In this document: piece after piece, positions 1-64,000 of the stretch
Numbering within the stretch: position 1 is the stretch's first letter
Layout: every line of letters starts with the position of its first letter
From: Callorhinchus milii
Taxonomy: Eukaryota
Reading direction: 5' to 3'
Length of the DNA stretch: 64,000 nt
Assembly (NCBI RefSeq): GCF_018977255.1
Contig: NW_024704754.1
Location: 4,712,001 to 4,776,000 of the forward strand
Program-made: the position numbers and the translations under genes
The notes under the pieces: generated by a model
Database searches by the model: none
What the model was told of the DNA's origin: nothing
Seen by the model: the letters and a program-made list of their open reading frames with translations, nothing else

Positions 1-83
1 AAAGGTAGAGACCTATCTTTTGAAGATAGAAACCAGCTACAGTTGCTTTGTGTGTCACCAGTTGTGAATTACACAAATAAACA

Positions 84-350
84 GGAGTCCTGTAGCTCAG
101 TGGTTAGAGCACTCGCCTCACAAGCGAAAGAACCTGGGTTCAACTCCCGGGCAGGGTGAAATGTTGGGCAAGTTTCCTTACACTACATGCCTCTGTTTAC
201 CTAGCAGTAAGTAGGAACCCGGTTGTTAGTCGATTGGCAGATTGCTTTTCCAGGGGTAATAAATGCTTCAAATAAATAATAAAAATTTGGTCACTCAAAT
301 CACGACTGTTTGTGGGACACTGCTGTGCACAATTGGCTGCCGTGTTTCAC
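84..350 (+). mobile_element. tRNA-derived SINE, older long subfamily, 3'-truncated
   Basis: Head GGAGTCCTGTAGCTCAGTGGTTAGAGC with Pol III A box and B box (GGTTCAACTCCC), followed by a Deu-domain-like tgtttgtgggacactgctgtgcacaattggctgcc. Confidence 0.85.
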
Positions 351-629
351 AACAGTAACAACAACAACAAAATTACATTTGTATAGCACCTTTCACGTCG
401 GGAAGATGTCCCATGGCGCTGGACAATCTCGCTTGCTCCAGGACCCAATATAAATCAACAGCTCCAGACACAATGAAGACATAAAATTAGAAGGAAAGGA
501 GTCATTGCTCAGAGGAAAAACACAGTGAGCTTCAGATTAATCTACAGGGTGTCCACAAAGTCCTGTTATCACTCTGTTACAAAACACTAATATGGGACTA
601 GAGAAGAACTGAAACAAGAGTTGCATTTC

Positions 630-1090
630 GCCTCCTCACTTGGGTGTTTCGGAACCGAGCTGGGGGTCGGGATCGAAGAGGGTTGAGGGCAGGGGGAGAA
701 GGAGGGTGACCGAAGGCACGGTCGAAGAGGAGGCTCTTGAGACGGGTCTTGAAGGAGGCAAGGGAGGAGGCGAGGCAGAGGGACTGCGAGATGCAGTTCC
801 AGAGGGTAGGCGCAGAGTGGCTGAAGACCTGTCTGCCAATGGTGGGGCAGGCGAGGCGGACATGAAGAAGGCTGGATCCCGTTGAGCGGAGGGAGCGAGC
901 AGGTTGGTAGTGGGTTAGGAGGTTGGAGAGGTAGGGGGGAGCAAGGCCATGGAGGGCTTTGAAAGTGAGGACCAGGATCTTGAACTGTACCCTCTGTGTG
1001 ATGGGAAGCCAGTGGAGTCAGACGAGAATGGGGGTGATAGGGTCACGGAGCCTGGTGCGGGAGAGGACACGGGCTGCAGTGTTTTGCAAC
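630..1090 (-). mobile_element. L2-clade LINE 3' fragment
   Basis: Minus strand reads as an L2 ORF2 C-terminus/3'UTR (ctctggaactgcatc..ccttcaagacccgtctcaagagcc). It is homologous to copies at 1508-1745, 13590-13910, 23110-23410 and 27385-27790. Confidence 0.8.
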
Positions 1091-1882
1091 GACTCATTCC
1101 AGGACCTTTTCGCCCACAAAATATACATTCAATTCACTTTACAGTATATTCTGTGAAGCGCTTTGAGTCGTCTCGAAGATGTGATAAGGCGCTGTATCAA
1201 ATGCAAGGATTATTATGAATCAGTTTTGGTTTGGTTACAGCTCAGGTTATTAGATCTTGGAACGAAACAGAATTCATGACCGCATTTAAAATTAGACAAA
1301 TTCAGAAAGACGGCAAAGGCACAATGGGCAAATAGGCATGCTGTGCTGTAAAGTTTTATGGTTATAATTTTCCAAGTCTGAGCAGTGAGATCAGGAACCT
1401 TGGGTCAGGTTGTCCGCACCCCAGCTCAATCACGATACAATGGAGTGTGGTGCCTTATCACATCAAGTAGAAATAGGAATAGAGCGAGATGTTATTTTAC
1501 AAACAAGGACAACAACAACAACAAAATTACATTTGTAAAGCGCCTTTCAAGTCAGAAGGACTTCCCAAGGCTTTGGACAGTCTAAGACGGACCTGAGCTG
1601 GGAGGCAGAGTCGGGGAGTTTGGAGGCTATGGGAGAAAGCAGGGAGATGGAAAGCGCCGTCGAAGAGAAGGGTCTTGAGATGGGTCTTGAAGGTGGCAAG
1701 GGTAGGGACGAGGCAGTGGGACTGCGGGATGGAGTTCCAGAGGGTGAGGATGAGTTGTAAATGCCGTTTTCCAGTCCCGTGAACAAAGCATTTCTGCCGG
1801 GGTTTGTGAGTTTAAAAGGACTGTTTGTTCTCTTGGCCCTTTCTCCTGACCAGTTTGAGCCATTTCATTGTCTGCGTTGCAG

Positions 1883-5018
<3,136 letters not shown>

Positions 5019-8000
5019 CTTTTTTTGTCTCTTAATTTATTTTGAAGCTAAACAGATCTTTATATCTTATATGAATTCAGCATTGCCTTTAAGAAACTTT
5101 TATGCCTCAGCACCTTATTCTGGGCACTGGGAGCATGCCTTTACCCACCACACTTACAAAATCGCCTCCTTCTGATATGAAAGGCGCTATATAAACGCCA
5201 TTTGTTGTTGAATTTCTTTACAGAATTCTCTCCGTCACAAGAATTTATCTTCAACTCAGGCTTTTTTCTCTGGATCCAGGGACCAACTGCATTTGTCAAG
5301 CATACACCAGCTATTGTTGTACTCTTTATCTTTTAATTTCTCTTTAAAAGTTTTCTAAAGAGCGAGTGGGAGGGAAGGATGGTTGGTGAGTGCAAGTGTG
5401 TGTATGAGAGAGATTGCAAGATGAGATTATATTTCATTGAATAGAATTTGCACCTGTACTTGAAGGCCAAAATTTGCTCCTGCACTTGAAGGCCAAAACA
5501 CACACCGGGCATTAATCTCAGGCACAGAATTTGCATCCGAGTGGTGCAGTGTTGAGTAAACGTCTCACCGTTTAACCTGCTGATAAATAGTGGTCATTTA
5601 TTAATCTTTTTGTGAGAGAATCTCAGTGAAAGCTGAGACAGATCTACAGAGGAAACTGACGTGGCTCAAAGTGACGTGAGGGTGACCAAAAATAATCATG
5701 GTGGTGGGGGAAAGAACAATGAAGATTTTGCTTTTTTCAAAAAAAAAAAGCAACAGTGAAGGGCATAAAATGAACATTATTTTTACTGTGGTAAAGCCAG
5801 CAACAAGCTGCCGGGTTTATATATTTTTCGGAAACCGCAATTAGCCTGTTGGCAGTGAGTGGAAATAACTAAAGTAATCAAATGTTCTTGGTGTGTAGGT
5901 TTATTTTATATGTAAAAGAGAAATGGCAGTGATTTAAACAGTATTGAGATTTCACTGTGAATTGTGACATACATTGTGGTTATTTCTGTTCATGTGTTTG
6001 CTCAAGCATAATTACAACAACATATCAAGCATCGGTTGGTACCCAGGTGTTCCCGGCGTCATGCTCAAGCACTGTCAAGCGCTCTGGTACTCTACCCTGC
6101 ATGAAGGGCACTATATAAATGCAAGTTGTTCTTGTTGTTTCACCGATGCTCAGCTTCTTCATGCTATTATGAGCCAAATCCTGTGAATGTACAATATGAA
6201 TCTGGAACAATTTTGTATTTTTTTTAAAAAATTATAAATATAATTTATTGCACTTTTTTAAAATCCGCAGATTCGGTGTTTAATTTGTTTGCTATTGAAT
6301 CATTAGTTTGTAATAACCTCATGTATATTTACCTCACATGCACAGTATTGGAAGCAAGCGTGCTTTTATTAGAGGAAAGAAATTAGACATTCATTCCCAC
6401 ACACAGCTTTCAAAAATATCATTCCTCTTCAGCTAACGTGTCAACTATAGGCGAGTAGCAGCAACTGTCCGTGCGTGTAGTTTGATATAAAAACACAAGT
6501 TCTTGCTTAGTTGCTTCCAACATGTAATGGAGTTGGCAGTGTTGGATTGGGGGTGGTTTCATGGCCACTATTACCCACTCGGGTGAGCTAACCTTGGTCA
6601 GTCACATAAGGTGTCGGGAGCTTCACCGTAACCAAGGAAAGAAAACAGAATCTTGATGGGTGTTACTCTGAGGGTCCAACGTTAAGTGGGAAAGATCATT
6701 TCTTGTGTACACTGGAGAAGGTCGGGTATCCACACCCAATGGACTTTTTTGCAGTTAGTGGATGGCGGTCCTAAGATCCTGTGGGAGCAAGTATGTTCAG
6801 ATCTCGGAGGCCTATAGTGTGTGTACGGGAGAAGAACGGGATTTTCCCTTCAGGCCTGGATACATCCACTGTGGGTGGTTTGCAGTTTGCTGGCACTATT
6901 GGCATCGGCTCAGCGGGCAGCTGGGCAAAACTGACGCCCACAGCAGGGGACTTCTCAGCAGCTTGACACATCTGAGCAGTGGAGAAACCTGGCCAAGAAG
7001 ACAACAAATTGAAGAAACACAACTCATTCATACACATATACATCACCCATGTACACCCAGCCCCCCACACAAGAACTCAACACCCACATAGACACCCACA
7101 ATGCCACACACCCGCGCACTCAGAATTCACACGGCAAGTAACAAAGAAAGTTAAATTCCCAAACTGGAAATAATGCTATAAAATAAATAATAAGTTTCAA
7201 TCAACCTTTTAGAATTTGTTTTGTAGCCCAACCAAAATGTAAAATGTTTCAAAATGGATAATTATGAACAGAAATAGTACAAACATCCCACACCTGGTTT
7301 GGGATCATTGACTGGCTTGTGGATAAAAGGCCACCAGTTTTGAGACCCGGAGCTTTCCTGTTCATGGGCAGTGGCAGCTATTAAGGTCCTGTTGCTGATT
7401 TCTGAGGTGGAAGCACTATGACTGAGCCAAGATCTGTAATCGACACCAAAAGTAATCGATATTCTCACCCAAACAACGACATAGATCCTGATTGATTATT
7501 ATTTGTTCGTAACACAGGTTTAAGTTACCTTCAGTAATAAAGAGACTTGAGATCATAAATGTCAAGTTTCACTTACAAAATACACAATCTATTTTACTGT
7601 ATACCCTGTGAAGCGCGTTTAAACATCTTGACAATGTAATAAGGCTCCATATCAATTCCAAGGATTATTATAATTCTAAAATTAGAATAGGTAAGGATGA
7701 ATGTTAACCCAAACACCAGTTATGAATTAATCATTTTTGGCTCATTTAGAAAAAGGCCCAAAGTTGTCATATTTGGTTCACAAGATCATGAGGGTTGGAT
7801 AATAATTTACATGACTGTAGTCAGCTTTCTGTTAGGAATACCAATATTATATGTTAACAGTGGATCAGTACGCACTGCACACTAAGCTTACTTTCAATTC
7901 CAAAGAATCTTCTTTCTTTTTTGAACGTGACCACAAGGCCTGGAATTTCCGTGGTAATGACATTGTCTTTCCAAATTACATTTTAGCCTAAAGTATTTAC

Positions 8001-10083
8001 AAAATAGACATTTAATTACCAAAGGCACAAACTAAAATCACTGAATGTGCTCAGACCACAACCACCTTAGTTGAAGACAATGAATTGTGTTTTGTTTCCA
8101 ACCACACATCTGTTCCTATCCAGAACGATCAGATTGGATCACTGTACTTGCTGCTTTGATAACCTGACACATATCTGGTGATCTCAGCACAATCCTGTTT
8201 TCTTTTAACAAAAGCTTCAAAAATGGTAATAGGCAGCTGTCTGCCATTATGACTAAAAAGTGCCACTCACTCTTGCAATCTGTCATTTGTTTATATAGTT
8301 CATGTATATTCACCCACTGTTAAATGGAACTTTAATACACTGCTTTGCTCAGCCGTCAGAGTGCAAGCAGTTGCAGCGCTAACATTCGGTGATTGATTTT
8401 TCTGGAGCTCAGGTCATTACTGTTACAAATAATATTAAACCTTTATTTCTCCCTGAATTTTAACCCTTGTTTAACCAATCGATCACTATCTGAATAATGA
8501 TGGTGAAAGCTGAGGATTTCAGTCCCCTGAAAACCTAACAACTTTGTTCCAGACCTCGCTTTTCTACTTGACTACTACATTCACTTACAATTATAGTCAG
8601 TATACTTTACAGTCAATCCGATTTGAGACACTTTGACCACATAAATTGCTGTATCAAACACAAGGATTATTATGCTTGCTTAATTGAAACAAGTCAAACT
8701 CTCAAGGGTGACTACAAAAAGGACTACATCCACATCTGTAATGAATTCAGAAGCACACAAAATCAAGCTATGGACATGAAACAGCACTGGTGATCACAAG
8801 CACCATCAAAACAAACTCACATGAAAGAGTACGTTCCACCCATCCCTGTATGTGTTGTGCTGCAGACAGATGGGACTGGACTATGATGGGACTTTGAGAG
8901 GCCGTCCGCATTTGAAGAGTTCCATTCATTCTGATTTCAACCATTTTAGCGATGAACATAATTGCAGCAACACTGAACATTCCAGTGAATCTGTGTTCAT
9001 TTCCATTCTCCCCCCTTCCCCCATTGCACCGAGCAATTAAAGGGAAAATACAGAATTCAATTTTGCTGGCCATTGCTGAATCATCACATTTAACCACACA
9101 ATGAGAGTAACAAGCAGCACAAAAGCAAACACTTTTTTTAAAAAAGGGGGACAGAAAATGTAACTAACATAACCGATGATGTGGTGTCCTTCCTAAGCAA
9201 AAACAATAAATATCAGAAGTTGTTTTGCCACCATGTAAACACTGTAGTATTTTTCAAAAGACTAAAAACTCAAAAATAGAAACTGCAACATTTATAGTAA
9301 AGAAGCTTGTGTCTGGAGAGGAAAGACAGCAAGTCTGGTTTTACTGTACAACGGAATAGCTCGACAACTCGAGATCATCTCGACCCCACCATTATAAATG
9401 AAAACAGGACAAAATATGCCAATATGCACCTGCATAGAGTAATGAGCAGGAACAGAAACCATAGATTAAAATGAAGTTGTCACAAAATAATGTGCAAGAG
9501 TTTATTTAATATACATTAGACAATTACCAGACAGACAAATACAGATGGCTAACTAGTACCACACTGTTATATACTTGCATACTAATGTACAAACCTATCT
9601 CTTATCTTCACATCAACTGATGCACATTCTTGTCACACCTTCTTGCTGTTAGTATTTCCTAACAAAGCAACGTAGAAGGCGACTTTAATGCTGGTTAATG
9701 ACTATAAATAGAATGCTCAGGTTTCTTTGCGAGTCTATATTTTATTTAGCAGTCGGTCTTAAAACTCCAAAATACTGAGGAATTCTGGGGGGGTGGGGTT
9801 AGGTATAGAATAGCCAAATAAGGAGGTCTACAAGAATATTAAACCATTTTTGGTGCAAATATGCATTATGGGAGGTTCCAATTACCAGGACTGGTTTGGA
9901 TTCCATAAACAACACAGGCTGAAATTTCCCCTCCTCCTACCTCCCACATCAAAATAAATCTACAAATCAAATTGTCGTCAAATTAATTACAACCAAACAG
10001 CGTCTCATATGATGAGCAACAAATTACTTTTGTAGGCTACTTAAGCAGTGGGTGCACACAGCCAACAGCACATCTCAATGACA

Positions 10084-13000
10084 CTAAAATCCTGTTGGAG
10101 CAAACACATTCACATCTCTAGGATTTACACTGCGAGTGTGTTTGGGACGCCTGTTTAGTCCTTCTGGTATTGGCATGTCCATCTTGGGTGGCTTGATGTT
10201 GGTATAGTTTTCTGCCATCTTGGCAGCAATGCCCTGAGTACGCATTATGTCCATAGGAGAGGGTTTGGGGCCGCCTTTGTACGACTGAAGAGTAAAGCCA
10301 CCTGCCCACAAAATATATTGATTAGCAAATAGCATAACACCAACAATCTAATGCAACAGTACTTAATTGTGAACAAAATAAACTGCATAAATCAGGTGGA
10401 CTTCAGTCAATCAAAAGAAACTGTGATATAATTTGCATATAATCCAAAACAAGTATAAAATTAAAGATGCATACAATTAGATGCCTTAACAGAAAATTAG
10501 CGCAATAAAGGGATGAGGGGAAGATAAGAGTAGGTAGTAAAGGATGAGTTTCAGTGAATTGAATTCTCTTTGGTCACCCTCAATATTTCTTATGTACATT
10601 CTATTTTATTAACCTTCCCACCTGGCTCAGCAGCTTTGTGACTCTGGCTACGTAAAAATGACTTGCATCTTTCAGCTGCACCTCCTTCAAATCGAGTGAA
10701 ATCTCCTTCCACACTTCTAGTAGCAAAATCAGCCCCCTGGCCAAGCAAAGGTCTGAAACATTAAAAAAGAACAATATTTTTCAGATCTGTGTTCAGGTGA
10801 AATAATTAATCTATTTCTGTGTTTAGGTGTTAGAACTTAGGAAAGAAAATGTAATGAAATGGTTAATCACAAAACCATGTTTAAAATGTTCCACAGAAGC
10901 CTATGAACTGTTGTTCTAATGAAGGGCCATGTCCATGTTAATCTCTCTTTTCCAGATGTTAACTGATCAACTGTATATTTCCAGCCGTTGAGTTTTAATC
11001 TCATGGCTCTCAAACTACTTTACTTTCAATCAATTTAACTGGAATAGCTACTGTTATTTGAGGCATCTTCCTCCATTTCTCTTCATTCTCTAATCAATCA
11101 TTTGCTCGTCTCCCCCCTACCTTAAAGAGCATCCTGTCTTGCACCATTGGTCAGGACACTGGGATAGAAGGCAGCTTATGTATTTTTCTCAGCTAACTTG
11201 TATCCTTCCCCCTTTCCCAGGACCTTTATATTATGCCTCAAGCCATCTGTAATTTAACTTTCATTCCTTAATACAGAGTCCTTAGAGAGCCTGGAAAACA
11301 ACAGCAGTATTCAAGGCATTTTGTACAGCAACTGGATACCAACTGCCAATGTCAAATCATTTTGCTCACAAACTGAAATTACGTTTGCTACAAACTCAAC
11401 TGATGTATGTTTCATGGCTAACAATACAAGTTGTGTAAAATCATAGCCTTGTGAGCAATGTCCACAAATATTTACATACCTTCGCTTGGGTATTGGTGAG
11501 GGCTGGGGAGTGACGTTGGGGGTTGACTGGGCTGATAAAGATTTCTGCTTATCGTCTCTAGGTGCATCCAAACTCTGGCCTTTAAACTTCTGTTTTTTTG
11601 AAAAACATATTAAAGCTACTGATCCAGGCTGTAACAATTCAGTATAATATTAATACGCACTGGCTCAGCTCAATTTGTACCATGATTCCTTATATTGCAA
11701 ATTTCAAAGCAATCAAGGTTTTTTTCCCATAAATAAAGGTTTATAAAAAGTCCTTGGTGTAGTGCAAACTGTAGTTTCAATGACAAGACTACTACAGTGA
11801 AAATTCACACCAGTCCACCTGGCATTAAGCAACGTTGTTAGAGAACAATACAAGGAGTTTTATTTTGCACATAAGGTGCCAACTTGATGCTTGAATCAGG
11901 ATCATTTTGGTTCATTAGCACTACAATATGCTGAGAACACACTCAGTATATCAGTATATTTAGTCCGAAGATTAAGAATGAAAATGCTACATTATTTAAC
12001 TCAGAGCTTTGCAATCTTTTCATTTAAAAAATAAATTAATATTTAGCATGTAATGTCATTCCTCTCCAAAATTTGTTCTCACCTGTAATGCTTCCCCTAC
12101 CCGGTGGTAACTGGCTTCCTCTGCGATCAAGCCTTTATGTGGTTGGTAACCTGCATCTGTCAGGCCTGCTTGCTTCTCAAACCGCTGTATGCTTTCCTGT
12201 GTCTGCTCTGGAAATTCAAACAGTGGAATTGTGTAAAACCCATTAAGGAACTTGCCTGCATCGTAGCATCTTAATACACATTTTATAGAAAGAAAACGTA
12301 CATGTTATTGTTCAATAACGAAATTTACAGTCACTTAACATCAATACGTGCTCTTTGCCATCTAAATTAAATTGTTTTGTATTCCAATATAAAGAAAATA
12401 TTTATACAACATGTTTGTATACAGTAACATCTATACACAATTTCTATTTAAATGAAACATGCATTCTGTAGATATGAATACTACTTTACTGTTAAAGTAA
12501 AACTCTATGAAAGGTTTCCCATCAGCATTGAGTCACCAGCTCAGTAAATCTCCAGGCTGCGTTTTTAAAGAGACAACTTACTTGTCATGAGTGAGCTCAT
12601 GACTGAAGTTGCTTTGGCTTTCACCACGTTGGCTTTGTTCAGGTTTCCAGCTGATGATGGAATCACAACCGAAGACACAACACCATTTTCTCCATCGTCA
12701 TCCTGCAATAAAATATGAAAAACTGTCATTCACATTTCCGCACACAAAAGTGGGTAAATGAGAAACAATACTTCACCTTGGTTATAATAATCTTTGCATT
12801 TGATATAGTGCTTTTCACATTTTCTAGATGTCTCAAAGCGCTTCACAGAATATACTGCAAAGTGAATTGACTGTATATTTTGTGGGCCAATTGCGCACAG
12901 CAGTGTCCCACAAACAGTCATGGATTGAGTGACCAAAATGTTATCTTTTTTTTCTTGAGGGATTATTATCAGGCATGTGGTGATTACAATTTAAACTAAA

Positions 13001-13559
13001 CTGTTTTGTATTCCAATATAAATATAATATAAATAATTTGGATGGTTCCACATCAATTATAATTGTATTAAAACTACATCTTATTTTACAAATGAATGCA
13101 ATAATAATTACATTCGATATATTTGAAAGTGCCTTTCACATCTCCACAACATCTCAAAGCGTTTCACAGGATTTACTGTAAAGTATAGGGATTTTATTTG
13201 TAGGCAACACAACAGCCAATTTGCATACATCAACGATCCTCAACCACTCATGAAACGAATGACCAATTGTATCTGGTTGGAAGGGCTACTGCAATTCCCA
13301 AACAGGAGCAGTTTGTTAGGCATGAAGATTTCTAGAAGGCTCAGTTCTACAATTCGTCAATAGTTTACCTTAGACAATTGTTGATATTTCCGCTCTCGGA
13401 TGACAGGTTGTTTCCACAATGTATTGGTTCCCATGTCAGCGGGCGGAGGTGTCATTGGTGATAAATCTTCCAAAGCGTCATCATAACTGAATGCTCTACG
13501 ATGCATTCCTACTGGTAAGGACATCTTTCCCAGCAAGTCACTTGAAGAATATTCAATGG
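10084..13559 (-). CDS. KIAA1191: KIAA1191 / p33MONOX homolog
   Basis: Exons (high to low) 13559-13369, 12702-12582, 12207-12083, 11589-11480, 10752-10622, 10301-10084 (TAG). Motifs GKMSLPVGMHRRAFSYDDALED..PMTPPP, VVKAKAT, KQTQESIQRFEKQAGL and a C-terminal PRDVNVFAPTGF. The true start exon is uncertain: there is an in-frame ATG at 13524, or a weak upstream phase-1 exon at 14377-14347. Confidence 0.92.
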
Positions 13560-13589
13560 CTGCAACAAACACGATCAGCGTTTATCCTC

Positions 13590-13910
13590 ATCATAAACAA
13601 CAAATTACATTTGTATCGCACCTTTCACGTCAGTAGGAGGCTCAAAGCGCTGGACAGTCAGGGATCCAGACCGGAGCTGGTGGTTGGGATCAGGAGGGGG
13701 TGAAGGGGAGGGTAGGAGTAGGAGGGTGACCGAATGCACAGTCAAAGAGGAGGGTCTTGAGACGGGTCTTGAAGGAGGCGAGGGAGGGGACAAAGTGGAG
13801 GGACTGCAGGATGGAGTTCCAGAGGGTGGGGCAGAGACTGAAGGCCCACCCGCCAATGGTGTGGCGGGGAAAGGCGGGGGACGTGAAGCCGGAGCCTGCG
13901 AAGCAGAGCC
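13590..13910 (-). mobile_element. L2-clade LINE 3' end in a KIAA1191 intron
   Basis: Tail gcgctttgag..ctgacgtgaaaggtgcgatacaaatgtaatttgttg plus the L2 3'UTR. Confidence 0.8.
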
Positions 13911-15119
13911 ATACTTCGTCCTAATTACACAATCAACCTTTGTAACTTGAAACTCATCAAGTGGCTAACAAAAGGATTAAAACTGAAACGCTGCTGAATT
14001 CACTCGGGACAATTTTGACTTATTAAAAATGTGTATAACAAGTGAAAAATCTGATTACAGGTTTTAAAGATTGGCCACGGGGCACCAAATAACTCAATTA
14101 ACCACGAAGGGTTTGTAAAACTGAGCCAAAATCACCCGCAGGGAAAGGTAGGAGAAACAAGGCAAACAAACGAGCCTAAAATTACCAGGAAAGTTAATTT
14201 GATGCCATAACAGTCAGGCACAGTTTCCCTGCGGGATTCTCCACAAGAAAATACAAATAAACCCTTCAGAATCCTCCGCCTGTTAAGAAAGTGCAAACGC
14301 ACGGGCTTTTACTTCTTATTCTTACTATCCTTTAATAATAATCCACCAGTTTCATGGAAGACACAGAAGAAAGCCATCTCGTCCCTTTTCTGCCCTCAAC
14401 GACAAAATATTTTTTTTTAACAACAACGACAACAACGCAGAGAACAGATCTGGAATAATAATAATAATAATAATCCTTGCATTTGATATAGCGCTTTTCA
14501 CGTCGAGAGGACGTCCCAAAGCGCTTCACAGAATAGACTGTAAAGTGAATTGAATTTAATTATAATAATAATAATAATAATTCCACACAAAGCAACGGCC
14601 CAACACTGACCAGACAGCCCACCCCCACCCTCAGCATCTACTATTAACGCTATTTATAATATTTATGGTAATATTTATGATAATAATACTTTGTTTATGA
14701 GGCGTTCGCTGTGACAACAACAACCCGCGCACTGGATGTTGCGCGTCGTCGCGTCGGTCGAGACGCCTCTCAACGCGCCTTCACGGGATATCACAGTGCG
14801 TTTTGTGGGCGAAACGATTAAATAATAAGAATTATAATTTTCTGTAGAGCTCTTTAATAATAATAACAACAACAACAGCAATACGGTCTACGGGAGTTCA
14901 GAGCTTTTGGGGCCGAGGATTAAACGCGGGTCGGACACTGAGGCCGATTCCTGTTGTGACCTTAAACCGACTGAGGGGGGAAACTCAAACCCCGTGTCCC
15001 CGGGGGCCGAGAGCCGGGGCCGCCCGCACGGGGAGGCCCGAAACCCAACGGGGAGCCGGGGGTGACGGGGCAGCGGAAGCCGGGCCGGCGGGAGGCCCAC
15101 CGGGAGACCGGACACTTAC

Positions 15120-15310
15120 GGTCCTGATGCGGGTGATGAAGAAGCCGCTGCGTGTCCTACGGGAGCAGCGGGGTGCACTGAGCGCGGGACGGGAGCGGGT
15201 GGGGCTGGAGCATGGTGCGGCGGAGCCGGGAGCCGGGGCTCAGGCCGCCGGGGAGGAGAGGGAGAGGAGCCTCCGGGACCGCTCCAACCCCCGTCGCGGG
15301 TGAGGCTCTC
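15120..15310 (-). other. KIAA1191: Probable non-coding first exon of KIAA1191 in a CpG island
   Basis: Consensus donor ACC|GTAAGT at 15120/15119 on the minus strand. The region is CpG-rich, with an NRF1-like TGCGCACGCGC at 15311-15332 just upstream. The TSS position is approximate. Confidence 0.6.
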
Positions 15311-15349
15311 TGCGCACGCGCGCGCGCGCGCACTCTCTCGCGCAGCCAC

Positions 15350-15665
15350 CGTTACTCCCTCCCCACGTGACCGGTACTGCCGCCTCTCCCACGTGACGGT
15401 TACGCCCTCTCCCACGTGACCGGCACCGCCCCCGTTACCGCCTCTCCCACGTGTCGGTTACTCCCTCCCCACGTGATCGGCACTGCCCCCGTTACCGCCT
15501 CTCCCACGTGATGGTTACTCCCCCCCACGTGACGGTTACTCCTTTCCCCACGTGACCGGCACGCCCCCCCCTCCCCCCCCCCGCGTTACCGCCTCTCCCA
15601 CGTGACGGTTACTCCCTTCCGCACGTGACAGTTACTCCCTTCCGCACGTGACAGTTACTCCCCTC
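15350..15665. repeat. Promoter minisatellite with 11 CACGTG E-boxes (KIAA1191 promoter)
   Basis: Degenerate units of about 21-50 bp, cctctcCCACGTGACggttactc; 11 CACGTG counted between 15364 and 15650. Confidence 0.9.
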
Positions 15666-15930
15666 CCGGCGACCATTACTCCCCTCCCCATCGCTTGGGT
15701 ACCGTTGACAGTCGGAGTGAGCCGCAGAGCCCCGGCGCTGGTGGAGAGTGTCCCAGAGCGCTGGACAGCGGCGGAGCACGAGGCTGAGCCAGGGGGGGGG
15801 GGCGGGGGGCCGGGGGGCGGGGGGCCGGGGGGCGGGGGAGGGGAGAGGGAGGGGAGGGGGTGTGAGACCGTAACCACAGTCCAAGAGGAAGATCTTCAGA
15901 CGCGACCTGAAGATGAGGAAGGAGAGGGCG

Positions 15931-16031
15931 GTGTGTGTGCACGTGTGCGCGCGTGTGCACGTGTGTGCGCGTACACGTGTGTGCGCGTGTACACGTGTGT
16001 GTGCACGTGTGTGCGTGTGCACATGTGTGCG
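15931..16031. repeat. (GT/GC/AC) alternating purine-pyrimidine repeat containing further CACGTG
   Basis: gtgtgtgtgcacgtgtgcgcgcgtgtgcacgtg...; Z-DNA-prone alternation. Confidence 0.85.
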
Positions 16032-16628
16032 CAAGGCCTGGTGGGTCCGCATTCAGCTGCCTGCGACCGGGGGTGGGGGGTGTGCGCGAGCGCCGGGTCA
16101 CTGACTGTCGGTGTCCGGCTGCCGGCCCCTGGGCCCGCGGTGACAGTCTCCCACACTCAATGACTGGCCGACTCACTCGCATCCTCCCTGACTGACTCAC
16201 TGATTTATTCCGGTGATGTTCGTTTACTCTCACGTCTGTCCCTCAGACCTTTGTAACACTTTCTTTATATTTGCAGGAAGGGGGGTCTCCTTTTTCTGGT
16301 TTGATAACAACAACAAAGTTACATTTATGCTCCCGAGGTGTTGGGACTGTTAAGGGTTTATGTCTGAGCCGGGGGTTGCAATCAAGAGGGCTGGAGAGGA
16401 GGGTTGGCTGAAAGCGTGGGTAAAAGGAGGAGCGTTTCACCCACAAAATCTACAGGCAATTCGCTTTACAGTATATTCTGTGAAGCGCTTTGAGACGTCT
16501 CAAAGACCTGATATCAAATGCAAGGATTATTATAATTATCAAGTCTTGAGACGGGTTAAGTTTTAGAGTAACGTGTGTGCGCGTGCGTGTGTGTGTTTTT
16601 TTTTAAAAAAAGTTTACCCAGCAAATAA

Positions 16629-16948
16629 GAGTCCTGTAGCTCAGTGGTTTGAGCACTCGCTTTGCAAGCGAGAGACCTGAGTTCAATTTCAGGCAGAGTG
16701 AAACCTTGGGCAAGTTTCCTTACTCCACACAGAGCCTAATAATAATCCCTCCAAAACCAAAAACAATAATAAATTGGTCATTTTCAATCCATGACTGTTT
16801 GTGGGACATTGCTGTGCGCAATTGGCTGCCGCGTTCGCCCACAAATATACAGTCAATTCACTTTACAGTGTGTTCTGTGAAGCGCTTTGGGACGTCCTCC
16901 CGACATGAAAAGCGCTATATCAAATGCAAGGATTATTATTATTGTTAT
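16629..16948 (+). mobile_element. Young full-length tRNA-derived SINE (short subfamily)
   Basis: tRNA head, Deu-like body, L2-type 3' stem-loop and (TTA)n tail. Near-identical to 25520-25864, 56231-56553 and 60648-60970. Confidence 0.9.
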
Positions 16949-17217
16949 TAAATAACATCTGGCCCGCCTTGACTGCTGGGAGAGCTTTACTTTGCTTAAG
17001 TGTTGGTGAGCAGAACACTCGGGTAAAGGTGAAGTGTGGGGAGGGAGTGAACTGAAAAAAGGCTGAGTGTCTGTGACAGAAGGTGAGAGAGAGAAAGAGA
17101 GAGAGACGCCTTTGCCTCCTCCCTGACTATAATCGCAGGTAAAATAAATCAGTTGAGCTGCTGCAAACACACAGAGCCTTAATCGGATTCCCACAATGCA
17201 CAAAGGACGAGACTGAA

Positions 17218-17490
17218 TCTCTCTCCTGTGTGTGTTTCCCTCTCTCTCTCTCTCTGTCTCTCTTGTTGTCTGTGTTTGTGTCTCTCTCTCTGTCTCTCTT
17301 GTTGTCTGTGTGTGTATTTCCCTCTCTCTCTCTCTCTTGTTGTCTGTGTGTTTCCCTCTCTCTCTCTCTTGTTGTCTGTGTGTTTCCCTCTCTCTCTTTT
17401 TGTCTGTGTGTTTTCCTCTCTCTCTCTCTCTCTTGTTGTCTGTGTGTGTGTTTCCCTCTCTCTCTCTCTCTCTTGTTGTCTGTGTGTGTT
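17218..17490. repeat. CT/GT compound minisatellite upstream of ARL10
   Basis: Repeated unit (ct)n-cttgttgtctgtgtgt-ttccc. Confidence 0.9.
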
Positions 17491-17700
17491 GGTTGGCAGA
17501 TGGGCCTATTGCAGAGCCAGTGTCTGAGCGGGTGAGAAAGAGAGAGAGAGAGAGACTTGTTGGGTTGACAAAAGTGGACGTGTGGGGAGGGGGAGGAGGA
17601 GGAGGAAAGGCAACACCGATGCCTCCCTGTTGTTGCCGGGGCTGAACCCGACCACTTTCCCCCCCACTTCCACTCCCTCTCTCTCCCTCCCCCCCCCATC

Positions 17701-20700
17701 ATGTCTCGTCTGCGGCAGTTGGGGTTGGCGATGGGAGCGGCGGTCGCTGTCCTGGGGAGCGCTCTGTTCATCTCCTGGAAATACTTCCACCGCAAAAGGC
17801 GCTGCTCAGAAGAGGAGTACGAGGTCATTAAGGAGGTAAAAAAAAAGGGGGTCGGTTGGGGGGGGGAGGGAGTGGGGGGGGGGTTCGTAAACACAATGAC
17901 TTGACCGCACTGTCTCGTCCCAATGCCCTTTCCCTTTTGCTCAACATGGCCACGTGTAGCTGAACTGATCCTAAATCAATAAAACTTGTCCCCCCAATAA
18001 CCCCCCCCATTCCCCCAATAACCACCCCCCATCCCCCCCAATAACCACCCCCCCATCCCCCAAATAACCATCCCCCCCATCCCTCCAATAACCATCCCCC
18101 CAATAACCATCTCCCCATCCCCCAATAACCATCCCCCCCATTCCCCCAATAACCACTCCCCACCACCACCCATTTAGCCTTAAATCCCTCAAAAGCGAAT
18201 TGCGGATAATTGTTGGCACAGGTTTTTAAAACCTGACCCCTTTTTTGATGGTAGTTTAAAATTCCTGAACAGTGTTTAAATCAATACAGTAATCGGAAAT
18301 CTCCGCAGCAATATAATACGATTGCGGAATAGGCTATTTTAATGGATAGCTGGCGACAAGAGACTTCAGTGCGGGGCCAGGTGGCCACGCCAGCCCCTTA
18401 ATCCCTTCTCCTGGTTTAATATAATTTAATTAAAGCAAAGATTACATTCTGGAATCAGCTTTACAGTTTTCCTTTGCGCCGCAAGGGATATAGGTGAATG
18501 CTACCAGGGTAGAAGTTATACACTGAGTAAGTTGTAAATAATAATTATGGATTATCAACAACTGCTTTACTTCAAAAACAACTGGAATATGCTATAAGAC
18601 ATTTGAGAAACACAGCGGATTGTTGAAGAGCAATCACTTTCTTAAAAAAAGTAACAACGCTGTTATATCACATATATTTTCTATACGCCCCTCCGAGAAC
18701 TTACTGTATTCTTTTATTACATTTGGTACAGTTTTGAATGGTAGTGGAGTGTGATTTTAATCTGACCATTTTTACACTCTTTATTTTGTTTTGTTGTTAT
18801 AATCAATAATAATCCTTGCATTTTTGATATAGCGCTTTTCATGTCTTCTAGATGTCTCAAAGCGCTTCACAGAATAGACTGTAAAGTGAATGGACTATTT
18901 GTGGGTGAAACGCGGCAGCCACAGCAGTTGTTCCACAGATTGTTCCAATCTGACCGCACTTCCTTTCATTTTATCCTGAACTTGTTGTCTCAGATTTGCT
19001 TTCTTTTTACCCTTTCGGTTTGGGCTATATATATATATATATACAGTGCTTGCAGCTGCAGAACACACCAAGGAAACAGAGTGGGAAGAGAACCTGAGGA
19101 AAAAAAATTCCAGCCATTCAGGACAGTTGTTAGATCTGAAAGCTAATTCACTCTATTTTTTAAAATAACTCACCTCTGTTCTGATCTGATTTTCTTCAGT
19201 TTGTGAGGGTATTGCACTGAATGCATGCTATAGAGCGAGGGATCTTACCATAACAGCAATCTTATCATAACAGAAAAGCTGGTATTGTATTTGACTGGAG
19301 ACCAGAGTTGGTTGGTGCTCTGTGGAGCCAGTTTGAGTCTACAACAAGAACTTGCACTTCTAAAGCGCTCTCCATGTAGGGTAGCATTTCAGAGCGCTTA
19401 ACAGTGGCGGAGCCCGACTCCGAGCCAGGGGTGGGGGGAGGTGGCCCTAAGCACAGTCGACGAGGAAGTCAGGCAGGACTTGAAAGAGGGGAGAGGGGGC
19501 AAGGCGGAGAGATTGAGGGAGTGTTCCACAGTTTGTGAGTCTAGCCCATATCTAATCACTGTCATTCAAGCTCTTTCCATCAGTTGGATTATTGGAAGCC
19601 CTGCTCCTGACTATTCTGTGTTTTTTTTNAAAGACAGATGCAAGAGATAAGCAGATTCTTGTTCTGGGATTAGATGGTGCTGGGAAAACCAGTATTCTGA
19701 ACTGTTTGGCAACCAGCAAAGTGAAACGTAGCACAGCACCCACCCAAGGCTTTAACGCAATGTGTATACACACAGGAGACTGCAAACTGGACTTCCTGGA
19801 AAGTGAGTACGTGTTGGAGGTTGAACAGTAACTTGATTGCTAGTAAATTGCTAAGATTTCTGCTTTGTGAAACATGAAAATCGGTCCAATGGCCAAGTCC
19901 AATGGGTTTTTTACAGAATGCTGCACTGAAACCATACACAGGGAAAGTAATACCACTAATGTGATTGCACGTCTTTTCTTACAGTTGGTGGCAGCTACAA
20001 CTTGCGATCATACTGGAATCTGTACCTAAGTAGAGCTCAGTTGCTGGTGTATGTGGTAGATGCTGCAGACCATGAACGTTTGCCTCTGGCTAAGCAGGAG
20101 CTACATAAGCTGCTGAAAGAAGATCCACAGCTTCCACTGGTGCTTTTGGCAAATAAACAGGTGAATTTTCCTGTGTATGTCCTGTGCTCTGCTGAGGAAA
20201 AGAGCTGATACTGAAGCCTTTTTTGTCATTAATGATTATGCACCTCAAGCCGTCTTGCTCAGCGCCTTTGGGCATCCTCCTGACGTGGAAGACGCTACAC
20301 AAATGTAATTGGTTCTTGTTGCTGGAGTCAGAGAGCAATTCACCATATTTTCACTGCTTGGAATCAAAGATAACTTTTAATAAACCTAATAAAAATGTAT
20401 TGCACTCGTACCTGGCACATTCTAATGACAGGTGAAACCAGCACGAACTATTCAAATATTTTTTGATGAAATGGTTTGGGTAATGTGCATAAATAACGTT
20501 TGGGCGATAAGAAATATTTTTTGGCAGGTCTCATAGAAAAGCTAATCATAATGGTACAATTTGTACTATAATATACAGGAAGTATTAGGTTTTTAACATG
20601 CAATAAGTTTTCCTTTCAACAAATGGAGGAAATGATGTTTCATAGATTCATTAAACTTTCATAAAGCAAAATTATTCTTTTTAATGTTACTATATAGCAT

Positions 20701-20917
20701 ATCTATCATTAATTCAATAGTTCTGGTTTTGTTCTTCCAGGATGTTGACGGGGCTCTTAATATTTCTGAACTTCACAGAAATCTTTCACTCCATAATGTG
20801 AATTATGAAAGAAAGCTTTTCCTCATGGCTACTAACGTCACTCAAGATGGAACAGATGTCCCAAAAAGTATCTATGATGCCAAGCAAGTTATCACTCAAC
20901 TTGTCATGCCAAAATGA
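17701..20917 (+). CDS. ARL10: ADP-ribosylation factor-like GTPase 10 (218 aa)
   Basis: Exons 17701-17835, 19634-19802, 19985-20160, 20741-20917 (TGA). N-terminal transmembrane segment ([21 protein letters not shown]), G1 GLDGAGKT, G3 EIGG (ARL9/10 type) and G4 NKQD. Syntenic between KIAA1191 and NOP16. Confidence 0.93.
17990..18172. repeat. C-rich minisatellite in ARL10 intron 1
   Basis: Repeated ccccaataaccatcccccc units; the G-runs on the minus strand are G4-prone. Confidence 0.9.
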
Positions 20918-22554
20918 GCAAACACTTCCACATTTATGGAGAGGTGATAATTGCACAGCATAATTCATCATTGTCCTTTCATAGTTTACCAATAGGTCAG
21001 ACCAGGAGGTGAAAAATAATAATTTACTTTTGCCAGAAATTAGATATCGATAATAATGCTTCCATTTGATATAGAAGCTTAACACATTTTCGAGACGTCT
21101 CAAAATGATTCACAGAATAGTAAAGTACAGAACAGTACTTTACTAGTACACAGAACAGTAAAATGAATTGACTTTTTTTGTGGACGAAACGCAGCAGCAT
21201 TTAAGATTAGAAAAATACATAAAACTAACACTAATTGTCATTCAATTTAAAACTACACCATATAAAAGGCACAATTTTCTGAACTAGGATAAACGTTTTT
21301 GTAAGAAGTTTAGTTGTCAGCTCATTTTAAAATAATGTTTGTTTCTCCTGTGCTGATAGGGAAGATAACCATTTCTAGCTGATCATCTTATGTTTAAGTA
21401 CCCTTTTTGGAAACCATAGAGGTAATGAAGACTAGAGATGGATGTGGCTGGAGCTCAATTTGAAACATATAATTCTAGTGTGGTCACTTTCATATCTTAC
21501 CATTCATTTCAAACCTCATTTAGAAACTTAAATGAACTCTGTCACGGTCCAAATCATTAATATGTGGCGTCAAAACCTAAAACCCTGAATCATGTACTTG
21601 CAAAGGGAGTATTTGCTGCACAGCAGATAGCTCATTCAATTTACCATGTGCTGTGGACTATCTATTTTTTCAGTTTGCTTTTTGCAATATTGTTTTATTT
21701 ATTCCCAAACACTCCAAATGTCACAATGTTCACAAAAGACCCATCAAAATTACTAACTGGACCACCAGTCTGATCAACAACAGAATCCATACAACTTTAG
21801 AGGCCTCAAATATCCCATGTGCATAATTTAAATTGTCGTTAAGTTTTGACATTTCATTTCAAGGCCAGTTTCCACAGTTCTTAAAAATAATTGGCTAAAT
21901 CTTTCCAGTGTTATGTAACAAGAAAAAGACAAATATTCTTTTTGTGGCAGAACATTTTTGGCAGAACATTTTTTTCAAAAAGGTAATAGAATACTCATTT
22001 AAAGGATATTAACAAACTGGAATGAAACTTTCCAATAAAAATAATTTGACAAACTAATTTTCATTTGTGATCGATAACCTTGTGTATTGATAACAGGTTT
22101 TGCTATGAATGAGTGTGTTTTTGGAAAGTTGTATTTGTGGCATGTTTGGTTTAAAAACAAATAAACATACTATCGTAATTAAAATAGTTTTTTTAAATGA
22201 ATTGATATTCTCAATTACAATGTACCTTCACTACCATTCTCAATGTTCTCTTCACCAAACAGTTGCACTTCAGAGTTGTGCAGTTAACTTTCACCTAATC
22301 GATTCTTGTATGTATTACTAATGAACAGGAATTTATAACTAGGAGTATTAGAACATTTCATTAACGTGCAGATTTGTTCTTTCCTGCTTTCATATTTTGA
22401 AAAAGTCAGTCAAGCATTATCTTAGAATAAACCATGAAACTGATCCAAAATAAATTCCAGGTTTAGATGATAGCCAAAGTGCATTTCCAGAAAGTGTGGA
22501 GGTTTTTTTATCTGGCATATATTGTTTTATTTTAAAAAATTACAAGTCCAGTCT

Positions 22555-24868
22555 TTAAGATGTTTCCATCTCATCTTTTGCCAAGGATTTCAAAAATGCA
22601 GCATGCTCATCTGGGTGAATTCTTTTGTAGGCTTCAATTTTTTTCCTAATTTGATTTGGTGTGTCCTGGTAATAGTTCTTCTCGTCTCTTGCCATAGCCT
22701 AAATGAAAAAGAAGATATAAATGACAATCTTACAGGCCTAAGCTTGTGAAAATTGAATGAACGGGTAAATGTACAACATGATGTGGCTCAAAGGTTCCCA
22801 GGGTCAAATTCACAATAGCTAAACAACCCTTTAAGATTCTGTTTGAATTGTATCTTGTCAAAGGACTATCTCTACTGAAAATTCACATAAAAGCTATTGT
22901 TTTCTAAATATTTCATACCTTGTAATTGTCCTTGTAGTTTGTGATCATGTGCTCAACATAATCAATCAGATCTCTGGAGAGTGAAGTCTTTTTCTCTTCT
23001 GGGAGGTTAGCCTCTGCTTCTAGCTCTGCAGAGTAATGGTAAATGTCATTGTGTTATGTGGACAACAACTTCAATTTCACTCTACAAAGTTAACAGGAGA
23101 TTTCTTCCAGAACAACAAATTACATTTGTTTTAACACCTTTCACGTTGGGTGGACGTCCCAAGAGGCTGGACAGTCGGATTTGGATCCGAAGAAATGGTT
23201 GTGATTTGGAGGGGTGGAGGGCAGGGGTAGGACGATAAAAGATGTGGTCGAATAGGAGGGTATTTAGATGTGCCTTGAAGGAGGTAAGGGAGAGCGGAAG
23301 GCAAAGGGACTATGGAATGGAGTTCCAAAGGGTAGGGTGGGGGCAGAGATGCTGAAGGCTTGACCGCCGATGGTGGGATGGGCCGGGCGGGGTCATAGAC
23401 ACTTGGAATGCGTGAGGGACCAGTGATGGCTTTTTAAAGAAGTTGTACAACCAAAAGTGAAAGACATTGCAAACTTTCCCTGAGAACTGCATACAAACCG
23501 TTAATGACGTAAGGCTTTAATATAATGGTTTCCTCTCTGGCAGAGGCCATTCCCTGTATCTGTAAGAGAGGTTGAAATTTTGATCAATATAAGAATGACT
23601 CATTCTTCTTGAGTTGGCCCTAGTTGTACACAGTACACACAAGGACAACAATAATTGCAACACTTTTTGATAAGTCTTTCTTTCAGATTTCCCCCCCCAC
23701 CAAAAAAAAAGATGGAAATAACGAATGGTCAATCAGCAATACTAGACTGTGATACAGATAACTTTAGATCATCCGTGCTGCAGAGATTTCAATCACTTAT
23801 CAATAACACAACCAGCTAACAGTACATACCTTGCCTTTCTTGATGGGAAGCGTCTTGTTCGGGTCCATTGCCAAACCCATTTGAGCTAAATTCTGAGCAG
23901 CCGATTTATTCTGGTCCCACGCTCTCCTTATCTGATCGCTAACAGACATAATTATCAAATTAAAGTCAGTTGAGTGGGAACAGTAATGATTTAGGGTCAG
24001 TCAGAATAGTAATAATTCTGTAGGAATAATGATAATAATTTGGTCACTCAATCCACAACGGTTTGTGAGACGTTGTGCACAATTGGCTGCCGCTTTTCGC
24101 CCACAAAACATATAGCCACTGCACTTTACAGCATATCCTGTGAAGCGCAATGTATGTAGTTTTAGCGGGTTGGACTCCAGCAGTTACCCCCAACGCACAC
24201 TCTGGGGTCCTCTTGCCAACCTGCGACTAATACTCTCCGGAATTACGTCAGCAGGATGCCTCTCTTCAGGGAGAGAGAGCCCGTTCCATTCCATTCCAAC
24301 AGTCTATCTCTGGGCGTTTCCGGGTGTGGGTGGGCAAGCGTGGAATTCATTCCCAGTTGGGTTTGGATGCTCTTTAAGCGCGGCGACGGGTTTCCGCAGG
24401 TGTCAAGGCACCCGGCTGGCCCCCAAAAAAATCCGTGAAGCGCTTTGAGGTGTCTCAGCGGCGCGGTGAGGCGTTGGTGGCAAATAAAAGACAGCAACGA
24501 TAACTCGGTCAGGCTGTCGGTGGGGGGCGCGGGCCGCTGGGCGGGCAATTGGCTGCCGCATTCCTCCCACAAACCGTGACAGTCGGTTCACCTCTCGCAG
24601 TATATTCCGTGGAGCGCTTTGAGACGTCTCGAAGGCGCGAATGAGGCCCTGAGGCAAATGCACGGATTATGATTATGATTAATATTATTATATTAAACGC
24701 AGCAGCAGCAGCAGCAGCAGCAGGAGGAGGAGGAGGAGGAGGAGGAGGAGGACAGACTCACCATTCGATCCGCGGGGCCGCTTTCTTGTTCATCCGTCGC
24801 CTGATCTTTTTTCGGTCGGCCTCGTAGTTGAACTTCTTCCTCCTGTTCTTACCCTTGGCTTTGGGCAT
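22555..24868 (-). CDS. NOP16: Nucleolar protein 16 (175 aa)
   Basis: Exons 24868-24762, 23938-23830, 23559-23499, 23025-22919, 22698-22555 (TAA). Peptides MPKAKGKNRRKKFNY, LEAEANLPE..LSRDLIDYV and AMARDEKNYYQDTP. AATAAA on the minus strand at 22526-22531. Confidence 0.95.
24699..24752. repeat. (CAG)n(GAG)n compound trinucleotide repeat in NOP16 intron 1
   Basis: gcagcagcag...gaggaggag directly downstream of the exon-1 donor. Confidence 0.9.
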
Positions 24869-25303
24869 CTTTACCGGGGCGGCGGCGGAGAGAGATGGGG
24901 GGAGAGAGGCCTAACCCCGGGGAGAGAGGGAGAGAGGAGCCTGGGGGAGAGAGGCCTAACCCCGGGGAGAGAGGAGCCTGGGGGAGAGGCCTAACCCCGG
25001 GGAGAGAGAGAGAGAGGAGCCTGGGGGAGAGAGGCCTAACCCCGGGGAGAGAGGGAGAGAGGAGCCTGGGGGAGAGAGGCCTAACCCCGGGGAGAGAGGG
25101 AGAGAGGAGCCTGGGGGAGAGAGGCCTAACCCCGGGGAGAGAGAGAGAGGGAGAGACCGAGGCCGAGGATGAAACGTGCGGAGCCCTCGGGGCCGCCCTT
25201 TGACCTCTGACACTGTGACCGTCGCGGCCTGTGATTGGTCCCCGCTCGGCGCCTGCGCACCGACCCACTTGACTGACTGACTGACTGACTGACGGGAAAC
25301 AAG
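24869..25303. promoter_or_regulatory. NOP16/HIGD2A bidirectional CpG-island promoter
   Basis: Divergent ATGs 435 bp apart. Inverted CCAAT (ATTGG, about 25234), NRF1-like GCGCCTGCGCA (25249-25259), and YY1 motif CAAGATGGCGGC (25300-25311) over the HIGD2A ATG. Confidence 0.8.
24890..25152. repeat. 45-bp purine-rich minisatellite (6 units) between NOP16 and HIGD2A
   Basis: The core ggcctaaccccgggga recurs at about 24911, 24956, 24991, 25036, 25081 and 25126. Confidence 0.92.
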
Positions 25304-25519
25304 ATGGCGGCGCCCGTCCGGGAGGAGGTGTCGCTCAGCAAACCGCCCGTCATCGAGGGCTTCCATCCCGCCCCCAGGCCCCGGGAGGAGAGCTTCAGGG
25401 ACAAGTTCATCAGGAAGACCAGCGAGAACCCGTTCGTGCCCCTGGGTGAGTGACTGACTGACCCCGGGAGGCCAGAGACGGCGCTGTGGTTGATGATGAC
25501 CTTGGCCTCTCGCCTCCAG

Positions 25520-25557
<38 letters not shown>

Positions 25558-26452
25558 CCTTTGCATTTGATATAGCGCTTTTCACGTCGGGAGGACGTCC
25601 CAAAGCGCTTCACAGAACACACTGTAAAGTGAGTTGACTGTATGTTTGTGGGCGAACGCGGCAGCCAATTGCGCACAGTAATGTCCCACACACAGTCGTG
25701 GATTGAAAATGACCAATTTATTATTGTTTTTGGTTTTGGAGGGATTATTATTAGGCTCTGTGTGGAGTAAGGAAACTTGCCCAAGGTTTCGCCCTCTGCC
25801 TGGAATTGAACTCAGGTCTCTCACTTGCAAAGCGAGTGCTCTAACCACTGAGCTACAGGACTCCACTGCAACAATCCTTGCAGTTCATACAGTGCCTTAT
25901 CGCGTCTTCGAGACACTTTAGAGCGCTTCACAGAATATACGGTAAAGCGAATTGACTGTATATTTTGTGGGTAAAATATTTGTTGCTGTTGACTGCTGTG
26001 CACAAAACACAGTCACTGCACTTTCCAGGAACTGATGCCCTTCAACACGTTTTGACATTATCGGTGCAATGCCAAATGCAAAGGTTTTTATCATTTGTAT
26101 TAATTTTGTCAAAATGTCTTGAGGCACTTCAAGGGTAAACTCCCTTCTCTTTTCCAATAATGTAATGCTTCACTCAACAAATGGCACTCTGAATCTGCTG
26201 AAACATTGTGATCTGGAAAAGTGCTGCTGTAATTGCGAGGGGGGAAGACTCTGAATTATTTGGCTAACGCATATTTTCTGTATTTCAGGAATGTTAGGCA
26301 CAGCTGGTGCTCTGACCTACGGTCTAATCGCTTTTAACCATGGCAAGACTCGACATTCACAACTTTCCATGCGAGCACGTATCTTTGCCCAAGGTTTCAC
26401 CATTGTTGCTATTGTTGTGGGTGTGGTAGCCACAACTTTAAAGCCCAAATAA
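25304..26452 (+). CDS. HIGD2A: HIG1 domain family member 2A (101 aa)
   Basis: Exons 25304-25445 and 26289-26452 (TAA). FRDKFIRKTSENPFVPLG-MLGTAGALTYGL..SQLSMRARIFAQGFT contains the type-2 QxxxRxRxxxQ motif. AATAAA at 26714-26719. Confidence 0.95.
25520..25864 (-). mobile_element. Young full-length SINE in the HIGD2A intron
   Basis: Reverse complement of the short-subfamily SINE, with a long pure (AAT)n tail. Confidence 0.92.
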
Positions 26453-27384
26453 ATGCAATTTCTGCCCATCTTTTGGGAAATGATGTAGGAATATCAAGTT
26501 GTTGCAAATGCAAGACAATATACCTAGGAAATTTCTTATAAATGCACTAAATCTGAAATACCCAACAATCAAATGGCTTCTATTTGAGGAACAAAATTTT
26601 TAATCCAGAACCATTAAAAGGTTGGACAATGCCAGTAAGTTTGTAAGATAGCAGTTGTTTGCCTTCTCTACCTACCTAGCGAATGCTTTAAGATGCTGCC
26701 ATCTCTGCAGTGTAATAAATGATGTATAAGTGTTTGCTTAACTTCATTTTCTTGTGAGTGTATTTTTGTCATTGTTACCAAAATGTGCATCTGCTCCAGT
26801 AAAAGCTGGGTTTAAATTGGTGATCTTGAAAGGTTATATTAAAATTCATTATATGCTGAGTTTAATGCATTCATTTCTGCACCACTTAGAAACTAAAGAT
26901 ACTGTTTTGTGGATTTTATGCACTTCTAGCATCAGTGAACTTGTCCTTTCTCTCCCCTAAACAGAAAGTTCTCCTCTACTTCATGTGATGTCCATGGCCA
27001 GAAGTGACATGACAAAATCACTAATAAAATACAAAAATATTGAAGGAAATCATTAGACTAGTTTAAATATAAGGATTTCTTTAGAGATTTTGTGGGTAGG
27101 AAATTGGTTGGGATGGAACTTGATATTTGTGCACCACCCAACCTTGTTATTGTGTTTAGTTCGAGACACCGGTTCAGGTGAAGTTCCTCAATGGAACTGC
27201 ACTATTTGATTTTTCGCTCAATAACCACTAGAGGACAGCATTTCATGTCTAACCAGTACCGACTCAGTAAAATCCAGAGTGGGTGGGGTTTAGTGGCACC
27301 ACAACCACCTTACAATTTTTATAGCACCTTTCATGTCAGGGGGATGTCACCATCTCATTAGTCATATATAATAACGACAATGTG

Positions 27385-27790
27385 ATGTGGCATTATCAAA
27401 TGCAGATATCTCGATTTTAAGATCCTCACCCACGTATTCAAGTCCTTCCACTCCTCTGCACTCTCCAACCTCTGACCTCCTCAAAACAGTACCCGTTGCC
27501 TTCGTTCCTCCGGGTCTGGCCTCTTCCTCATCCCCCGAGTCCTCCGCTCCACCCTCGGCAGCTATGCCTTCAGCCACTATACCCCGAGGCTCTGGAACTG
27601 CCTTCCTCACTCCCTTTGTCTCGCTCCCTCCCTTCCCATTTTCAGGTCTCTGCTGAAGATCTTTCGTTTCGACCACGCCTTTGGTCACCTTCCCACCCCT
27701 CCCCTCCCCCCGGCTCAGTCCTGGGATCCGTTACTGTAAAGCGCTGGGATACGCCATGCGGCATGGAGGGTGCTATATAAATCCAAGTTA
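27385..27790 (+). mobile_element. L2-clade LINE 3' fragment
   Basis: L2 ORF2 end and 3'UTR (ctctggaactgccttcctc...gtaaagcgctgggatacg..gtgctatataaat). Confidence 0.75.
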
Positions 27791-29349
27791 CTGTATTATT
27801 CCTTAATGTATTTTAAAACAAAATGTTTATCACACAAATGACTATATAAAAACACATAAGGTGGCAAGCCAGCACTAAAGGCAGGGTGATGGGTGAGAAA
27901 CCATATTTTGTGCCTGTTGGCTGGGTAATGGAGACATGATACAATATACATAGTGTAGGTGTAACGTTCGCTGAGCAAGTAGCCCTGTCAATAATCACTT
28001 ACACGTAAATAAAGTTCATTGGAAGCCAGATCACATCCTTCAGGTTGGTTTTTATTAACTGCAAATGTTAAATGGTAAACAGATGAATTACCTGCCTAGA
28101 GAACCAATGCCAATCACATTAAATTAAAACCTGATTAAAATCAGGCTGCAGAAATTCAGGAGGAAAGGATAATTATGGCTACACAGCATCCAAGTTCAAG
28201 GAACGGTACTGTTTGCATGTCAGATAGGATATCTAGTTCAACTTGTGTTTTTTTAAATCCCTGATTCCTGTTTGACCAACAAATTGCAGCACCTTTTAAA
28301 TGGAGGTCCTCTTAATCCCCCTGGTCAACTTTAACAGATCTTAATGGATGTAGAAACAGTTAACACATCATTTCCTCACTGCACCCAGATTTTGCATTTC
28401 AATTGGTTTTGAAGCTTGGGTTTAACTTCACCCATACACCTGAAACAGGGACAAGAGAGAGTGTGTTCAAGATCAAATTAGATTTTTTTTGTGTCAAGGG
28501 AAGGTATTTGAAAAAGCAATCAGATTTTCTTTTTTTTTAAAAAAAACTTCACTCTTGAACTTTAGTGTCATCCAAATTGAGCTCATGGATCATGTTCTGA
28601 TGTCCTGTGACTGGTAAAGCAATTATTAGTCATGGTATATTTTCAGACAGCTAAAAGAATGGATGCAAAAAAAATTGTAAATTAATTCACAGGTAGGTCA
28701 AGCTCCCTACGATTAGATCTTCCACCATTACAAACACTAGTTTATGTACATCATTGCAAGACTTTCAAAGTATTTCCCTTCATCTGTCATAAAGAGTTGC
28801 GTTGCTATCGATGTACAGAATTCACAAGCACAATTTTAATATCTTCCCAAGTGAAAGCTATGAATCCCCAAGGAGAATAAATCCCAGATAGGGCAAGTGT
28901 AATACAATCCAGTTTTTTTTCTGAATGAACACACGAGTATTAGATTGAACTTTTAATGCAGTGTACCAGTGTAGTCATGATTTTGAAAACAAGGGCTAAC
29001 AGATTGCACTCATAATTCATGCATAAATACATAGTCATGTGATATAGCTCAAAGGAGAGGTGGGGATTATCAATAATTCAGAAAGTTAACATTAACAAGA
29101 TTCAGGAGTGTACAAGGGTGACCATTTTGACTGACCTGCCCATAACCCAAGGAATTGCCAACAAACCACATGTGAACAATTGAAAAATATAATCACTGAA
29201 CACTCATCAGATTTTAATTTACACCAGTTTGGTCCAAACAGGAATGACTAACACTCATCTTTCTATTCTAATGGCCATCAGACTTTGTGGGATGCAAATA
29301 AGAGCCATTAAGACAAAGCCCACACTCCTCAATAGTGTTACAAAGTTGT

Positions 29350-32300
29350 CTAGCGGACGAGCGGCGATTGCTTAAGTGATATCAGTACAGAGCGCATACG
29401 CGATACATCCTTAGACTGCTTGCTGGTTTTGGGGTTGAAGTCACAAAGGCGCGCTACTCGTTCCCACTCTGTGCCAGGAGTGTCTTCATCACGGTCCTCC
29501 ACAAAGGCTTCTTCAGCGGCCCTAAAAGGAGAAACCAGATATCAGGAGAGACCACAGGTGTTACATCCGCAGGTCAGTAAACATCCAAACTATTCTGTTG
29601 TCCACCATTTACTCTCCCCCCACCACCGTGATTGCCAATAATTAGGAGCAGGAGCACTGGCTAATGTTGCCCTTGTTCCCATAAGACAGAAGCCAATTAT
29701 GAAGGCCCTATACTTCTGAGAAGCAAGAGTAGACCAGTTGTGGAATATTTTGGGTCTCTAATGCTAGATGTCACCCAAGTGGTACATTTACTTACAGTAC
29801 TAAGCTATGAGGGAGTCACTTCAACACAGGTCACAGAATATTTAAGTTTGGCATCTCACCCCTCCATCTTAACCCAAAGAGCTTTCGGAATGTTTGAAGT
29901 TAAATTTCCAAGTAGGAAATAGGCATCAATGTCAAAGCTTCACATTGATCTTGCAGTGATAATCATGCTGTTTATGTAAGGCTGATGAATGCTAGCAGGG
30001 AAGTTGTGTTCATAGTGCACGAGACTGGCACAAACATTTGCAAAATTTTTTTTTTGGGGGGTTGCTATATTTTAACTGAAGTAGTTGTTAAATGTTTGTA
30101 TAAATAATTCCCCCCAAAATACAGGACACATCAAGTCAATATGTTGGTACAACTTTCCCACTGCACTGCTTTTCCAAACAGCAACATGCAAACTGTTTAA
30201 AATGGAGGAAAGTATGTTTAAAATGGAACAAGCACACCACAGTTTTGCTAGATGGGAAGCAAACATGAGAAGCAAGTTGCACAATAAGTCACAGGTCAAA
30301 CACCACATTGGTTTCACAGAAAAATGTTTAACTGTGGACAGATGAATTGGATGTAAAAAAAATAACTTTGCAGGTTAGCAGCATGCACACAATACAACCT
30401 TCAGCTTCAGATCATTAGAAAAATATTGCATCCTGACAGATTGAAGTGAAAGTTCAGCTGCTGCAAGGCTCCTCAATTTAGCAAACCTACATTCAAAAAA
30501 AAGGCACACCACTAGCTTTATATAAGTTAGCAAGAGCCAGTCATAGACAATGCACTCAAGGCCATCAGCAATTGCACATTTAATGGTTAAAAGTCTGACT
30601 GGTGGTGCTCAAGACCCGGGTAAATCAGTGAGGTGGGTGCAAGATGCATGAAAAAGGGTTTGTAGCAAACAAATCCTCTTTCTATACCACTGCGTTGCTG
30701 GTCAGTCTACAAGTCCACGGTTTGCTTCAATATAAAGGTCATTATTGCCATGCACAATGTTCCAGTTTGGCTACTGTTATTTGGTAATGTAATTGGATCC
30801 TTTACCTCAAAGGACAGCATTTCTTAGTACTGTAAGTTCTGCACAACTACTGTGGGGACAGAAAACTTCTTCCTGCTCCTCATTCAATTTAAAGCCCCTT
30901 CATGATGCCATGAATGCTGCCTCTCCCACATTGTCAAAGACAATAGACTTTCCGAGGTTCATTGCTTGAGGCGTTCATTTAACAATCTGGACAAGAACTA
31001 GCAAAACTAATGTAGGTTAAGCTGAAACTGAAACATTAAAAACAAGGAAGAGGAATGACTAAGTGGAAAGGAACAGAAGGGTCTGTAAATAAACAAAGTT
31101 GTATTGTCCTAATATCCACACACAATTAATTTCAGCAGTATTACTGGAACAAACACTAACGCTTATCTTTTAGTAGAGCAAATATCTAACCTGTAAACTT
31201 CTCCGATTGCTTTAAGGTGTTCAAGAGTAATGTTCATTCAAATACTCATTTAGCTTTTAGATACTAAAAGGCTTTTAGTGTTACAAAACAAATTACTTTA
31301 ATAGTGTTCTTTCACATTTTCAGATACATGCTGACTGAAGTACTCCAGCTACTTTCAACTGAAGTATAGAATCATAGGATATTACAGCACAGAAAAAGGC
31401 CATTCGGCCCATCGTGCCTGTGCTAGCTCTTTGGAAGAGCTACCCAATCAGTTCCATTCCCCACTCTTTCCCCATATCCTTGTAAATTTGTCCCTGTCAA
31501 GTACCTATCCAATTCCCTTTTGAAAGTTGTTATTGAATCTGTTTCCACTATCCATTTTTTGATGTGCAAAACAGTACATTTCTGTGACCTTAACTGCTCC
31601 TTTCATCTTTTTCTCATAAACTGACAGTGAATGGAGCCATGAAATGTATTAAGTCTTTTCCACCAACAAACACCAGTGTGGTGTTAAGTGAAGCCAGTGG
31701 TTTAGTATTAATAAACATAATTTAAAAATGGCTAAAAAACATCAGCACTGATGATAGTGGAAGCGAGGATATAAAGTTTACCTCAACTGAAATCCAAGGA
31801 TCAATGGAAACATTACTCAATCTACTTGCTTCTCCCTCCCTTTGCTCTTGGATGGCCATTGCTCAACTGACTGAACAAGCTAAATTGTTCACTCTCCTCT
31901 AGCAAATACTAAATTGAGGAAAGAGATCCAAGCCATCCCACCCCAGCTCAGTCTTGGGCACAATGACCCCTTCCCAAGCCACTGTTAAGGTCAGGACTTG
32001 CAGAACTGTAGCTGAGTTTGTAGTTAGTTCAAGGCCTATAGGAGTGTGCTAGCAGCACAGACAAATGTAAACAATTTAAAGGGGGAAACTTTCACAATAT
32101 ATATTAGCTGTAAATTCGTATAGTTGAGGCTTTCCTGATTTAGGATATATGCATACCAGGATTTCCTCAAACCCCATGTAATTCAGTGGAAGCCTGTACA
32201 AGAAAATGTGTGTTAAGCAAATGAAAGAACCAATTAATAAAATTAATCAGGTCTATTGTTGCAATTCACAGAATTATTGACTGAACAATACTATTTGAAG

Positions 32301-35300
32301 TGTTAAGTTTCAAAGAGCCTGGCGATAGTTAAGGTTATAAATATTGATCAGTCGCTACACAAGAATGTAAAATTCAGGCACAGCACCACATACACTCTAA
32401 TCTATTCACAATTATCAGTTATTCATTCTAAAGATAAAGAACACCAAACAGTAAGAGGATGAAAACTTAGCACTAATGTAGAAAAACGGTGAAGAAAAAG
32501 TGCCAACATACACGTAGCCTATCACATCAGCGCAGGATTGTTTGTAGAAAGCTTGATCAGCGATCCTAGTGCACATGCATGTTAGTCCAGAGACAGGGAA
32601 ACCAACCGGTGGACCAACGGGAAAGCAGCAGAGAAGTTGCAACAGGTGGATAGAGACATGATAAGGATAAAAAAAAGGAAGGACAGTGTTAATAACGTTA
32701 TTATTAAGACTTTAGTAAATGCAGCAGTATTTTACTTCCCAGAATAAGCTAAAAAAGCATTTAGTGATGTCAAACTGTTGGGAGATCTGCAAAGGAAATC
32801 AATCTAAAACACCATGCAAATGTTAGCACATGTCTTTACAAAAAGCTGGTGCTATTGTCAATCAGATTTCTATGAAGGGCAAAACTCATCAGTAACCATT
32901 TCTGAACATTTATTGGTTATAAAGTCTTCCAATTCTACATATTTTCATAATGCTGTGAGGACGGAGTACAAATAAAGTGGCATCTTTGAGAAACGAGTAA
33001 CCGTATTTGTAAGTATTATCCACCAGACTCTCACTTGTTCTAATACTGACTAGTCTGTGAGGTACATTTGCAATATCGGATGGTACAAGATGGACTGTAC
33101 TTGGAGGTGTTTCATCCTCCTTGTGTCATTATACATTGGAATGTTAGCATAGCATTAAATAGAAAATGTGTTAAGCATAACACTTCAGGTAAACTACTAA
33201 TCTTATGTTAACATTTCTGGAGAGCACTGAATAACACAAGACTGTCAGTCAGCCTTCAAAACATTCTAACAGTACTAACTCACTCTACTAGTACAGTACA
33301 TATTCCTCAAATATATTATACATCTAAAAATGTTAGCTCCAGTGATTTCTAGATAAAAGATGCAAATGGTTAACAGTGCTTCCATTTTGAGAATAAAGCA
33401 AGTTACACTTGTGTAGGTATATTAGCTTTGTGCACTAAGGAGCTAATATTGTTTGCAGATCAACTCTTCCTGGTCCCTAAAAGAGAAAAAAAAACTCCCA
33501 ACATAGGGAAGTGATGCAAAGCAGGCAAGGTAATAATGCTATATTTGCATAAAAGTAAAAGCACTAAACATATGTCCATCCGCAGGGCTCAACGTGAACA
33601 CAATCTGAGCAAATCCTCCCTAAAATACTAGCATCAGCAAAACATTCATTATCTTTCCAACTGCTGTACATTAATCTATTGTAAACAGCATTTCTCATTT
33701 CAGCATTTCTCTTTTCTGAACGTTCAGAAAACCCGACCCTTCGCAACACCAGTATTCCTTGTTTACCGAGTACATTAAGGAATTTTGCTGCACAACAATA
33801 GAAAGTCATTAAACAGATTCAAAGATTCATGACTCTAATCCAACCCCACACTGAGATTACTTGTACATTACAGGTGATGCTGGCACCAACTCCATCCACC
33901 TACAATGCTGTGATTTTAAACAAATGGCCTCATAACCGAGCTATTGGTTCCCAATACCCCAGAGACAGCAATAACAGCCTCTAAAGCAGTGTGAAACATT
34001 GTCCCTGGTTGTGGGTGGGCCCCAAGCCCTCAGCCAGCAACACGCTTTTCTGGTGATCAACTGCTACGGACCTTCCCGCAAACGTGAAGCAAGATCCAGC
34101 CACCAGAAAATCAGAGACAACTTTCAAACAGACAGCTGTCTGCTGCTCACAGTTTCAATTCCCGAAACACCAGGAAGGCCAAACTTAGAACCAGTTTAAT
34201 CAGACTTTCATCCCATCGTTGTGCACAGTATAACCTAGGTCTTGAATAAAATTACTATTCTAACCTATTTGGCCACTGCCACATAACAACATAACAATTT
34301 GCTCGGCGAAAGAACCCCAAGGTCTGTCTAGCTCGCCTTGCACCATACTGTCAGTCACTTGACATGTTGTGTCCCAAACTACATATTGCATCCAGCGATA
34401 TTTTATAGCAGAAATCTATCTAATTTGTTCTTGAAAAACAACACTTTCTGCTTCCACCATCTCCCTGGGGAGTTAACTTTGGGAATAAAAGCCAAGCAGA
34501 ATAAGATGTGCATTAAACTGACTGTCACAATAGTCACAGCTGAACTATTGGCCAGCAAGCAGGCAGTAATCAGCTTTGTCAAGGTTATTCAAACAGGTTA
34601 AGCAAATATTAAATGATACAGTTCAGGAATCATGTCTTTCGTTGACTGACAATTTTGCCCTTTACTATTTTCCCAGCACACAAAGCAGATGAAGCAACAG
34701 AACTCGGCAATTAATTATTCAGTATAAAGGTTCTCAAATGCTAGAACAGACCACCGCACCATTTTATATATATTTTAGGAGTAACCATTCAAGTCTAAAA
34801 TTGTGGAAAGATGCAGTTATTTGTAAAGCGCTAATCTCATTTTAATTACAATTCTTAAACCGAGTCAAGAATAATCTTTGGAGGTCAGTCGGGTGCCTGA
34901 CACATGCGGAAACCCATCACCACCCTTAAAGATTATCCAAACTGAGATTTCCATGCATCCCACCTACACATGGAAATCCCAGGTAGATTGTTGGAATGAA
35001 ATGCGCACTCTTTTCCCAGAGGGACGCATCCTGCTTACCTAATTCCGGGAAGTATTAGATGCAGGATGGCAAGAGTCTCGGCTTGGGGACCCCAGAGTGT
35101 GCATTGGGGTAACTGCTGGAGTCTAACCAGCTAAAACTATATAGCTTGCCATTGATATTGCTGTCCGGCAACGTTCCCACTGCTTGTCCAGCTAGGACCA
35201 TCCTACCTGTTAGGGCTTTGGCTTGCAGGGTTAACAGGAGCTGATTGGGATGACTCCCTGACCCCAGTGACTGGTCTGTCCTTCCAGATGCCGCTGATGA

Positions 35301-38300
35301 GCCAGGCAGACTATGCTGCCATCAACAGTGCCCTGAAATACTGCAGACCAGCCTGGCTCAGAAGCCAGACTACCAAGATTGCCACAGAGGGCTGGCTCGA
35401 TTTCTGACATTTCATTACTGGCATGTCACTTTGCCAGTTCAGCTCCAAGGAGACTCCACTTACCTCCCCCCCCAATGAGGATAATCAGATTCTAGAACAA
35501 CAACCTCACAGCATTGAGTCAAATATCCCAAATTCTAATCAAATCGAACATCGACAGCCAGCTGCAGTATTTTATCTGGACTGAGAAAAATCTCTAAAGT
35601 TCAACTCGGTGCTATGGTACTTGAATGCAAATATTCAAAAGCAACTAAAACTGCTCTTAGTTCAGTTTTAAACTGTATGACCTTCGATTGTTAGCTTCTT
35701 GTAAACACCAAAAAAGTATTTAAAATACTGAAGCCTTCAAACATACCTGTTATTCTTCTTGGTTTTCTCCAACTGTTCATTCTGCCGTACATACCACTCT
35801 TCTAGTTCCTTCTTAGCTTTCTCTTTCCATTCTATTTCTGCTTTTCGGGAAGCAGTGTCTAAAATACAAGATAATACATGAAATTTCACAGGAACTTTCT
35901 GTCTTGACTTCCAAAAGTACAAGAAAGCCTCTATTATTTCCAATTCTATGTACCACAGTAATTTACCCGTTTCTCAAGTTGAGATGTTATGCTCCCATTT
36001 TCTCAATATGGGAAGCATTACTTATCCTCAGCTTTCAGTGAGCTGAGAGTTTAAATACAATCTGGAATGAGTGACATTTCCAATATTAATGTAAAGTTGT
36101 CACTTGGATCTTGTAGGTCACCTCTCTCTATAGAGTATATATATATATACATACACACAATGGAAAAGTTATAACTGAAGCCATATTATGGAGGTGCAGA
36201 ATTTTTTTTACCATTTGGATCAATAGTAGAAACATAGTAGTTACAAAGGCAGACGAGTCAGGATACATCACCATGATATGCTATTGGCCAGGGTTAACAG
36301 CTGAACCTTCCTTACCAAGCTCTTCTAGACGGGCTATCTGCTCCTCACGCCACTTCCGGATGCTATCAGGTTCTTGGCTCAAACGGTCGGCTCGAGCTAT
36401 TGCTGCATAACTATCATTGGGACCGTTTGACTCCTGCATTAACATAAATCATTACACAAGCATAATGCCTTTTGATGGGACTGCAACTATCAAGACCCCA
36501 TAAAAAGCTTGAGAACAGAGAGACACGTTAATACAATACATAGTAACTTTTGTGCCATTTTAAAATCAAGTGTACTGTTAGTAATACCCAGAACATTTTG
36601 ATGTGTGTGATCAGTGATTTTATTCTTCTCATTCTTAAAAGTTTCTTTCTCTGAGCTGAAGTTCAACAAAATCCAATAGTCTCGGCTTTGTGACATCAGC
36701 AATTTTCACCTGAAACTATGCGCACAACAACACCCAAACAGCTTGTGACATCACACTCTGCATTCACTGTTGTCACATCCCAACTCCACCATCTGATTAC
36801 CGAACAGCTTCTATTCCCATACAAGTTACAGAATTCCTAATCAAGGGAAGCATATACAGTGATTGTTACCCTGTAATGCAAGTTAAAACAAACTCTCACT
36901 GGCTGAAAAAAGTTTGGATACCAGGTAAAGTTAGTCATGGTAAAATAAAAAATCCTTCCAAGTTGTTTTTAAAATCAAACGTAAGCCCTCCAATTTTTTG
37001 TCCTCCTCCTCGTAGCAACTGGTTTGTTTGATAACTGCTGACCATCTCTTAAATAGCAGTTCTTCCGAATGTCAGGCCAGATCCTGGCTTCACATTTCCC
37101 AAGAGTTCACTGGTTAATGATCTTGAGCAGGGAACCCTGTAATTCTTTTCTCACCTGCTTAATCCAGGTGATTTAAGAAACTCAGAATTGTCTTTGGGTG
37201 AAATCAGCACACTCAGCATAGATTAAAATCCTACTGGTCTATATGACTGTTTTATGACGGGCATTTTATGCCATATTGTCTAGAATCGGACCGTTAACAT
37301 TTAACTGAGGATATTGTGTAGCCATAATTAGAGATGGTTTTAGTTAAAGATTTTCCCATTGAGTGAATCTTTTGAGTGATACTCCAGTTATAAAATAAGA
37401 CACCTGTCACACAGTTACTGCATTTGGGTGTTTTTTTCCTGCTGACCTGGTACACCTCTCCATTGACTGCTGCCAACTCGTCTTCAAAGCCATCTGAAAG
37501 AAAATTTATAAAATGTTATCATATAGGAATTTACTGTATATCCCCAGTGATCGGGAGATGAACCAACCCATAATCTCAGCTCAAGTCTACAAACAAGACA
37601 TGTGTACTAAAACGTAAACTCCAATCAACATAAAAGGTAGGCAAATGCAGCACAGAATTGGGAATCTCACTAGCAGCAACTAATTTGGCCTTGGTGCTTC
37701 AGCAAGAGGAAAGATTACTAGTACTGAACTCTGTCCAGCCACCCATGAGATGGGTGTGGTTGTGTAAGCAGAGGACTGACTATGATTGTTCCCTCCCCCA
37801 ACATTCAAGGCTCAACTTATACACAAATGGCCACTTAGGATAAGCACTTAAGAAAAGAACACCTAACATCTAGATTCCAGAGGAAGGAAGCAGACAGGAA
37901 GCAAACCTAATTATGCACTTTGCTCATTAGCAAGGAAGGTACCACTGCAGCAATGTATATAACAACTACCTATTATGAAGCAGCACCACGACCTAGCTCA
38001 ATCATAGACTGAAATAGAAAATGTATTTGAATCAATGCCATCAGTAACAGCGATTAGATTTATTGCCAGCTGCTGGATCAGTGAGATGAAAAGGTTTGCA
38101 GACAGCATTCAATAAAACTTAAAGAATACCATCCTCAAGACATTGTTGTCCACAAGGTTTCAACCACCCAATGAGAAGTAATTTAGAAACCAGTTGTGCA
38201 CAACATCGGCAAGATTTATACATAGCTCCTCTCTCAAAAGACCTTTCCTGAAGATTGTGCCTTTAACCCTGCTGCCTCAGAACAGAAAGAATGCAAAGTC

Positions 38301-41300
38301 CAATAAGCTGTCACCAAGGGTAGCAGTTTCATAAGCCATCTTGCTCATTCTCAATTAGAACTCTTATATTCACACATTCCTTACAGCTCAGGGTATACCT
38401 GTATATATTATTCGAGAACCATGTTTTGCATCTTTCAGTTTGAGAATTTTGCCAAGTTACTGTAATTTGTATTCTACATCTATTATTGGAAAAAAATCAA
38501 AGAGCAACTGTATTATTTAAGTGACATTTTGCAACATCCCAGGAATGGAAGTATTAATTTTGACATTAACTAACAAGCCAGCAACTAATATTCAGCCACA
38601 GTGTAACTGCAAATAAGAAATTAAACTTCAAAGGTCAAAAAAGTGTGCATTTAATAGTTACCATAAACTAGCAACTGACTTGTATCAGCGGCTGGAGTGA
38701 AATCTATCCTTCCCACTGAAAAGGTGGATTTATGTAACTAGCACTGTCAGGACCTAGTTAATAATTGAAGACAAATGGGCTACATTTCATTCAGTCAGGC
38801 AAAGAGTAACCTGATGCAGTGATGCATAAAATAAAGAACTAAAGTTGCAGCATTTATATTTAATCCTGGTCTGGTTTTGCTGCCTTTACTGCAGACAGCA
38901 AGTTATAGGAGTTTGGTTCCATTGGCAAACCTATCGGGAACAGAATAGTTACCTGGCCACTCTGCTCCAGTGGTTGCTTGAGTGGTATTCCTGACACTGT
39001 TCCAGTCTTACTATGGATGTAACTATTAATTAAGTGGTCAGTATTACCATTGTGCTATGGTTAAATCTGAAAAACCTTTGAAAGAATTTATGCAATGTAT
39101 TTCGCTTGGTTTATTGTGACTAAAGTGTTCTATTTCGCTGTGACAGACTAGCTATCTGTGTTGCATTTTACCAAAGACTAAATATTTATGAAGAATTGCA
39201 GGAGGCTGATACAATTGAACCACATGATCCTATATGGAACAAAGTTCTCATTTCAATATTCAATCTTAACTCAACTGTGAATGAGTGCAACACCATCCTT
39301 CCTAGATTTCTTATAAACACAGGCTATTTTCCTGGATTCTTATGTGTTTATGGCCAAGGTTAGATTTAGCTAAAGTCTCAGTGCTGGTACTGGCCTATAA
39401 TTAGGAGGAAGTATTTATGAACAAGATTGGTTTTAGCTGTGATGACCCATTCAGTAGTATGGATTCACTGGCTAAACACAATGTATATCCACTTTGAAAA
39501 GGTCTGCCATTGGCAGACCAACATATTAGGAAGGAACAACACAGTTAAAAGTAACTTGCTAAATCAAGATGAATCTGGTTTATAGTACTGTAAATTCATC
39601 TTTAGTTTGGATAAAATGCAGCTGACCGCAGAACTCATTCAGAAACTGCATGATCTTCATTTAAAGGTTTTACTACCCAGTAGAATGTTAGTGATAGAAA
39701 ACTTATTTATTATGGTCTTATGTATTCATAGATTCATAGAATGTTACAGCACAGAAGGAGGCCATTCGGCCCATCAAGTCTGTGCCGGCTCTTTGACAGA
39801 GCAAGTCACTTTCACTAACCCCAATCACCAGCTTTCTCCCCATAGCCCTGCAAACCCGTTCCCCAGATATCCAGTTCTCTCTTAAAAGCAGTTATCGAAT
39901 CGGACTTCACTGCCCTTTCAGGCAGATCATTCCAAATTTGGACAACTCGCTGAGTGAAAAAATTTCTTCGAACCTCCCCTCTGCTTCTTTTGGTAGATAT
40001 CTTAAGACTGTGACCACGGGTCACAGACACACCTACCAGCGGAAACAGCTTTTCCTTATCTCGCCTGTCGAAACCTTTCATGATCTTGAAGACCTCTATC
40101 AGGTCCCCGCGTAACTTTCTCTACTCTAATGGGAAAAGTCCTAACTTCTCCAGCCTGTCCTCATAGCTAAGGCTCCCCATTCCTGGTATCATTCTCGTGA
40201 ATCTCCTCTGCACCCTTTCCAGTGCCTTAATGTCCTTCCTGAAGTAAGGTGCCCAGAACTGGACTCAGTACTCCAGCTGAGGCCTAACCAATGTTTTGTA
40301 TAGATTAACCATAACCTCCTTAAGAGAGAATAGAATTTGTCATTTCAAGAACATTAACTGTTTCTCTACATGATCTTTGCAAGAGCTCCAAGCACAATCC
40401 TGAAAAAGAGAGAGCTACGACTTCCACCTCTGATTAAGTATCCAATTATTCCTGGTGGACATCAAAAAAGACAAATTGAACTCAGCTGTGATGCCCTAGT
40501 GCAATATCTAACAGAGGCTCGTATCAAAAATAGCACTTGACTAGGCACTAGAATGCTAACAGCGTTCATGAAATACTTGAGCACAAACCTTGGCAATCAG
40601 AAACAGGTTCCAAATAAAATCCACTTGGGAAGCAGGTTTGGATCATTAGTGTTGAATTGCAAAAAAAGTCATAGCACAACTTTAAAAAGCTGAAATAGGT
40701 TATTGCAAAATATAACAACCACATGGGAAATTGATACTAAATATCCATATACATCTGCAAGCATAAGGAAATCGGTATACTAAGCCCTGCAAATCATGGC
40801 TAACAGTATACACAAAAATAGCAATAGAATCATTTAATATGCCTAGGATCATCTTAGAACACATTAGTATCCCCGATTCAAGGGATAATTCAAAATAGAA
40901 GTCCCACACTTTATGAAATTTCAGAAATAATTACAGCTTTCAGTCCACATGAAATCAGAGAAAGAATGCCCTCAGCATTTGACCACATTTTGATCAATCA
41001 GTTTTGCAATCAATACTAGACACTGATGAATGCACGATTCAGTAGCCCCCTGCCAATTGGCATTACCTAGTGAAGCAAGAGTTCTACTCTACAATTTCAA
41101 GCAGCAATTCTTCGAATGGGCTCCTCACTAAATTACTTTGCAGCAATTCAGCACAGCATCTCATTTACTATACAGAAAGCTCTTGACTACTGCAGATTTT
41201 CCAGGACAGAAGAGCCTCAGACTGAATAAGGTCACTCACTGCAGGCAGTAAGGTGCAGACTCTGCGTTCTTGAGAACTGTGATTCAGCAATGTCACAGGT

Positions 41301-42421
41301 AGGAAACTGCTGAAAATTGAGCATTGCCTCACTCAGCGCGCATTTCCGCATACTCGACACGGCTGATAAGAGAGCAAATAGTTAACCCATAAACTGGCAT
41401 TACACAAACTACAGGAACACACACACATTTCCCATTTCCTGTGGAGAAGAAAAGACTTTACATTAGACTGAAAACAAGAGATTAAAAACCACCGATAAAG
41501 GAATTATTTCACACAGTTTCACTGACAGAAGCACAATGAAACTTCTCTCCACTATCAGCCAGGGGAGGGAAGGGATAGAGACGAGCGAAACCCTTTATAG
41601 ATGGAGTTGTCTAGCCAGAAACAGGGCTAAGTGGCCCGGCTGCTCAGGTCACAACCAGAAGGCACAGCCCCAGGGTGAGACCGGGGACAAAGTGCTGCAG
41701 GCGGGGAGGGGAGCAAAGGGGGAGACAGGGTATTGCAATCTGCTGCCACATTTTCACCCAAGTGACAATCAATCCACCTTACAGTACATATTCTCTGAAT
41801 CACTTCGAGAAGTCTCAATAAGACTTGATAAGGCTCTTTCTCAAAGGTAAGGATTGTTATTATTTCATTGCTGCCATATTCACTTCAACAGTCACTACAC
41901 GACACGGTAAAAGCCTGCGAAGCGCTTTGATGCGTCTCGACGACGTGATGAGGCGCTGTATCATTAATGCAGGGATTATTATTACAATTATTATTATTAT
42001 AATACTTGCATTTGTATTATTAATAGCAGTAGCATTAGGGTGAGCGGGTCAGGCCAGTGACTGGGGCTGACAGCGCCGGGGAGGGGAGGAGAGGGGAGGG
42101 GTGTCGAGGGCGCGGAGGCCTGTCAGACGTGGTCCCGGGGGGTGGTGGTGGTGGGGGTGGGGGTGTGTGTGTGTGGGGTGAGTGTGAAAGGAAAGAGCCT
42201 GTCCCGGTTTCCCATAGGCCCCGCTCCCCACCTTCAGCGCCGCCCGAGTGCTGTATCACGGCGGCCGGCACCTCGCCGCCGTCCAGAATGCTGAAGCCCT
42301 CGTCGTTCTCGATGCCGGCGATCTCGCTCTCCTGCTGCGCCAGGAAGGCGGCGGCCGGGTCCTCCTCCGCGCTGCCCGCCGTGCCGTTGTCCGAGGAGAA
42401 GAAACCAATGTCGTCCGCCAT
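29350..42421 (-). CDS. CLTB: Clathrin light chain B (212 aa, or 230 aa with the neuronal exon)
   Basis: Exons 42421-42232, 37493-37447, 36433-36316, 35858-35747, 32565-32512 (alternative), 29521-29350 (TAG). Consensus segment EEDPAAAFLAQQESEIAGIEND and N-terminus MADDIGFFSS. Lies between HIGD2A and FAF2 as CLTB does in human. AATAAA (minus) at 28051-28056. Confidence 0.92.
32512..32565 (-). CDS. CLTB: CLTB neuron-specific 54-nt cassette exon (RIADQAFYKQSCADVIGYV)
   Basis: Symmetric phase-2 exon, ctag|GATC...ACGT|gtatgt. It matches the 18-aa brain insert of clathrin light chains. Confidence 0.9.
34885..35165 (-). mobile_element. Unclassified poly(A)-tailed retroelement 3' end
   Basis: Homologous to 24150-24431(+), 48790-49062(+), 47295-47394(+), 2259-2370(-) and 43763-44120(-, interrupted). 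Most copies end cacccagctgacc-An. Confidence 0.7.
39725..40320 (-). mobile_element. CR1-clade LINE 3' end in CLTB intron 1
   Basis: ORF2 C-terminus KGFDR..LFPL..TRGHSLK..RRNFFTQRVVQIWNDLP and an 8-mer (TCTATGAA)n tail. Smaller CR1 pieces at about 31369-31550, 49500-49720 and 62755-62865. Confidence 0.9.
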
Positions 42422-42490
42422 CTTGTTGCGCTCCTGCCACCCGCCAGCACCGGAAGACGCGCGCGACGTCAGCTCTTTTAACGGCCCGGC

Positions 42491-42927
42491 GTTACGTGGT
42501 GCGAGTCCCCGGACAGACCCAGCCTGCCCTTGTCACGTGGTGCGAGGCCCCCCCCCCACACACACACACACGGCCAGCCTGCCCTTGTCACGTGGTGCGA
42601 GTCCCCCCCCACACACACACGGCCAGCCTGCCCTTGTCACGTGGTGCGAGTCCCCCCACACACGGCCAGCCTGCCCTTGTCACGTGGTGCGAGTCCCCCC
42701 ACACACACGGCCAGCCTGCCCTTGTCACGTGGTGCGAGTCCCCCCCCACACACGGCCAGCCTGCCCTTGTCACGTGGTGCGAGTCCCCCCACACACACAC
42801 ACACGGCCAGCCTGCCCTTGTCACGTGGTGCGAGTCCCCCACCACACACGGCCAGCCTGCCCTTGTCACGTGGTGCGAGTCCCCCCCCCACACACGGCCA
42901 GCCTGCCCTTGTCACGTGGTGCGAGTC

Positions 42928-42958
<31 letters not shown>

Positions 42959-43005
42959 ACCACCCACACAGCTCTGTATCACATGGTGCCTCCAGCGTCA
43001 CGTGG
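42491..43005. repeat. CLTB promoter minisatellite with 9 tandem GTCACGTGG E-box units plus one outlying copy
   Basis: Near-invariant core cggccagcctgcccttGTCACGTGGtgcgagt with a variable poly-C/(CA)n linker, period about 43-55 bp. It starts about 70-100 bp upstream of the ATG. Confidence 0.95.
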
Positions 43006-43172
43006 GGAATGCCTTGCCTTGCCTGCCCCACCAGCACACTGCTTCTCAGGCATTGCCCAGGCAACTGGCAACAACGCCAGGCCTGTCACGCTGTGTATAA
43101 ATATATATATGCACACATCTAGGCATATATTACACGTCTCTCTATAATATATTGTGTCTTGATACCAATCCA

Positions 43173-43519
43173 AATCCTTGCATTTGATATAGCGCCTTAT
43201 AAAGTCTTCGAGGCGTCTCAAAGCGCTTCACAGAATATACTGTCATGTGAATTGACTGTATCTTTTGGACAAAGCCAGGCAGCCGATCGTGCCCACAAAC
43301 AGTCGTGGATTGAGTGACCAAGTTATTTTTTTTAAGGGATTATTACCCCCGGAAAAGCGATCGGTCAATCGACTTAACAACCGGGTTCGTACTTACTGCA
43401 AGGTAAACAGATGTGTGTGGAGTAAGGAAACATATCCAACTTTTCGCCCTGCCTTGGAATCGAACCCAGGTGCTCTCACTTGCGAGGCGAGTGCTCTAAC
43501 CACTAAGCTACAGGACTCC
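43173..43519 (-). mobile_element. Full-length tRNA-derived SINE, older long subfamily, between CLTB and FAF2
   Basis: Reverse complement of head, body and tail. It carries the internal segment that the young subfamily lacks. Confidence 0.88.
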
Positions 43520-45339
43520 ACACAAGATCTTTGCTTCACACACTATATATATATAAATACACACAAGCGTTTTGCCCACAAAATACACAATCAATCCACA
43601 TTACAGTAAATCCTGTGAAACGTTTGAGACGTCTTTATGCTATATCAAATGTAAGTATTATAAGGATTATTATATATGTATATATACTTTATAGCCTTCA
43701 TCCACAATATATACAGTCACACTGGTGTATCCTGTGAAGCACTTTGAGATATCTTGAAGACTTTTTTCTGGTCAACCGGGTGTCTGACCCAAGCGAAAAC
43801 CCATCACATCTTGATGGCGTGAAAGCTGCAAGGATTATTATGTACAGTACATACACATTACATATTATATCTCATAACCACATCTCATACCTTCAGACCT
43901 GAATAGCATGAACCAAACTACATAATAGCAGCTGCTCAGGACATTTGGGAAACCACTCATCCAGTGATAGCACAACATGCATTTTGGTTTCAAGATATAC
44001 CCTGGCTCTCTTCATAACTGAATGAGGTTGGCAAGAGCCAAGGCTTGGGACCCCAGTGTGTTTTGGGATAACTGCTGGAGTCTGACCAGCTAAAACCACA
44101 TAGCTTTCCATTGATATCACTGCTGTCAGCAGGGGTGCATTACAGTGTTGGTCTCAGTAGCCTGACTAGAGGGGGGTGTGGGGTATCAGTTAGCATTGCT
44201 GAATACAATACATTTCCTCTCCTGTCAAGTCTGTCTGTCAAGGATAGGATTAGGTTCCATTGTAACGTCCTCACAAGCCAATAACCCACTTGCATTCATT
44301 CATGCATGTGCCGAAAGGTTATCAACCAGAAACATTAACTCATTTTCCTCTCTCCATAGATGCTGCCTGACCTGCTTTATGTTCCCAGCGACTTGTTTTT
44401 ATTTCAGATTTTCAGCATCTGCAGTAATTTTGCCCTTTTGTTTCCCCACACATTCACTCACTGTCCCGGTTCCAACACAATGAAACCTGGGCATGAATCT
44501 TGTTCGGACTATGTTGTTGTGTCCTGACTGCAAACCGCATGTACCCCTCACCTACCCCTCCCTCCCTCCCTCTCTCTCCCCTCCCGCACATCTGCTGACA
44601 GATGTGCTCCTGCTTCATTTGGTCCAGTTACTTTTGGTTGAGCGAGATCAAGTTTAGTTGAGTCAGGGTGGTTCGGTTAAGGTTAGGAGAGTGAGCTGAG
44701 GTCAGTCAGGATTAGGATAGTTAGTTGAGTTGGGGGGTGGGGGAGCGGGTGTGGGTTACGATAGTTAATAATAATCCTTACATTTGCTGCGGCGCCTTAT
44801 GTTTTTGCTTCGAGACGCCTCAAAGCGCTTCTCACGGGTTATACGGAGAAGGGAATCGACTGTGTGTTTTGTGGGGGAGACAGTGAGTGAGTGAGTGAGT
44901 GAGAGGGTGGGGGTGAGGGTGGGGTGGGGGGCAGTTGAGGTGAAGGTTGGGGAGAGTTTGCTGAGGGGGTTATTAGGACAGTTGGTTGATGTGAGAGTTG
45001 AGGTAGTGAGTGGAGTGTTGTTGTTGTTGTTGGGGGGGGGGGGGGGGAGGCGGTCTGTGGCTGGAGCCGAGGAGGAGGCGGAGGTTCCCGTGGCCTGAGG
45101 CGAGCGGCAGGAGCGCGGGAGGCCTGACTCAGGCCTGAAGCCTGCGTCTGGATTAGCGGGTGCGACCGAGGGGGAGAGGCGGAGAGGAGGAGGAGGAGGA
45201 AAGGAAGAGGTGGGGTTGTGGAGGCGGGTCGCGGGGAGTGACGGGCAGCGCAGGGCGGGGAGGTGGGGAGGGAAGGGGAGGGGAGGGAGGGAGAGGCCGA
45301 GGCGGTGACTTCCGCACAGGCCCGAAGCCAGCGGGCAAG

Positions 45340-48300
45340 ATGGCGGCGCCTGGGCAGCGGGAGGAGGATCTGAGCCAAGAGCAGACAGAGAAGCTCCTCC
45401 AGTTCCAGGTACCGCCAGTCCAGTCAGTCACCCCCCGCCTCACCCCCCCCCATACCCCCCCCACACAACCCCGCCTCACCCCCCCCCCATACCCCCCCCA
45501 CACAACCCCCGCCTCACCCCCACCCCATACCCCCCCCACACAACCCCCGCCTCACCCACACACACCCCTCACCCCCCCCCCCATACCCCCCCCCCCCCCC
45601 GCCTCACCCCCACCCCTCCCCCCCCACCCCCCACCCCCCACACACCCCCCCCCCCCCCCACCCCCCCCACACCCCCCCCCCCCCCCCACACCCCCCCCCC
45701 CACCCCCCCACACCCCACCCCATACCCCCCACACACCCCCACCCCCACAACCCCCCCTCACCCCCACCCATAACCCCCCCCACACAACCCCGCCTCACCC
45801 AACACACCCCTCACCCCCCCCCCCCCCCCGCCTCACACCCACACACAACCTCACCCCCACCACCCCCACCTCCCACCCCCACCCACACCCCCCCCGCCTC
45901 ACCCCACCCCCCACACACACCCCCCGCCTCACCCCCACCCCATACCCCTCACCCCCCCCATACCCCCACCCCCCCACACCCCCCACACACACCCCACCCC
46001 CCACCTCACACCCACACCCCATCGCCTCACCCCCCCACCCGCCTCACACCCCCCCACCCGCCTCACCCACACACACCCCCTGCCTCACACCCCCCCACCC
46101 GCCTCACCCACACCCCCCACCCCACACACCCCCCGCACCTCACGCCTGGTTTACACCTGGTCACCTCTTGTTTTTACACCTGGTGATCTTATGCCAAACT
46201 CCTGACTTTAACCCCCTCTCCCCCCCCCCCCCCACCCCACTCCCCCTCCCCCCCCCCACTCCCCGCTGCCTCCTTCCCGGTTACGTCCTGCTTCACAAAC
46301 CGGTTAGAATAAAATGACAGTTAAACCCCCCCCTCCTCCTCTCCCCTCTCCTCTCCCCCTCCCCGGCGGCATTTGACGCAGCGCCTCGATCGCGTCTTCG
46401 AGACGCGTCTCCCAAGCTCTTCGCGGGATTACTCGCTGTAACGCGGGTTGACCGCGCGTGCGTGTGCGCGCGCGCGCGGGTGCGTTTCGCGGGCGGAACG
46501 CGGCAGCCGATCCGCCCGCAGCCGTGTCCCCGCAGACAGTCGTGCGTTGAAGTGACCATATTATTATTATTATTATTAGTGTTTTTTTTAAAAAAAAGAA
46601 TGATTACCCCCCGCCCCGGAAAAGAGATCTTGGAAATCCACCTCCTGGTTACCTCCTGCTCTTCCACGTGTGGAATCACGGTTTCTGTGTGCTGTGTGTG
46701 TGTGCTGCTGTATGTAGGAAACGTTTTTTTTCTGATGCTGGTAAAGGTACTTATTAATTGTTTGGGAAACTGTTAATCGTTCATTCTTTCGGATCTTGAA
46801 ACGAGGACATTGTTGGTGTTTGTGGGTCGCTGCTGTGTTCGATTGTCCGCCGCGTTTCGCCCACAAACTATACAGTCAAAGCACTTTACAATATATTCTG
46901 TGAAGCCGCCTTGAGACGTCTGAAAGTCGTGATAAGGCACTATATCAAATGCAAGGATTATTATTATGACCTTTTCCAGATGTCAAATGCGAGTGGCAAA
47001 TCTGGCGTAAACTTGTAGAAACCTGGTATATTCTAACTTGCTGTTTATTTTAAGTCGTAAAGAAAGAGAATTTAGTTTGTTGGAAATAAATGCAACTCCC
47101 TCTGATCCGTTGCCTGCTTTAGGACCTAACTGGTATCGAGTCAATGGACCAGTGCCGTCAAACATTGGAACAACACCATTGGAACATTGAGGTAAAGACC
47201 ATTTTTTTTTTAGTAATTCACTTTAAGCAAAACTTTTGTGACAGTGGCAAACCCGATGAATATCATCAACAATCACTCTTGTTTTAAGTCATTGTATGTA
47301 GGTGGGATGCCTGGAATTCTCAGTTTGGTTTGGATACTCTGAAGCATGGTAATGGGTTTTCGCACGTGTCAGACACCCAGCTGACCAAAAAAAAGTGTGG
47401 GCTAGAAATTCCAGCAGACATTGCCAAGACGTAGTGTCGGGGGTGCTTTTTTATGCCTGGAATTTTTTTTTACTTTATTGAATGTAATATTGTGAGAAAC
47501 TGATCCTTTTCGACTTGTTGTTTTACTCACAATTCCCTCTTTCTCATTGAACTTTCAGGCAGCTGTTCAGGATAGACTGAACGAGCAAGAAGGGGTCCCC
47601 AGTGTCTTCAACCCACCTTCCTCTCGTCCTCTTCAAGTCCACACAGCGGACCACAGGATCTATAGCTATGTTGTTTCAAGACCCCAGCCTAGGGTGAATA
47701 TACAGTATATTCTGTGAAGTTCTTTGAGACGTCTTAAAGACGTGATAAGGCGCTATATCAAATGCAAGGATTATTTATATTATAGGGTGAGGAAAGCACT
47801 AGACAGGCTGGTTTGTAAGCCTTCACTGTTTGTGTCAGTGAAAACAGCATACCAGAGTGGCATCTGCTTTCAAAGCAAAGAGCTTTGAGATGTCTCAACA
47901 ATGTGATAAGCCGCTACATCAAATGCAAGGATTATTATTATGTTATCATAAATCATGTTGGACATTGATTTGGATCGTGTTGCCACTGGTTTGATGACTT
48001 GTGCCGATTCGCTCTATATTGTGAGGCTTTGACTTGCAATGTCCAGGGGCATCACCTCTCAAATCTTAATCATTTGAGGTGCTTTTTGACGGAATCCTTT
48101 TACCGAGCAAGACTCTCTTTTTGCGCGTTCTTTGGGTGCAAGGATAGGTGTCAAATTCAAGATATTTTTCAATAAGTTTATTACTTTCATCCTCAAAGAG
48201 GTGTTTGTGTGTGCGCGTGTGTTGTGTTTGTGTGCATGGGTGTTGTGTGTGTGGGTGTTGTGTGTGAGTGTGGGTGTTTTGTGTGTAGTTGTAACCCAGA

Positions 48301-51300
48301 TTGAGTTCTTGTGGTTTGTCAATGTAAAATAACCTCACCTGTTTAATTTTGCAGGGACTCTTAGGGTGGAGTTATTACTTGATAATGCTTCCATTCCGAT
48401 TCACCTATTACACACTATTGGATATCTTTAGGTGAGATAATGGGGTGTCTTTCTCCTAAATTTCTAAAAAAAAGTTTAGAAAACGCCTTAAAAAAAAGAG
48501 ACAAATTCATGAAGTTAAAATTCTTGTCTTTTTGAACAGGTTTGCAATCCGGTTTATCCGGCCGGATCCCAGGAGCCGTGTCACTGATCCCGTCGGGGAT
48601 GTAGTTGCGTTTATTCAGAGTTTTGAGGAACAGTACGGAAGGACCCATCCAGTCTTCTACCAGGGAACCTACAGCCAGGTCTGTAAAGCAATGCCACCTC
48701 CCTCGTCAACTTGCACCCAAAGAGCACTTGGACAATTTTGATATTTCAGAATTAATTTGATGCGAGCTATATGTTTTTTTAAAAAAGCTGCTTAGACTCC
48801 AGCAGTTACCCCAACACACACTAACAACAACAACACTTGGGCTGCCCCCAAGCCTGGGCTCTTGCCAACCTGCCCCTAATGCTCTCCGGAATTAGGTAAG
48901 CAGGATGCGTCCGTCCGGGGGAAAGAGAGTGCATGATCCATTCCAATACATGGGAATTTCCACGTGTAAGTAGGATGCATGGAAACTGTGTTTGGTTTGG
49001 AGACTCTTTAAGTAGAGTGATGGGTTCCCACGTGAGTCAGACACCCAGCTGATCAACAAAATACAAAACTCTTGTGTGCACCATTATATGCAAATGTTAA
49101 CTCCCCTCCATTCCTGAAGGTGGTGATGTTTTCTTGGAGTATTATTCCAGAAAGCCCAAGTGTGAGTCCGAACAGTGAATGTTAACAGGGCGCTTGATCA
49201 CATTGGCTATCCCAGCTGAGGAGCGTTCTGTCCACACAAACACACATTTTGCAGCAAATAGGGATGGGGTGCAGGAAGCATTAGCCAGATTTTAGTTTAT
49301 TTTCTCTCTTCCCCAAAGGCTTGGTGGGTCCTATTTAAACTCCACTTTGTCCCTGCTGAGACCTGCTAACTCTGCACATCAGGGATCAAAGCTGATTGTC
49401 ACGGCTCATTAACACAGTGAGGGTTGCAGCTTTCCTGCTCTGAAAGCAGGTGTAGCCACAGGAGTACTTTGATCACCCTTTTGGAGCTGCTGCCATTCTA
49501 TTAGATTGTGGCTGACCTGTACCTCAAATTACCTGCCTTTGCCCCATATCCCTTGGTACCCTGACCTAACAAAAATCTATTCAACTCAGTCTTGAAAATT
49601 TGAATGGATCCATCCAGCATCCACAGCTTCATAGGAGGGAGAGTTCCAGATTTCCACTGCCCTTTGTGTGAAAAAATGCTTCCAGTTTTCACTCCTAATG
49701 GACCTACTTCTAATTTTAAGATTATACATAGCAGTACATAATTAAAGTCTTAACTGAAGTTGTTAAACTCATTTTGTTTCAGAAGAATTACAAGGTTGAA
49801 ACAGGTATTTTTGTTAGTATTTTGGTTATTACATTTAAGCTATTTCACACAATTACCTTAATGTATTTTGCTGCTGCCTACGCTCCAAACCGGCAGTTTT
49901 ATCCTTTGCAGTCACACCTTGTTAACGTGAGGTAAAAGTCTTTTTGTGGTAACATTTGGAGTTCTGCTCTTAAAACCTTTTATCCTGCAAGTTTCACCCA
50001 ATATATTTTGTTGAAAATTACAGTACGTTCTTTGTAGTTCAATATAATTTTGGTTTGTTCTCGGTTTAGCTTTGCTGCATTACTTTTCGTTTAAATGCAA
50101 TTTACTTTTCATTGTGTTTTACAATCATTTTTGCACTAATGTAATAAGTATTTGAACTGTTCACACAGGCACTGAACGATGCCAAGCGGGAGCTGCGCTA
50201 TTTATTAGTTTACCTTCACGGAGATGACCATCAGGACACAGATGAGTTTTGCCGGTAAGTGTCTGACAATCAGTAAACACTGATTGTCCAGCACCTTGGG
50301 ATTTCCTCCAGACGTGAAAAGCACTTTACAAATGTAATTTTGCTGTTGTATCTGTAATGAACTTCCAGCTCTCAAAATTAGTTTTGCTGAGTAAAACTTC
50401 AACATTTAAAGTGTTTGATAAAGTTTTGTGAATTTTTCTTCTTTTTAAACCGCACCCTCATCTTCAAACGTACAGTCTGATTCCCGTCACACCGTTTGTG
50501 GATGGGAATCGATGTATTTCAAGCACTCTTTGGGACACTACCCTGTGTGAGAGACGCTATATAAATGCGATGTGCTGCATAAACGAGCAGCGTGGTTTTA
50601 CTGAAGTTGTCAGTGACCCGTGCAGGCCGGAGGACGTTTTTAGAACATGCCCCATTATAACGCAGGAGCTGACCTTATGGCTCAGAGGGGTTGAGTTTAG
50701 ATACTTTGAGTCTACAGGAAAACATTGTGAAGTGGGGTATATTATTCAGTTACAAAACAACTAAGTCTTGGGTGTGTTTTTTTTCTCTCTGCGTACAGCA
50801 CCACTCTGTGCTCTCCTGACATTGTAAGCTTCATCAACACTAGGATGCTTTTCTGGGCCTGTTCCACCAGTAAGCCCGAGGGCTACAGAGGTGAGCCGTT
50901 TGGATCTTATTACCATAAAAGCTATTATCACCCACAAAAATACACAGTCAACCCACTTTACAGTATATCCTGTGAAGAGTTTTGAGACGTCTCGAAGACG
51001 TGATAAGGCGCTAAATCAAGTGCAAGGATCATTATTATTAATTCCACAGCTGAATTATGCTCCCATTTGTTTTTAAACTTCAGTAGATTACAGTCAGCTG
51101 CTGTTGGGTACGGCTAAATTCAACATTGTGTTAATGTGTGATAGCCATTCCTTCTTCACCAGCGCCTCCTATAAAGTGTGACTGTTGTAATCAGCTTTTT
51201 GCTAAGCTGCTATGTGTATAGTGTTTGTGTGTGTGTCTGTACGTGCCTTGGAAGGTTTATTGCAAAATAGCCTGGCAACGTTCACTGCCCATCCAATCCA

Positions 51301-53422
51301 AAAGATAGTGTTACAGATATGGACTGGATGGTGGGGAGCGGTGGGGTAGATAGATAACTAACTGCTGGTTATTGTCGGGGAAGACTTAACCAGCAAGTTC
51401 AGACTGTGACTCAGGTAAAGTTTGTCTTAAAATACTCTCCGATTTACCTCCTAATTAACGGTCACCAATTGCATGTGTACAACACGACCCGATGAAGGGT
51501 TTTTATTGAAGTTGCTGGGAGCGATTGCAGAGACGCTGTCTAAACGCAAGCTGTTGTTTCATCGTCGTCAGGGGGAAGCTGTAATCTAACCAGTATGTGT
51601 TATTTTCAGTCTCTCAAGCTCTACGAGAGAACACGTATCCCTTTCTGGCAATGATTATGTTGAAAGAACAGCGGATGACCGTGGTAGGTCGCTTGGAGGG
51701 CCTTTTGCAGCCAGAAGATTTTGTCAATCAACTGACATTTATTATAGATGCTAACACCACGTACCTGGTATCAGAACGTCTCGAAAGGTATGACAAGAAA
51801 ATCTTCTCACTGATAACCTGAAGTGGTGTGCTGCAGGTAGCAACCAGATGTTTGGGCAGGGGGTTGGGGAAATTTCCCCGCAAGAGGGAAAAATACTTCA
51901 ACTCAGAAGTGAAAATCACCTGGATTGTTGAATATTAACTGTGTAAACTGCCTGGCGTCAGATTCCACCACTAATAAGCGCTCCATGAGACAGCACTACT
52001 GGGGAGGTAGGGCCGGGTAGGTAAATGGGACTGAAAGGATTTCTCTTTAAAAGACCCAGCCCAGACCCAATGGGACAAATGGTGCTGTAAATGTCTATGG
52101 TTGTATCTGTTAAATCCACTTTGCTTCGAGTGCTTTAATAAAGGGATTTAATTTGTTTTCAAATGGTGACTTATTGCCCGTTGGGAAAAGGACTGTTTTG
52201 ATGTTTGACGGACTGTTAATCTAGGGAGGAGAGGAACCAGACACAAGCATTAAGGCAGCAACAAGACGAGGCATACTTGGCCTCGCTCCGAGCCGATCAG
52301 GAGAAGGATAGGAAGAAAAAGGAAGAACAAGAAAAGAAGAGGCAGGAGGAAGAAGAGGCAAGGCAACAGATACTCGCAGAAGAAAGAAGACAACTGGTAA
52401 GACTGTCAATTGATTTCATGCTTAAGAAGCTGCTCACTCCTGTCTTCATCCATATATCCGTATTATTATATCCGTAAACTTATATTGGTGAAAATATTGA
52501 CAAATCCCAACTTTTACTGTACTTGCCTGTATATATATTGTGTGTGTGTGTTTTAAAATGTCCCCACCCAGCGTTTTATTAAGTGTGTTTTATTAAGTCT
52601 CTTCGGCATGCATATTAAAGCTTCTAAATGTAAAACAATCGAAGCTGTGCCTGTGACGGTTTGCCAAGCACCTACTGTTTATTTACCATTCTCTCTTTAT
52701 GACACTAAAGAGTTTGCAGGAAGAGAAGGAACGCAAATCAGAAGGTCTTCCCCCAGAGCCACTTCCAGACGATCCAAACAGTGTAAAAATCATCTTTAAA
52801 ATGCCAAACGATACACGAGTGGAGCGGCGGTTTCTATTTACTCAGTCATTAATGGTGAGACTCTCCTCTCATATTATTTACTCAGTCATTAATGGTGAGA
52901 CGATGTCTCTCGTACTGAATGCCGTGCAAAAGCAGAAAATGTGCCATGACTCCATTTGTTAAGAAATACAGAAAAACGTTTTTGAACTGTTTAGTTGAAA
53001 CACAAATATAATTGGAAACTAAGAATCAGTGATTGACTTTTCTGACTAATATTAATAATTAAACTAATAATTCGTCCACAAACTATGCGGTTAATTCACT
53101 TCACAGCATATTCTGTGAAGTGCGTTGAGGTATCTTGAAGACATAAGGCGCTATATCAAATGCAAGGATTATTATTAAAAAAAGAGAGGATTAGGATAGA
53201 CCACTGGAAATTTTACATGTCTTTCTTCTCTCACGACAGTTGATCCACGACTTCTTGTTCTCCCTGAAAGAAACTCCCGAGAAATTCCAAATAGTGGCTA
53301 ACTTTCCGCGGAGAGTGCTTCCCTGCCTGGCCACGGAGAAAACACCGATTCCTCCTACCCTGCAGGAGGCAGGATTGAGCCGCTGTGAAGTTCTGTTCGT
53401 TCAAGACCTCACCGATGATTGA
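45340..53422 (+). CDS. FAF2: FAS-associated factor 2 / UBXD8 (447 aa)
   Basis: 11 exons: 45340-45408, 47123-47191, 47559-47693, 48355-48431, 48540-48678, 50169-50254, 50799-50890, 51610-51787, 52225-52396, 52711-52854, 53240-53422 (TGA). Domains UBA (LLQFQDLTGIESMDQCR), membrane hairpin, UAS, coiled coil and UBX with the FPR loop. AATAAA at 53670 and 54156. Confidence 0.96.
45430..46270. repeat. Extremely C-rich degenerate minisatellite at the start of FAF2 intron 1
   Basis: About 840 bp of ccccgcctcacccc/cacac units; G4-prone on the minus strand. Confidence 0.92.
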
Positions 53423-54489
53423 GCCAAAAGCCAGCTCTCTGGTTGGTTTTTGTGTAGCTGCACAGAGTAACGGATCACAGAGACTTCCTCACTAAAACGA
53501 GCCAAGTTTCTTCTGCGTCGGTGGGCAAAAATCTATGGAGCTGAGTTGCTCGTCATTTCCTGGGATGAACTGCACTTGCCCATCACTCACTATGCTAGTC
53601 CTATTATTTTTTTTAAAAAAAAGATATACCCGCTGTGTTGAGCAGCTTTTGATCAGAGGATGTAACATAAATAAACCCACACTTCCACCTTGATAGACCC
53701 TGACTTGCTACCCTCCCCCCAAAAAATTTGCCCCCCTCTCTGCTAGTTTTGTTTTTCCCATGTACCTATATTTATGTTGTATTTCTATTAAAAAAAGAGG
53801 AAAACATGAAAGACCAAAGGAGGCTTGGCTGTTATTGAGTTGTTAGAAGATGGACTGGTTGATGTACTGAATGGCTATGACACAGACTGTGGTAAAGTCT
53901 CATTGCTGGTGTGGTCGGCATATAACATGCCCACAGTCGTTGGAGTCTGTTCCCTGTTTGAAACCTGAACAGGCTTGTGGTGCTCAAGGTGTAATTTATT
54001 CCAACAGGATCAATTAAAACCGTTTGGGAATTTTATTGTGTCAAATCATAGATTTTATAGACTTTCATGTCATCATTTACTCCAAAATCCCTTGAAAGAA
54101 AATAGTCACGCAAGACTCTTTATGAGACACTGCTGTGCGGGAATGGGGTATTGTAAATAAAGGCTGTATATGTATGTGTGACCGGAACTGAGTCAGTTTG
54201 TGAACTCCACAAACTATGCTGCGTTCAGCTCCTTGCTCATTCCCCACTGAGTAAACTCAGACCCAGGTGGATTTTTGCTCTCAATAGTTTCTTTAAGGCA
54301 ACATTGATGGGAACAATTATAGTTATTGTGGCCGTGATTGTTATTTAGCAGAAATCTGAAGTGAAACCACCATCTGCCAGCTGCTTTATTTAATGGTTCC
54401 TGTTAAGGAAACACTAGTCCAGTACTGTATTTAAAGGAATGAATTAGTGCTTCACAGCTGTTCCTTTTAAACGAACATTTCCAGTTAAT

Positions 54490-54700
54490 TTCTGTATCGT
54501 TGCCACGGGATCTTTAATGTTCATCTGCACAGGCAGGTGGCAACTTAGGGTTTTGACTCAACCGAAGGACGGCACTCCCATCAATGTAGTGCGTTCTCTC
54601 TCTCTCATTTCCCCATCCAATACTGTGAGCCTTGGACTACAAACTCAAAATGCCATTGTGGGGCTTGAACTCACAATTTGACTCAAAAAAAGACTGCTAC
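54490..54700 (-). mobile_element. Ancient DeuSINE (SacSINE1-like) remnant
   Basis: gccacgggatctttaatgttcatctg..ccgaaggacggcactcc..ggggcttgaactcacaa resembles the reverse strand of shark DeuSINE as recalled; degenerate. Confidence 0.55.
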
Positions 54701-56230
54701 AAATTAATGACGAACCTTAATGCGATCTATTCACATCTATAAAAAGGTTACAAGTATCCAGATTGTTAAGGGGGTTTCGTAAGCCATTCTTAGAGGTCTG
54801 TTGGGAAAAGAATCCTGAGTATTTTCTATAAGACCCAGAGTGATACCTCTTCCACTCTTCAAGTAGTCAGATTTTAGAGTTATTTATATGTTTCCCCCAT
54901 AATAAATGTACCTATTATAGAATTAAGGGGAAAGTGTATTCATCACTTCTTACATCTACGAACACACAGAACTACACATCACAGAAACAACAACAACAAC
55001 AAGATTCCATTTATAGAGCGCCTTTCACGTCAGGAGGACGTCCCAAGGCGCTGCACAGTTGGGTCATGAGACCCAACTCAGTCATGAGACCCAACTCAGA
55101 AAACTCAGTGATGAAATGCTTTGAGATGGTTCGATGTAACAAAGAGATAAGTACAAGGATTAGTGTTAGGAGTAGAGAAATGTCTACACTGAGTGTATTT
55201 GAACTGGTCGTTCACCTCATGGCTGTTTGTGGGATCTTGTCGAGCTCAAATTGGTTGCTTCATTCATCTACAAATACTACTAATAATAATAATCCTTGCA
55301 TTTAATACAGTGCCTTACCATGTTGTTGATTTGTATTAAAGCGCTTCACAAAATACATTGTAGAGTGGAGTGACTGTGCATTTTTTGTGGGCGAAAACAG
55401 TCACTGCAATTGCCTGTGAAGCAAGTGCCTTGAGATATTTTGATGTAACGAGGCCTGTATCAAACGCATGAAGTTTTTTTTGTATTCTGCACATCATAAG
55501 AAACTAACATACATAAGAAATGATAGACAAAAAAATACCAAGATCCATCGAGTTCGGCTTCCACCTTCCTAGCGGTTGCATGCACATATGTCCCAAACTA
55601 CCTACGTACTATTTCCCATAAGCTTAAAACGAGTATTTTTGTAATGGCGTGAAAACCCAAGATAACATTGAATTGGGCCAGCATTACCTTCACTGTATTT
55701 CACAGCATTAACGTGGCCAGGTCTGCTACTAAATCAACAGGTAGGTAGCTTACTGCTGGTGGTTACGTATAATGGCTTCTGCCTTAAAAAAGCTATTAAT
55801 CTTCGGGACTACAGTACATAGTGTATCCTGCAGTGAAATCTTGCCCTTGGACTGCGACCCAGACAATTGCTGTTTGTATGCAATTGATTTAACAAGATTG
55901 ATCAGAAAATTACAAAATGAACTTTTAGTGAATGATCAATCTTGAAATCACACCTAGTAGATGTTTTATGCTTATGAAGCTTTTATGCTGTCTCTTTGTT
56001 AGAGAACGAGGTGAATGCTCGGCACTCAGTTTATCTTTTATTGTGCTCGCTATCCCCCACTTGAACATAAAAACCTACAAGATCGTTCACTGAAACCAGA
56101 TTAGTTTTCTGACTTGAATCTAATGCTCAGCAAAATCAACTGCAGGTAAAATTTTCAATCAATTTATAAAGTAGTGCCTGATATTTCATTGTAAATGAAG
56201 TCAAATGTTTTACCGTTTGCTAATGACATG

Positions 56231-56553
56231 ATAATAATAATAATAATCCTTGCATTTGATATAGCGCTTTTCACGTCGGGAGGACGTCCCAAAGCGCTTC
56301 ACAGGACACACTGTGAAGTGAATTGACTGTATATTTGTGGGCGAACGCGGCAGCCAATTGCGCACAGCAATGTCCCACAAACAGTCGTAGATTGAAAATG
56401 ACCAATTTATTATTGTTTTTGGTTTTGGAGGGATTATTATTAGGCTCTGTGTGGAGTAAGGAAACTTGCCCAAGGTTTCGCCCTCTGCCTGGAATTGAAC
56501 TCAGGTCTCTCACTTGCAAAGCGAGTGCTCTAACCACTGAGCTACAGGACTCC
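56231..56553 (-). mobile_element. Young full-length SINE
   Basis: Short-subfamily SINE, reverse strand. Confidence 0.92.
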
Positions 56554-56609
56554 ACGATAAATAAAGGGATTGAAAAAGTCCTGTAAAAATAATAATAATT
56601 TGGTCACGC

Positions 56610-57066
56610 TGCCTCTGCCACTCCAATTACTACACCCTCCCCATCTCCTCCTCCCACCCCAGCCCCTACCCACCCCTCCCTCCACACCTTTTAACACGTC
56701 TCCCCTTCCTCTCTCATCACCGCCATAACCCATATGAAACCCACCACCTGCTCCCTGGATCCCACCCCTAGCCCCCTCCTTACCTCCCAGCTCCACCTCC
56801 TTGCCCCTCTACTCACTGATGTTGTTAACTCCCTGTCCTCTGGTACTGTTCCCACTCCTTTAAAAACCGCTGGCATCATTCCTATCCTTAAAAAAACCCT
56901 CCCTGGACCCTTCTCTACCCTTCCCCTTCTCTGGTCAAAGTGACAAATGACATTCTGTCCATTTGCGACCAGGGCTCCGTCTGCCTCCTCATCCTCTGCT
57001 GCTTTCGACACCATCGACCATTCTATCCTCATCCACCGCCTCTCCTCACCTCAACCTCTGTGGAAA
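56610..57066 (+). mobile_element. L2 LINE RT region, 5' piece (deleted and decayed), interrupted by the ERV
   Basis: MKPTTCSLDPTPSPLL..VVNSLSSGTVPTPLKTAGIIPILKK and SAAFDTIDHSILIHRL are typical L2 ORF2 RT motifs. Confidence 0.85.
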
Positions 57067-57457
57067 GTGAGGTAATGTTGTTGTTCTTTGGGCAATCGTA
57101 AAAGTTATAGAATAAGCAAAGACAATGAGACAAAACATGTTTTCGCATTTGGTGTAAGAATAGCTTTGTTTTGGTTTGCAACTATCAATGTATATGTTAT
57201 TGTGCTAAGGAACTCGGGACCCATATCTCTTTTCTGAAATAAACAGACATCCAATTTTGGAAAGTGGAACCTGTATAAAAGACAGATGTTGGTTTTATCT
57301 GGTGTGGAGGGAGGGGAGCAGTATCTTGAAAGAGTTATTGCTACTGCTCTGCACCTCATATATGAAATAAAGTGTTTTTTGATGTTTACCGCACTGACTC
57401 CGTGTTGAGTTTTTCAGGTCTTTAAGAGCAATTGCACATCGCAATCAGAATTTAACA
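57067..57457 (+). mobile_element. ERV 5' LTR
   Basis: TATAAAA at 57274-57280, AATAAA at about 57366, and a terminal ...TTAACA 3 nt before the PBS. The left boundary is uncertain by about 10 bp. Confidence 0.75.
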
Positions 57458-57460
57458 ATT

Positions 57461-57478
57461 TGGAGGTTCCACCGAGAT
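57461..57478 (+). promoter_or_regulatory. Retroviral primer-binding site, tRNA-Gln
   Basis: TGGAGGTTCCACCGAGAT is the 18-nt complement of the tRNA-Gln 3' end, as in endogenous gamma-like viruses. A probable major splice donor CAG|GTGAGC lies at about 57546. Confidence 0.9.
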
Positions 57479-58015
57479 CGAAAGACCGGGTTTTTCCCTT
57501 TGGCTTTCCACGGCTCTGCATTTATCAGCACAAACATCGTGCACAGGTGAGCATTCTTAACATTGTTTGTGTACGATACATGGTTGAGACGTGGTTGTCG
57601 AGGGTCCCCGACCTCTTCAATTTAAGGTGCAAAATTGCGATTTGTTAGACCTAAATGTTTCCAGGCGGTTTAGTACTATAAGGTATAGTATATGGATAAG
57701 ACGTCTTCTGGGAAGTCGGCTACTGGTGTTTCTGCCCGACACAGATAAAGTTATAATTCCGATCGGTTGTTTAAGTCGACTACGGGTTTGAGTCCCTAAT
57801 AAGGTTGTTTAATATTAAAGTTGTTTAATATTAAGGTTGATAAACTAAGGGTTTGAGTCCCTAATATTATAAGTGGTAATTGATAAGTTAGATGTCTTGA
57901 TAAGTTAAGATCTTGTATGTATAAGAAGTCGGCCGTTGAAGTTTAAGTCATTTAGATACTTGTTTGTATTTAAAGTGTGGTGGGCAGGCCATTTACTTCG
58001 TTATTAACAATCGTC

Positions 58016-59960
58016 ATGGGACAAACATTTAGCTCGACTCAAAAGGGAGATAAGGGCACCCCAGCTGCCTATATGGAAAGTCATTTTGGCCAGCACAGTG
58101 TTCGTTATTTACGGACCTGGACTAAATTAACTAAGGGCCAACCTTTTTCTTGGCCTCCAGACGGATCCTTTAATAAAGACCGTATTGCTGCTCTTCGGCA
58201 ACGGTCCATGCCAAATCTGAGCAAGGTGGGTGCAGTAATTGTGTCTGCAGAAAGCATAATATGACCCCCCAAATAGAAGCGCTTAATTTGTGGATTACTG
58301 AAAGTGAAAAACGACAGGCGCAGAGTGTTTTGGCAAGTCGACAAAACTCAGCAGCAAAGGTAATGGTGGCTCAGCAGCTAAGAAATAAGGCAGAAAAGGA
58401 AAGAGAGGAAGCTGAGGAAACTGTCCCTTTGACGGGTTATAATGAGGATGAAGAGTTGGCAATAGCAGCAGCTCTTGCAGCAACCGGTGTACGCCAATAT
58501 CATAATGTGGCCTCTGCCTCTACTTTGATGGGTTCCCCCACAAATATACGGACACCTCCAAGTAGTTCGGCTGTGTTCTCAGCTTCTTCGATGTCGACAA
58601 AGAGAGAGACTATAGGAGGACTGTCAACCATATCGGCTGCCCCCTCACCGGCTCACTCAATTCGCCTCTGTCCCCTATGGGACAATCGGACACGTTTGCT
58701 CCCATTAACCTGGGTCCACTGACAAGCACTCCCTATCCATCTTGTCCCATTCCTAACCCCTATCCCTCTGCTCCACCACCATATTCCTCGCCTACTGACA
58801 GCTCCTTACCAACAGAAGCCGTGAGCGACAGTGAACCATTAATGTTCCCTATGCGCGAATTTCCAGCCCCTATGGGGGGCACGATGGAAATTTACCGCCC
58901 ATGGACAGCCACTGAACTAAAAGATTTGATTTTGCAAACCCCCCTCCCAGATGTAGATTTTGTCAAGGCTGAAAGGGCATTGTCTATTATGCGTTTGTGT
59001 TGTAATCCTACTGTGACCGATTGGATTCTGTTTTTGGAAGCATGGTTGCCCCCTTCCAAGGGACACCACATGCTAAGAGAAATTAGGCATTGGTGTAATA
59101 ACCTTGTAGGAGATAGCACAAGGCCAGCCCCTGTGCAAATGTTCACAGCTATTATACAAATCTTGCACTATTTGTACCCCCAAACTTCTGATTGGACTAA
59201 AATTAGCGACTGTACTCAGAAGAAAGGAGAGTCTCTCGAGGATTATGTTGAGAGGTTTAGGAAAGTTTTCAAGCGCTATTCGGGAATTGAGAATGTGACT
59301 GCCAACCAGACGCCCTTTGTGGCAGCGTTTGTGGCAGGTCTTGAGAAAGAATTGCAAGACATGTTTAAGTCCTTATGTATCGGGTGGGAAGGCAACGTCA
59401 TGATAGAGTTAATGCCAACATTAAAGCATTGTTACAAGCAGCTTGAGGCGAAAAGGGAAAAAGAGAGTAAAGCGGCTTTTGAGATGGCAGTCTCTACCAT
59501 TGCTGGTGGGTTAACATCGGCAGCACAGGGGCTAAGCCCTATGTTGGCTACAGGCGCACAATTACCCGTCGCCACTAATGCACCTGTGCCTACCACCCCG
59601 GCCTTAAGTCAAGCCGCCGGAGGTATGAATACACAGATAAGAGGGTTTTGGAGGCGAAGAACGCGGGGACGAGGTCGGGGTAGAGGAGGTTACGGTAAAT
59701 GGGAAGGAGGTTATAATTCAGGGTACAATCACGGATATAGTCAACCAAACTATGGGCTGAATTGCCCTCCTGCTCCTCCGTCCCAGGCTGGAGGTCCTAA
59801 TCAGAATTGCTTCACCTGTGGAGCATATGGACATTGGTCCTGAGATTGCCCTAATAGGTACCAGGGACCTCAGGTCCAGTTTCAGCCCCAAGATAAAATT
59901 GTCTATGCACCTCAGGGTTTCCAACAGTCACAGTCTCAGTACCAAGCCCCAGCGCGCCAG
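58016..59960 (+). pseudogene. gag: Class I (gamma/epsilon-like) ERV gag, disrupted
   Basis: Myristoylation start MGQTFS, matrix WPPDGSF, late domains PSAPPPY, MHR CTQKKGESLEDYVERF and CCHC knuckle CFTCGAYGHWS*DC. Frameshifts near 58200 and 58670, and TGA at 59841-59843. No pro, pol, env or 3' LTR follows. Confidence 0.88.
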
Positions 59961-60018
59961 TTGCTTGCGATATCGGAAGGGCGCTGTCCGGCTACTGGTG
60001 TTTCTGCCCGACACAGAT

Positions 60019-60645
60019 CGTACCTCTCACACCGCCTGCACTACATCTCCTTAAGTGGCTTCTCTTCTAGCCCCCAGACCGTCTCGTGTGGCATTCTTCA
60101 GGGCTCTGTTCTTGGTCCCCTCCTCTTCAACATCTATATGCTCCCTCTTGGTGACATCATCCGCAGACATGGGGTCAACTTCCACATGTATGCGGATGAC
60201 ACCCAAATCTACCTCTCTGCCTCCATCCTTGACTCCAGGACCACTGCTGTCCTGACGAATGTCTGTCAGACATCAAGTCCTGGATGAGAGTTAAACTTTC
60301 TTCAGTTGAGCGTCAACAAGACTGAGGCCCTCCTGATTGGCTCCCCTCAGTGCCTCCACACCTCAGGCGCTGACAGTATCACCATCTATGGTTGCAACTC
60401 CACCTTACTAAGCCAGTAATCACCTTACTAAGCCACTAACTCCCTCCTACTTCTCCGACCTCCTAAACCACTACCATCCTGTTCGCTCCCTCCGCTCAGC
60501 GGGCTCCAGCCTGCTTCACGTCCCCCGCCTTACTCGCTCCACTATCGGCGGGTGGGCCTTCCGCCACTCTGCCCCCACCCTCTGGAACTCCATCCCGCAA
60601 TCCCTCCATCTTGCCCCATCCATTGCCACCTTCAAGACCCACCTT
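60019..60645 (+). mobile_element. L2 LINE RT core and 3' portion (continuation of 56610-57066)
   Basis: [47 protein letters not shown]. The L2 3' tail resumes after the SINE at about 60975-61105. Confidence 0.9.
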
Positions 60646-60647
60646 CA

Positions 60648-60970
60648 ATAATAATAATAATAATCCTTGCATTTGATATAGCGCTTTTCACGTCGGGAGG
60701 AAGTCCCAAAGCGCTTCACAGAACACACTGTAAAGTGAATTGACTGTATATTTGTGGGCGAACGCGGCAGCCAATTGTGCACAGCAATGTCCCACAAACA
60801 GTCGTAGATTGAAAATGACCAATTTATTATTGTTTTTGGTTTTGGAGGGATTATTATTAGGCTCTGCGTGGAGTAAGGAAACTTGCCCAAGGTTTCGCCC
60901 TCTGCCTGGAATTGAACTCAGGTCTCTCACTTGCAAAGCGAGTGCTCTAACCACTGAGCTACAGGACTCC
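60648..60970 (-). mobile_element. Young full-length SINE inserted into the L2 3'UTR
   Basis: Short-subfamily SINE with L2 sequence on both sides. Confidence 0.92.
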
Positions 60971-61695
60971 ACAAGAGTGCTTTCGATCACCCCCTACCCT
61001 CCCCACCCCGACCCTCAGTTCGGGTTCAAAACTCTATCTGTCCAACGCTTTGGGACGTCCTCCTGACCTGAAAGGCGCTATATAAATGTAATTTTTTTGG
61101 TGTTGTGTAAGGTGAGGCGTGTAAACTCACCCAAATTCCGATTCAAGTTTTATAACTGAATTCTATACATTATTAATTGTAGGGATGAGCAAACCAACTT
61201 TCTCCTTTGTTTTTAAGTGGATTAGAGGAGAATTGCAAAACTTATTGCGATTCAACCGATAAAAGTGAAATAAAACTAAAACTTGTGGCATTTTCAAACA
61301 AGCATCGCATAAAGTAACTTGTAAAATATTCAGCAGATTAGAAATGGGAAAGCGGTTTTGCTTTCTGACTGGGAGATTATAGGCTAAACGATTAAAGTCT
61401 GAGCAGAGAGAGGAGAGGGGGGTAAAGAGAAGTATTGTAAGATCATCATCAATAACAAATTATATTTGTTTAGCGCCTTTCACGTCGGGAGGACATCCCA
61501 GATCAGAATGGGAGGCAGAGTGAACCTATGGTATTGATGTTATTCCATTGACCGGAGATGGGATACTGTTAAGAGACTTTCACAGTGACACATTATCAAC
61601 AAATAAATTAACAACCAGATACTTTGTGGCTTTGCTGCACTTACTTGACACACACAGTAACTTGGTCTCACTGTAGATTTTGAGACTTCGATGCC

Positions 61696-61754
61696 TATTC
61701 CTCACTTGGAAGTAAAGATTCCAAATGTCAATCTTTACTTCCAAGTGAGGAATA
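61696..61754. repeat. Perfect 25-bp inverted repeat with a 9-nt loop
   Basis: TATTCCTCACTTGGAAGTAAAGATT-ccaaatgtc-AATCTTTACTTCCAAGTGAGGAATA. Confidence 0.95.
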
Positions 61755-62137
61755 TGCCAAAGGTCAATACGGCACAGAAAATCGGACACCCAGAAACAAT
61801 ATTCAATGAGATTTTCTGCTTTTTGTGAAGTCTGGCGACTTTGATGTTCAGCATTAAGATTGGAAAAATTCAATCAGAGGGTTTCACCCTCAAAGAATGA
61901 CTGGAGATAGCAGAGATATCTAACCAGACGGTTAACATGCATCTTATGAGTGATGTATAATAGGGCTTCCTAAACATACAAGACTAAGAGGGCAGAAAAT
62001 AGATTAGAGTTATGTGATGTTACAAGTGTGGTCTGTCACTGCAGGTAATAAACCTGTATTTTGCTTGGACATTTTGTGTTAACATTTCACCTTCGACTGC
62101 TCTCTCTCTCTCCCTCTCTTTCGAGACGAAGAATTGT

Positions 62138-62505
62138 GGAATCCTGTAGTGTGGTGGTTAAAGAGCACTCGCCTTGCGAGCGAATGGACCCAGCTTCAAG
62201 TCTGGGTGGGACAGGGCGAAACCTTAGGCAAGTTTCCTTACTCCACACACCTGTTTACCTCGCAGTAAGTAGGAACCTGCTTGTTAAGTCGATTGGTGGA
62301 TCGCTTTTCTGGGGATAACAATTCCTTCAAAATAAATAATAATGTGGTCACTCAATCCACGGCTGTTTGTGGGACATTGATGTGCTCAATTGACTGCCTT
62401 GTTTCTTCAATAAAATATAGTCACTACATTTTACAGTACATTCTGTGAAGCGCTTTGAGATGTCTAGAAGACGTGATAAGGCACTATATCAAATGCGAGG
62501 ATTAC
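62138..62505 (+). mobile_element. Full-length tRNA-derived SINE, older long subfamily
   Basis: Diverged tRNA head, body and L2-type tail. Confidence 0.85.
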
Positions 62506-64000
62506 TCGTTATTTTTGTTTTTGAGATAAAATGTATCAATCGGTGCACTTGAGTCATTTTTTCATGTCAGCTGCAAGTGTTTTACTGTGAGATTAGAGAT
62601 TTATTTAATGTGAGAACATTAGTGACCTGCAACTTGCAGGGCCTGTGGCTCCTGACATGAGCTGATATTGTAATGAGTACCAGGAAAGGCTTTCGACAGG
62701 AGGATGCCAATTGAAACATAAAAAAACTTTGCATTTGATATAGCACCTTGAAAAGGAAAGATTTTCAGGGCTATGGGGTAAGAGCGCGGGAGTGGGACTA
62801 GTTGGCAGCTCTTTCAAAGAGCGTGCAGACACGATGAGCCGAATGGCCTCCTTCTGTGCTGTGATAAGATATCTCAAAGTGCTTCACAGGATATACTGTG
62901 AAGTGTAGTGACATATGTATTTTGTGGGCGAAACCCATAAGAGTAGGCTACATGCTTGTGTGTGGTTAGATTTCCATTGGAGTCGATGTACAGTATTGAT
63001 ATTCACTTCTCCAAATATCTATTAAAACACTTTTTCCACTGATGACTTCTTAGCAAGAGTCGAGGCAAAAAGCTGTCGGCAGTGCTCAACCCAATACGTA
63101 CAAAAACTCCTTTGGTGATGGATGTTATGGGGCAAAAAACAATTTGGTCTAACAAAGAGAATCAGGCAAATCATACCAAACCTATAGCCTGGCAGCTACT
63201 GTGTCATTTGTCCAATTTCCTCACAGCTCGAGTGAATGAACGTTCAAACTGACACAAATCCAGTCTCACACCAAAATCCTTTCAAAAGGAGATGATGGTA
63301 AGAGCAAAGTTACAGAAAAAGCATTGCCTTGTTAATCAATGCAGGACAGAGTCAGTTATAAAAGCACAACTACTTTTGGGTTTGGATTAGTTTTCATTAG
63401 TATCATCCCATAGTTATTAAAGTCACGTCAAAGAGTGTGAGATATTAATAACAGCAATAAATAACCTGAAGTTCACTATAAAACTACATTTTGCTTTGTT
63501 TCAGAGACTTTTAGAGTTTTTGACCTGGGAGTTTCAGTTCAAATCACATCATTATTTCAATAATTTACAGGGATAACATTTATGCCAACAACCCAAGTGG
63601 ATTTTATTGACAATCACATTGTTGGGTCAAAAGTATTTATCACAGAAATATTCCTTTGTTAAAGCTGGCTTCACGTCAGTGCGAGGTTAGCAATTACCCG
63701 CTTGGGAACCAATATCTTCGAGGTTTGGAATTGAATACTTGCACTGCAAACAAAACATTTTAATGATACACACAGGACATGGCTGTTTACAGATGAATGT
63801 TTATTCCAATTGACCACTCTGGTAAGATACTGATTAAACACCACAGCAGACAGGAGGAGAGGTGATGTGTACTCATTGGCTCGGAATACTGTGTGAAATA
63901 TAATAACTAAAGACTCTATCCTGGTCTTAAAAACACCTGAGGTAAGAGAATCTCGTGAAATCATTTTATTGAGTAAAATGCCTTCTTCAGGCTCTCTTCC

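Follow-up and report, generated by a model that had tools for sequence, protein, structure and literature searches.

SINE copies lying ~1 kb or less from CpG-island promoters in Callorhinchus milii have gained G/C in place of A/T, and this footprint is real and genome-wide. GC-biased gene conversion (gBGC) at promoter recombination hotspots is probably the best explanation of the A/T-to-G/C (W>S) excess. Conversion at promoter hotspots is itself a known process, to which a cartilaginous fish would be an addition. What is added here is an independent promoter sample, an excess in the CpG context, a dependence of the effect on chromosomal position, and information on PRDM9.

Results

A G/C-shifted SINE copy in FAF2 intron 1

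The window analyzed here is a stretch of 64,000 nucleotides (G000:C13:4712001-4776000) in an assembly of 992 Mb, and it contains four CpG-rich promoter regions. The features at the FAF2 promoter are the following.

44751–46750, no strand: CpG-rich promoter region of FAF2, broken by a C-rich low-complexity tract at 45430–46140
45340–45408, plus strand: first coding exon of FAF2, whose start motif, AAGATGGCGGCG, is the promoter marker
46369–46572, minus strand: focal SINE copy, G/C-shifted, comprising the 3' body and the tail of a family that has a tRNA-Ala head
46453–46484, no strand: short CG/TG-rich microsatellite-like stretch within the focal SINE, in place of a short TA run in the consensus
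47123–47191, plus strand: exon 2 of FAF2 (ETEA), UBA-like domain (PDB 2dam, E 3e-10; Pfam PF22566 and PF14555)

The segment at 45340–45408 was taken to be FAF2 exon 1 from its sequence and from the FAF2 N-terminus, and the identity of the gene was confirmed by the match of exon 2 to PDB 2dam and the UBA-like Pfam entries. The focal SINE lies ~1 kb into FAF2 intron 1, with the start motif ~1.0–1.2 kb upstream. It has no head; the heads of the full-length SINEs in the window were called as tRNA-Ala by ARAGORN. The preliminary description had claimed that this copy drifted from A/T to G/C and gained many CpGs, citing four motif changes, and all four are readable in the sequence. The copy differs from the consensus at 41 positions, comprising 32 W>S changes (18 T>C, 11 A>G, and 3 T>G), 3 S>W changes, and 6 GC-neutral changes. 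CpG is now formed by 21 of the 32 W>S changes, and the 204 bp contain 36 CpGs, compared with 11 in the consensus core. In the filtered columns, W>S changes were found at 24 of 66 sites and S>W changes at 2 of 58; the corresponding rates in far copies are 0.060 and 0.183 (binomial p 2e-13 and 8e-4, respectively). By W>S, the copy ranks fourth among 707. The shift is mostly CpG-creating: in clean context, CpG-creating transitions occurred at 9 of 17 sites and other transitions at 1 of 14, and the strict non-CpG signal of this copy is weak (2/18, or 1/14 counting transitions). A contig from a separate sequencing run spans 46280–46551 with 3 differing letters and 8 gaps, which indicates that the shifted copy is also present in separately sequenced DNA. 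Among the differences listed across the low-depth contigs of four runs, one falls inside the focal SINE.

The repeats beside the promoters elsewhere in the window are the following.

14715–14816, minus strand: SINE copy at the edge of the 14750–16250 island (W>S 18, S>W 0)
24153–24429, plus strand: ~280-bp interspersed repeat of a second family, sitting inside a SINE, with an A-rich end
24500–24675, plus strand: SINE copy beside the 24750–25500 bidirectional island (W>S 29, S>W 3)
25539–25863, minus strand: young full-length SINE beside the 24750–25500 island, ~96% like its subfamily, an internal age control
41870–41984, plus strand: SINE copy in the intron adjoining the 42000–43000 island (W>S 13, S>W 4)
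44766–44881, minus strand: SINE copy upstream of FAF2 (W>S 14, S>W 4)

The same drift had been described for the four SINE copies with counts given above, and all four bear it out; a similar drift at the promoter end of the retroelement, then placed at 24150–24431, also holds, in that its G/C gains sit mostly in the promoter-side half as judged by eye. The SINE at 46817–46966 is barely altered despite its proximity to the promoter, and a CpG-creating change is absent in 24 of 67 near copies. A Pfam search gave no match for the short first exons of CLTB, NOP16, HIGD2A, and FAF2. The genes at the bidirectional island are presumably NOP16 and HIGD2A, and CLTB at the 42000–43000 island is an earlier reader's label that has no Pfam support.

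The SINE family comprises subfamilies of differing age. It resembles CmiSINE/SacSINE1-CM of C. milii (PMC5499810), which likewise has a tRNA-Ala head and subfamilies of differing age, and several such families are described there as having a common ~160-bp 3' end. The fit is by description and not by Repbase alignment, and the main text of that paper, in the part considered, does not contain the word CpG.

Substitution gradient near promoters

Promoters were picked genome-wide by a start-codon motif and not by repeat content, which avoids selecting on the GC content of the repeats themselves. The motif, which we presume to be YY1-like, has 180 matches in the genome compared with 1 for its reversed control, and a variant motif has 129 compared with 11. 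From the first motif's 100 listed matches, 84 were used (14 tandem-array rows and 2 rows from the window were dropped), and from the 100 listed for the variant, 60; a 10-kb segment was taken around each, and 200 kb beside the window were added. After removal of 3 duplicates, 141 motif loci were obtained, of which 114 have a CpG island at the motif. The SINE profile gave 1335 matches; 960 passed the length and family filters, and 88 young copies were set apart. The consensus was derived from 434 copies lying farther than 2 kb from a promoter motif, and changes were polarized on this consensus and not on an outgroup. Counting was performed in 133 consensus columns, with 31 columns that vary among subfamilies excluded and both neighbors required to match the consensus. 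Flanking CpG o/e, which was tried as the measure of a promoter, showed the same trend but is partly circular and was replaced by the distance to the motif.

The main contrast was made between 105 old copies within 1 kb and 315 copies at ≥2 kb in 112 CpG-island loci, with a locus bootstrap. The near/far ratio was 4.99 (3.68–7.0) for CpG-creating transitions, 1.48 (1.13–1.92) for other W>S transitions, 1.82 (1.30–2.62) for non-CpG W>S transversions, and 1.57 (1.19–2.04) for all non-CpG W>S changes. It was 0.58 (0.43–0.76) for S>W changes, 0.65 (0.46–0.86) for GC-neutral changes, and 0.44 (0.34–0.55) for CpG decay, the last being a proxy for hypomethylation that gBGC itself would also lower. The non-CpG equilibrium GC (GC*) was 0.67 (0.59–0.74) within 1 kb and 0.43 (0.39–0.46) beyond 2 kb; the W>S excess, which the preliminary description had proposed to count with CpG sites removed, persists under this treatment. 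The near/far contrast gives B = 0.99 (0.62–1.37), and the observed W>S/S>W split of 1.58/0.58 is that predicted for B = 1. CpG-creating transitions are favored ~2-fold over other W>S changes. Because GC-neutral changes also drop near promoters, to a ratio for which gBGC predicts 1, the S>W drop may be due in part to the near copies being younger or mutating less.

The shift is confined to less than 1 kb from the motif, upstream and downstream alike, and fades farther out. In the paired within-locus test, it was found in 36 of 51 loci (Wilcoxon p 5e-5). The young subfamily shows W>S:S>W counts of 26:13 near and 32:53 far (p 0.004), so that the signal is present in both old and young subfamilies of this one species, mostly at different loci. 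A near-promoter shift was also detected in a second repeat family (p 0.04) and a third (p 0.001), with S>W not reduced in either (near and far values of 0.121 and 0.106 in the second, 0.081 and 0.071 in the third). When copies were ranked by shift, 35 of the top 40 belonged to motif loci; 23 of these 35 are within 1.25 kb of the motif, compared with 142 of 550 overall. Among the motif loci, 27 lack a CpG island; in these, GC* was 0.41 below 500 bp (10 copies) and 0.63 at 500–1000 bp (13 copies); the latter value is probably due to islands nearby, making these loci an imperfect negative control.

Controls against artefact

The pattern might arise trivially from a GC-rich subfamily, from ancestral CpGs hidden by the consensus, from loss of methylation alone, or from misalignment into GC-rich flanks. 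The 31 columns that vary among subfamilies did need exclusion, and the 25 most shifted copies have 795 derived states in common where 691 are expected, a modest excess. A separate GC-rich subfamily, raised in the preliminary description as one way in which its reading could fail, was nevertheless rejected, with these 25 copies being 69% identical to each other and 79% identical to the consensus. The closest other genomic match to the focal SINE is 84% identical over 104 bp (the best of 40 scored among 1172 candidates). Hidden ancestral CpGs were rejected as well, since CG is gained more often near promoters than far from them at each of the 27 TpG/CpA columns, and at the 16 columns without a mirror-decay signal the gain amounts to 137/988 near and 68/3204 far. 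When far copies were placed into promoter flanks as an alignment control, GC* stayed at 0.45, and stricter column sets left B at 1.0–2.0. A simulation of loss of methylation alone gave a GC* of 0.40 and a CpG-creating rate of 0.049, compared with the observed 0.67 and 0.139. These explanations are largely refuted, and we regard an artefact as very improbable.

Editing of SINE RNA by ADAR prior to insertion would account for the many differences that are A>G. On the SINE sense strand, however, T>C changes are no rarer than A>G changes (110/697 and 72/586; 75/1072 and 50/869), and transversions rise too; the strand symmetry refutes this origin, to which we assign next to no probability.

Simulations run through the same pipeline showed that B = 1 fits the non-CpG rates and that B = 3 is needed for the CpG-creating rate; no single setting matched all substitution classes together. 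In copies with one half hot for CpG creation, the non-CpG W>S count of the other half was 50/264, compared with 61/938 in the cold group. S>W was not lower in the hot halves (13/266, compared with 42/998 in the cold), although strong gBGC should suppress it. The fall in GC-neutral changes, together with the unsuppressed S>W in the hot halves and in the second and third families, is also compatible with a bias of mutation or repair toward W>S.

Scaling with recombination proxies

Recombination is higher at chromosome ends and on small chromosomes. Near-promoter GC* was 0.49 for 35 loci in the interior of the five large scaffolds, 0.79 for 9 loci less than 10 Mb from the ends of large scaffolds, and 0.73 for 65 loci on scaffolds of 15–31 Mb, with a permutation p of 0.0005 for groups that were defined after the main result was known and with scaffold ends that may not be telomeres. 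Far GC* shifts merely from 0.39 to 0.44 across the groups. The GC shift thus scales with recombination by proxy, namely scaffold size and distance to the end. The near W>S rate showed no correlation with flanking GC (rho -0.06, p 0.62, 60 loci).

These data bear on a bias of mutation or repair that is local to unmethylated, transcribed promoters, in which T>C and A>G mutations would arise more often, TpG becoming CpG in particular through glycosylase repair of T:G mismatches, with no meiotic drive. Such a bias would fit the excess being largest for CpG-creating transitions and the behavior of S>W in the hot halves and in the two further families, and hypermutation at human transcription start sites (TSSs) is documented in the part of PMC13712754 considered. 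It would not readily explain why non-CpG W>S transversions are up 1.8-fold while GC-neutral changes fall, or why the effect tracks scaffold size and end distance at equal CpG decay (0.154 within and 0.159 beyond 5 Mb of scaffold ends). Moreover, no clear asymmetry was found with respect to the transcribed strand (A>G 71/607, T>C 57/572). We consider this bias a rather unlikely cause.

Selection for CpG or G/C at island edges, keeping promoters unmethylated or nucleosome-poor, could likewise build CpGs, be limited to ~1 kb around promoters, and lower the number of GC-neutral changes there, as under constraint. Against it, CpG loss by transversion is the same near and far (54/577 and 186/1832), CpG-creating C<->G changes are not raised (3/253 near and 10/800 far; small counts), non-CpG W>S rises too, and dependence on chromosomal position is not expected from promoter function. 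Selection seems to us improbable, and more so than a mutation bias.

State of PRDM9

SSXRD-like and PR exons were found by Pfam searches on nine small contigs, accompanied by a KRAB-like exon and by zinc fingers that vary, and the exons are collinear on contigs C969 and C1096. An intact multi-copy PRDM9 as the host gene was rejected. All 25 of 25 matches of the PR exon carry lamprey names at 96–100% identity, and the nine contigs contain neither the host SINE nor two other host repeats, which led us to conclude that they are lamprey DNA. These contigs are a practical trap when PRDM9 is scored in this assembly.

A shark PRDM9 query found host-type loci on contigs C84 and C40, both of which contain host SINEs and an SSXRD-like segment that Pfam does not recognize. 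The host-type PR exon 1 is present exactly twice, in C84 and C40, with 86% identity. Exon 1 is disrupted in both, with a stretch out of frame in C84 and a frameshift in C40. The C84 copy also has an in-frame stop codon where exon 2 ends. In both copies, AG is absent at the expected acceptor, whose position was inferred from shark proteins. A pattern permitting intact or broken ends of exon 2 matched the broken C84 copy only. The lesions may be assembly errors, or an intact copy may have been left unassembled. Further PRDM9-related matches include an exon at 252.5 kb of C40 and a KRAB-like match on C1061. A genome-wide Pfam search for KRAB gave nothing over the cut-off, and KRAB-like exons surfaced only through protein queries and motifs. 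The search for the zf-CW domain of ZCWPW1/2 gave six matches, with no assignment to ZCWPW1/2.

Judging from these two copies, PRDM9 is probably non-functional or weak in the host lineage. In the parts of the literature considered, elephant-shark PRDM9 is described as KRAB-SET with a finger diversity of 0.314 and as the only ortholog for which no expression was detected in testis (PMC5519329), and is classed as complete (PMC8892340). In salmonids, an intact copy persists alongside numerous broken paralogs (PMC11703093, in the part considered), which calls for caution against inferring loss of PRDM9 from two copies. The PRDM9-less premise of the preliminary description gains some support: both host-type copies look disrupted, but the gene is classed as complete in print, and promoter hotspots are reported without loss of PRDM9 (PMC11161765, as far as considered).

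Discussion

The observations suggest a sequence of events in which meiotic breaks would form at CpG islands, which are probably unmethylated, and mismatches in the heteroduplex would be repaired toward G/C, with an apparent B of ~1 on average and more in a hot minority of copies. T:G mismatches in the CpG context would be repaired most efficiently, as the B of ~3 in the simulation suggests, and TDG/MBD4-type glycosylases are plausible agents. Low methylation would then preserve the newly made CpGs. If PRDM9 is non-functional or weak, promoters would be left as the default sites of breaks. The reading of these promoters as gBGC hotspots, first put forward in the preliminary description, is supported in part: it withstood the removal of CpG sites and the search for a GC-rich subfamily, and the effect scales with the recombination proxies; what that description had not separated out is the CpG-creating excess.

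A more far-reaching version can be offered only tentatively, and we hold it to be possible rather than likely. It states that the host lost functional PRDM9, a further loss among vertebrates that is masked by lamprey arrays and missed in print, and that promoters are stable, active hotspots where conversion is ~3 times stronger on CpG-creating transitions, with islands spreading outward over neighboring repeats.

Promoter-centered recombination with G/C-directed repair is known from dogs and birds. The comparisons that follow refer to the parts of the cited papers that were considered. In dog CpG islands after the loss of PRDM9 (PMC4350167), as here, CpG decay is low and W>S and GC* are raised, with W>S 4-fold over the genome-wide level. 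Unlike that study, the present analysis compared repeats with a consensus, without an outgroup, SNPs, or a map, and the excess over the flanks is 1.6-fold for non-CpG W>S and 5-fold for CpG-creating changes. The study of default hotspots in 52 mammals (PMC11161765) resembles ours in its CpG-masked GC*, its B as a logit difference, and a narrow peak at promoter-like hypomethylated sites, and shows that default promoter hotspots can coexist with PRDM9. Its loci are measured double-strand-break hotspots of a mouse knockout, whereas ours are motif-defined promoters, and it excludes CpG sites, so that a CpG-creating excess is not reported in the part considered. In humans and apes, CpG-context transitions are the most biased class, as here (10.1101/2020.09.25.313411); that result is drawn from genome-wide allele frequencies, and ours is a ~three-fold contrast in B that is promoter-local and consists of fixed differences.

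A GC peak at vertebrate TSSs has been attributed to past recombination (PMC11323403, PMC13712754), and GC gain at canid TSSs parallels the gain seen here, although mutation is also locally biased at human TSSs (PMC13712754). The peak was noted in shark and lamprey genes (PMC11323403). The shark result concerns standing GC content and not the direction of substitution; here, the gain is present even in the young SINE subfamily. We found no report of promoter gBGC in cartilaginous fish in the literature searched, a search that most subscription papers lay outside.

The CpG-specific excess is a testable statement on the growth of CpG islands, and the hundreds of thousands of SINE copies are a datable read-out of the recombination landscape from a single genome, in a lineage for which our searches turned up no recombination map. 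Loss of PRDM9 in this lineage, if true, would be a further data point for analyses of the co-loss of PRDM9 and ZCWPW. If our interpretation is correct, promoter hotspots with gBGC reach cartilaginous fish, which would support an ancient, recombination-built GC peak at vertebrate gene starts.

Repeats in SINE copies and promoter regions

A SINE in the window is split, with pieces at 24029-24148 and from 24433 on, by a 280-bp element of the second repeat family. A duplication of about 10 bp and an A-rich end accompany this element, as would fit its having entered the SINE by target-primed insertion. The hottest of the young SINE copies observed (L060:5280-5594, in a promoter-motif locus) lies about 430 bp from a promoter motif; it carries CpG-creating changes at 9/44, other A/T-to-G/C changes at 4/82, and no changes in the reverse direction.

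GC-rich minisatellites were found in three of the four promoter regions of the window:

42563-42936, GC-rich minisatellite
15348-15667, GC-rich minisatellite
24898-25153, GC-rich minisatellite

Two of the three have units (45 and 23 bp) based on CACGTG, an E-box-like sequence. The motif CAAGATGGCGGCG forms short tandem arrays elsewhere in the assembly, with five copies at C3:76279298-76279445 and nine at C8:7818543-7818814.

FAF2 intron 1 begins with a degenerate C-rich repeat of about 700 bp (45430-46140). Its GC skew is extreme (-0.96) and the opposite strand is G-rich; G-quadruplexes or R-loops could form on that strand.

Two pairs of near-identical 10-kb promoter loci (L053/L054 and L104/L105), with members spaced 30-50 kb apart, were found on C3 and C14. 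They would represent either recent duplications or haplotype redundancy.

PRDM9 sequences in the assembly

The assembly includes a tandem PRDM9 array of lamprey origin, encoding KRAB-like, SSXRD and PR/SET domains and variable zinc fingers, in which positions -1, 3, and 6 hold about half of the finger diversity. An intron repeat from this array is also present on about 20 further small contigs, which may also be lamprey DNA. The array and the host-type copies are located as follows:

C668, C737, C936, C969, C1096, C1143, C1226, C1362, C1419 (L128-L143, L212-L223), lamprey PRDM9 array
C84:80534-83836 (L225), host-type PRDM9 copy
C40:273603-276839 (L226), host-type PRDM9 copy

According to PMC5519329, the SSXRD of elephant shark PRDM9 is missing; an SSXRD-like segment is present in both host-type copies. 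These copies are 86% alike, and each carries its own apparent lesions (frameshift, stop or lost acceptor).
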